A DNA stretch of 64,000 nt from Octopus sinensis. Lineage: Eukaryota. The translations under genes were made by a program, and so were the position numbers. Every line of letters starts with the position of its first letter. The stretch's first letter is position 1. The DNA lies in NCBI RefSeq assembly GCF_006345805.1, contig NC_043003.1, positions 108,314,001-108,378,000 of the forward strand. The letters are read 5' to 3'. Under the pieces are notes generated by a model. The model had not been told where the DNA came from. It saw only the letters and a program-made list of their open reading frames with translations, and did not search any database. Below, piece by piece: positions 1 through 64,000 of the stretch.

Positions 1-637
1 TAATCCTGCCATTTTGTTCTTTTATGTAATCCAAGCTACATTCTCAATGATGAAACAATCTTTCAGCAGATTATCAATTGACAAATCTGTCAGTATTTCA
101 GTAGTTCTGAAGAACTACGCTGAAGTCGATACCTATCAACCGTTACTGTTTCCATTCTCCCTTGTGCCTTTAGAAAGTTTATCTCTAGCATATTGACTAG
201 ATTTCGATTCACCAAATATATGTGTAAGGGGTATTTCGCTGTTATTTCGAAATATAACATTCATCTCACAACTTGGTGAATGAAGATATGAATGAATATA
301 TACCTATGTATAATGTGTGAATGTATGTGGTTAAAAAACTCGCTTTGCAAAAAGCATATGTGTATATGAATATATGTATACAAGTATACATGTATGTATA
401 TATGTATGCGTAAATATATATAATTCAGTGTATAGATGTGTGTCTATGAGTGTACATATGTACATATGTATGCGTCTGCACAGGCACATGCAAAATGAAG
501 ATCCCATACACACTCATTCTTTATTGAAAACATTAATTAAACGTATTAATTAGAAGTATTACTTAAAGTATTATTTTGGAACATTGCTTAAACAGCAGAG
601 CAATTTTGTCTTCGACTGTATGGGGTTTATGATGCTT

Positions 638-858
638 ATAATATTGGTTTCAAATTTTGGCACAAGATCAGTAATTTAAAGAGAGGGAGTAAATCATTTA
701 CATCGACCCAGTACCAAACTGGTACTTATTTTATCGACCTCAAAAGGATGAAAGGCAAAGTTAATCTCGGCAGAATTTGAACTCAGAACGTAAAGACGTG
801 CGAAATGCCGCTAAGCATTTCGCCCAGCGTGCTAACGATTCTACCTGTTCGCTGCCTT
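638..858 (-). mobile_element. tRNA-derived SINE, family A (older, GGCACAAGG-tail variant)
   Basis: Matches the other family-A copies in the window: head GGCGGCGAGCTGGCAGAA, B-box-like GAGTTCAAATTC, core GCCTTTCATCCTTTCGGGGTCGATAAAATAAGTACCAG. A partial second copy follows at about 875-1020. Confidence 0.85.
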
Positions 859-1402
859 TATGATATGCATTATATTGATTTCAAATTTTGGCACAAGGCC
901 AGCAATTTCTGGAGAGAGTGTTAGTCGATTAAATCGACCCCAGTACTCAACTGGTACTTGTTTTTGCCTTTTACCCGGAAAGGATGAAAGGCAAAGCTGA
1001 CCTCTGCCAGCCGGCCACCTTTGTGATGTTTATGATATTACTACGAAAACCAGAAAGGAAATAAAAAGCGTGATCATGAAGCAGCCGTTTTCGCATGTGT
1101 CGTTCACAAAGATACTTAAACGAAAGAGCATAAGTATAAGCGTTTCCCTCAAACGTTCATTTCATATCTCAGAAATATTCAAAGAAGGAATATTCAAAGG
1201 AAAGTCAGGCTGGGTTTCCCAGATGATGAATCAGAAACAAGCAAGTCTAAAAACTAGAAATCGAATCCTTTTAGCTATAACATATTAAAGAATTCTCTAC
1301 ATTTGTGCTGTCCTGTCATTTATGGCTTCTGGTGAATCAAGACAGATTTATACCTGCATACATACGTACATACATACTGATTTATATATGTATATATGTA
1401 TG

Positions 1403-1435
<33 letters not shown>

Positions 1436-1450
1436 GAATATGTATATATT

Positions 1451-1481
<31 letters not shown>

Positions 1482-1711
1482 GTTGTATATATACATGTAT
1501 ACGATATATATATATGTATGTATATAAGTGTGTATATGTTTGCATGTAAACCAAGTTCATACATAAATATGTTTATGTTTATTTATGTCTATATATATGA
1601 ATATACATATGTATGTATGTATGTATGCAGGTAGGTAGGTACGTACGTACGTAGTTGGGTAGGTAGGTAGGTAGGTAGGTAGTAGGTACGTGGTTGGATG
1701 AATTTTGGTGG

Positions 1712-1712
<1 letters not shown>

Positions 1713-1742
<30 letters not shown>

Positions 1743-1751
1743 GATAAATAA

Positions 1752-1840
<89 letters not shown>

Positions 1841-1850
1841 GAAATAGATT
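1713..1850. repeat. (TAGA)n microsatellite, preceded by (GTAG)n and (AT)n/(AG)n tracts from about 1390
   Basis: Direct reading of the sequence. Confidence 0.97.
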
Positions 1851-2379
1851 TAAAATCACTATAAGAATATAATCAGATGCAGTGAAAAACTAGTTAATGA
1901 ATAAAATCTACTGACAAATGTAAGTTGTATCTTGTAAATCCATTCCAATAATCCTTGCTTTTTATTTAATCCAAACTGCATTCTCAGTAATGAAACTTAG
2001 GCAAATTACCAGTTGTCAGCATTTCATGGCTTTTCAGAAATTCGTTGATGTTGATATGAGTCAGCCGATTCTGTTTCCATTTTTTGCTGAGCCTTTAGAA
2101 AGTCGATATCTATCATATTGATTATGTTTCCACTCACTGAATAAATGTACAACTGATATTTTTCTGTTATTTCGACACGCGAAATTGATATGAAAGATAC
2201 TTTATCCTTAGCAGAAACTGCATGAGTTTCTTAAAGGAATTGCAGGCTCTTCTTCTGGTGGTGACTTAAGCTATTGTATTCCCTAGAACAATTTTGTATC
2301 TTTAGCAGGGAACTTTGTTTCACATGCGTTTCGCCTCTTAACCTCTATGTTTCTCCTGAAAAGGAGCAACGAGAACTGA

Positions 2380-2900
2380 ATAAGCCTTTGCCTATAGAAT
2401 GCTTCATCTAAAGTCTATTGTCAACCACTGCAACCTTGAGCTGATCTCAGCTTCCATAACTTAATGGTTTTCTTCAGTTGTTTGGATTCCAAACTAGTTT
2501 TCTGCTCGAAATAGCACCCTGATCTTACTGGGAAACAGCGGCAGCCAACTTCAAACGAGAATGAGGCTTCATGTAATCTTTTGACAAAAGCCTCATCAAT
2601 CAAGTTCTGATATTTGGCTTTCTTCATTTAATGACTAACAAATGACATGTCAGCCTTCCCAGAACAATGTGAATGCAGCCACGATGATCGTTTTGTGCTC
2701 CTAGACAAAGCATATCTTGCAGAGAATAGAGGTCAGCAAGTAACAGACATCATTATCCAGAAGTTCAGAATTCTAATAGAAGATGATAAGTTTCCTTAAA
2801 CAACCCAGATCTGTTTTCTATTTTGCATCAAGCCTCTCACTGGGGAATGCGAGTGCATCTGAAGGGTAAACTCATCTCCCCGGAAGAGAAGGTTGTAAGC
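2380..2900 (-). pseudogene. Degenerate C-terminus of an RLE-type non-LTR retrotransposon (HERO-like)
   Basis: Minus-strand translation KKAKYQNLIDEA...FEVGCRCFP...KQLKKTIK resembles the HERO/NeSL motif K-KY-L...P-EVGCRGF. Upstream EHKTIIVAAFTLFWEG resembles the endonuclease segment K-I-ELTVPWE. Many stops. Confidence 0.65.
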
Positions 2901-3227
2901 TCGATCCGATAGGACATGCCGGCTGCGTTACGCAAGGGCTACTCGTTAGTTCTTACAAATATGCGAATGTGTGTGATTTTGTATGTCTAATTCTTTCATC
3001 TTTATCTACGGCGTCTTCTTACCTATATGCCCGCCCTCATACACACATATAGGATATTTGAGGCTAATTCTATTAGACATAATGTCATAGCACCAACTAC
3101 CTGTTGAATTGTTGTGCACTGACAGTAATTTAATATCGGACTCTGATGAACAAAAGTTATTCTGCTGACGTCCATGTACGTCTATCTACAGCTTGTGGGT
3201 GTTTACGGTGATGATGTCTTGCTGCTA

Positions 3228-3387
3228 CTGATGACGATGATGATGATGACGATGATGACGATGATGATGATGACGATGATGATGATGACGATGATGATGA
3301 TGATGATGATGACGATGATGATGATGATGATGATGATGACGACGATGATGATGATGGCGATGATGATGATGATGACGACGACGACAA

Positions 3388-3419
<32 letters not shown>

Positions 3420-3486
3420 ACGACGATGGTGATGATGATGGTGGTGATGATGATGACGATGATGATGATGATGATGATGATGATGT
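3228..3486. repeat. (GAT)n/(GAC)n compound trinucleotide repeat
   Basis: Direct reading of the sequence. Confidence 0.97.
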
Positions 3487-3912
3487 AAACGGGAAATTCA
3501 GAGCAGCGCAGTGAAGCTCCCAGCTTGGAATAAATGAATAAACTGCGCTAGATGCATTTTCTATTTTTCGCTTTCGGATGAATATCCAAACGTATCTTCA
3601 TATTGAATAATGCTAATGACTCTTCTTCATTAGAATTATAATTTTAATTCATCGCGAAATAATTTCCGCTCACCACTTCAAGTATGGTAACCTGCACTTA
3701 ACTACTTGTTCTTGATGCCGAAGGCGTTCTTGTAAAATATTCCGGCGATATTTTAATTTACATAATCGGTGAAATATTTTCAGAAAGATTTTACTTGTTC
3801 AAAATTTTCTTAACTGTAAGTGGATTAGGATTTACTGACGAGTTATAATGATGACGAAACACTCCCCAAATTATCCCAATGTCTTTCAAAGATCAAATTG
3901 ACTCTCACTCTT

Positions 3913-4540
3913 ATGTATGTATGTATGTATGTATGTATGTATGTATGTATGTATGTATGTATGTATGTATGTATGCATGTATGTATATATGTATGTATGC
4001 ATGTATGTATGCATGTATGCATGTATGTATGTATGCATGTATGTATGTATGTATGTATGTATGCATGTATGTTATGTATGTATGTATGTATGTATGTATG
4101 TATGCATTAATGTATGCTGTATGTATGTATGCAGTATGTATGTATGTATGTATGTGCATGTATGTTGTATGTATGTATGTATATGTATGGTATGTAGTGT
4201 ATGCAGGTATGTATATATGTATGTATGCATGTATGTATGATGTATGCATGTACTGTATGTATGCATGTATGTATGTATGTATGTATGTACGTATGTATGT
4301 ATGTATGTATGCATGTATGTATATATGTATGTATGCATGTATGTATGCATGTATGTATGTATGTATGTATGCATGCATGTATGTATGTATGTATGTATGT
4401 ATGTATGTATGTATGTATGTATGCATGTATGTATGTATGTATGTATGTATGTATATATGTATGTATGTATTCATGTATGTATGTATGTAGTATATGTATG
4501 TATGCATGTATGTATGTATGTATGTATGTATGCATGTATG
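3913..4540. repeat. (ATGT)n microsatellite of about 630 bp with ATGC variants
   Basis: Direct reading; it is the source of the YVCM/HTYI ORFs in the track. Confidence 0.98.
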
Positions 4541-4845
4541 TCAACTTTATGGTTGACCCTTTCGGCATTTTGTCTCCACTGTATTGAACGGATGGCGCTA
4601 AGATTGTATCTCAATGCGTCAAAACAAGTCCTTGGCGAGATAACTGATCATGGCAAAATTTTCGCTTAGTCTGGAGGTTTATGCGTTCTTTCCTTTACTT
4701 GTCTAACTGCTGTGGCGCTCTTTCGCTACATATCGATCTTTTCTTCTCCCCTTCTCTGGCGTAACTGGCCAAAACGTCGAAGTAACTGTGAATAATAATC
4801 TTCTTTAAGAATAAACTATGCATTTATATACATATGTATGTATGA

Positions 4846-4877
<32 letters not shown>

Positions 4878-4878
<1 letters not shown>

Positions 4879-5003
4879 TACGACGAGCTTCTTTCAGTTT
4901 CCATCTACCAGATCCACTCACAAGGCTTTGGTCGGCCAGAGGCTATAGTAGAAGACACTTGCCCAAGGTGCCACACAGTGGGACTGAACCCGCAACCATG
5001 TTT
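4878..5003 (-). mobile_element. tRNA-derived SINE, family B, partial
   Basis: Reverse complement of GGTTCAGTCCCACTG...GGCACCTTGGGCAAGTGTCTTCTACTATAGCC...GAAAGAAGCTCGTCG, shared with the full copy at 55719. Confidence 0.85.
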
Positions 5004-5043
5004 TGCTTTCTCATTTTTATTCCAGTCTACATACAAACACTCC

Positions 5044-5080
<37 letters not shown>

Positions 5081-5202
5081 ACATATATATATATATATAT
5101 ACACGTACAATGGGCTTCTTTTCAGTTTCCTCCTACCTATATATATATATATATGCATGTTTATATTTATGCATATATATGTGTGTGTTTAAAATATATA
5201 TA

Positions 5203-5421
5203 ATCTTTTATTTGTTTCAGTCATTTGACTGCGGCCATGCTGGAGCACCGCCTTTAGTCGAACAAATCAACCCCAGGACTTATTCCTTGTAAGCCTAGTA
5301 CTTATTCTATCGACTTCTTTTGCCGAACCGCTAAGTTACGAGGACTAAACACACCAACATCGGTTGTCAAGCGATGCTGGGTGACAAAAACAGACACACA
5401 ACAATATATATATATATATAT

Positions 5422-5497
<76 letters not shown>

Positions 5498-7411
5498 ATA
5501 TATATATATATATATAATATATACGACGGCCTCTTGCAGTTTCCGTCTACCAATCCACTCACAATGCTTTGATCGGCCCGAGGCTAAAGTAGAAGACACT
5601 TGTCCAAGATGCCAAGCAGTGGGACTGAACCCGGAACCATGTGGTTCTAAGCAAGCTACTTTAGTTCATTTTATTTGCCATAAAGGCAGTATACAGAGTA
5701 GCTGCGGGCTGGACAAACACATTAATGAATGAAAATGAAATAAAATGAATAAATGAGAGACGAAACCCAACACCCACCGATTGGATTTTTCTCGAAAACA
5801 TTTTCTTTTTTTAAAAAATCAATATGAGGTTTCAAACCCCTCACAAGAAAGAGGCACTAAAACCTCTTACTTAACATGTTTTTTTAAACACACAATTGAG
5901 ATTATAAACCACTACAAATAATGCAATAAGATGCGGTTTCAAACCCTCTAACGAGGCTTTTTCACCTCCTACTCATCGATATATCCATCATTATCCTCAA
6001 TGACGCTTGAGTTCCTGTATCCTGCCATTTCTCATGCCTCACTCATGTAGGACATGTAAGTCGTGTAATGGCCGCCCGGCCATATGCGAAACTCCTCCCC
6101 AAATCCTTTAAGCCTTTCCCATTGTTGCCCGCCTTCTTCCTTTTTAATCCTTAAGCCTTCTCAACCACATCCACCCCTCTCCTTTTGACCGGGTAGGGGA
6201 AGTGGAATCCCGTAACTGTTCCAGGGCCCTACCATGGTTCTGGGGACAGTTCTTTTTAATGTGGCCTTGTTGCAGGCACGAGTGACACTTGGGGGGACGT
6301 CTCTCAAGTATCGCCGGATACCTACAGCAACCCTTTTAAAAAAAAATCTTGGAAAACCAGATCTGTTGCGGCTGATGGGGTCCACAGGGTCAAAATCGCT
6401 TTTGACCCTTCCCAATCGATCGCGGGTAATATCCTTACATTTAAGAGCCTGGGCCCGCTATTCCCCAGTCCCCGTCGGATGGTATCTTCAATCCAACCCG
6501 CTCGGTGCCTGGGGGTAACCCACATACTCAGGATCTTATTAATTTCCTCCCGCAGTACGACGGGTGGAACAAAATTTCCTTGATTTCTGAGGGTTGGCTC
6601 GCGAAATTGCGATCCTCCTCCGGAATGTCAAACAGCAACCATACGGTTGCATGCTTGACACTGCGGGATATATATTTCACAGAGGACAAATAGTCTATCA
6701 GTTCATTTTCTATAATAGGTTTTGGGAAGACGGTGATGGTATCAAGAACTTTAGAATAAGCTCTAACCCCCATCGTCTTCTCCTCCATATCTTTTAACCA
6801 CTGCTGGGGCGGGATAATTTCCCACTCCAAGTCAGGGTTCTTCTTTTTAAGTTTCTTCTTTGCCATGTCCCAAAAGAAACAGTTCAAAAGCAGTTCATAA
6901 AAACAGTCCACCAAAAAATTAAAACCGAATAAAAATAGAAGGAAAACAAAATAAGAGAAGGAAAAGAAACTGAAATTAAAATAATGAAAAAGAATGAACC
7001 GAAATTTAGAAAGAAACAAAAAATGGAAGAAAGGAAAAATTCAAAGAAAACCTCACAAATAGAACAGATAGGGAATTCTTTTGTATAATACTCCAACAGG
7101 TAATCCTATAGTCGGGGCTCTTCTTGATAGTACTCCAGTTAGGTAAACCCCACTTTTTCTATCGAAATACGCCCACCAGAATATACAAGTTATTTGGCGA
7201 AAAACGCCACAGAATTTTACTCCAAAGAAGTTTCCAAAAAATTCTCAGTTCACCGTTATGGTGATAAGAACACAATATTTTGACCATTTTTCTTTTTGTT
7301 CTTTTTTCTATTCACGGAGCCAAAGCTCACGTCTTCTCTCTGTGAAGCTCCAGACCAACTAGTGTTGCATTCTGGGTAAGCAAGCTACTTACCACACATC
7401 CATTCCTGCGC

Positions 7412-7412
<1 letters not shown>
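5203..7412 (-). mobile_element. Full-length family-B SINE (head 7412-7377, body 5661-5521, internal (TA)n, tail 5400-5203) split by a 1.7-kb insertion
   Basis: The segments join into the intact B consensus seen at 55719-56110 once 5662-7376 is removed. Confidence 0.85.
5662..7376 (-). mobile_element. ORF1-only non-LTR retroelement (HAL1-like, L1/Tx1-type ORF1 with CCHC zinc knuckle), copy 1
   Basis: TSD TAAGCAAGCTACTT at 5648-5661 and 7377-7390. ORF1 starts at ATG 6866 with frameshifts and stops; CHSCLQQGHIKKNC knuckle at 6287-6246; ORF ends at about 5975; AATAAA at 5675-5670; no RT or endonuclease sequence. Confidence 0.75.
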
Positions 7413-7493
<81 letters not shown>

Positions 7494-7644
7494 TGTATAT
7501 ACATATATATATATATGTATATATATAATATATATATCCTTCCTGTATATATAACACGCGCATGCGTGTATGAATACATCTACAGATGCGCGTGAGCATG
7601 CATGTGTATATATGCGTGTGTATGTATAAGCGTATGTATGTGTT

Positions 7645-7679
<35 letters not shown>

Positions 7680-7729
7680 ATGTGTGTGTGTGGCCTCGTG
7701 CTATCCGCCCACTGCAAAATCGAACTTGG

Positions 7730-8025
7730 TGCACATAGCAACATTACATTACAATTACTTTACCTCAACCGGTTGAGCTCTCTTTAATTCCATAACAAGA
7801 TACGTCAAAACGGAAGTGGATCCCATAAAATTCAAATGTTCACTGGACAAATTTCTTCAAAATCCCGCACCAACCTCCTACACCCGGATATGTCTCCAAC
7901 AATAATAACTCTTTGCTAGAATGGGCTATGGTGCCCCATATATGACTAAAAGACTTCAACAGGTGGTGCTATTCAGTTAGACATGGCCTGAGCCTAAACT
8001 GGCCGAAACCTATGAAAGTTATCAA
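7730..8025 (+). mobile_element. 3' end of a CR1-like LINE
   Basis: Translation ...ALFNSITRYVKTEVDPIKFKCSLDKFLQN..PPTPGYVSNNNNSLLEW resembles CR1/L2-group ORF2 C-termini (P-LFN-LP...FK--LD-FL--IPD-P). The 3' UTR ends GGTGGTGC...CATGGCC...GAAAC. Confidence 0.7.
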
Positions 8026-8029
8026 AGTT

Positions 8030-8930
8030 AAAAGTATGTGTGTGCATGCATGCGTATGCCGTTATACCTTCATTCCTCCTCTTTTATTCCTACCTATCAC
8101 TAACCTATCACATACGTCTATCTATAGTAATTTGACATCCTTGTATTCTGCCCTCTACTTCAAATTTTACTACCCAAACTACTACTCACTTCGGTATCAC
8201 CCCACTCATACCTTTTCTCTGCCTTTTCTCCACCCATCCTTTAATGCAGCTTTGTCATATCACCCCTACTCACATGTCTCACATTTTTTTACTCCTTACC
8301 TTCTCATCTCTTCCTATCCCTCGTCCACACCTCTCCCATCCTCCCATCACATTATCTTGACCACCAACTACCACTCCCTTTTCACTTCTTTCACCCTTTC
8401 TTCACATTTTCACTGTTTTTCTCTCTCCCTTTATTTTTCTTTTTCCCTCTTTCTTTCTCTCATTTTCTCTTCCTGTTTTAAATTTGACCTATCTCCTCTT
8501 TCTAATCATACACATCTCTCCTCCCTCCATCTATCTACAAATACTACAAATACATTCTCAAATTTTCATTCACACCGCAAAACCCTTTCGAACGAGCAAC
8601 ACTAATTCCACGGTTCCATACTTTGAAATGACTAAACATGAAATGATATTGGAACTTACATACTATATACAGGAAACTTTTTTACCACTTCTATACACCA
8701 TTTTCCTCGAATAATGGAACTGCAACTACAATATCTTTATATATCTTATTTCTACTTTCATTCTCTTATTTCCATCCATATTCCCTGTCTTGTCCACAAT
8801 AATTCGAACTCAATTATTTTCTCACACAGTCTCTGATGAAAGAATACCTATAATATTCCAGAAACAGCTGTAAGAATATTTCATTATAAACTCCTCACAC
8901 CCTTGGATTTGTTATCTCATTCTCTCTAAT
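8030..8930 (+). mobile_element. Penelope-like element 3'/pseudo-LTR remnant
   Basis: Long C/T-rich tract followed by a hammerhead-type CTGATGA...GAAAC motif, ending in (TA)n; this layout is typical of PLE pseudo-LTRs. No RT or GIY-YIG sequence seen. Confidence 0.5.
8828..8877 (+). ncRNA. Minimal type-I hammerhead ribozyme motif (degenerate)
   Basis: CTGATGA 8833-8839; stem II GAATA/TATTC; GAAA 8861-8864; palindromic stem III ACAGCTGT; GTA cleavage triplet; stem I TCT/AGA. Confidence 0.65.
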
Positions 8931-8932
8931 AT

Positions 8933-9021
<89 letters not shown>

Positions 9022-9152
9022 ATTGTTTTCCCTTCAAGATAGTAGGATGGGATTTCAAAGTAATTTGAATGCTAGAAATAGAGCGTGTGACTGTGTGTAG
9101 TACATATATGCTTGTGTGTGTGATGTTGTATGTCTAGTTTTTATGAACACAG

Positions 9153-9175
9153 ATTGCTGTCTTTCGAGTGGCCAA
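9153..9175 (+). CDS. Candidate 23-nt microexon of an unidentified host gene
   Basis: ttttatgaacacag|ATTGCTGTCTTTCGAGTGGCCAA|gtaaga; phase 2 to 1 reading LLSFEWP. Confidence 0.4.
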
Positions 9176-9880
9176 GTAAGAGAAATCGATAAGATTGTTA
9201 TTTGTTTTATTATTGACCATGTCACTGACTGTAATGAATAGTTTGTTAAAACACTTATTCATTGTCAAATTCACTGTACGTCTAGAAATACCAATAACTC
9301 TATTGACAGTTGTAGGCAAGAATTAAATAGTATAAAATCAAATTAAAAAATAGTCATATTTAGAATGGGAACTAATTGTTCTTTTCTATGGAAAAATGTG
9401 AGAGAAAGAGAGAGAGAGAGAGAGGGGGAGTAGAATTTGACCATAAAATGGAACGATGTGGTTATATATTTTTATTTATATTTATACAAAGTTCACCAAA
9501 ACTTTCGAAGAAAACAAACCCAATTAAGTCGCTAAAAATGTTGTATTCTGTGGATTTAATGACATGAAGAGATTTATCTATATTGACAGATATGTGCTGA
9601 AATTTGTTACTCTGACATGATTTGTATCATATTCAAGCAGTTATTCTTTGGCTTATGGGATATCGTGATACCTAAATCATGGTTATTGCAATGCCATTAA
9701 CTGATAAACTCTAGAACGGCAATCATTTTTGTTGAGCGATGCATGATGTTTGATTGCCATCCATGTTTGTATGCTACTAACGTTTAACTTACAAAATCTA
9801 TTTGGCGAGTAGCTCTGCCTGAATAGTGCCTCGTCAGCATTATAAGATCAACAATCAAACATTTACAACAATCTCTGTAG

Positions 9881-9913
9881 CAGAACTGAATGTTTTATGG
9901 CGAGTACAGTTAA
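9881..9913 (+). CDS. Candidate 33-nt exon of an unidentified host gene
   Basis: aatctctgtag|CAGAACTG...CAGTTAA|gtaaga; phase 1 to 1 reading (T)ELNVLWRVQL; NAGNAG acceptor. Confidence 0.4.
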
Positions 9914-10060
9914 GTAAGAAATAAACTTTTCTCAACAAGCTGTAACTACGATTACGTTTCAGTTTCAAATTATCATTTTTTTGTGGGTTTTTTTTTGTTA
10001 TTTTTGATGTTGTTGCTCTGCTGAGTCGATGGAATGGCGGAACCAAATAAAATACCTTAT

Positions 10061-10420
10061 AATATTTCTTTCGACTCTTAGGTGGTGAACCGGCAGAACT
10101 GCTAGCATACCGAGCAACATGCGGCATTTCGTCTGTCTTTAGTACTAGTTGAGCACTGGAGTCGATGTAATCGACTTACTCCCACCCCAGAAACTACAGA
10201 CCTTATACCAAAATTTGAAATCAGTATTAGAAATCAATACAAGACGCTGAGCAGGCAGAATCGTTAACACACCGAGCAAAATGCTTAGCGGTATTTCGTG
10301 TCTTTATGTTCTGAGTTCAAATTTCGCCACGGTTGACTACGCCTGTCATCCTTTCGGGATCGATAAGATAAGTACCATTTGAAATTACTGGCCATCTACC
10401 AAAATTTGAAATCAATATTT
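10061..10420 (+). mobile_element. Two tandem family-A SINE copies (first internally deleted)
   Basis: Heads at about 10061 and 10245; both end in CAAAATTTGAAATC tails. Confidence 0.75.
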
Positions 10421-10639
10421 CTTTAGAGACTCTTTACCTTCCAATTCAAAACCTAACCGAGTTCAAATTTGCCTTTCATTTTTTTTAAAGTCGTTAAATT
10501 AAAGAATCGGCCGAGAACTCTGGTCTGCTTAATCGGCTAACCTCTTCCTCCAAATTTCGCAGAGCGGTTGACTGATAGAATCCTTGGCGCATCGGACAAA
10601 ATAACTTGTAATATTTGTTCAGCTACGTTCTCTTTCCAT

Positions 10640-10765
10640 TTTCCTAATCCACTTACAAGGCTTTGGTCGGCCCGGGGCTACAGTAGACACCTACCCTAGG
10701 TGCCACGCAGTGGGACTGAACCCGGAAGCATGTGGTTGAAAAGCAATTTTCTTACCACAGATCCA
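10640..10765 (-). mobile_element. Family-B SINE fragment
   Basis: CAAGGCTTTGGTCGGCCCG...GTGCCACGCAGTGGGACTGAACCCGG. Confidence 0.8.
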
Positions 10766-11368
10766 CTTCAAGCTGAACTCTCCTTGTTGCCCGACTATTT
10801 TAACGCGACCTTATTGGAGTTATTTCCCTTGTTCTTTGTTTTTTTAATTTTTAGATTCGAAACATTCCTAGATGAGGCTTTTCCTCGGATTATCTCAGAT
10901 AATGGAAGTTTTTCACCTTGCATGTATGAGTTGCTATTAAATATGAAAAAGAAATGAGAGACTATAAGAAAAATAGAACGGTTTCATGGCGGAATAATGT
11001 AGTAATAAAGATCTGAACAGCAAGAAACAAAACTCATTATTTCCTTTTATTTTCCCTTTGCTTGTTGCTTTTTAGATTCGAAACATTCATAGAAGGGGTT
11101 TACTGTGGATTATCTCAGATAAACGAAGTTCTTCCAACTCATTATATTACATGTGCAAGACTCTGCCAACAATGAATAAGAGAACGTATTCAAAATACAA
11201 TGGTATTAGGGAGACAGATGTTGCTAGGATCTGAACACCAAGGAACAAAACTCATTACCCTCCCCTTTCCTTTTAGTGTCCTTGACACTCTGCTGTTTTT
11301 CAGTTTGCTTATTGTTATGAAGTGTTCACCCACCGTGAAATTTTGTGTTGATATTCATAATCAGTTAA

Positions 11369-11585
11369 GGCGACGAGGTGGCAGAATTGTTAGCGCGTCG
11401 GGCAAAATGCTTAGCGGCATTTCGTCTGTCCTAACGTTCTGAGTTCAAATTCCGCCAAGGACGACTTTGCCTTTCATCCCCTTGAAGTCGATAAAATAAG
11501 TACCAGTTGAGCACTTGGGCCAATGTAATCGATTTACACCCCCACGAGAACTTGCTGGGTTTGTGCCAAAATTTGAAACGGATTT
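11369..11585 (+). mobile_element. Family-A SINE
   Basis: Complete head-core-tail matching the other A copies. Confidence 0.85.
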
Positions 11586-12165
11586 TCATTATCCGCACTT
11601 TTACATTCTTTCTACTCCTTCATACATACACTGATCACTTCTAAGGCTTGCCGGGAAGAACATGCATCACTGAAGAGTGCTAATTAAATCAAAACAAGGC
11701 TGTATCTTCCATTAGTTGACTTTCAAAACAAGATTCACCCGCTTCTGCACTATTTTAATTCTCTAAAAAAATTCAGGCTAAATTTTTGTCCCGTCTCTAA
11801 GAAGGAAATTTTGTCTACTAAATGTATGGCTGGCATTACCTGATCGAAGTCTCTCCTTTCATTATAGTTTACATATGGAAGATCCTACTGTATGTCTTCA
11901 GTATACTGGATGATTTCTTGAAGACATTTTCTTCAGTTATTCATATAGTTTACTTTGATATTCATAAACAGTGACACTACTTTAGCTTTATACATACACA
12001 TATATACATACATGTATATATATATATGTGTGTGCGTGTGTGTAAACACATACACAGACAGACACAGACACATATATATAGACGCACATATATAAGTACA
12101 TATATACACATGTATGTGCATACGCATGCATACATACATGATATATAAATATATATATATATCAC

Positions 12166-12356
12166 CATGATAGACCGTTAGCTCCTACACACATTTTTTT
12201 CTCTCCTTGTTTCTCTCCTTGTTTTTTCTGTCCCTTTCCGTAGAAGATCGTAGGCTCGAAACATAAAAGACTTTTTCTATTCCTGAGCGTTATACTAATA
12301 CATCTGTTTGTTTTGTACACCACCTGTCTTCGTCTTTTGTTTTTTTCGTAAACTCT

Positions 12357-12360
<4 letters not shown>
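12166..12360 (+). mobile_element. Penelope-like terminal repeat remnant
   Basis: AGAAGATCGTAGGCTCGAAACATAAAAGAC resembles a degenerate hammerhead-bearing PLE end; flanked by (TA)n. Confidence 0.4.
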
Positions 12361-12442
<82 letters not shown>

Positions 12443-12446
<4 letters not shown>

Positions 12447-12750
12447 GAAATGAAGAAAATACTGACAAAATAATTTAAGTAAGGGAGAGTGTATTTAATT
12501 AGGTGAAAGTTCTTTACCGGTTGCGCATTTGTTATGCTTATCAAAAGATATATTTTTAAGAGAGATAGAGTTCCTTTCTGATAGATTTTTTTCTCTTAAG
12601 AAAAAAATCTATCAGAAAGGAACTCTATCTCTCTTAAAAATATATCTTTTGATAAGCATAACAAATGCGCAACCGGTAAAGAACTTTCACCTAATTAAAT
12701 ACACTCTCCCTTACTTAAATTATTTTGTCAGCATTTTCTTCATTTCCTTT
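12443..12750. repeat. Near-perfect palindrome (152-bp arms, 4-nt loop)
   Basis: Arms 12443-12594 and 12599-12750; one mismatch noted by eye (A/G near the outer end). Confidence 0.95.
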
Positions 12751-12792
12751 TTTTTTATATATCACAACTCGTGTTCCACATCTCCTTTTTTA

Positions 12793-12840
<48 letters not shown>

Positions 12841-13987
12841 CTTTGCCAAACCGAGTAAAATATGCTTTGCTGGGAAGGTGTAGTAGGCCAAAATATGTTG
12901 ATAGCTTTAAAGACAACCTTCACTCTCATCTGCATCATTATTAATTTGGAAAAGTTTCGCTAGCGTGATCTTAGAGTTGTTTCGTTTGCTTGTCTTTTGT
13001 TTTTGTTTTTTGTTGTTAGCTTTTTCTAGTTTTATAAGCGATTCTAAGAGGAATTTTTATCTTCTAATTGCATAGATAATCTCAGTTGACTGAAAATTTT
13101 TCAACTCGCTGTGTTACATTTTTGATACTCTACTCTATCTGTATTTGGGGAAATGATGTTTGCATTTTTCGACAATAATCAAATATGGTATTATACAGTG
13201 TTTCTATTTGCTATTAAGTTGGGTAATTTTATCTTTTTTTCTTTTTGCAGAACAAACATTTTCTTTTAATAAAAATGAAAGTTATTCACAGCCTAGCTGT
13301 GCTGTGATGTTAGCTCTATGAAAAAATGAACAAAAATATGAAAATAAAATTAGCAGTAGTTTTAAACTGATATTTTAGTCATCTCTTATGAAGTTTACAA
13401 GTATTTCACATCTCTTTACATAATAATTTTTTTCTACACGGAAGATACAATTAACATGGCTGCTGAAGTATCGTTTCAAAACGACTCTAAAATGTTGTCA
13501 AAATAAAATATTCTGCTTTGATTTTTGTTTATTCATAATTTTTGTGAATTTTTTAAATTCAAAAGCCCATCTGGTTGTGATATGTGAAATAAAGCAATCA
13601 GTACGCAGGACATGAACATTTTTGACTTCCTAGATTTCAAAAACAGAATTCCTTTCTTTACATCGACGTGAGGTCTGTAATTTATAGAAGAAGAATTATG
13701 AAATCAGTATGATGATCATGACTCTCACAAAGGCATTAGTAATAATGTAGCTGTTGTTGTTGTGTAGCCCTAAGTTGGATCTGATGGAAGAGACTTTAAA
13801 ATCAAATGTTTTCCAGCCGTGACCATTCGATTTGTTCTAGTGAATCTAGGACTACATTATAAATACACCCTTTGATATTTTTTTTAAGCTTTTAGGAAGC
13901 AGTTTGAGGAAGACCTGACTGATGCTTCAAGCAAATTGAGCGACGACACAGGGGTTTCTTCATTGGCATTATTAATGTTGTTAAAAA

Positions 13988-14500
13988 GGCGGCTAGCTAG
14001 CAGAATCGTTAGCAAGGCGGGTGAAATGCTTAGCTGTATTTCGTCTGTCTTTATGTTCTGAGTTCAAATTCCGCCGAGGTCGACTTCGCCTTTCATCATT
14101 TCGAGATCGATAAATTAAGCACCAGTGAAACACTGGGGTCGATATAATCGACTAGTCCCCGCCCCCAAAATTTCTGGCCTTATGCCTATAGTAGAAAGGA
14201 TTATTATTGTAGTTTAAAAAAGACGGCGAAAAATTCAAGCCTTGTGCCTGTAGCAGAAAAGGGAGTTTAAAAAGCGGCGAGCTGACAGAATCATTTGTAC
14301 ACCGGACAAAATACTTAGCGGCATTCTTCCGGCTTTACGTTCTGAGTTCAAATTCCGCCGAGGTCGACTTTGCCTTTCATCCTTTTGGGGTCAATAAAAT
14401 ATGTAGCAGTTGAACATTAGGTTTAATGTAATCATCTAGCCCCCCCACCACCACCACCAGAAAAACATTTCGCGCTTTGTACCATTTGTAGAAAGAATTA
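13988..14500 (+). mobile_element. Two family-A SINE copies (13988-14210 and 14274-14500)
   Basis: Full family-A motifs in both copies. Confidence 0.85.
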
Positions 14501-14504
14501 ATAA

Positions 14505-16217
14505 CACCGTATAACAATAAAAAAAAACAAGAATAACCTTTATTAGGGGTATTTTGTGTGTAGATCACGAATATAACATCTTTTTCCTTCTGTAACCATG
14601 GTTCCGTACGAATTGAGTGCAAACAGGATTGAGCTGAAACTGACAGCACTAAAAGTTACGAACGGAGTGTTCCTAAGGTATTTATCAACCTAACCTACAA
14701 AAATTATAAAGGTACAATTAATATTTTTATAGTTATATGGGTCCAAATCCGTGGTAAATCTGACGAGAAACCACACCTTATCACCCAACCTGAACTCAAT
14801 GATTTAGTTCATGATCTAACACTTACTAAGCAACAGAGTGAAGTTCCTGCCTCACCTCTGCAACAATGGAACCTGTTGGATAAAGATGCTAGAATTACAA
14901 TATTTAGGAAGTGTTCTGCAAATCTACAGCAATTCTTCACTTTGAAAAACAACTTGACTTTTTGTAATTGTATCAGAGACTTATTCAATGCCCTTGAGCT
15001 GACCTATGAACCAAATGAGTGGAGTTTGCTCATAGATGCATCCCTTTACGGCATAAAAGCGGATCTGTTGCACATTGGGAACACCATGCCTTCAGTTCCA
15101 ATTGCTCAATCAGTCATTTGAAGAGAGACATATGAGGACCTTGCTTTTATTCTAGACCGCATAAGTTACAAGGAACAAGAGTGGCTGATTTATGCGGACT
15201 TGAAAGTAGTAGACCTACTTAATTGGCTGCAAACTGGATACACCAAGTTTATGTGCTTCCTTTGTAAGTGGGACAGTAGTGCCAGGTGAGAACCTTATGT
15301 ACGTTCAGAATGGTCACCTCAGGAAACTATGTTGCCTGGATGCCATAATGTAAGTCACGAGCCACTTGTTAAGAAGGAGAAAATCATTTTGCCACCACTT
15401 CATATAAGACTAAGCCTAATGAAGCAATTTACCAAAGCACTGCAACATAACAAGCCATGTTTCCAGTACGTCAAGACGGTCTTCCCTAAAATAAGTGATG
15501 CCAAGATTAAAGAGGGTATATTCGTAGGCCCTCAGAGTCGTCAACTTATAGCTGATGAGGACTGACTTCAAGGTGACAATGGATGAAACTGACTTAGTGG
15601 TCTGGCATGCATTCAAATATGTATGCAAAGGACTTCTGGGAAAGCACCAAGTGGCTCAGCGAGAGAGTATAGTGGAGAGCCTAATCAGGTGCTATCAAGA
15701 TCTCGGATGCAATATGTCACTGAAGATACACTTTCTTTATTCTCATCAGTCCTTCTTCCTAGAGAATGCAGGAGATGTTCGTGATGAACATGGAGAGCGT
15801 TTCCATCAAGATATAGCTTCAATGGAAAACAGGTATAAGGGAAAATGTAACCCAGCTATGCTGGTTGACTTCTGCTGGAACCTGAAACGTGACACACCTG
15901 AGACGTCTTATAAACAAAGAAGTAAGTACTAAAATGTAGGTTAACATATTATATAATGCTAACAAACATACCGATTCATTACATATTTATGAATTAATTA
16001 CAATGGACATATTTAATCTGACTTTGGGAGAAAAATAAATTTATAGTACCGTGGAAATTGGTATAAATTGCATAGTTATTAAGTCAGTAATTTACTAGAA
16101 AATATGGCGTGATGGGAAATTTTTGTTATAAAATTCGAATTTAGCACAAATCAACTTCATAATGAAATGTACATGAGAACTATATTATTCCTTAAATCTG
16201 AAATTTGTTGTACAGTA
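14505..16217 (+). mobile_element. Chapaev3-like (CMC superfamily) DNA transposon, internally deleted, with transposase pseudogene at about 14735-15930
   Basis: Imperfect TIRs CACCGTATAACAA and TTGTTGTACAGTA; TAA TSD on both sides. Motifs PHLITQPELNDLV, GYTKFMCFLCKWDS, PPLHIRLSLMKQFTKAL, EGIFVGPQ, CNMSLKIHFL, DEHGERFHQDI. The N-terminal zinc-finger region is absent. Confidence 0.8.
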
Positions 16218-16276
16218 TAATGTAACTGAAATTGCTACTACCGGAAATCGAAATCAGAGTGAGTCAGAATTAGGGA

Positions 16277-16600
16277 ATGGTGTGCCTAAGTGTGATGGCG
16301 CATAGCTTCATGGTTAGATTATCCGGTTCACTATCGTAATGTCGTGAGTTCGATTCCTTGAGCAAGATACTTTATTTCACGCTGCACCAGTCCACTCAGT
16401 TGGCCAGAATGAGTTGTACTTGTAATTCAAAGGGTCAGCCATGTCACACTCTTTGTCGCGCTGAATCTCCTTAAGAATTACGTTAAGGATTTGTGTGTCT
16501 GTGGGGTACTCAGTCCAACTGCGCGTTAATCTTACAAGCAGGTTGTTCTGTTGATAGTATCAACTTGAACACTCGTCGTAACCGACGGAGAGTCAGAGCC
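16277..16600 (+). mobile_element. tRNA-derived SINE, family C
   Basis: tRNA-like head GGCGCATAGCTTCATGGTTAG...GAGTTCGATTCC followed by CCTTGAGCAAGATACTTTATTTCAC...CAGTCCACTCAG, a CORE/V-like central block. Confidence 0.7.
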
Positions 16601-16906
16601 AGAGTCATGCCTAATTTGCTTTAGCAGTGTAAATTAGGTGAATTAGCTGCAGCCAAGAATTGAAAGTATACTACGAACTTTGAGTCTCCTTAGGTTAGCC
16701 TATCGTTACTTTTGCGTTAAACGCCTATACAACACAGTAATTATTTCCACTTCTGAAATAACAATACAATTGCTGTGATCAAAAGAAAAGTATTGATGCC
16801 TTTGTTTTTTGTTTGTATGTTTCTTTTAGTTTGTTTTTTCTTTCTTCCTTTCTTTTATGAATCACTTAAACTATTGTATTTCTTTTTGTCTATCTTTCAA
16901 CACCAG

Positions 16907-16928
16907 GCATTGAAAATCCGTATAAGAG
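16907..16928 (+). CDS. Candidate 22-nt microexon
   Basis: ttctttttgtctatctttcaacaccag|GCATTGAAAATCCGTATAAGAG|gtaagt; strong splice sites; phase 1 to 2 reading (S)IENPYK(R). Confidence 0.5.
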
Positions 16929-17164
16929 GTAAGTTCTTTAATCTTGATGACTCTTTTATGTTTTATGTAAAGACTAACTTAACGAACTTAGATAAAATCA
17001 TGTTGATTGATGGTAAATTATTCTAATAAATGTCTCTCTGTGAGCTATAAAATCTCTTCAAACTGATGGTCAGCAGAGGATTTGTAAAAGTAAAACAAAA
17101 GAGAGATACATCGTCAGTGGATAGATCAAACTTATACCTATTTTTCTCAATTATTTAAACAAAG

Positions 17165-17174
17165 ATACAAGGAG
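17165..17174 (+). CDS. Candidate 10-nt microexon
   Basis: tttttctcaattatttaaacaaag|ATACAAGGAG|gtaagt; phase 2 to 0 reading YKE. Confidence 0.4.
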
Positions 17175-17947
17175 GTAAGTACTGTGTATACAATCTGAAC
17201 AAATATAAACTAATGATATATTATCTGACAGACTATGATATTTCCAAAGTGATTTCGTCTAGGTTAACAAATTATCGTCTGTGTATTTGACAAAAGTATA
17301 TAAATTCTTTATAGTTGTTTCTTTTGATGATGATGCTGTTATTGCTTTAGTTGTGTATACCGAAATTCATACTGAATACATTTTTATTAAACAAAACCAA
17401 CTAAAAATAAATAACTTGATGAAATTTTGGCGTTGGCTACCAATAAAGGATATTTATGACCCTAAGAAAAGACCTGCGCTGATGTCGTGGAAGATTTGTG
17501 ATAACAATGAGCAATCGTTGGGTGGCCGACTGGCATCGATTGGTAACCTTATAAACATAAGATCCGAATGTTAGTTTGTTAGTTGTTTATTTTTATACAT
17601 TTTTCAAGTCCATGTAAATTGCGCATCAAAATTCAATAATGTTAAGGAGAAATTATTTTTTTCAGTTGTAGATTCTAGACTACCTGTGAATATCTATGTC
17701 TAATTGCTTCGTTTATAATTTCTAATTTTCAAACTCACCTTTAATGCACTAGCAGGTGCATTTTTATGTAACTGCCGGTAAAAGATTTCTAACGAGTGTC
17801 GTAAGCATTAAAAGTTGAAATAATTGAATAATAAAAGAAAAAGGAAAGTAAATACTTGTAATAATGAACTTAGAACAAGTAAATTGTTTCGTTTTGGGAT
17901 TTGGTTTGCAAGATTCTTTATTTGAGTTCGTGTGTTGAAGCATATTC

Positions 17948-18218
17948 TGTTGTGTTTGGGGAGAGTCATTCTCTTTTGATGCCTTGTAATTTAAAACACT
18001 CACTGGTAACATTTCCACTCACTTCCTTCTGTATTTTTCTAAACTTTTCGTTGCGTCTTGCAACCTTTTCAATAGTTTTGACTGTCAAAACTATTGAAAA
18101 GGTTGCAAGACGCAACGAAAAGTTTAGAAAAATACAGAAGGAAATGAGTGGAAATGTTACCAGTGAGTGTTTTAAATTATAAGGCACCAAAAGAGAATGA
18201 CCCTCCCCAAACCCAACA
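17948..18218. repeat. Palindrome with about 135-bp arms and a 1-nt centre (18083)
   Basis: Centre TTTTGAC-T-GTCAAAA; about 5 mismatches by eye, mostly transitions. Confidence 0.95.
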
Positions 18219-18650
18219 AAGTTGTTATTTTCTGTATGAACGACTCCATGTTATAGTTTATATTCAATTTTGCATTTCTTGTAATTAGAAAATATGGTTT
18301 ATGGAGTATACACATATGGTAATACTAAGCAAAAATGTTCCTTGTGATTTCAATTATAGAATACGGCTTGTGTATGTGTGAATGCTTTATACTGAAAACT
18401 TTCTGGTTTTCGGTAATACAAAATACATATTTCCCTTTCAGATTCACATACTTATTGCAGCGGTCCTTCAGTTTTTCGAAGACCCCGTAATATAACTCGT
18501 AAGTTTAGACCTCCATCCAGGCCTCTCGCGACATTCTTAAAGCCAGGAATTTTTAGCACCCCCTCGCATGTGCAAGAAAATCTTTCTCTCTTTTCTCTCT
18601 CTCCCACCTCTCTCTCACCTCTTTTTTCCACCTCTCTCTTACTCACTCGC

Positions 18651-18696
<46 letters not shown>

Positions 18697-19367
18697 ATAT
18701 ATATATATATATGCATATTCATGTTATCCTTCGCTTTTTTTACTGTTTTTATTGTGCTAATATCATCAATAACAGTGGATGGTTATCACCATAAAATGAC
18801 TCGTTCCTTGTGAATCGATACCCCTTTTTGCCGTTTTGATTTCAGTTTGCAACACCAGGTCCCTACATTTACGCCGTTAATAGCTTTGCGGAATTCATTT
18901 ACATCACAATGACTCTTCTTTATTTTAAGATAGAAAGTAATATGCATCTTCAAAATAAATACACAGTTATTAGAAATACGGCGAATTGAATCTACAGAAT
19001 ATCATACTTCAAACCAAAAGATCGACGCTTTATGTTCTACTAACTGACCACGTGCCGTTAATAATGACGGTTAATTGTATTGTTTTATATATAAATAAGC
19101 TACAAAATACGGTGCATAATAATCACAGATTCGAACATTCACATCCTTCCCTCGCACACACATACACACATTTACTCTCACAAAGAGTTGAAACGCTGAT
19201 TTATTTTTCACTCCTTCCTTCATTATTCATCTATCACCCCTTCCTTTCTCTCATTATTATTACTTTCTCTCCCTCCCTCTCAGTCAGGGCTACTACTTCT
19301 CCTTCACTGAATTGCTATTTTCTCTCCTCCTCCGCGCCCGGCGTGATTCTGGACATATATATATATA

Positions 19368-19421
<54 letters not shown>

Positions 19422-20094
19422 AGTTGACTTGCTAGAAAAAATAGCTGCCAGGTCTTCCACAAATTCCATTCTACTGTCAAGCTATGTTCTGGCAGTAAAT
19501 GATTGGCGCTTTCTTTTATCGACCCTGAAAAGATAAGAAGTAAAACTGATCTGGGCATGACTTAAGTTCAGAGTGTAAAGGAGCAGAGAATACATTAGAT
19601 AAGTTAGTCCTAGATACACTGTGTAAGACATAGGTGGGATGGTCATGTCTTGAACGCCTTACATCATACGTCTATTCGGGCAGTTGTGACCTAGAACTAA
19701 ACTTCAGCAACAACAGGATAATTATTTCGTTAGCTTGCAGTCCGACGCTGACATTTCCATAGATCTGTTGAAGACATTTCTGTGTATCTTCAACGGAACC
19801 CCTGCTGCGACACAAGATAGTCTTCAGTGATATTTCAAGGTCCTAAATAGTTACAAAGCGTTTATTTTATGTGAGATAAATCTTATATCCATTCGCGTTT
19901 TAGAAGATTTGATTTCGTTATTGTAAATTTATGTACCCCAGGAAGATGAAAGTTGAAGTCCGTTCCCGTAGGATCCGAACACAGAAGGCTATGAATATAA
20001 TGTCTGTGAAAGTTGATTGTCAAACAACTCATCACATTCTATTTCGTTCCATGTTCCATCGTGACGTCATTTCTTTCTATCACTCACACAAACA

Positions 20095-20380
20095 TTCTCT
20101 CTCTCCCTCTCTTTCTCCCTCTCTCTCCCTCTTCATCTCTCTCGTCCTCTCTCTCTTCCTCTCTCTCTCTATCTTCCTCCCTCTCTCTATCTTCCTCTCT
20201 CTCTATTTTCCTCTCTATCTTCTCTCCTTCCTTCTTTTTCTCTTATGCCCTCTCTCTTCTTCTTTCTCCTCTCTTTCTCTCTCTCTCTCTCTTTCTCTCT
20301 CCCTTTCTATCTACCTGTCTGTTCCATCAACAAGTCATTCTGCCCTCTCTCTCTCCCTCTCTTTCCCTCTCTCTCTCTCT
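20095..20380. repeat. Degenerate (CT)n/pyrimidine tract
   Basis: Direct reading of the sequence. Confidence 0.9.
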
Positions 20381-20842
20381 TATTACTTGATTTTGATAAC
20401 TTGATCAATAGAAGTGTCGAAGACTTTCGTAAACTGCAACCTATTGACATTCTTGATCAGCTCAATAAACCATCGGTGAAATTATATTTACTTATTAAGT
20501 CATTCTTACACGTTAACCAAAAGTATTATTCGTTATGATATCAGTTCAACACGTCGCTGTTATAATGACCAGGTGGACTACACTGAAGAATTATTCTGTT
20601 GATTCTTCCGCACGTAATTCTGTATTCGAATCTAATACGGGGAACCTTCTACCAAAGACTTGGCTTGAACCCAATGCTTTATGAAGAAAATCGGGAAGAC
20701 GGAAATTTTGCGGAAGCCTATTTGACTCTACCCGTTTTGGAGTACAAGAATTAATTGGGGAAATTTTGAACCTGGGTTCTCATTCCTAAGGTATATTTTG
20801 ATGTGGCTATTATTATTATTATTATTATTATCGTTATTATTA

Positions 20843-20935
20843 AGGTCACTGCCTGGAATCGAACTCGGAATCTTGGGGTTAATAGCCCGCACTCTTAACC
20901 ACTACACCATATGTCCGAGGGCATATGATGTAGTG
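20843..20935 (-). mobile_element. Short tRNA-derived SINE with (TAA)n tail and a 5' hairpin
   Basis: Minus strand reads GGTGTAGTGGTTAAG (A-box) ... GAGTTCGATTCC (B-box), then (AAT)n at 20805-20842. Confidence 0.6.
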
Positions 20936-21023
20936 TATTTCTATACAACATATTTTGCTTCTTTTTTTTTCCAATATATAAGGAACAATTTTATTCTTGG
21001 GCAACGCCGGGTGCCTCTGCTAG

Positions 21024-21067
<44 letters not shown>

Positions 21068-21127
21068 GTGTGTGTGTGTGTGTGTATAGTTAATCAGAAA
21101 CTTAATACCACTATACACCACTCGCAC

Positions 21128-21310
21128 AAAATATTGTTTTCAGATTTGGGCACAAGGCTAGAAATTTCGAGGGAAGACGTAAGTCGATTACATTGGGCCC
21201 AGTGCTCAACTGCTACTTAAATTATCGACCCCGCAGAACGCAAACATGGATGAAGTGCCGCACTAAGCATTTTTCCCAGCCTGATAACGATTCTGTCAGA
21301 TCGCTCGTCT
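21128..21310 (-). mobile_element. Family-A SINE, degenerate
   Basis: GGCACAAGGCTAG...CCCAGTGCTCAACTG...CTAAGCATTTTTCCCAGCCTGATAACGATTCTG. Confidence 0.7.
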
Positions 21311-21370
21311 TATATTTTATTTAAAATATTATTTTTTTTAATCGTGTCTTTTCCTTTCCGTGTCTTTCAG

Positions 21371-21454
21371 AACCACTCGGAATTAAAACAATGAAGCGAA
21401 CAGCTCCATTCAGACAACAATCAACTGGCCCACCCACCGGCTGGTGGCTCTACG
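21371..21454 (+). CDS. Candidate 84-nt exon of an unidentified host gene
   Basis: ttttcctttccgtgtctttcag| ... TACG|gtaatt; only one frame is open: PLGIKTMKRTAPFRQQSTGPPTGWWLY (phase 1 to 1). Confidence 0.6.
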
Positions 21455-21941
21455 GTAATTTTTGTTTTTCTATTGCACCAGCAGACATATCCTATATTAC
21501 TCTCCACTCTATGTCACCTTGACTGTTTCACGGTGCGTCCATCTATCGTACAGTGAGATATATCCTACATTACTCTGTATCTTCTGTTGCGTAATAGAGA
21601 TATTTTAAATTACACTGTACCCCATGTTAACTCGGTGGCTCTACGGTGAGTCTAATCATAGTACCAACAGACATAACTTGTATAACTCTGTACCCTATAT
21701 TACCTTGTCGCAAAATCGTAAAAAATGTATACAGTGAGGACATAACTGAATAGACTCCAACAGACACCAGATACTTATTTTATCATTTTATCATACTAGA
21801 GTGAAAGAATAGGGCCAAGATCAATCTCAGCCGGTATTCGTGCTAAAATATAAAGGCAATTCAAACTTATACTTTTCGTATTTGCAGTTTTGTATCTGTA
21901 TACTAGAAGTAATGCCTCATTTTATACACGTAGTTTATACC

Positions 21942-22547
21942 TATTTCTTTACTACCCACAAGGGGCTAGACACAGAGGGGACAAACAAGGACAGGCAAAC
22001 GGATTAAGTCGATTATATCGACCCCAGTGCGTAACTGGTACTTATTTAATTGACCCCGAAAGGATGAAAGGCAAAGTTGACCTCGGCGGAATTTGAAGTC
22101 ACAACGTAGCGGCAGACGAAATACTTATTTCTTTACCACCCACAAGGGGCTAAACTCAGAGAGGACAAACAAGGACAGGCAAACGGATTAAGTCGATTAT
22201 ATCAACCCCAGTGCGCAACTGGTACTTATTTAATCGACCCCGAAAGGATGAAAGGCAAAGTCGACCTTGGCGGAATTTGAACTCAGAACGTAACGGCAGC
22301 CGAAATACCTATTTCTATTTCTTTACTACCCACAAGGGGCTAGACACAAAGGGGACAAACAAGGACAGACAAACGGATTAAGACAATTACATCGATCCCA
22401 GTGCGTAACTGGTGCTTAATTTATCGACCCCGAAAGGATGAAAGGCAAAGTGGACCTCGGCGGAATTTGAACTCAGAACGTAACGGCAGACGAAATATGG
22501 CTACGCATTTCGCCCGGCGTGCTAACATTTCTGCCACCTCGCCGCCT
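21942..22547 (-). mobile_element. Family-A2 SINE head-to-tail trimer (one head, three bodies)
   Basis: 22-bp TSD TTTTAT(A/G)CACGTAGTTTATACC at 21920-21941 and 22548-22569; internal junctions at about 22124 and 22309. Confidence 0.9.
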
Positions 22548-22654
22548 TTTTATGCACGTAGTTTATACCATTAGAGGAAATTCAAATACAACATAATCTC
22601 TGCTGCCTCAGTAAACTTAGGATTGTTCTCTACAAATGTAACTCATCTTTTATC

Positions 22655-22930
22655 TTTCATCTTTTACTTGTTTCAGTCATTGGACTTCGGTCATGCTGGG
22701 GCACTGCCTTGAAGGGTTTAGTCGAACAAATCGACCTCAGTACTTCAGTACTTATATTTTTCTCTAACCTGGTACTTATTCTATCGGTTTCTGGACATAA
22801 ACAAACCAACACCGGATTTCTTTTCGTTTTCGTCTACCCAATCCACTCACAAGGCTTTGAAGGGACCGAAGCTATAAAAGAAAACACTTGCCCAAGGTGT
22901 CACACAGTGAGACTTGAACCCAAGACTACA
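22655..22930 (-). mobile_element. Family-B SINE, degenerate and internally deleted
   Basis: Tail GTTTCAGTCAT...CATGCTGGGGCACTGCC and body CCACTCACAAGGCTTTG...CCCAAGGTGTCAC. Confidence 0.7.
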
Positions 22931-23939
22931 TATACCCACTCCTGTCTTATTGATCCTTTTAATCACTAATAACCTAAATCTTTAAATCCGTTGCTGAATC
23001 CTGAATGAGAGGTCAATACTCTTCACGTTCTACGACACAAGACGATAACCTATGGCTTGTAATAAAGCTTCCTGTTCACACTCAGTGTTACAATCTATCA
23101 ACCAGGCGTTCAAGTCATTATCCGCTCAACCATTTCATTTCAAAAATACTTAGTTTAGAAATCAGTAACTTTCACTAAAGATTTCTTTGAATAAACATTA
23201 ATGCGGTGTATTTTAAGGACATTAAACATTTACGATTCTTTTAAGAGACTAAGCATTGAAATAAAGTGAAATAGCTCAGCTTGGAATTGAAACCAGGTTG
23301 CGGATTCTACTCGCTGAGAGAGCTGGAATGTTGAGATCTTGCTAAAAATTGACAAAATTGGTTGGCCCGGAATTGAAACGAGATAGTGGATTCGACTCGC
23401 TGAAAGTTGACCTCAAGATAATTTGCAAAAATTGTTTTGGAACTATACCATTTTTCAATGACCTTATATTTTGTTCATTCGAGATGATTCTCGTATTGCA
23501 GGTGACGTCTTTTTTAAGAAAAAAGAAGAAGGGTATGTCACTGTACAATGTATAACTATTTGTAGTTACTAACTGAATCTCGTATGTTATGAAGTATTAG
23601 AGTTCAAACATTCAACTAAAACATTGTTCTTCCTCGGCACTAAATCCTTCTGGAAATGCCAGTGGATCTAAATAATGGTTTCTAATTTAGGCAGAATGCC
23701 AGCAATTTTGAGGGATGTGGTTACGTCGACACATTTACTCCAGTACTTCATTGGTACTTTATTTTATCGATCCTCAGAAGGACGAAAAAGAAAGCAGGCC
23801 TCAGCTGGAATTGAAATCAGAATGCGAAGAGCTGGGATAAATGTCACAAAGAATTTTTTTCTGATGCTCTAACGATTCTGCTAATTCTCCGCGTTTGAAG
23901 ATTTAAATAAGCTTAAAACATTAGAAAACTTAATCTCCC

Positions 23940-23981
<42 letters not shown>

Positions 23982-24134
23982 GAATTTAGAAACATATTTA
24001 AAAACTTGATGCGATGATGGATTAGTGTAACATAATAGCGTGTACATCAAAACAGTTATTGATCTACAATTTCTTTTGTTTTCAGGAATCTTGCAACACA
24101 AATTGATATCTTTTGTTTTATTTTCTATTAAAAG

Positions 24135-24266
24135 CTAATGGTTTTGATAACCGTGGTAAGAAATTGGAGAAAAAGTTCTTGGGTCGAAATGAAAGTGCTT
24201 TTTCAAGTGGAACAATTACTGCGCGGGCCCTCCTAGAAGATTTTATTGAGAATCTCAAGTTAAAAA
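24135..24266 (+). CDS. Candidate 132-nt exon of an unidentified host gene
   Basis: ttttattttctattaaaag| ... AAGTTAAAAA|gtaagt; open phase 1 to 1: (A)NGFDNRGKKLEKKFLGRNESAFSSGTITARALLEDFIENLKLK. An alternative internal donor gtg|gtaaga lies at 24156. Confidence 0.6.
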
Positions 24267-24274
24267 GTAAGTAA

Positions 24275-24404
24275 GGCGAAAGTAAAGAATACGTACACCC
24301 GATGCTTAGGGTTAGGGTTTCGGATTAGGGTCAGAGATTAGGTTTTAGGGTTAGGGTTTCTGTTACGCCGAAAACGGGTGGTGTACGTATTATTTACCTC
24401 TGCC
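24275..24404. mobile_element. 130-bp MITE with about 25-bp TIRs, 9-bp TSD and internal TTAGGG repeats
   Basis: Left TIR GGCGAAAGTAAAGAATACGTACACC; right TIR reverse complement GGCAGAGGTAAATAATACGTACACC; TSD AGTAAGTAA / AGTAAGTGA. Confidence 0.7.
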
Positions 24405-25546
24405 AGTAAGTGATACATGTGTAATATTTCTTAATGCAGATGCGACTTTGTTTTCATGTGTAAGATGTACAGCGTTGTAAATTGTAAAGTATAAACGTTG
24501 TTGCTGTGTGATTATACAGAAGCAGCTTATTTATTCGGCAATTACAAATCATTGCAATGCCTGCAGCGCAGAATTGCATTCCCAAGAATAAATATCCTCT
24601 TATCACGATCTTTAAGAGTCATTAATTCCAATAGTTCATTCCCTTTTCTGTTATTGCTAACCGAACAAAAGATAGAATTTCTCCAGGAAAAGATACCAAC
24701 TTATCGCAAGCAAGTTTATTGCAATATCTAATAACCAGTTGGGGAACTTTAACAATATAAAATTATTCTTTTTTAGAATGGTGAAACTCGAGGCAGATAA
24801 ATCTTCAAATATTACATGGGAAAATAGTGTTCTAAAAAAAATCCTTTGGATCAAAACAATATTTAACCCAATATTTACACGCTATTATTTATAGCTTTAT
24901 CTGCTTCGAGTTTCACTGTTCCAAAAACTAATTATATCACCTTCTTTTGAAGTTTTAAATGTTTACGAATTTAACAGTGTAAAAGGAAATATTTTAATGT
25001 AAGGCTGATACAGAACCAGCTGATGCGAACTCGTGGCTCGTGATCTAGTAGTAATCCATTAGATTATTTCATTTCTGCCACGAAATTAGAAAAACAATAT
25101 ACTTAAAAACCTGCCTCATGTGTTGGTACGTGCATTATTATACCAACACAGTATTTTTATTATATTTATTTATCAGTTCATTATACCAATGTCACATCCT
25201 ATTGGAAAAGCTATCATTAACTGCTGTCAATTTTGCAAAATGTGAGATTGGAAAACATTAAGGGTATATGTCCAAATAACATTTCATTGCCTTTCCTCTT
25301 TTTCGCTTCTTATAACGCACGATCGAATTTTTTGCGTGGGAGAATTCACCTCGTTGAGACAATTAAAGTAAACAGCGTTGAACATCTTTACAGAAGCCTT
25401 ACTGAAATATTTATGAATACAGAAACAATCAGCACCATACAGAGATGTGTCAAAACATGGAGACTCTTTTGGATTTAACAACAGTCATCGAAGTAATAAA
25501 TGTTTGTAGCTTGACCTGAAAATGGAGGAAGAGAATAGTCGATACC

Positions 25547-25777
25547 TATTTCTTTTACTACCCACGAGGGGCTAAACACAGAGGGGACGAACAAGGACAG
25601 ATACACGGATTAAGTCGATTATATCGACCCTAGTGCGTAACTGGTGCTTATTTAATCGACCCCGAGAGGATAAAAGGCAAAGTCGACCTCGGCGGAATTT
25701 GAACCCAGAACGTAACGGCAGACGAAATACGGCTACGCATTTCGCCCGGCGTGCTAACGTTTCTGCCAGCTCGCCGC
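25547..25777 (-). mobile_element. Young family-A2 SINE inserted in an older SINE
   Basis: TSD (A)GAGAATAGTCGATACC at 25531-25546 and 25779-25794. Confidence 0.92.
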
Positions 25778-25794
25778 AGAGAATAGTCGATACC

Positions 25795-28745
25795 ATCGAT
25801 CTAAAGATGACATCGACAATCAGTTGTACTTTATTTTATCGATGGTGTCGATTATCGATGATATTAGTACTTTATTTTATAGATGGTAATTACTAGCGGT
25901 GGTACTTTTCTCCAACCTTAAGAAACTTTATTTTATCGACTTCGAAAGGATGAAAAGCAAACTTGATCTCATCAGGATGTGAACTCAGAACCTAAAGACT
26001 CTGAACAAATGCTACAAATCGTCTATTTCTCCGACATTCCAACGATTCTATCCATCCACTGCCATTTGTCACATTCCAAAAATAATTGTTTCTAGAATAG
26101 GTTCGAAGCCCGAAATTTAGTGAGTTGGGGTCAGTTGATACCACTGAGATCAGAATTTCACTTGTAATTGATTTTGTCGACTGCAAAATGATGAAAGGCA
26201 AAGTTGATTCCGGTAGGTTTTGAAAATAAAACATTAAAAAGCCGAAGTAAATGCCACAAGCATTTTGTCTGCTGCTTTAATGGCTCTTCCAGTTCATTAT
26301 CTTTGTGTTCGTAGTAATAATGGTTTCTGATTTAGAAACAAGACTATCAATTTGACGAAACGGGATTAGTCGTTACATAATATTTGCGTGTGTGTGTGTA
26401 TAATTACAATTGCCTGATGAGCGATTACGTGAAACTTTGTGTAACAGTTTGTGACGTTTTTCGGCTTTTAGTATTTTACTCTATCTTTTTTTATATTCGA
26501 GTACTATCACTCGAATAGTACTCAAGTAATAATACTATTATTATTACTTGAATGTATCCATGCATGAGGTCAGTAATTTATGATAAATTTAAGCTAGCTC
26601 TCAGTGGACCTGGCAGTAATTAATGAAATAAATAAAAGAAATTATCAAAACATTTTCAAGGTTTATGACAAACATCAGATGCAAAGACTAGCGCTGGCAT
26701 TAACTAATAGCCGCGTCAACTTTCTATTTGTTACATATTTTTACAGATCACGAAAGGATGAAATGCAAAGTCAACCTTGGCGAGATTTTGAACTAAAAAA
26801 CGTGAAGGTTGGTAACTAAATACCACAAGGCATTTTTTCCTAAGTTATATTATTTCTGTCAACTACCCTAATGTTGATAATAGTGACTATGGTGATTTTG
26901 GCGATGAATTCGTCGAGTTGTTTAGAGTGTTGGATATAATGCCTGATATTTAATTCTCTGCGCACTCAGTTCAACTTCCGCCGATGTCAGCTTTGCTGAT
27001 CATCTTTTTAGGATTCGATACATAAAGTCTAGTGTAGTGGATTCGTTGAATTATTAGAGAGTCGGTTAAGATACATCTGATCTGGTTCTTTGCATTTTGA
27101 TGGTGGTGCTTGCTACGACTCTGGTATCAAGCTTTAATGGCTTTTGTTTTTACTTTGGACTACAACGGTGACGTAGAGAGAGGGAACTTGCATACATGGG
27201 CAGCTATTGCTTAGGTCTTCGTATTTGGAGAGGAACTTTCCAACTACAGATACATGGTTTCACAGAAGGTATGGAAATAGCGGTTTGTAATTTAGACACA
27301 AAGCTAACTTGAGATAAAGGAATAAGTCGATACTACGGACCAAGTCAGGTGACAAGTATATCATTTTATAAAAAAGCTGAAGGGATGAAAGCAAAGTTGA
27401 CTTCAGCAGAATTTAAACCTACGATGTAAAGAGCTAGTCAAATGCCTCAAGGCATGAGTCTTCCAACTCTCAGGTTAATAATTTCTTACACTCAATGCTA
27501 CAGATTTGGAGGTGATGGTACTGTGAAAGATTACAAATTAGTGGGTAACGGTGTTGGTTGAGTAAAGTTACGAATGCCATAATATACATCTGGAAGATCC
27601 TAGAAGGACTTGTCCCAAACTTTGGCATCGAGAGTTATACAAATACTAGAACTGGGCGCCACTGCATAGTGCCAAGGACTCCAAATTTGCCATCAAGATG
27701 TAGCACAAGATACTGCGATAGCCTGGGCTTCAGAGGTCCACAGCTCTTCAATATCCTCCCGAAGGACCCGAGAGACCTGCATGGGGTCTTTAAAATAAAG
27801 CTGGACCTCTTCCTGTCAGGTGTCCTAGATGAACCAACTTTACGGCAGGAGGTGCAGATGATGGCAGCTGCATAAAACTCTCTCATGCACCAAATGGCAA
27901 TTGCTAAAAAGCATTCGTGAAATAAATCATGTAGCAACACCGAATGGCGGTGCCCCAGCATGGCCACAGCTCGTGAGTTGAAACTAGATGAAAATGAAAA
28001 AAAATGAGAAAAAAATGAATTCTGGGGTATGGTTCGTTAATTGGTATTTATTTTATCGTACATTCAAAAACGATAAAATGTAAATGGGACTTTAACAAGA
28101 TTTAGATTGAGAACGTAAAGAGAAATACCTAAATACTTAAAGTCGTTGAGTTATATACTCAAGCATTTCTATAACTCTAGCATTTTATTTATTGTTTCTA
28201 ACATAGGCACAAATCCTGGAATTTTTGCATGAGGTGTAAGTCTTAGCTAGTATTTTATTTCTTTTAAACCCGGAAAGGTGAAAGTAAAAATTCACTTTGG
28301 CGGTATCTGAACGCAGAACGTTAAATATCTAAAGACATTGCGTACGGTATTTTAGCGACGATTTTGCTTGTCTACCATCATCCTGATGATATCTTTTAAC
28401 TGAGATCCAAAGCTAGCGGTTTAGATGTGGGGTAGTAGTTGGTCGATACCATCGACCTCAATACTTTACTCGTACTATAATTTGTTGACGCCAGAAAAAT
28501 GAAAGGCAAAATTGGATTTGAACTCAGAACGTAAAAAGCGAAATAACTGCAATACATTAAAGCCGTTTTTCGACACTCTAACGATTCTGACAATCTTGAC
28601 ACAAGGCCAGCAGTTTAACTGGTACTCTATTTCGTCGACGCCTAAGACGTGGAAGGCACGGTTGACCTGTCAAGACTTGAATTCAGAATATAAAGACTCA
28701 GAATAAATAACATAAAGTATTTTTCCCAACACTTTAAAGATTCTG
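25795..28745 (-). mobile_element. Cluster of degenerate family-A SINEs (about 25800-26050, 26090-26290, 26730-26870, 27320-27480, 28030-28190, 28200-28380, 28400-28600, 28600-28745)
   Basis: Recurrent GGATGAAA(G/A)GCAAAGT...GAACTCAGAA motifs, all on the minus strand. Confidence 0.65.
27572..28012 (+). mobile_element. 5'-truncated CR1-like LINE (ORF2 C-terminus plus 3' UTR)
   Basis: AIIYIWKILEGLVPNFGIESYTNTRTGRHCIVP...LGFRGPQLFNILPK...FKIKLDLFLSGVLDEP; tail GGCGGTGCCCCAGCATGGCCACAGCTCGTGAGTTGAAAC followed by (AAAATG)-like repeats. Confidence 0.8.
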
Positions 28746-28810
28746 CCTGGTTCCGGAGCCGTCCTGAGGTTTAAATGGAAGCCAAGAGCGGCTACCTTCA
28801 GAAAACGCTT
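28745..28810 (+). pseudogene. Tc1/mariner transposase C-terminal scrap
   Basis: TGGTTCCGGAGCCGTCCTGAGG...GAAGCCAAGAGCGGCTAC reads FRSR..EA..GY; homologous to 34850-34890. Confidence 0.45.
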
Positions 28811-29702
28811 CCCTCCCAATCATCATCTACTTTTCCAGTATTAGAAGAAAAGAATATGCTAAATAATATGACCCCGTGTTTCTTGTAAATAATGAATGGA
28901 CTGGATTATTGTTCAAGTCCAAGTAGGGTCTTGGAAAGCAAAATTTTGATCAAAATCATTCCAATCATGACCATCTCGATTTTTAGAAGTACCTAGAACT
29001 ATATTACCAAATGTGTCCATTTTTTAAACAATTTTTCAAAACATTGTAGGACGTAATTTGAGAGAGATTTAACTGCTGTTTCTATCTTGTAAGTTGACCG
29101 CGTAGAAGTTTATTCGTTTGAGTAACTTTTAATTATATTGAAAATTATAAAAATTGTTATTCATTTATTCATTTCCAGAGTGTTGATAAATCATCTTTAC
29201 AACTTCCACAATTGGTTGCACTATATCACCCAGATGTATTGCGTGCAACCAATGGAGGCTGTGTACAAGTGTTTTGTTATTTCTAATAAAACTACTTGTT
29301 TGCCAATAAACTCAGCTGAGTTATCCCTATTTTTCATCCTTGTTTTCTAAGTTTTTTAATTAGTAAGGTAAATTATGGACACCCTCTATTGTTAGAAGGT
29401 AACATGAAAGCAACGTGTTAACAAAAAAAGTTATAGAGTCAGGGAAAATGCTTTGCAGTATTTCTACCACTTCTTTACGTGACGAGCTGATTTCAAATCC
29501 ATCCAAGGATAACTTTGCCTGTCATCCTTTCCAAGATCGTTAAAATAGAGAACCAATCTCTAAAAGTGGACTCGATGGAGCCGACTTAATCCTACCCCAC
29601 CACAAATTTACTGGCCTTGTACCTAAATCAGAAACTATTATTAGAGAATGACTAAACAGTTAATAAGACGGGATGAGTATGAGGATAGGGTATGATCGAT
29701 GG

Positions 29703-29936
29703 AAAGGCGGCGAGCTGGCAGAATCGTTAGCACGCCGGGCGAAATGCATAGCCGTATTTCGTCTGCCGTTACGGTCTGAGTTCAAATTCCGCCGAGGTCG
29801 ACTTTGCCTTTCATCCTTTCGGGGTCGAAAAATTAAGTACCATTTACGCACTGGGGTCGATGTAATCGACTTAATCCGTTTGTCTGTCCTTGTTTGCCCT
29901 CTCTGTGTTTAGCCCCTTGTGGGTAGTAAAGAAATA
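29703..29936 (+). mobile_element. Young family-A2 SINE
   Basis: TSD GGTATGATC(G/A)A(T/C)GG at 29689-29702 and 29937-29950. An older A copy lies at about 29440-29640. Confidence 0.92.
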
Positions 29937-30790
29937 GGTATGATCAACGGCTGTTCTTAACTCGAACACGACTTTATATTTATTACACATTTCTGTGTAC
30001 TGCGTAATGTAAGTACTGTTATTCTGGTAAAATGCATTTTCTGTCAGCTTTACTAATGAGAGTATTTTAAGCTCTGCCTTGTAAGCCAGCAAATCACTTG
30101 TGAATTATACAGTGCTCCCGCAATAACTTTCGACAGTTAAGTGTACTTGTCATCTGGTAGTTATTTACTTATAGGTTTGCTTGTTCTCAACATTGGGGAC
30201 GGAGTGATCGAGAATCAAATATACGGAATAAGGACACAACACAATACCAGCAATTAAAAACGTAACAATAATTATTCGACCAATTCACCATTAGTCTGTG
30301 TATTGGAACTGCTGAGACTCTCAGAATAGCTATGGTTTCTTTTTAATAACCATTCTATCGATATAAAGCAATGTGAAATATTGCGGCGACTGTCTGGTTA
30401 CAACAGACTGTTTTTAATTCAATCGTATGCTTATCTCGAAGGTAACGGAAATCTTTTAACAATAGATTAATTTTTAATAGAACAAGCAGAATTCCAAGTT
30501 AAATAACATTTAATCGACTGGCAGAGTCTGTTAAGTAACAGTTGGTCTCCAACAAACACACGCACATAAATAATAAAAATATAAATACATAAACAAACAA
30601 AACCTAGGAAGGAAACAAAATTGCAAAGTTATATCTCTTAGTTTCGTACAATTCTCTAATGAGATTGGATCTCATTGTAATTCATTGAAGTAGACATGCG
30701 CTTCTGTGGCGCCCTGAGCTACATAGATATGAATAATGGATTTTACCCATTTTAGAAGTATTTGCTACAGCATTTCTCTGTTTGACTTAG

Positions 30791-30830
30791 AAGATGCATT
30801 TATTAGTTCACTGAACGGCCACTTCAGGAA
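30791..30830 (+). CDS. Candidate 40-nt exon of an unidentified host gene
   Basis: catttctctgtttgacttag|AAGATG...CAGGAA|gtaagt; phase 1 to 2: (K)DAFISSLNGHFR(N). Confidence 0.55.
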
Positions 30831-31659
30831 GTAAGTACTTTATTCTGAAGCCTATAGAAAATTGTATAGCCTTCAATTTTCCTACTGTTTATTCTGAAAT
30901 ATCTTTCGGATTAGTTTCCATGGCTCCATTTGCTTCAACATAGTCACGTTCTATATCGGTGTTAAACCTACCGCCATGTATATAAATGCGTTGAGCTGAG
31001 CATACACGGTCATAGCTATATAACTACTACAAACACCGTTATAATGCATATCACTATGACTGTACAGATATTAAACTTAACGACTTTTATATAAATAAGT
31101 GCGGGAAATAGTATACTATTAAGAAGAATAAACAGGTTCAAAACATATCTTTATGGCTCTATGAAATAGAAATAACATTGCGACTACAGAATCATTAAAA
31201 CATGAATACATACGGTTCTGGTTTCGGTCTCAGCGTACAGCATTTATGGAATATTGTCTTGCACAATAGCTTACACTCACATAGATAAATGATCTGAGAG
31301 TAGAATCTGAATGACGAAAACTATACACAAACCCATTTAACACACACACACACATACACACACACACACACACACGCACACACACACACACACATACATA
31401 TACATATACATACATATACATATATATATATAAATTAAATTAGAGATAAAACCACTATTAGGCAACTAAACAGTGAAAAACATAAACCAAAACATAAAAA
31501 TAAATATAATTAATATAATATACAAAAAATATAAAATTTAGAATTTAAATTATTAAATTTAAAATTTTTTATATTTATATAATTTATATTTATACTGTGA
31601 AATTTGATTTAATCTTAAATCTAATTTTTCCCTGTAAGTTTGGATTTAATTCCTATTAT

Positions 31660-31690
<31 letters not shown>

Positions 31691-31722
31691 TATATATATA
31701 ACTGTGCGAAAGCACATTAGGC

Positions 31723-31775
<53 letters not shown>

Positions 31776-31884
31776 CACAGGGATATATATACGCCCATAA
31801 ATCTGCATAGAAATGCACATATACCATATATATATAATATATATATATATATTATATATATAGATATAGATATATAATATACCC

Positions 31885-32210
31885 ATGGATCTGGGTTCAG
31901 TCTCACTGCGTGGCACCTTGGCATGTGTCTTCTACTATAGCTTCGCGCAGACCAAAGCCTTATGATTTGGTAGGCAAACTAAATGAAGCTCGTCGTATAT
32001 ATATATGTGTGTGCGTGTCTGTGTGTCTGTTTTTGTCCGTACAACATCGCTAGACAACCGATGTTGGTGTGTGTCTATATATATATATATTATATATATA
32101 TATTATATATATAATGTATATATATATATATATATACTATATATGTATATATATATACTATATATGTATATATATATACTATATATGTATATATACATAC
32201 TATATATATA

Positions 32211-32254
<44 letters not shown>

Positions 32255-32523
32255 GAATAAATATACATGTATATATATATATATATACACACACATGTAC
32301 ATTTATTCATGCGTATATATACATTCTTTTATTGTTTTACTTCTTTCAGTCATTTGATTATGGCCATGCTGGATCACCGCCTTTAGTCGAGCATATCGAC
32401 CCCAGGACTTATTCTTTGTAGGCCTAGTACTTATTCTATCGTTTTGTTCTGCCGAACCGCTAGATTTGGGGTCGTAAACGCACCAACATCGGTTGTCAAG
32501 CGACGGTGGGGCAGGCACAGATA

Positions 32524-32574
<51 letters not shown>

Positions 32575-32961
32575 GTTAGGTGTTAAATAGCCACCTAAGG
32601 GATATTAAGTATCCAAAGAATTTATTGTTTATGTTTACATATATAAATAACAATGTTATGAGCCATCGCTCTTAACAAATAGGTAAATAAATCAATAAAT
32701 AAAATAAACATACAATTTATCAATATATAAATATAAATTGGAAATGGAAACCAAAATAACAAATTGAACAATTAAATAAATTAATTATCAAATGATAAAT
32801 TCAATTCAATTTTATTATTTTATACAAACAAATGACACATCTAGTAAATAATAAAATAATAAAATTGAATTGAATTGATCATTTGATAATTAATTTATTT
32901 AATTGTTCAATTTGTTACTTGGTTTCAATTTCTAATTTATATATATATGTATGTATGTATA

Positions 32962-33018
<57 letters not shown>

Positions 33019-33060
33019 TATATATACGACGGGCTTCTTACAGTTTCCGTCTACCAAATC
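31885..33060. mobile_element. Two family-B SINEs facing each other (+ 31885-32075; - 33060-32330 with expanded (TA)n/AT-rich interior)
   Basis: Family-B body and tail motifs in opposite orientations. Confidence 0.75.
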
Positions 33061-34615
33061 TACTTGCATCCTCCATCCTCCACGCCTCATTCAAGATCAA
33101 AGCGGGTTCCGTGTCTTCGTCGCCCGGGTACAACTTATATTTCTCATTGAGCTCCTTCAGCCTAAACGTCACGTTAAGCGTTATGACCTCCACAGCTATC
33201 TGCGGAGGCCATTCGGGATCCTCTGTGAAGGCTAAAGTTGCTCCCTTATGGTGCTTTTCCGCCATCTTTTCAACCTGCCGCCTCTATAGAAGAAGATCAG
33301 TAATTCATCTTCCTTCGACGGCGGGATATCCAATTCTTCCGTTGGCGGCACAGTTCCCGCCAACAGTGTCTCTTCTCCTGCCGGTGGCACAACCCCAACC
33401 GACGTAGTTCCGGGATATTCCGGTACTATGTCACCGACTGCCGGCAATGTCCCATTTCTCTTCCTCTTTTTTTTCTTTTCAACTGAGGGAGGGTGCGTCT
33501 CCTCCGTGACCGGGAGATTCGCCTCCCCATCCTCATCCCTAGGATCCTTCGGTGAGCACCCAATGTTGCTCACCTTCTTCTTCTTGCGGCCCCTGTTTGA
33601 GGAATCCTCCGCCTCCTCAGCCGCCTTCATTCCCTCTTCTACAGAGGTCTCACACAACTACTCCGAGACCTTATTTTGTTCCTGGGAACAGTCTTTCTTT
33701 ATATGGCCGGAATCCAGGCACCGATGAAACCTGGGGGAAGCCACCCTCAAGAATCGCCGGGCACCTGCACCCGGCCATTTTCAAAAAATCTGGAAAAACC
33801 AGATTGGCTGATTGGGTCCAAAGAGTCAAAACAGCGTTTGACCCAACCCAATCAGCCGCAGGAAGAAATTTCACGTTAAGAAGCTTGGTCCCGCTGCCAC
33901 CCAGACCCCGGCGGATAGTCTCCTCTATCCACTCGAGTTTTATCCCGGGTGGCAACCCTCAGACCCAAGCTTTCGTCAACCTCCTACAATACGTGGGAAG
34001 AAACAAAATTTCCTCACCCTCCAAGGGTTGACTCGCAAATTTGTGAGCCATTTCAGGGGTATCAAATAGCAACCACACCGTTGCGTATTTGATACCTCTA
34101 GAAATGAATTTAATTGTTGGCAAATACTCTGCCAACTCCTTTTCAATTGCCGTCTTTTCGAATAGGGCGATGGTGTCGAGTGCCTTGGAGTAGGTTCTCA
34201 ACACCACCGTCTATCTTCACGGTCTTCAACCACTTTTTGGGCGGTACCAATCTCCACTCCAAAAACTTTGTGTCTTTTTTCATTGCCATGGTTCCTTTTT
34301 TTTTAAACAGTTCGAAATTATGCTCAAAATAAAACTTAAAAAGAGAGAAGAAAAAGAAATCAAAAGAAGTCAGAATAAAATGGAAAGGAGAAAAGGAAAC
34401 AATTCAAAAAAGAGAAAGTCAAATAAAGTTTAGAAGAAAGAAAGTCAATAGTTCAGAAACACAGCAAAAAACATCTTCCGGCCATTCGGTACTCCCGGCC
34501 TGGGTTGAACCCGGAACGCCACAACGGCAACACAATTTCCACAAAAACTGGTATACAAATTGTTCAATCTTCGGAGGCAAAGACATTCCCCCAAACAGCA
34601 GTTCTCACAATTATT
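33061..34615 (-). mobile_element. ORF1-only L1/Tx1-like element, copy 2 (diverged subfamily, 3' end cut by a SINE)
   Basis: ORF from ATG at about 34290: LEWRLVPPKKWLK...YSKALDTI...KYATVWLLFD...WIEETIRRGLG...; knuckle (F)HRCLDSGHIKKDC; C-terminal RLKEL..YPG...EAWRM. Clearly homologous to copy 1. Confidence 0.75.
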
Positions 34616-34895
34616 GTCATACCCCCGGACAAAGTTAGAAGTGGTTGTCGGAGAATTTCTACGACTTCATCAGTCCCGATTTGTCTCCTACTAATTTCCC
34701 CGATTACTATGGATTGCTATATATTGGCCGTAATTGAGAAAGACACCAACCACTTTGCCTGCAGTACCAACGCCGAGCTAGGAGGTGTTCAAAGCACCAA
34801 CGCCGAGAAAGAGGTGTTCGAAGGACACAGTGGGGAAAGCATGCACCAGGTTCCGGAGCCGTCTTGAGGCCGTCGTGGAAGCTGAAGGCATCTAC
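34616..34895 (+). pseudogene. Tc1/mariner transposase fragment
   Basis: WLSENFYDFISPD..P.N.PD..PMDCYILAVIEKDTN (degenerate WPPNSPDLNP motif) and KACTRFRSRLEAVVEAEG. Confidence 0.75.
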
Positions 34896-34911
34896 TCTCA
34901 TTATACTATCT

Positions 34912-34958
<47 letters not shown>

Positions 34959-35110
34959 AAGCGAGAGTTGTATTTCGCTTGAAGCATTGTAGTACAGAAG
35001 CAGAAAAACGAAAATAGGCCTTTGCACCTGAAAGATAAAGGACTTGGTATAACTTTCTTCATTGTTAGAAGCTTTCTTTATTTCCCTTTCTTTTCACACC
35101 ACACACACAC

Positions 35111-35210
35111 NNNNNNNNNNNNNNNNNNNNNNNNNNNNNNNNNNNNNNNNNNNNNNNNNNNNNNNNNNNNNNNNNNNNNNNNNNNNNNNNNNNNNNNNNN
35201 NNNNNNNNNN
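35111..35210. other. Assembly gap (100 N)
   Basis: Direct reading of the sequence. Confidence 1.
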
Positions 35211-35281
35211 CCTAGTCGTGTACGATATTATACTTTTATTTATAGGTCTCTTATAGCAACTTTGTTACATATGAAGTCTAT

Positions 35282-35323
35282 GTTTCGCTGAGAAGGTCCA
35301 GTATGACTGAAACATGTCCAAAC
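35282..35323 (+). ncRNA. Minimal type-I hammerhead ribozyme motif in a Penelope-like tail (35211-35620)
   Basis: GTTT(C)G-CTGAGAA-GGTC/cagtat/GACT-GAAACATGTC-CAAAC: palindromic stem III ACATGT, GTC triplet, stem I GTTTG/CAAAC; the core carries a G8-to-A change. Confidence 0.65.
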
Positions 35324-36701
35324 TTGTCTCCCGTACTTACCAATATGATTAGAATAATATTGGTTATTGGACTGATATTGACTTTTTTCACTAAATAGGT
35401 ATTTCTCATCACCTCTCGGGTTTTCACTGCGTAAGTTGTCATAACACTAAGCTATTGGTTTTCATGTGAATGGTATCTCAAAGTACTTTTACTGATTTTT
35501 TTTTCTTCTTACCGTTACAGCCATGACTACCACAAAAATTCCAGGCTAATATTGTTGCTGAAACGTCGGTTATATACTGGTTACACTTTCATAGTATATA
35601 TCATAACAAACGCATGACTTAACAATATTCGTAGTGAAATGTTTTATCCATCAGGCTTTTCCTATTGCAGTCAATATATTTATCACATTATTTTTTTGTG
35701 TGTTTATGTATGTATGTATGTATGTATGTGTGTATGTATGTATGTATGTATGTATGTATGTATGTATGTATGTATGTATGTATGTATGTATGTGTCTTTT
35801 TCCTAATTCTTCTACATAGGCAAAACAAAAACTAATTAATTTGTCATTTTATCGGTGTTTCTAGCCATTTTCAGCCATTTTGTTTCCCTAAAAATAAATT
35901 CCAATTTACCATCTACTTTGTAAATTCTTTTGGAGCAGGAGTTAATTTTAATAAAAACCAGTGCAGTATGTTGCCACCATGGTTAGTCATCCAGAAAAAG
36001 GGGGGAGTTTATCGAATCTTATTAAATCGATAGTCAATGATTTATCACCCTAAAGATCTTCAAAAGATATTGCAAAGTATATTGCGAAGTTTCTAATCTA
36101 TTTCTGCACTATTACGAAACGAAACGAATTTTGGAGAGAAAACGGATTTTCTTTTTCTATTTCTGTTTTTCTTCTTTTCCTTTTTTCATTACAGAAACTA
36201 TATTAAACCATAATTTCCTATCTCTTTCTCTATATATCATTATATATTTATAAATATCTTCTACCATCGTTTGTTTCTTTATTTTTCTGTTTTGCTTACT
36301 TTTCTATTTCTTCGTTTATTCAGCCTTTCCACCCATTTTTTTTTATTTCTCGTTCTCCCCCTCTTCCCTTTTGTGAAATGAGCATATGTTTGTATGAGTG
36401 TATACGTGTGTGTCTGTGTGTGTGTGTGTGTGTGTGTGCACGCGCTCGCGCGCGTGTGTAAACATGTATTTGTGCATGAGAGTACATTACATATAGGAAA
36501 TAATGTGTTTGTGTACTATTATGCATACATGTATAAATATTTATATATATGTATATACACACACACATATATAAGCTTAAGCGTATGTTGCTACTTCTAT
36601 ATACATATACATTCACATACATAAACAGGCCACACATATGCATACATGTATGTATGTATATATGTATATGTATATATGTATGTATATGATATGTATGCAT
36701 T

Positions 36702-36746
<45 letters not shown>

Positions 36747-36748
<2 letters not shown>

Positions 36749-36932
36749 CAATAAAGGGTTTAGCAACGAATTGCCTTACCACATACCGACTTTAGAAATA
36801 GCAGTCACAGAGTTATAGCTATTTCTTCTACTATTCTTCTCCCTTTTTAGTAGAGAAATAGCTATAACTCTTTGACTGCTATTTCTAAATTCGTATGTGG
36901 TAAGGCAATTCGTTGCTAAACCCTTTATTGCT
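36747..36932. mobile_element. Hairpin MITE (about 85-bp inverted arms, about 14-nt spacer) at the end of a (TA)n tract
   Basis: AGCAATAAAGGGTTTAGCAACGAATTGCCTTACCACATAC...GTATGTGGTAAGGCAATTCGTTGCTAAACCCTTTATTGCT. Confidence 0.8.
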
Positions 36933-36949
36933 TAGTATTACTTATATAT

Positions 36950-37237
36950 ATATATATTTATATGTATGTATATTTATATGTATGTATTATATATATATAT
37001 ATATATTATATGTATGTATATTTATATGTATGTATATATATATATGTTATATATATATATGTATATAATATATGTATATATATATTATGTATATATATAT
37101 ATGTATATATATATATGTATATATATATATATGTATATATGTATATATGTATATATATTATATGTATGTATGTATATATGTATATATGTATGTATTATAT
37201 ATATATATATATATGTTATATATATGTATATATATAG

Positions 37238-37272
<35 letters not shown>

Positions 37273-37277
37273 GTATG

Positions 37278-37319
<42 letters not shown>

Positions 37320-37332
37320 ATAATATATATAT
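36950..37332. repeat. Compound (TA)n/(TATG)n microsatellite
   Basis: Direct reading of the sequence. Confidence 0.95.
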
Positions 37333-39356
37333 TGTAGATGATTGTGCTTTTTCTACCAAGGCTTATAACGAGAAAATCAAAAGGTAGGATTAGATTTGAT
37401 TACATTCTTCGCTTCTGCGCACCAAAGCACATAACCACCTGATACTTTTCATATGTTATACGAAGATGACGTCATAAATCTGAAGCATATTAGAGACAGG
37501 GGGACGCTGTTAGTCCGTCCTATTACCGCTTCCACGAAAATGTAACAGACAAGTCCCTCGTAGTTTTCGTCAGTAGGTGCCAAAGTAATGAATCAGGGTA
37601 GAGTATTATTCTTTCTATGCGTGTACTCCTGTATTTTGTCTTGAGCATAGAGAAATTCAATAGGCATAGAGAAATTGAACAGTAAAATAAGGAAGGAAGT
37701 AAGGAAGGGTTTGATTCAGCAGCGTTATTACTTAGGTCACGGCGATTAATAGCCAAATTTACTGTTATGGATCTAGGAGATTAAAAATAGTATGCAATTT
37801 TAAGGCCACATTTTCTAACATAAAACGAAAAGCTAACTTAATATTTCCAGGATTGGGCTTACTTAAATACACGTTTATTTCTATTTTAAGGTTAATATAA
37901 CGCATCGTAGCATATTTTTCTCTTTGCCCAAGAGGCTATTAAAACTCCGATGTAAAATTAGCTTATATATCTCAAAATATAACAGTCTTTAAAATGATTT
38001 GGCTTTTATGTTGAACTGTTAGAGTTTAGATATTTTATAGCGGCAATTTCTTCTTAATGCTAAATAATCATTCGAAAAATGAAAATGATGTTTATTTTGT
38101 CTTTAATCTTCGATTTTTGAGAAGCATATTAACTATGCATTATGCATCTTCACAAACAAATGTATTTCTGGAAATAACATTAAAGACATTGAATCATTTG
38201 TTTAACCATTGGAAACATCGGTCCAGACTATATACTATCACTGGAAATTACATGAAACGTCAATGAAATCGAATAGCTCAGTCAGGTAGCGGGTATGTAT
38301 TGTAAATTTTGTTAGCCACAATTATATTGCTATCGAATATTCTATAACCAAGAGGAGAAAATGAGCTCTCTTAAAAATATCTCATCACTTGGATTTTAAA
38401 AATATGTTGAAGCTAAGACATTTTTACAGATATGGTTCCGAGTTAGCAAAACCAAAAATGCCGATGATTCATATCAAATGTGAAATGTCAGTTGACAATG
38501 TCTAAGGTAAAAACAAAACAAAAATTAGCAGTAGATATCATAGAAAGGTGTATCTTACCCCAATAGCCAACTCTGACATTGCTTAAGGCTAGTTTTGTTA
38601 TCATTTACTGCTTAGTTTGAATCATCCAGCAACTTATTTGTGGTTAGATGTTTAGTAAAAAAAGTGAATTTTACAGGAGTTTCAAATAGAGAAATACTAA
38701 GCTGACAATTGAGAAATTCGCCAAAGCCAATTCACATCGCGATGTGTTTGTCTTAAATAGAACCAGAGAGTCAATATTCTTATCTAAAATCTGAAGTTTC
38801 GTGCCTTGCAAAAATCATCGGAAAGACAAGCCTCTCTTCAAACAATCTAGAGTAAATTCCGTTGTTCTATCTTTTGGATTGTGTTTGTAAAGATAACATT
38901 GAGAATAAAATGGTATTTGGAAAACCTAGGAGACCACCAATGCACCTATCTTATAATAAACTGAAACATATTGTTGCCAATCTAGAGGTATGAGTGTTTA
39001 ATTACAATCTAGACGTATGGGTGTTTAATTACTGGAGTGAATAATATTCTGTATAGTGGCTAAAACGTTAAGATGAATTATGCGTGTAGCTTAGATATTT
39101 TCAATTATCTAAATCTATTATATAACAGCACAAAACAAATTCTGTGATTCACTGACTCACTTCAAACATTATAAACATAATGAAAACAAATATATACTTT
39201 GCATAATTAAAGCAAGTAAATTTATATTGACAAGCTGATGATAAATGTTGTTTTTCAGTCGAGGAAATTAATTTTTACAAAAATAAATGGAGACAAACCA
39301 AGCACAAAATTAAGTTTTATCATAATTTTTTTTTTAAAGTTAGAACTTTAGTAGGA

Positions 39357-39572
39357 AATATTGGTTTCTAATTTTGACACTAGACCAGTAGTTTCAGGGG
39401 AGGGGATAAGTCAATTATATATACCCTAGTACTCAACTGGTACTTATTTTATCGACTCCGAAAGGATGAAAGGCAAAGTCGACATGGGAAGAATTTGAAA
39501 AGTCAAAATGTAAAGACGGACGAAATGCTGCTAAGCATTTTTCCCGTCGAGATAACGATTCTGCCAGTTCAT
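39357..39572 (-). mobile_element. Family-A SINE
   Basis: Full head-core-tail on the minus strand. Confidence 0.85.
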
Positions 39573-41038
39573 CATCTTATTTTAGTATGAAATATTGATA
39601 GCAAATATATCATATATAACCAGAAGACAAGGGCATTATTTGTGAAAAGAAACTCGATCGAGGACTTAAATGTAATTCTGCAGAACTCACCATTATACAA
39701 GGATATAAGTTGACTCGCGTAACCAATAGATGAAACCTCATTTTCATTTAGTGCATCGTAGTGCATCTGGACGTCTCAGATAAGTTCTATTCGTCTTCAA
39801 GTGACAGACAGCAGGAAATGTTGAAATCAATATTTCAAGTTAACGAAATGCCTATCATATTTATAATGTTCTTAATGAACAGAGCAGAGAAGTGTAGCGA
39901 TCATAATCTGTTTCTAGTTAAGTGTACTGAATGATTTCAGAGTTTAGAATCTTGATCATGAACACAATGTAACAGTGGTAATACATAATGTAGGCTTACA
40001 GAAACCTTATGGGCCGGACAATAGTCTATCGATTTACTTCACTGCAACTCAAGAATACAGCTGAATAAATTTGGTAAAATGGCTAATTGGTCAACAGAAT
40101 TAGGTTTCCTTTTAATATATCTTGTGGTGAAGAATTTCTTTTCGTAACCTCATAGCTCTGAGTTCGATCCTACAATGCAGCTGTTCGGCAAGTCTTCCCA
40201 AATAGCATAGGGTTAACCACTACCTTGAGAATAGAATGTTTTTGACGGAAACTACGTGGAATCTCGTCGCGTGTGTTCATGTGTGTGTGTGTTCGAGTTT
40301 ATATTTTCTGGTGTACTGAGCTGCGACACTTTATGTAAAAGAAATCAACTCCAACTCAAAATCGATAAAATAAGCACAAACTATAACAAGCTTTACGATC
40401 AATATGATGGACAAAGATACTTGAAGGTGGTGGCCCAGGATGGCCACTATCGAATGGCAGATCACTAATAAAAGAGGTGTTCTGTTGGTCAACTACATCA
40501 AAATGTGTGTGTGCGTTCGTGTGTGTGTGTGTGTGTGTGCGTGTGTGTGTGTGTATGTGTGTGTGTGTGTGTGTGTATGTGTGTGTGTGTGTGTATGTGT
40601 GTGTGTGTATGTCTTCATTACATTGCATTGAAGTTAGCCCAGTTCTTTGGTTCTGAGATGCTACATTTTCCACCTAAGCCCGAACAAGTGAGATGGCATT
40701 GAAATTGTGATGCTGGGGTTTCTTCTCTTCGCAGCGGACCACCTTTATCATTATCATTATTATTCTGGTATTCTATCCTTTTTAATCCAGACAATGGAAA
40801 GCTAGAAGTTTGTCTGAATCGATAAGATGTCCCTTCGCTTCGGCAATGGCAAGACACTCATCATCAATCTCGTGAAACCACTTGTTAACGCAGATAAACA
40901 CGATAAAATGACCAACCATCTTCACCAAGTTGCAACAGAAGCAGCAGCAGCAGCAGCAGCAGCAGTAACTACGAAGTAAACCGTTTCCCAGCCTGTTTTT
41001 TTCTTCTTCTTCTTCTTCTTCTTCTTCTTCTTCTTCTT

Positions 41039-41069
<31 letters not shown>

Positions 41070-41769
41070 TGCTACAACACCTACAACAACAAAAAACAGC
41101 TCAACTAAAGAGATTGACTGGAAATAATATCAGAACTCAATAAACTATTCTTAAATTGATATTGTCTGCAGATCTCTTGCCTTTTCGTTCGTTTGTTTTT
41201 TATTGTTATTTTTTTTTATTTATCTAGTTGTTTAGTTGCTTGGTTTATTTCTTTAATCATGTTCGATAAATATAGTTATTTTCTGTTTTTTAGGCAAAAA
41301 AAAAAATTTCATCTAGCAGCATCCTTATCAATAATAATCTTCGACAAAGTAGCTCTCAGTGAAGAAAGTACAATTCAATAGAGGAATTGATCAATAAGAA
41401 GATTTCAGAAGAAAAATATATAAAGTAGCCCTTCATTGAGGAGTCGCAGCTGAAATGTAATGATAGGCAGTACTCCAGCATGGCCGCAGTCAAATGACTG
41501 AAACAAGTAAAAGAATAGAGAGCCGGTTTAAAGATCTTTAGTTCGTTCCTTAACCCCGGCGCAATGCAGTGTCCGTAGCAATAACACTGTCAGGCTTTCC
41601 ATTTTGGTACTTGTTTAGCTCCAGGCCATTCTTTATCTAACAGACCTGCTTACAGAATGCAAGATATAACTGAAGGTATATTTTCCAATAAAAAAAACAA
41701 TAATATAGCAAAAATCTAAGTGTGTTTTATTAAATATTTGTGCCTATTCTCGCTTAGTATTGTCATAAG

Positions 41770-42200
41770 ATTAATAAATGAATCAGCCTTCAGCTTCGAT
41801 GACTCCATCAATGCGGGACTGGAATCGTTAACACGCCTGCTTTAAACAATTCGTTATTCGTTTCGGACATCATCTGAAACAGTGGTGATCTTCAGTGAGG
41901 CTATAGTACAGTGAGAATGTCGATTAGTCTCCCTTTCAACGACGCTCCAAACGTAATCATGTGATTTCAGTCTGTTGAGTTTCTAGAGGTTATGATTTCA
42001 GTTTTACAGGATCATGAATTTTGTTTAATATCAATTCTTGGGTAACATGGGCTTTATGAGAACATTTAGAGGCTTGTTGAAACACTTAGGACCTTGCACT
42101 GCATATTCATCTATCCAGGGCTCAACAAATAACTCCAGCCTCTCAATGTATTCAGCAGCAATAATTCTAAAATCTTGTTGAAAGGACTATATTATCCCGT
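41770..42200 (-). pseudogene. Tc1/mariner transposase fragment
   Basis: IAAEYIERLELFVEPWID...; DYVWSVVERETNRHSH; FQSRIDGVIEAEG. Confidence 0.75.
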
Positions 42201-42934
42201 GTGAGTTTCGGTTTTAAAGCGACAAAATGTAATTTAAAAGAAGGTTGGCTTCTGTTTCTAACTGATTTAGCAACTACGCAAAGGCTCCTTTATTGACTCA
42301 TAATATTTTGTGTAAATGGCGGGGGATAAAAAAGAAAACCAAAATAATACCCCGTTTCAATTTTAAGGTCGTTAAGATCATTTAGTTAAAACCTATTATT
42401 TAGCAGCAGCTGAGGGTTTCATTCTTTTGCTTCAACAATATGGCGACGCTGAGTCCTCTTTTAATGTTAAAGTTTATAAAATGAAATTCAAACTAAGAAA
42501 TGCAAGCCGTAAATATCTCTGGATAATTACAGATTTATTACATGTAACGTGAAATTTGTCAAAAATAGGTAAATGGGTTAAATTTTTATGATCGACTTCG
42601 CCATTTATCTCTCTGAGTCGAGTAGGTTGAGCCACTAATAAATCAAACTAAATGTTTCAATGACTGATTATTCAAAGCATTCCGCCAGCGTTGATATATG
42701 TTTATATCAGATATACAACTCGCCCTGGTTCAGTTCACACAGCTATTAATAATTATGACTCACATCTGTAAATAGTAGATATATAATTAACGAGTATTTT
42801 AATAGATATTAGATTAAAATGTTGGACACTGAGGTAGCAACGAGGAACCATTCCACAATATCGCCCTAAAAAGTGGTAGTATAGATCTGGAGGATGTATG
42901 GTTCTGTCAGACTGCTGTTATTACTTGTAACTAA

Positions 42935-43152
42935 GGTGGCGAACTGATTGAACTGCGAGTACACCGGAAAAAACGCTTAGGGACATTTCTTTCTGCTCTT
43001 TACGTTCTGAATTCAAATTCTACCGAGGACGACTTTGCGTTTCATCGTTTAATCGGTAAAATAAGTTACAGTTGAACACTGGAGGTCGAGTAATTGATTA
43101 ACTTCCTCTTCTAAAATTTGCTGGCCTTGTGCCAAAATTTGAAGTCATTATT
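42935..43152 (+). mobile_element. Family-A SINE
   Basis: GGTGGCGAACTG...TTCAAATTCTACCGAGGACGACTTTGC...GGCCTTGTGCCAAAATTTGAA. Confidence 0.8.
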
Positions 43153-43757
43153 GCTTCCAGCCGTGTTCCTCTCAAATACTCTGCAGATTTGTAATCAACT
43201 TAATGAACATACATACAGAAGATTCTTTCTTCTTCTAAGTAGCAGCAGTTCTATAGAAAAACTGAAGGCCTTGTTTCCTAACTTGAAGGGTATAATATTC
43301 TGTAAATCTAAAAGCTCTTGGAAAAGTTGTAGCTAAACTTAAGCATAAAAAGCTATGAAACACAGAAACATTGTATAAAACACAGAAACATTGTTTAAAA
43401 GCCCCTCGGTCTTCTTCTCGGGTTTTATCTTGATATTACAATAGCCAGTTCGTCAAATGTTTTCAGTAATCTAATATCGCCCCCTAAAACTATAAAGGAT
43501 CTATGTGAGGTGGATACCACGTGTTCAGATGACCCTTGGACAAGCTGTATAAGATCCGAGTTGAAGCTTTAAGCAACAGAAGATGCAGCTGTAGACAACG
43601 TCAACAAACTCACTCAAAAAATACGAAACACAAGGAAACAATATCGCGACATTGAAAGTGGAATCAATAAAAAGAGATGAATAACATGGACAGGTAACCC
43701 TAGCAATTTTAGGATTCATACAATAATCACAGCTCAACCTGTCTTAAAGCCTTTCAG

Positions 43758-43839
43758 TATGACCGATCTTGAGAGCTACAAAGATTGTAATTTAAGGAAA
43801 GGGGAAATAGGGAAGATCGGTGAAATAAGAAAGATCGAG
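43758..43839 (+). CDS. Candidate 82-nt exon of an unidentified host gene
   Basis: cctgtcttaaagcctttcag|TATGACC...ATCGAG|gtaagt; phase 2 to 0: (N)MTDLESYKDCNLRKGEIGKIGEIRKIE; phase-compatible with 30791-30830. Confidence 0.55.
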
Positions 43840-44070
43840 GTAAGTGAAACAAAGAGATTGCAATCGGATATCAAAATCCTCTGATTTATTGGGAGCTTAC
43901 CTCTGACTATAACGTTTATAAATCTTTACTTCACTGATCGATTCTCAAAAAATAGATATCAAATCTCAGTCCCATTCTAACAACTTAAAAACTAAAACAA
44001 TATCGTCCCAGATAAAATAACCTGAGAAAAAATCGTGGAGTTGCTGGTCGTAGCTTTTAGACATTTGATC

Positions 44071-44467
44071 CTTTCTACTATAGGCACAAGGCCTGAAATT
44101 TTGGGGGAAGGAGCAAGTCGATTATATCGACACCAGTACTCAACTGGTACTTAATTCATTGACCCCGAAAGAATGAAAGGTAATGTCGACTTCGACGGAA
44201 TTTGAACTCAGAAAGTAGTGACGGGCGAAATACCTATTTCTTTACTACCCACAAGGGGCTAAACACAGAGAGGACTAACAAGGACAGACATAGGTGTTAA
44301 GTCGATTATATCGACCCCAGTGCGTAACTGGTACTTATTTAATCGACCCCGAAAGGATGAAAGGCAAAGTCGACTTCGGCGGAATTTGAACTCAGAATGT
44401 AACGACGGGCAAAATACCGCGTAGCATTTCGCCCGGCGTGCTAACGTTTCTGCCAGCTCGCCGCCTT
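44071..44467 (-). mobile_element. Family-A SINE dimer (A2 body inserted in an A1 copy)
   Basis: Outer TSD TTTTAGACATTTGATC at about 44055-44070 and 44468-44483; internal junction at 44234. Confidence 0.88.
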
Positions 44468-45417
44468 TTTTAGACATTTGATCACAGGTCCATCTAATCC
44501 GGGCTAATCTAAAGCTTACCAACAACAATATCATCAACAACAACAGCAGCAGCAGTAGCAGCAGCAGCAGCAGGACAGCGATGGCTGGCATAAAGCTTTT
44601 AGTCAAGAAAAGTTATAGTGAAGAATGAAGCTGTGTCTCTAAGTGAAATAAGAATTGGCGTCAGAACGGTCATCCATTATTATCCGATCCGTTATCCGTG
44701 TGGCTTTCGTACCTCTAATCATCAATATGTAGCAAATGTGCAAGACGGATATTGATATTGTACCAGTAACGTGGTTAATACCAACAGTGTCAAATAGGTT
44801 TCTGATTACGTTTTGGAATTATTGATGGTGAATAAATGATATTGCAGCTAACATCTGAACTTTATCTTCACAAATTAACTTCGTTTATAATTTTTGTTGC
44901 CGGAATATATTTTATATTCTATGTTTGTTGCAAAACATCGATAAAACAATAAAAGATTTTTGGTGCCCTATATACATATATATATATATATTATCATATA
45001 ATATCATATGATATCATAAATCATGTGTGCGTGTGCGTGTGTGTGTGTGTGGAGTTTACACATCCCATCTATTTGTCACTTTCTGTTTCTTTCCTTCCTT
45101 TTTTCCTTTCTCTCTTTCTCTCTCTTTCTTCCTTCCGTCTCTCTCTCTTTCTCTCTCTGTATATAACTATATCTATGGCACCAAAAATGTCTTATTGGTT
45201 TTATATACATATATATATATATATACATACATGCATATATATATATATATGTATATATACATAAGTGTTCATGTGTCTGTGTTATATATATATATACACA
45301 CACACACATATATATATACATACATATATATCATATATATACACTATGCCTATGCACACATGTACATCCAAACATATATATGCGTGTGTCTACACATAGA
45401 TATACACAGGTTTATAT

Positions 45418-45530
45418 ACATACATACATACACACATATATACATACATACATACATACATACATACATACATACATACATACATACATACATACATACA
45501 TACATACATACATACATACATACATACATA
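45418..45530. repeat. (ATAC)n microsatellite; a (GATA)n tract also lies at 46300-46398
   Basis: Direct reading of the sequence. Confidence 0.95.
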
Positions 45531-46132
45531 CGCATTCCGCACTTATTCCTCTCAAGACTATTGATATATAATTATCACTAACGGAAATCAAATTAACACC
45601 ATAACTTGGAACATCGTTACACATATCAATTCACAAGTGCAAACATTATCTTTCTAGGTTCGCAACACATGGGTATTCGCATTTCTTGCAACTAGCTTAA
45701 TCTATGTCTGTACAATCAGCAAGGGAGTAAAACAAAGAGGGTTGTAGCGGATTATGAATTTATACCGCTCAGAAAATTTTTTAAAAAATATTAAAATAGA
45801 CTTATAAAAATAGATACGACTGCAACCGGGAAACCGCGAAATCTACTACAGTGTTTTTTTTTATGTAAAGGAATTCTCTGGAAAATTCAGATATAAGTAA
45901 ATTTAAATTCTACTTACGAAGAAAAGTATGGTATTGATATTTCATCGTGTAAAGGATTCTACGGATGACATAAGTGCGAAAAAACTGTTCAAAATTTAGG
46001 TTTCCCCAGGATATTGATATAAAAAAATATTGCCAACTGATATTAAATTAGTCGTAGTTTTAGGGATATTGATTTAGATATATATACATATATATATACA
46101 CACAGACAACACACCACACACACACACACACG

Positions 46133-46175
<43 letters not shown>

Positions 46176-46211
46176 TATATATATATGCATATACATATAT
46201 ATATACATATT

Positions 46212-46254
<43 letters not shown>

Positions 46255-46297
46255 CATATATATCAACGTATATATATATAGAGAGAGAGAGGGAGAG

Positions 46298-46398
<101 letters not shown>

Positions 46399-46706
46399 GC
46401 ATGCTGATGCAAACAAGAAAAATAGAACTCAAAATATGGGTGTATGTATATTTTTATTATTTAACCGAAGTAACAGAGTGACTCATGGTCCGAGAGTTTC
46501 GTACGTTGTCATTTATCAAACTTCTGCTGTGCAGCAATCAAGTTTCGAAGATGTCTCATTTTCTATTCTTCGTTATGATTTGTTGACTATATAAATATAT
46601 ACTCTATGTGCTGCATAAGATCAAGTGCAGCAAACTTAGGATTTACCTATTGAGTGGAGTATCGCGTAACTGTTTATCTTGAATTTCATATGTTGTATAC
46701 GTTGTG

Positions 46707-46744
<38 letters not shown>

Positions 46745-46939
46745 GGAGTTTAACGCAGGTGTAATTCAAATACCTTTACTTCCGACACATGTTTCGAAGA
46801 TATCACTGATATTAATTCCAAAGGAATAAAATGGTGTAAAACAATGTAATCTATTTATCTATATTTTCCGTGTTAATTGCTAACAAGGGAAAAATACACA
46901 CATCTATATATATAGATGTGTCTGTGTTTGAAACTCCAC

Positions 46940-47130
46940 CACCACCACCACCGTCGCTTGACAACCGATATTGGTGTGTTAAGGACCCCGTAACTTAGCC
47001 GTTTGGCAAAACATACAGATAGAATAAGTACTAGGCTTACAAAGAATAAACCTTGTAGTCGATTTCTTTGACTTAAGGCGGTGCTCCAACATGGCCACAG
47101 TCACCTGACAGAAACAAGTAAAATAATATA
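46940..47130 (+). mobile_element. Family-B SINE tail
   Basis: CGCTTGACAACCGAT...GGCGGTGCTCCAACATGGCCACAGTC...GAAACAAGTAAAA. Confidence 0.8.
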
Positions 47131-47177
47131 AGAACTATACCGTTTTAATCCCCAGAAACGCCGGGTATCTCTGCTAG

Positions 47178-47233
<56 letters not shown>

Positions 47234-48202
47234 GTATATTCATACATACATACATATATACATGCATACAAACATACATACATACATGCATGCATACATA
47301 CATACATACATACATACATACATACATACATACATACATACATACATACATACTTGGCCGGATTAAGGCCAACACACGCCTTAAGCAGAACCCAACGACC
47401 TTCTATTGTCAATAGATGCGGAATACAAAATGATAGATTAAAATTCTATTTTCGTACGGAATGAATATAAATAACTTATAACCAGAGCAACGGGAAAAGT
47501 ACAAATTTTCAGCAATTCTATTCATTTGTAAAATGTTAAATCCAGAACAAAGCAAAGCATTCTCTTCTCTTGATCATATTTGTTTAATGATTAATCCGAG
47601 CGAACATATAAATATGCTTTCATACATCGGTTTACATCCATCCATCCATCCATCCATCCATCCATACATACATACATACATACATACATTTACATTCAGG
47701 CATTGCATCTATGCATGTTGCACGTATACATATATACACTCAAACATACAACCATGCATAGGAACATGCATGCATACATACATGCATGTATATATGCATT
47801 CATACATACAGACATGCACGCATATATACATGCATGTGTGCAAGCATGCATACATACATGTATACATAGAAACTTACGTACATATATGCAAGGAGGCGTA
47901 TATGCATTCTTACATGCATACACACAAGGAACATAGATGCATTCATATACGTATATGCATACTTATATATGCATGTATACATGCATGCATACGCATATGT
48001 ATGCGTGCATTCAAACATGCATACAGGCATACCTATATACATTATAGGTGACTGAGGTAATTGGTGATTGAAAAAATCTACTATGAGAAACAAGAATGAC
48101 AGAATCACTAACACACGTGTATGTATGTATGTAAGTATGTATGTATGCATGTATGCATTTTTCAATGCACGTACGTATGTATGTATATACATACGTATTT
48201 AA

Positions 48203-48244
<42 letters not shown>

Positions 48245-48966
48245 GGGAATGTTTCTGTGTATGTATGTATGTATGTATGTGTGTATGTATGTGTGTGTGT
48301 GAGGTACTTGGCTTAACCATAAATCTAACCAAGACTGTTATCATGTTTCGGCCAACACCAGGAATGCCATTCATAGAACCTAGTATCTACGTGTATGGAA
48401 GAAAACTTGCTGTGGTTTCTAAGCTCGTTTGCTTAGGGAGCACACTAAACACATCGGCGAATCTTGATGTTGAAGTGTCGCTACGCATTCCGAATCCCAA
48501 TTTTGCTTTGGCAAACTGGAAGACCGCCTATTGTCTAGACATGGTATTTCCATTGTGACAAAGATTATAGTATACAATACGTGTATATTAACGTCTTTAT
48601 TGCGAAACCTGGACTGTGTATCGTAAGCACTTAAAACTTATGGAACGTTTTTATCAACTGTGGTGTGAACGATGAAAAGAGTACAACAGAAAAAGGTAGA
48701 ATGGAAATGTAATTGGGTCTTACCTCGTTGGAGATGAATTCGGATACCTCTTAGCCAACTCGATGCGTCTGGTGCCTTCGTCGTGTCTGCAGCAACTCGT
48801 CGATCCCACACGTGCGTTCTGCCTGTCACTTCCGCTTCCTCTCGCGCATGCGCCCTGCAAGCCCTGCTTCCGCCCTGCGAGCCCTACTTCCGCTCTCCCC
48901 TATCCGTCATACTCTCTCACCAACACCACATGCCCCCCTGATCTACAGATCACTGAACCGGCTTTC

Positions 48967-51877
48967 TCACTCGCTCCCGCACCTGAAACTGGTTTCATAA
49001 TCAGCCAACCAGGAAGGAGGGTGCCGCTCCCTCTGTGGTCGCAGTGCGACCCTAGGACTTGTTCCTGGTGTGTTGCTGCCGGCCTCATCATCCTGTCTGT
49101 TGTTTTCGTCTTGCCCACTGCTGCTGGTCCCATCCTCTGGGGCATGGACAATCCTCCGTATGTCCAAAACGTGGCGTGGCATACCATCGACCGAGATGCT
49201 ATTTTTTGAATTTACAGAGGTTATTGTCCCCTTTCCCCATTGCGATGTACACCGTGCGTTTGGGGGTTTTACCCAGACTTCCTCCCCGACCTGCACGAAG
49301 GCGTGCTCTTCCTCTGCCCCGAGTCGCATTGATGTAGTACACGGATGCCTCCACTCGTACCTGAATATTGCCCTGTGTGGCACCGACTCCTCAGCCTGTC
49401 CTGATCTGGGCGACATATTGTACCAAAACACGGCCTCGACTGGTGAAATGTGACCCCTCTCTGCCATGGCCTTGATGGTACGATGATGCCTTTCCACCAC
49501 CCCGTTTCCACTTGGCCGGTATGCCGCCCTGAAGAAGCGGTTGACCTTCCACTCATCAAGCATTTCTCTCAGCACATCCGAGCGAAATGCAGTGCCGTTG
49601 TCCAGAAGCAGTTCATCCACGGGGCCTCGTTCCAGGAATATCTCATTCAACACTTTCACAATTTCTTCTGCGGTCCCCGACTTCATCTCCCTCCATATGG
49701 CCAACCGCCCCGGTCCGCAGTCAACCATTGAGAGGTATGTCCCCTGCCGGTAGTGTGTTATGTCCACCGCCAGTCGTTTCCAGTCCTGGTCCACTGGAAT
49801 ACTTCCCGCTTCATGCACGACCGGAGCAGGGTCGATGGACTGGCACCTGTCACAACTGATAACCACTCTCTGCACGCTCTGTCTTGTTACGTCGGAGTCA
49901 ACTTTTCTGGCTAGGAACAATGTCCTGTCCACACCCATGTGATGCATGGGTGCAGTCTCCGTACTCCGAGTCGCTCAGACGGCATACTGCAGCTACAGCC
50001 CGCTTCGCATCCTCTGGCACCTGCAACCAGGCTCGCTTTACCCTGGTCAGGACGTGTGCCCTGTTCTTCTCGGAAGGCACAAAGATCACGCTCAGCTTCA
50101 GATTGAACTCAGTGGTTAGTTCACGCAGTATTCCTAATCGACGCTTTACCAGCATCTCTACAGCCCCTTTGGTCCGCACCCTCCGCTCATCGGTGATGAC
50201 TGCTGTCGCCCAACCAAGTACAGTGGCCGAATCAGTCCTGATTTCTATGGTGTGCAACCCCCACTTCAAGGCTAGGTTCTCCCCCTTCAGCACGGCATCC
50301 AACTCCGCCACGTTGATATGATTGCAGTCATCCATCTTCCTGAGCCAGGCTGCATCTTCCACCGTGACACCTCCCACTTCCAAGACAACCCCTATTGCGA
50401 TGCTACTGGCGTCACACCATACGATCCCGCTCTTTGATTTGGGAACATACCAGCTGCCCCTCATTGGGTACTCTGCTCCTACTCTGACCAAGACTTCCTG
50501 CTTCATGTCGATCGTCCTCTCCCCCACTTTATCATTCCACTTCACTCCTTCGGCTCGTCTCTTGATGAGGCTACATGCTGTCCGGAGCCAACCTGCAATC
50601 GGGTAGTGTCCCACCAGCTTCCCACACACAGAGAACAGTTCCAGTCTACTCATGCTGGCGCCCAGTTCAGGGACCTCATTCCCTCGCCGGAACACCAAGG
50701 CGCCGGCCTTGTCTCTCCATAGCTTGAGGCCCAGTGCAGCACCTCCCTCCATAGCCTCTGGCGGCTTGGCGATCAGTCCAAAACTCTTCAGGTGGCCTAT
50801 GACCTCCGTTGCTGGTATCACGGTTTCATCCACCAGAATGTCATCGATGTATGAATTGGTGGCCCTTTTTACTCTGTCCACCTTCCCCAGGATGGCCTTG
50901 AGAATTGTTGGCATAATCTTCGGCGCTGAATTCAGCCCGAATCCCAACCTGGTCAGACAGTACGTCCGGCCCCTATACCTGACGAGCTGGTACTTCCATA
51001 ATTTCTCAGCCACATGCACCTGTAGGTATGCCGACTTCAAATCAATAATCGTGGAGGCCCCCATCGTCTGCCTCCACTCTCGCAAGGTTACTCCGCAGAC
51101 ATCCGTGGCCTCGCCGCCTGTATGACACGACACGTGGTCATTCAGCTCTCGGAAGTCAAGCATTGGCCTGACCTTATGCTTTGTGGGCTGTATCACCGCC
51201 ATCAGTGGCAGGACTCCGCTCTCTTCTTTTTCCCAAGGGATCAGTATGCCCTCCTTAATCCACCGCTCCACCTCCCCCTCGAACTCACTTCTGGCATCTC
51301 CTTTTAGAGTATGCTGATAGCAGCCCACTTTATTCTTTAACATCAGGGGCTCTCCCTTCCAGTGCCACTCCACTGTCCACCTCTTGCCATCAAAGACAGC
51401 CCGAAAATCCTGGTCTTCAATGGTGTGCGCCGCATCCTTTTCCTCACGGTTGTCGCCGGTGCATGGTCTCGCCCTACACGGTTTCCCCGCTATCCCAAAC
51501 GTTACGCCAGCCTCGTTGACGGTGACACCTCCCAAGCGGGTGATTGCATCCATCCCCATCACCACATCAATCTCGTCCACCAAGTGACCAACCACAATCG
51601 CTCGCAACGTCAGCTGTAGTCCCTGCACCACAATCTGCGCATCCGTAACCCCTACGCAGTGTACTTCTCTTCCGTCGACTGCCCTAACACTGCTTCCTCC
51701 ACTCCACGTCTCTGCCACTTCTGTAGTCATCAGGGTCGTTGTACAGCCCGTGTCCACCAGGGCTCGCGACATCTTCCCCTCCACCAGAATGTCGACCACA
51801 GGTAGCGATGATAAACGCGCCACTACTGATCCAAAGGGACAACTACCGGCGCAGTAGTCTCCCGCAGTCCGTTTCCC
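48967..51877 (-). CDS. pol: pol (protease, RT, RNase H, integrase); -1 frame relative to gag; frameshift at about 49950
   Basis: LVDTGC protease; LDFRELND, IIDLKSAYLQV, FGLNSAP and YIDD in RT; WCDASS...HINVAELDAV...TDS in RNase H; HH-CC plus LAVDITHY/LLDNG/VERHHR integrase DDE. Confidence 0.9.
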
Positions 51878-52580
51878 CGCAGACACTCGCTGGCTACATG
51901 CCCCAGCTCTCGACACCGGTAGCAAATCACCTCAGGCTTGGGCAACACGTAGTCACGCACCATGTGTGGACCTTGGCACCGGAAACACTGTCCTTTGAAC
52001 GGTCGCACACGTTCTTTCCTCAGCCCCTCTCCGCTGCTCCTAGCTGGGCCACTTTTCGACGTTGCAGTCGCTGCTACCGACGTCATCCTGCTGCACGAAA
52101 CTAGTACACGTGCCCGAGATATGATGTCGGCCATCGGCATCGAACGCACGTTCGGAGCTTCTGTAGCTCGACCGACATGATGTCGGGAAAGCCGGTCACG
52201 AACGCCAACCTAACCGTCCGTTCTAGCGACTCTCCCTCATAACCCGCCAATTTAGCCAGTCTTCTAAGCTCATTGGCAAACACGTCCACCTGTTGCCCAG
52301 TACATCTCATTCTACCCAGGCGAGCGTATGCCTCGAACATTCCTTCCGCAAAGGCCTCCATCAGTCGGATTTCTACTTTATCTGCGCTAAGTTGGTCCGT
52401 CTCCTCTATCTCTAAATATAACGCCAACGCCGGGCCATCCAAGTACAGCGGCATGAAGCTCGCCAGCTCACCTATACCATGGAGCTTCGCCACCAACTTC
52501 ACTCTCTTCAACCAAGCGACCACATCAGTGTCGCCGCAAAACGGTGTTATAGGTTCGCGCGAAACCCGAGCACTCTGCAT
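51823..52580 (-). CDS. gag: gag with two zinc knuckles; one 1-bp frameshift at about 52155
   Basis: DVVAWLKRVKLVAKL...PLYLDGPALALY; CFRCQGPHMVRD(Y) and CYRCRELGHVASEC. Confidence 0.85.
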
Positions 52581-52626
52581 AATTTTTTTATTTTTTTTTT
52601 ATTTTTATAAAACCGAGTGTTTATTT

Positions 52627-52638
52627 GCCGAAATAGCT
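52627..52638 (-). promoter_or_regulatory. Putative non-canonical primer-binding site complementary to tRNA-Phe nt 1-12
   Basis: + strand GCCGAAATAGCT abuts the 5' LTR with no gap; metazoan tRNA-Phe(GAA) begins GCCGAAAUAGCUCAG. Confidence 0.7.
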
Positions 52639-54405
52639 TGTGGTGTGAACGATGAAAAGAGTACAACAGAAAAAGGGAGAATGGAAATGTAATTGGGTCT
52701 TACCTCGTCGGAGATGAATTCGGATACCTCTTAGCCAACTCGATGCGTCTGGTGCCTTCGTCGTGTCTGCAGCAACTCGTCGATCCCACACGTGCGTTCT
52801 GCCTGTCACTTCCGCTTCCTCCCGCGCATGCGCCCTGCAAGTCCTGCTTCCGCCCTTCGAGCCCTACTTCCGCTCTCCCCTATCCGTCATACTCTCTCAC
52901 CAACACCACATCAACAATGTCTCAGAAGGAATTTGAGGATCAGTTGGAAAATGTTTGTGAGTGACGATGAAGAGGCTTGAAAGAGGGAAATGCTTCAGTG
53001 TTGCAGCTTTGCTATTGCAGTACAGATTGAGATGGAGTGGACACTTAGTCAGAATGACAGACACCCGAATGCCTAAACAACTTTTTTACGGAGAATTGGT
53101 GACAGATACGCGTCCATCACACAAACCAAAGATGAGGTACAAAGATTGTCTAGAATCGGGATTGAATTAGATAAACGTTCTAATTGATAACTGGGAAGAT
53201 TTAGGGCATTGCCGAGAAAAATGGAAAAAAGTTGTGTATGAAGGCAAAAATGAATTTGAAAGGAAGAGAATGGAGCATGCAAAGATCAAAAGAAAGATGA
53301 GAAGAAGTGACAGGAATGATGTTCTAACAAGCATTAATGAACCTGATGATCATACATGTGATGAACGTGGAAAGATTTGTCTTAGTAAGGCTGGGCTAAA
53401 GAGCCATACGAAATCACACTTTGCACAACCGCACATTGATTATAGATGGACAGACGATTTCGAATGCGTTCTCTCTCATAAAGTTTCATAAAGATCAAAA
53501 AGTGGCTTGAAAAGGCAGAGTAAAGTTGATGGAGCTGTAAACTATACAATCACCAAGTGTGTATGTGTGTATGTATGTACGTAATGCGGAAGTTGTGCGA
53601 GAAAGAAAGAGGAGATAGAAAAGCAGAAGATTTGAAGAAATGATAAAAGTGATGCTCCATTATGGCCTTGGCCGTAGTGGCTAAAATTAAATTCAAAACG
53701 TCTGGGTGGATACAGTAAGAAAGAGAAGAAAAGGGAATTAAAAAAATGCAGCAGAGAGAGAGAGAGAGAGTAAATGAGTGTGGCAGAGAGAGAGGTGTAC
53801 AGAGTGAAAAAGAAAGATAGTAAGAAAGTACTGAGAGGAAGAAAGATAGAAAGATAGAAGTAGGGGTTAGTCAGGCAGATGAATATGGAGGGGAAGAAAG
53901 GGAGAAAGCGTTGTAGAGGAATTCAACAAAAATTGCTACCAAGCAGTAGATTCTATTATCAGCGGAAGTTCATGTAAGCACGCTGCCTTCCTTTCCAATA
54001 ATAATCATCGCGTAGATATTCATTGAACCGTACAAGTCCTCGGCTAGAATAAGCAGTTCTTTAATCACAAGGAACACGAACAAATTGTGTTTAGCCTGTT
54101 GATCGATCAGCATGGATTGACTTTTGCCTGTATTCTGCCAATCAGAAATGAAATGAACCTTTTCTTATTTGATGTGATCTCAAGAATTTCGATAAAAAAA
54201 TATGATAAACAGAGAAATAAAAATTATCATGCTTAAGACATATTTTATAAATTCTAATCCAAAACATCCTAGAATGCATTATTAAGTTCCGAATTCTGTT
54301 TTAATTTTGGTTTTAGCTTTGAAATCCAAAGCTGTTTTCGATCGATTTAATGACTGGTTTACGTTTGTGACATAAACATAGCTACTTAATCCAAGACGAA
54401 CGATG

Positions 54406-54407
<2 letters not shown>

Positions 54408-54469
<62 letters not shown>

Positions 54470-54760
54470 CATCATCATCATCATCATCATTGCTACTACT
54501 ACTATTCCTTCGTAACACAGTGTAGGTAAAAATGCACCTGTGTCTTTAGTCATCTGTCAAGTCACAACAAGGACCTCAGACAGTTAATTATTTCCATAAG
54601 ACGTGCGCTGTGCCCGATAGGGCTGCTTTTTGCAAGACATCAGTCTTTCATGGGACTTCCAGTTGCCTTAAGAAGTTTTGAAGTTTCAATGAAATTGAGC
54701 CCAACGCTCCGATCACTATAGTAAACCCGTTTACTATATAGCCAAACTCTATATCAATGG
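54408..54760 (-). mobile_element. 3' fragment of a second R4/Dong-like RLE family with a (TAA)n tail (54408-54490)
   Basis: IVIGALGSISLKLQNFLRQLEVP*KTDVLQKAALSGTAHVL matches the RLE C-terminal IVIGALG...QKA-L-GTA pattern. Confidence 0.65.
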
Positions 54761-55488
54761 GGAATTTTTGTAATAGTGTTTGTAGATCTAAATTTATCTT
54801 CATATTTATTACGAAATTCTCCCTCCGATAGACAACAAATATAGAACACTTTTATTAGTTAAACAACATTTTATATCAATAGATTTAAATAAATAGAAGT
54901 GTTATTATGTATTAAAATTACAATTATCATCATATCTTTTTACACGTTTTATTACAGTTTATAGATTAAGTCAGACCCTGATACTTAATTATATACGTAT
55001 ATATTATTGTTGTATGTTATTATAATAGCGAAAGATTGTGTTAGACATACACGAGTATGGATTGATATTATTTGAGATATATAGATATGTATTTCAATAG
55101 TTGTAGATTCTACTTAATTATTTTGTCCGTTATGATTTTGTTGTTTCTTAATATTTGATGTAATTGATATGTAGGTGAATGGCTATCGCTTACGCTCATA
55201 ATACATAGACATTTGAATTAATATTTTTACAATCCAACAAGTCTTTCACAAGGAAATTCGTCTATCTACACACCATTACCCTGATATGACTTATATATAA
55301 GGGAATTGAATTGTTTATATATCAAAAATGTATATAAGTCGAAACAAATTGTTGGTTCTTTAGATAATTATTTATGTTATATTATATTCGTAGTATATTA
55401 TGTTATATTATAATACAAATAAATTATTGGATTGTCGAGTGTATCTGGCCGCAGCCTCAAGGCTGAAACATATAAACGAATAAAAGAA

Positions 55489-55547
<59 letters not shown>

Positions 55548-55718
55548 TTGTTTGTGTGTGTGTGTGTGGTTGTTTGTGTGTGTGTGTGTGTGTGTGTGTG
55601 GTTGTTTGTGTGTGTGTGTGTTTGTGTAAGTGCGCGCGTGTGTGTGTGCGTGCGCGTGTGTACGTGGGCACATATATATGTGTGTGTGCGTGTGTATGTA
55701 TATATATATGTATATATA

Positions 55719-56110
55719 GGCGCAGGAGTGGCTGTGTGGTAAGTAGCTTGCTTATCAACCACATATGACACTTTAGGCAAATGTCTTCTACTATAGCCTC
55801 GAGTCGACCAAAGACTTGGTAGTGGATTTGGTGGACGGAAACTGAAAGAAGCCCGTCGTATATATATATGATATATATGTATGTGCGTTTATATGTTTGT
55901 GTGTCTGTGCTTGTCCCCACAACATCGCTTGACAACATATAATAGTGCGCTTACGACTCCGTAACTTAGCGTTTCGGCAAAAGAGACCGGTAGAATAAGT
56001 ACTAGGTTTACAAAGAATCAGTCCTGGGTCGATTTGCTCGTCTAAAAGTGGTGCTCCCGCGTGGCCACAGTCAAATGACTGAAACAATTAAAATAATAAA
56101 AGTAAAATAA
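55719..56110 (+). mobile_element. Full-length family-B SINE
   Basis: GGCGCAGGAGTGGCTGTGTGGTAAG head, body, internal microsatellite, tail ...ATGACTGAAACAA. Confidence 0.88.
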
Positions 56111-56340
56111 CATTTATATATACTGTACATATATATGTGTATATATACATACATATATATATATACACATATACATATATATATGCTAGCCGAGGCACCC
56201 GGCGTTGTCCGGGAATGAAATTATTCCTGATGTATTAGAAAAAAAAATCAAAATACGTTGTATAGAAAGTTGTTATTCTAAATTCAATTTATTCTTCAAT
56301 TAGGAATCACGATGAAATCAATTCTGAATGAATAACTCAA

Positions 56341-56404
<64 letters not shown>

Positions 56405-56412
56405 TAATAATA

Positions 56413-57701
56413 GTCCCAGTTATAAGTTACAGCTACAATATCCTTAACTGGACACGAAATGAACTGTCCAAAATAGATAGGAAAACAAGAAAAATACTGA
56501 CAGGATCTAGGATGCATCACCCAAAATCTGACATAGAAAGACTATATATACAACGTATAGAAGGTGGTAGAGGCCTTATACAGCTGGAAAACTACTATAA
56601 AATAACCACTGCAAAAATACCTACTTCAGAAGGAAGGAAAACTGATCCAGATAGCAGCAAAACACGAGCAAAACAAAAAACTGTTCTCAGTATTTAAAGA
56701 AGCCGACAAATACAAACAAGAAATCATACCACCTAATAAACACAAAGAAGAAGAAGAAGATGATGAAGAAACAACAAAAGCTATAAAACAAATGAAATCC
56801 AAACTAAAAATAGAACAGCAACGAGCCATGATAAAACGATGGCAAGAAAAGCCCCTTCATGGTAAATACTGCACTAAACTAGACGCAAAAGAAATAGACA
56901 AAGAAAAATCCCAGCAATGGTTGAGAAGCTCAGGACTCAAAGCAGAAACAGAGGGATTTTTAATTGCAGCACAAGACCAAAGCCTCCCCACCAGAAATTA
57001 CCAAAAACATGTAATGAAAAGAAATATTACAAGTAACTGCAGAATATGTGGAGATGGACAAGAAACAATAAATCATATTATCTCTAGCTGCCCAGTCCTG
57101 GCTAAGAAGGAATATATTCACAGACATGACAGAGTTGGAACCTACATACATTGGAAGCTATGCCAACATTATGGAATAACAACAGAAAAAAGATGGTATA
57201 GGCACACACCAGAAAAGGTCACAGAAAACGAGAAAGCAACCATACTCTGGGATATGCCGATACACACAGATAGAGAAATTAAGGCCAACAGACCAGATAT
57301 AGTTGTCAGAGATCATGAAGAAAAAAAATGCTTTCTAATTGATGTATCAATACCGGCAGATTACAACGTGTCTCTAAAAGAAATGGAGAAACTCTCAAAA
57401 TACAAAGACCTGGAAATAGAGGTAACTAGAATGTGAAACCTGAAAACAGAAACAATTCCTATCATAGTAGGTGCATTAGGCATGATAAAAAAATATTCAG
57501 ACAAATACATAACAAAAACACCAGGACTTACAAACACATATAACATACAGAAAATTGCACTACTAGGCACTGCACACATCCTGCGCAGAACACTTTCCAT
57601 ACAATAACCATCAGAGCATCACAACAAATCACAGCACATACCCAAGGCACACAGAGCTGCGCTCGGTAGTGAAGTGGAAGCACGCTATAAAAATAAAACT
57701 A

Positions 57702-57704
<3 letters not shown>
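56413..57704 (+). mobile_element. R4/Dong-clade non-LTR retrotransposon, 5'-truncated copy A
   Basis: Flanked by (AAT)n on both sides; CRICG...HIISSC..LAKKEYIHRHD zinc knuckle; RLE motif NRPDIVV...LIDVSIP...KLSKYKDL. Confidence 0.9.
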
Positions 57705-61632
<3,928 letters not shown>

Positions 61633-61795
61633 AATAATAATAATAATAATAATAATGATAATAATGATAATGATAATAATAATGATAATGATAATAATGA
61701 TAATGTTAATAATAATGATAATGATAATAATGATAATAATAATGATAATGATAAAAATAATAATAATAATAATAATGATAATAATAATAATAATG

Positions 61796-61827
<32 letters not shown>

Positions 61828-61940
61828 TAATAATAATAATGATAATAATGATAATAATGATAATAATGATAATGATAATAATAATGATAATGATAATAAT
61901 GATAATGATAATAATAATGATAATGATAATAATGATAATA

Positions 61941-61971
<31 letters not shown>

Positions 61972-61973
61972 TG

Positions 61974-62038
<65 letters not shown>

Positions 62039-62099
62039 CAACGAAAATATAAAATCTACCACTTTTATGAGGGGAGATAAATTCTATCAGATATGCTGA

Positions 62100-62620
62100 A
62101 AGCGCAACTCTTTTGTAAAACTTATTCAGCCTATCTTTATCAACCTGCTTACATCTTTCCTCTGAGGATTGGCAAAGTCATGCAGCAACTGTTCGCTCCT
62201 GGCTTTTTTTCTTAGTCTCACCTCTCGCTGACCTATTGTCGCATTGGCAATTGTTGCAGCTTGTCCTTGTCTTGCATCCTTTAAGCAGTTTTCTCTTTGT
62301 TTTTTTTTTGTTTGTTTGTTTTTTGTAGTCTTGGATCCTGTGGATTGCATTTTGCTGACGTAATTGTTCAAACCCTTTTTACTGTTCTTGTGACTCATTG
62401 CTCTGCGTGCAGCAGCTTTCCTTCGGTCGTCTTCATGCTTTTGCTGTCGTTGTACAGGTGTCTCTAATAACCTTACTCTAGCTACCTGTACCTGTCTTTG
62501 CTTCACTGTCGAATACTGATCATCAACACCTCCACCCCGTCCCGGAAACTTTTTTGAAAATCAAAATGGGGATTAAATGAAAAAATGCGTGAAAGTTACG
62601 TGAATATCTTCACAAAAGTG
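62100..62620 (-). pseudogene. Probable Helitron RepHel N-terminal repeat region (R..ETPEQR..RL-type)
   Basis: RLLETPVQRQQKHEDDRRKAAARRA ... RENCLKDARQGQAATIANATIGQREVRL; no Rep or helicase motifs visible. Confidence 0.45.
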
Positions 62621-62652
62621 ATTAAAATAAATGGCGATTGTGGAACACCACG

Positions 62653-62736
<84 letters not shown>

Positions 62737-63245
62737 CATATAATATCAAACATCAGCGTCTCTTTCTCTCCCGCTTTCCCCCTCTCTATCTGCCGGCTTT
62801 CTTTCATCTTCACTTATAGAACATGCATTCAATATCAAACATCAGCCTCTCTCTCTCCCACTACCCCTCTCTTTTTCAACTTCTATAGAAACTTGTTTCT
62901 TTCTCTCTTCTCTCTGTCTTTTTCTCATTCTGTCTTTCTCTCTCTCACTCATATCCTCTCTCAACCTCTGTAATAGTTCCTCTTTTAGTCTATATCTGTT
63001 TCTTTCACTCTCTCTCTCTCTCTCTTTCTCTTCTTTTCTTACTCACACTATCTACATTTTCCCTATATCGAAAAACGTTGTGACGAATGAGATGGAGGAG
63101 AAGTAAAGAGCCACTTCCACACTTTGTTTTTCTGTTTCTTTCCCCCCCCCCTCCGTCATTGACATTATGCACAGACATACAGACACGCAGACATCTGCCA
63201 ATATATATATATATATGTATACATACATGTGTGTGTATGTATACA

Positions 63246-63296
<51 letters not shown>

Positions 63297-64000
63297 GCAT
63301 GTATATATATATAAACATACATATACTGTGTACACTTTGTTCTGTATGTGTGTGTTCGCCTGTGTATGCGCGCGCGTACAAAATGATTACATTGATACAA
63401 AACGTATTGAAACGGTGCTCGTATACTTTTCTACTCTTCCTTAACCGCATGAATATAGATCTTTGTTATAAAAACCATTCAAATTCTGGTTTTTCAATGA
63501 GATATTTGTCTTTGTACAAGTATACGTGTATGCATATCAGTGCCATGTTTCGAGTGAAATGCAATATATTTTAGTTCCAGGGGTCACTACGTGTGCAGCA
63601 TTTTTTTAATCTAACGAATCGATACTTTTGCTTGAACGCTGCATCGTTTTAGTTTTCTTCATATTATAGCTAAGGTAAAATAAAATTGTTATGAATGATA
63701 ATAGCTGTTTTTGTTAATAGCGACAGATATATAAGCTTTAATAACTGTGGGAAATGTCTATACAGTTCATTCCAAGCAACAGAAGTGCTTACATTTAACC
63801 ATCTACCTGCGAGATTAAATTTCAAGGTTTATCCAGAAGTGATATTATCAACCAAAAAAAAAAAAAAGAAGAATTAGCAATTTCTTCAAGGCACATTGCC
63901 TCAATAAACTTGACATATCTCAACGGAAAATAATTTTCAAACATGATTGTTCTCACCAAAAGATAGATTGATACATAAAATTTCCGCAGTTAAAGGTAAT

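What the first reader, a model, noticed from the sequence alone, without database searches (positions are those of the whole stretch)
52627..52638. LTR retrotransposon PBS matches the 5' end (nt 1-12) of tRNA-Phe, not a tRNA 3' end
Seen: on the element's sense strand the 5' LTR ends ...CACCACA and is followed immediately by AGCTATTTCGGC, with no TGG motif. The LTR boundary is fixed independently by the other LTR and the TCAAC TSD. Known: metazoan cytoplasmic tRNA-Phe(GAA) begins GCCGAAAUAGCUCAG, so the 12 nt are a perfect complement of tRNA nt 1-12 and the match stops exactly at the tRNA 5' end. Standard elements use the tRNA 3' CCA end; copia and Ty5 use an internally cleaved tRNAi-Met; S. 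pombe Tf1 cleaves an 11-nt primer from its own RNA 5' end with RNase H. Inference: this family may prime minus-strand synthesis from a 12-nt 5' tRNA-Phe fragment cut after U12, in effect a trans version of Tf1 priming or use of a host 5' tRF. I know of no description of this, but I cannot check the literature.
Basis: partly seen in the sequence, partly recalled or inferred. Interest (0 to 1): 0.9.

Follow-up and report, generated by a model that had tools for sequence, protein, structure and literature searches.

The report
Retrotransposon primed from tRNA 5′ end
A compact jumping gene in this animal genome, and dozens of relatives in molluscs, crustaceans and environmental samples, has a 12-base primer site matching the first 12 bases of the host's phenylalanine tRNA rather than the usual tRNA tail, which points to a way of starting reverse transcription that I could not find described.

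Summary
A 4.25-kb LTR retrotransposon lies on the minus strand at 48659-52910, with 272-nt LTRs and a TCAAC duplication. Its 5' LTR is followed at once by AGCTATTTCGGC, the exact complement of nt 1-12 of metazoan tRNA-Phe(GAA).

This is a family trait, not chance. Eight genomic copies with two LTRs and about 30 metagenome contigs carry a 12-mer AGCTAT-NNN-GGC at the same place. Hosts include Argonauta, Oratosquilla, Petrolisthes, Macrobrachium and Amphibalanus, and pol identity falls to about 37%. Both flanks are unconserved, and gag's ATG follows 0-50 nt later.

Only the middle triplet varies, and it corresponds to acceptor-stem positions 4-6. I recovered real tRNA-Phe(GAA) genes beginning GCCUAGAUAGCU and GCCGGGAUAGCU, which match two variant sites exactly. 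One element matches tRNA-Lys3 nt 1-12. A subgroup matches an elongator-tRNA-Met-like 5' end. Site type follows the host, not the pol tree.

No element contains a complementary partner, so Tf1-type self-priming is excluded.

Best reading: nt 1-12 of a host tRNA, cut after nt 12, primes minus-strand synthesis. The cleavage and priming are inferred, not shown. Ten literature searches found no description.

The parts
52627..52638 (-). 12-nt primer-binding site. The sense strand reads AGCTATTTCGGC, the exact complement of tRNA-Phe(GAA) nt 1-12.
   Evidence: The same site is conserved across the family.
52639..52910 (-). 5' LTR, 272 nt. The sense strand reads TGTGGTG...CACCACA.
48659..48930 (-). 3' LTR, with 5 differences from the 5' LTR.
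52911..52915 (.). Target-site duplication TCAAC on the 5' side of the element.
48654..48658 (.). Target-site duplication TCAAC on the 3' side of the element.
48931..48939 (-). Polypurine tract end. The sense strand reads AGGGGGG plus a 2-nt spacer CA, directly before the 3' LTR.
   Evidence: The same layout of G-run, 2 nt, then TG is seen in relatives.
48940..48951 (-). Palindrome GATCTGTAGATC abutting the polypurine tract.
   Evidence: GATCnnnAGATC is also present in L002-L005.
52155..52580 (-). gag, N-terminal part. The ATG at 52580 lies 46 nt after the primer site.
51823..52161 (-). gag, C-terminal part with a CCHC zinc knuckle. It is in a different frame, because a frameshift at about 52150-52160 breaks gag.
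49898..51925 (-). pol: aspartic protease, RT (YIDD), DUF7047 and RNase H.
48967..49959 (-). Integrase (HHCC zinc finger plus rve core). A frameshift at about 49925-49955 separates it from RNase H.

Best explanation
The 12 nt after the 5' LTR are the minus-strand primer-binding site of a widespread, compact (about 4.2-4.6 kb) LTR-retrotransposon lineage with the order gag, PR-RT-DUF7047-RNase H-IN. The site base-pairs with the first 12 nt of a host tRNA: acceptor strand 1-7, U8, A9 and D-stem 10-12. In most members the tRNA is tRNA-Phe(GAA).

The primer's 3'-OH must sit opposite the first base after U5, so the tRNA has to be cut between nt 12 and 13. The most likely route is that gag's CCHC chaperone anneals a full-length tRNA-Phe, and the element's RNase H then cuts at the end of the 12-bp RNA duplex. 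That is the geometry of Tf1 self-priming, but in trans. RT extends U12 into U5-R. Later, plus-strand strong-stop DNA copies the 12 RNA nt up to the tRNA's physical 5' end. This regenerates the site for the second strand transfer.

Shown here: the complementarity, its conservation, its co-variation with real tRNA 5' ends, and the absence of a cis partner. Inferred: annealing, the cut, the enzyme that makes it, and priming itself.
For: 1. Position. In 8 of 8 genomic copies whose LTR ends are fixed by a second LTR, the 12-mer starts within 0-2 nt of the end of the LTR match. It starts exactly at the end in window and L001-L005 and in L063. In L062 the LTR match ends 2 nt short of the CA, because its 3' LTR is disrupted. 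That is where any LTR element's primer must anneal.

2. Conservation. There are 33 non-redundant junctions, plus L001, L013, L062 and L063. All have ..ACA|AGCTAT-NNN-GGC, although pol identity is only 37-62%. Flanks on both sides are unconserved. The distance to pol is a constant ~700 nt. gag's ATG starts 0-50 nt after base 12, so the site cannot be longer than 12 nt.

3. Identity of the partner.
- The TTC type is the complement of tRNA-Phe nt 1-12 in human and Drosophila.
- The CTA type is the complement of GCCUAGAUAGCU, the 5' end of a bona fide tRNA-Phe(GAA) gene (L067; ARAGORN plus Rfam 69.6 bits).
- The CCC type is the complement of GCCGGGAUAGCU, from a tRNA-Phe gene in L066 (66.5 bits).
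- L036 is the complement of tRNA-Lys3 nt 1-12.
- L040 and L042 carry CGCTACCGAGGC. This is the complement of GCCUCGGUAGCG, 1 nt from human tRNA-Met(e). In this type the two bases next to the LTR change from AG to CG, as tRNA positions 11-12 predict.

4. Variation is confined to acceptor-stem positions 4-6. U8, A9, G10 and C11 stay fixed.

5. Site type follows host, not element lineage. The CTA type occurs in two distant pol clades, and both are from malacostracans. The barnacle and cephalopod copies have the TTC type. The CGC type arises at four or more places in the tree.

6. No cis partner. There is no complement with up to 2 mismatches anywhere in 38 loci. There is no recurrent local 6-mer partner.

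7. The 12-bp duplexes have a predicted free energy of -18.7 to -24.2 kcal/mol. The window's leader RNA is unstructured.

8. gag carries a CCHC knuckle and pol an RNase H domain.
Against: - No RNA or cDNA data were available. The 12-nt species, the cut at 12/13 and the priming are not observed.
- The tRNA-Phe of the window's host and of the named hosts was not seen. The tRNA genes with GCCUAGA.. and GCCGGGA.. come from unidentified ENA samples, so the link between host and site type is only a correlation.
- No matching tRNA gene was recovered for the CAC, CGC and TAC triplet types. There are only protein-level hints for these.
- Odd members remain: L018 AGCTATTCTTTC, L064 a 13-mer, L027 ..GCGCA.
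- The polypurine tract is followed by 2 spacer nt before the LTR's TG. If integrase trims 2 nt at both ends, the primer could instead end at G10, with AG being the trimmed dinucleotide.
- Opening the acceptor and D stems of a folded tRNA for only 12 bp is demanding.
- No second complementarity box to the rest of tRNA-Phe was found to help annealing.
Confidence: 0.62

Rival explanations
1. The partner and pairing are the same, but the primer is a pre-existing host 5' tRNA fragment. A cellular nuclease cuts in the D arm and the fragment is trimmed to 12 nt. The element's own RNase H does not make it.
For: Short 5' tRNA fragments cut in the D loop are a known class (own knowledge). A review attributes the Ty5 primer's internal cut to host RNase P (PMC5371799). 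Nothing in the sequence data separates this from in-situ cleavage.
Against: Known 5' fragments are 14 nt or longer. They would leave unpaired 3' bases opposite the non-complementary ..ACA end of U5. The boundary is exactly 12 nt for Phe-, Lys- and Met-like partners alike. That fits a cut measured from the duplex end better than a tRNA-specific host cut.
Confidence: 0.15
2. The 12-mer binds the tRNA 5' end, or is otherwise conserved, for a purpose other than priming, such as RNA packaging, translation control of the adjacent gag ATG, or integrase end recognition. Minus-strand synthesis would then be primed by something else.
For: The site lies 0-50 nt before gag's ATG. Priming has not been shown.
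Against: The site sits exactly where U5 ends in all copies. No alternative primer site exists nearby: there is no TGG-type site and no cis complement. Conservation stops sharply at base 12. The variable triplet tracks real tRNA-Phe acceptor stems, which a protein-recognition or translation signal would not do.
Confidence: 0.1
3. Tf1-type self-priming: the 12-mer pairs with the 5' end of the element's own transcript.
For: A short primer site abutting U5 without TGG resembles Tf1.
Against: No complement with up to 2 mismatches was found in either LTR or anywhere else in 38 loci. A control pattern gave 3 hits.
Confidence: 0.02
4. A chance resemblance in one copy.
For: None beyond the shortness of the match.
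Against: The chance of a given 12-mer at a fixed position is 6e-8. The site recurs in about 37 divergent elements at the same position.
Confidence: 0.01

Closest known systems
Tf1/Tf2 self-priming (Schizosaccharomyces pombe). Described as tRNA-independent in PMC5371799; the mechanistic details are from my own knowledge of Levin 1995/1996.
   Same: A very short primer site (11 vs 12 nt) directly abuts U5. It is complementary to the extreme 5' end of an RNA. The RNA must therefore be cut at the end of the duplex to create the priming 3'-OH. The primer's own 5' end then limits plus-strand strong-stop synthesis.
   Different: In Tf1 the partner is the element's own transcript, in cis. Here no cis complement exists and the partner is a host tRNA, in trans. 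The pol shows no Pfam signature of the Ty3/gypsy group to which Tf1 belongs.
'Half-tRNA' priming of copia, and anticodon-stem-loop priming of Ty5 (PMC5371799).
   Same: The primer is a fragment of a host tRNA made by internal cleavage, not the native CCA end.
   Different: Those elements use initiator tRNA-Met, with a site complementary to an internal (anticodon-arm) region and a primer tens of nt long. Here the partner is tRNA-Phe (rarely Lys3 or Met(e)-like), the site is complementary to nt 1-12, and the cut is inside the D stem.
Canonical tRNA 3'-end priming (retroviruses, Ty1, Ty3, most Gypsy and BEL/Pao elements).
   Same: A host tRNA is chosen by base-pairing to a site next to U5. The site can switch between tRNAs during evolution.
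   Different: The canonical site begins TGG (complement of CCA) and pairs with the 3' 8-18 nt. Here there is no TGG and the pairing is to the opposite end of the tRNA.

Membership tests
LTR retrotransposon (general) | Two direct LTRs with TG..CA ends, a target-site duplication, a polypurine tract before the 3' LTR, and gag plus pol (PR, RT, RNase H, IN) | tested here: met
   The same anatomy is seen in L001-L005, L062 and L063.
Canonical tRNA-3'-end-primed elements | The primer site next to U5 begins TGG and is complementary to a tRNA 3' end | tested here: not met
   There is no TGG after the LTR in the window or in any relative. The 12-mer is AGCTAT-NNN-GGC.
Tf1/sushi-type self-primed elements | The primer site is complementary to the first ~11 nt of the element's own transcript (inside the LTR) | tested here: not met
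   No complement with up to 2 mismatches in the LTRs or elsewhere in 38 loci.
Tf1/sushi-type self-primed elements | The RNase H of the RT cuts the RNA duplex to release the primer | not testable with these tools
   An RNase H domain is present, but its activity cannot be computed.
copia/Ty5-type half-tRNA-primed elements | The primer site is complementary to the anticodon-arm region of initiator tRNA-Met | tested here: not met
   The complement is nt 1-12 of tRNA-Phe. There is no further complementarity to nt 13-66 above the control level.
Ty3/gypsy superfamily | Gypsy-type RT plus RNase H (Pfam RT_RNaseH / RT_RNaseH_2), often a chromodomain | tested here: not met
   None of 15 members hits these models. 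Only a weak RVT_1, RVT_3/RNase_H, DUF7047, rve and Integrase_H2C2 are found. The nearest PDB relatives are retroviral RTs and INs, weakly.
BEL/Pao superfamily | Pfam Peptidase_A17, DUF1758/DUF1759 and DUF5641 signatures | tested here: not met
   There are no such hits at E<=1 in 15 members. This is only an HMM test. No RT phylogeny with reference elements was possible, so the superfamily stays unresolved.
tRNA 5'-end partner (the claim itself) | The host's own tRNA-Phe begins with the complement of the resident primer-site type | tested here: inconclusive
   Exact matches exist to human and Drosophila tRNA-Phe, and to tRNA-Phe genes in L066 and L067 from unidentified samples. tRNA genes of the named hosts and of the window's host could not be fetched.

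The most novel reading that the evidence does not exclude
The element's own RT/RNase H cuts an annealed, full-length host tRNA between nt 12 and 13. This would be a trans form of the Tf1 reaction, and it would yield the shortest tRNA-derived primer known. Because the site must match the host's tRNA-Phe acceptor stem, its middle triplet co-evolves with the host. It would then act as a host-range barrier and as a marker of horizontal transfer. A site aimed at the tRNA 5' end would also be invisible to silencing by 3' tRNA fragments.
Probability: 0.4. Interest if true: 0.85.

Novelty: new variant of a known kind. Interest (0 to 1): 0.78.

Why it matters
Accounts of LTR-retroelement replication list three ways to start minus-strand DNA: a tRNA 3' end, an internally cleaved initiator tRNA-Met, and Tf1 self-priming (PMC5371799). 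A large animal lineage appears to use the opposite end of a tRNA. It has 1,281 clusters at 50% identity with E<=1e-30.

This would add a fourth mode and a natural trans analogue of the Tf1 RNase H cut. It would also give a function to a very short 5' tRNA fragment.

In practice, LTR-annotation tools look for sites complementary to tRNA 3' ends. They will report these elements as lacking a primer site. The site triplet could serve as a host marker for elements found in metagenomes.

Tried and rejected
- Self-priming was rejected, and so was a local hairpin partner for the variable triplet.
- A second, Ty1/Ty3-like complementarity box to the rest of tRNA-Phe was not found above the control level.
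- A structured leader presenting the site was not found. The z-score was 0.67.
- Host identification failed: the window's integrase protein is not on record and the window has no tRNA gene. ARAGORN on 61 fetched loci gave only one tRNA-Val-like hit.
- The scan of viral contigs found no relatives.
- Literature searches for the 12-mers and for the concept found only tRNA probes and primers, with no transposon context. Levin's 1995 paper is not held in the library.
- Superfamily assignment by Pfam and PDB profiles was inconclusive.
Padding it with X worked.
- A looser motif regex picked up the antisense of the fetched tRNA genes themselves, so I did not use its counts.

Full report
**Observation.** On the + strand, 52627-52638 reads GCCGAAATAGCT. 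On the minus strand, which is the sense strand of the element, the 5' LTR ends ...TTCACACCACA. It is followed at once by AGCTATTTCGGC, then by an A-rich leader, and then by gag's ATG at 52580.

The LTR boundary does not depend on the motif. A 272-nt direct repeat lies at 48659-48930 and 52639-52910. It reads TGTGGTG...CACCACA and shows 5 differences. It is flanked by TCAAC on both sides, at 48654-48658 and 52911-52915. No TGG follows the LTR. The 12-mer is unique in the window, and no near-copy lies in the LTRs. That tRNA-Phe(GAA) starts GCCGAAATAGCTCAG is documented for human (PMC10505166) and for Drosophila (PMC7038984).

**The element.** It is 4,252 bp long. It encodes gag with a CCHC knuckle, and pol with aspartic protease, RT (YIDD), Pfam DUF7047, RNase H and integrase. 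This copy is slightly decayed. One frameshift lies in gag at about 52150-52160, and one lies between RNase H and integrase at about 49925-49955. A G-run polypurine tract plus 2 nt precedes the 3' LTR.

**The family.** The pol has hundreds of relatives. At 50% clustering, 1,281 representatives score E<=1e-30. Named hosts are Argonauta hians, Petrolisthes manimaculis, Oratosquilla oratoria, Macrobrachium rosenbergii, Amphibalanus amphitrite and Trichuris muris. Most other hits sit on contigs of about 4 kb.

None of 15 members hits the Pfam models typical of Ty3/gypsy RNase H or of BEL/Pao. The nearest solved structures are retroviral integrases and RTs, and only weakly. I therefore leave the superfamily open.

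**The site is a family trait.** I fetched seven further genomic copies with two LTRs: L001-L005, L062 and L063. In each, the LTR is followed by a 12-mer of the form AGCTAT-NNN-GGC, starting directly after the LTR or, in L062, 2 nt after the end of the LTR match. In 56 metagenome loci the same motif appears once per element. It follows ..ACA and lies a constant ~700 nt upstream of pol, with 33 non-redundant junctions.

Sequence on both sides of the motif is unconserved. In several elements gag's ATG starts at base 13 or 14, so the site is at most 12 nt long. Nine fixed bases would be expected about once by chance in the 250 kb fetched. Instead they occur about 37 times, always at this junction.

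**Who is the partner?** No element contains the reverse complement of its own 12-mer. With up to 2 mismatches there were 0 hits in 38 loci, against 3 for a control pattern. The variable triplet has no recurrent local partner. Tf1-type self-priming is therefore out.

Read as RNA, the complement is G1 C2 C3 N4 N5 N6 A7 U8 A9 G10 C11 U12. The invariant positions are those that are near-universal in tRNAs. The variable ones are acceptor-stem positions 4-6.

To test whether such tRNAs exist, I translated the antisense strand of a tRNA-Phe gene and used it as a protein query. This recovered 42 spurious ORFs laid over tRNA-Phe genes. I fetched three of them. All are tRNA-Phe(GAA) by ARAGORN and score 61-70 bits on the Rfam tRNA model.
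- L067 begins GCCUAGAUAGCU, the exact complement of the CTA-type site.
- L066 begins GCCGGGAUAGCU, the exact complement of the CCC type.
- L065 begins GCCUUGAUAGCU.

So tRNA-Phe genes vary in nature at exactly the positions where the site varies.

Two further site types point to other tRNAs. L036 (AGCTATCCGGGC) is the complement of tRNA-Lys3 nt 1-12. L040 and L042 (CGCTACCGAGGC, directly after a TGTGTTG..CAACA LTR in L040) are the complement of GCCUCGGUAGCG. That differs at one position from human elongator tRNA-Met. In the Met-like type the two bases next to the LTR change from AG to CG, as tRNA positions 11-12 require. This argues that pairing runs through nt 12.

**Host versus lineage.** A distance tree of RT-RNase H shows that site types are polyphyletic. 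The CTA type occurs in two distant clades, and every named host of that type is a malacostracan: Petrolisthes, Oratosquilla and Macrobrachium. The barnacle and cephalopod copies and the window carry the TTC type. The CGC type appears in at least four places. This is what adaptation to the host's tRNA predicts. The window's closest genomic relative is the Argonauta copy, which hints at a mollusc host.

**Mechanism (inferred).** U5 ends where minus-strand synthesis begins, so the primer's 3' end must pair with the first base of the 12-mer. That base pairs with tRNA nt 12, so the tRNA must be cut between nt 12 and 13, inside the D stem. Complementarity does not continue into U5: the LTR ends ..ACA where nt 13-15 would need CTG. 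It does not recur elsewhere either.

The geometry is that of Tf1. There, the first 11 nt of an RNA pair with a site abutting U5, and RNase H cuts at the duplex end. Here the RNA is a host tRNA. I therefore favour in-situ cleavage of an annealed tRNA by the element's RNase H, helped by the CCHC chaperone. A pre-made host 5' fragment is the main alternative.

The predicted 12-bp duplexes have free energies of -18.7 to -24.2 kcal/mol, and the window's leader is unstructured. Plus-strand strong-stop synthesis would run off the tRNA's physical 5' end, so it would need no modified-base stop.

**Caveats.**
- No RNA or cDNA evidence is available.
- Host tRNA genes of the named species were out of reach of the tools.
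- Three triplet types (CAC, CGC, TAC) lack a recovered tRNA.
- There are three odd members: L018, L064 and L027.
- The 2-nt spacer after the polypurine tract leaves open that integrase trims 2 nt. The primer would then end at G10.

**Novelty.** Ten full-text searches used the 12-mers, the tRNA 5' strings and concept terms. They returned only tRNA probes and primers, and reviews listing the three known priming modes. Subscription literature and Repbase reports are not covered, so prior description cannot be excluded. I rate this as a new variant of a known kind: tRNA-fragment priming, with Tf1-like geometry in trans.

Noticed in passing
window 48940-48951; L002, L003, L004, L005 just upstream of the 3' LTR: A palindrome GATCnnnAGATC directly abuts the polypurine tract in the window copy and its closer relatives. 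It is absent in L001, L040 and L062. It may be a hairpin that positions the plus-strand primer cut.
   Followed up: partly
window 48931-48939; L001-L005, L040, L062: In all copies the G-run of the polypurine tract is separated from the LTR's TG by exactly 2 nt (CA, GA, CG, AG and so on). This suggests that 2 nt are trimmed by integrase at that end.
   Followed up: partly
window ~52150-52160 and ~49925-49955: This copy has one frameshift in gag and one between RNase H and integrase. The first CCHC knuckle has lost its last Cys. The LTRs are still 98% identical.
   Followed up: yes
window 56792-57436, 59106-60479, 60614-61465 (+): ORFs with RVT_1 and zf-RVT domains indicate a non-LTR (LINE-type) retrotransposon in pieces. 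The region has a strong A-over-T skew.
   Followed up: partly
window 53020-53200 (+): The sequence next to the insertion site translates to a ...GELVTDTRPSHKPKMRYKDCLES.. motif. From memory it resembles the C-terminal tail of LINE ORF2 proteins. I did not test this.
   Followed up: no
window 45160-48300 and 40460-40660, 55450-55700: There are dense (ATAC)n, (AT)n and (AC)n microsatellite blocks. The window's GC is about 35%, against 52% inside the element.
   Followed up: no
L018 3233-3244; L064 ~257-269; L027 150-161: Three members have off-pattern sites. L018 has AGCTATTCTTTC, whose complement GAAAGAAUAGCU is still tRNA-like at positions 8-12. L064 has the 13-mer AGCTATTCACGGC. L027 has AGCTATCGCGCA.
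   Followed up: partly
L066 10073-10145 (-): This tRNA-Phe(GAA) gene has a G5·A68 mismatch. Its 3' strand would pair perfectly with GCCGUGA, which is the partner predicted for the CAC-type site.
   Followed up: partly
P0231-P0272: The protein collection holds spurious ORFs of 42-70 aa that are antisense translations of tRNA-Phe genes (..GPLDLQSNALPTELSR..). They proved a useful back door to eukaryotic tRNA genes.
   Followed up: yes
L062 1-11129: The Macrobrachium copy lies inside a formin-like gene (FH2/Drf_FH3) called on the opposite strand, presumably in an intron. Its 3' LTR is followed by a second partial repeat.
   Followed up: no
L005 1-2197 (-): Next to this element lies a gene with DUF1759, a domain typical of BEL/Pao gag. 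It belongs to a separate retrotransposon.
   Followed up: no
P0363-P0366, P0372, P0379: Proteins of about 1,340-1,416 aa match only the PR-RT-RNase H part of the profile. They may represent a related lineage with a different C-terminal half.
   Followed up: no
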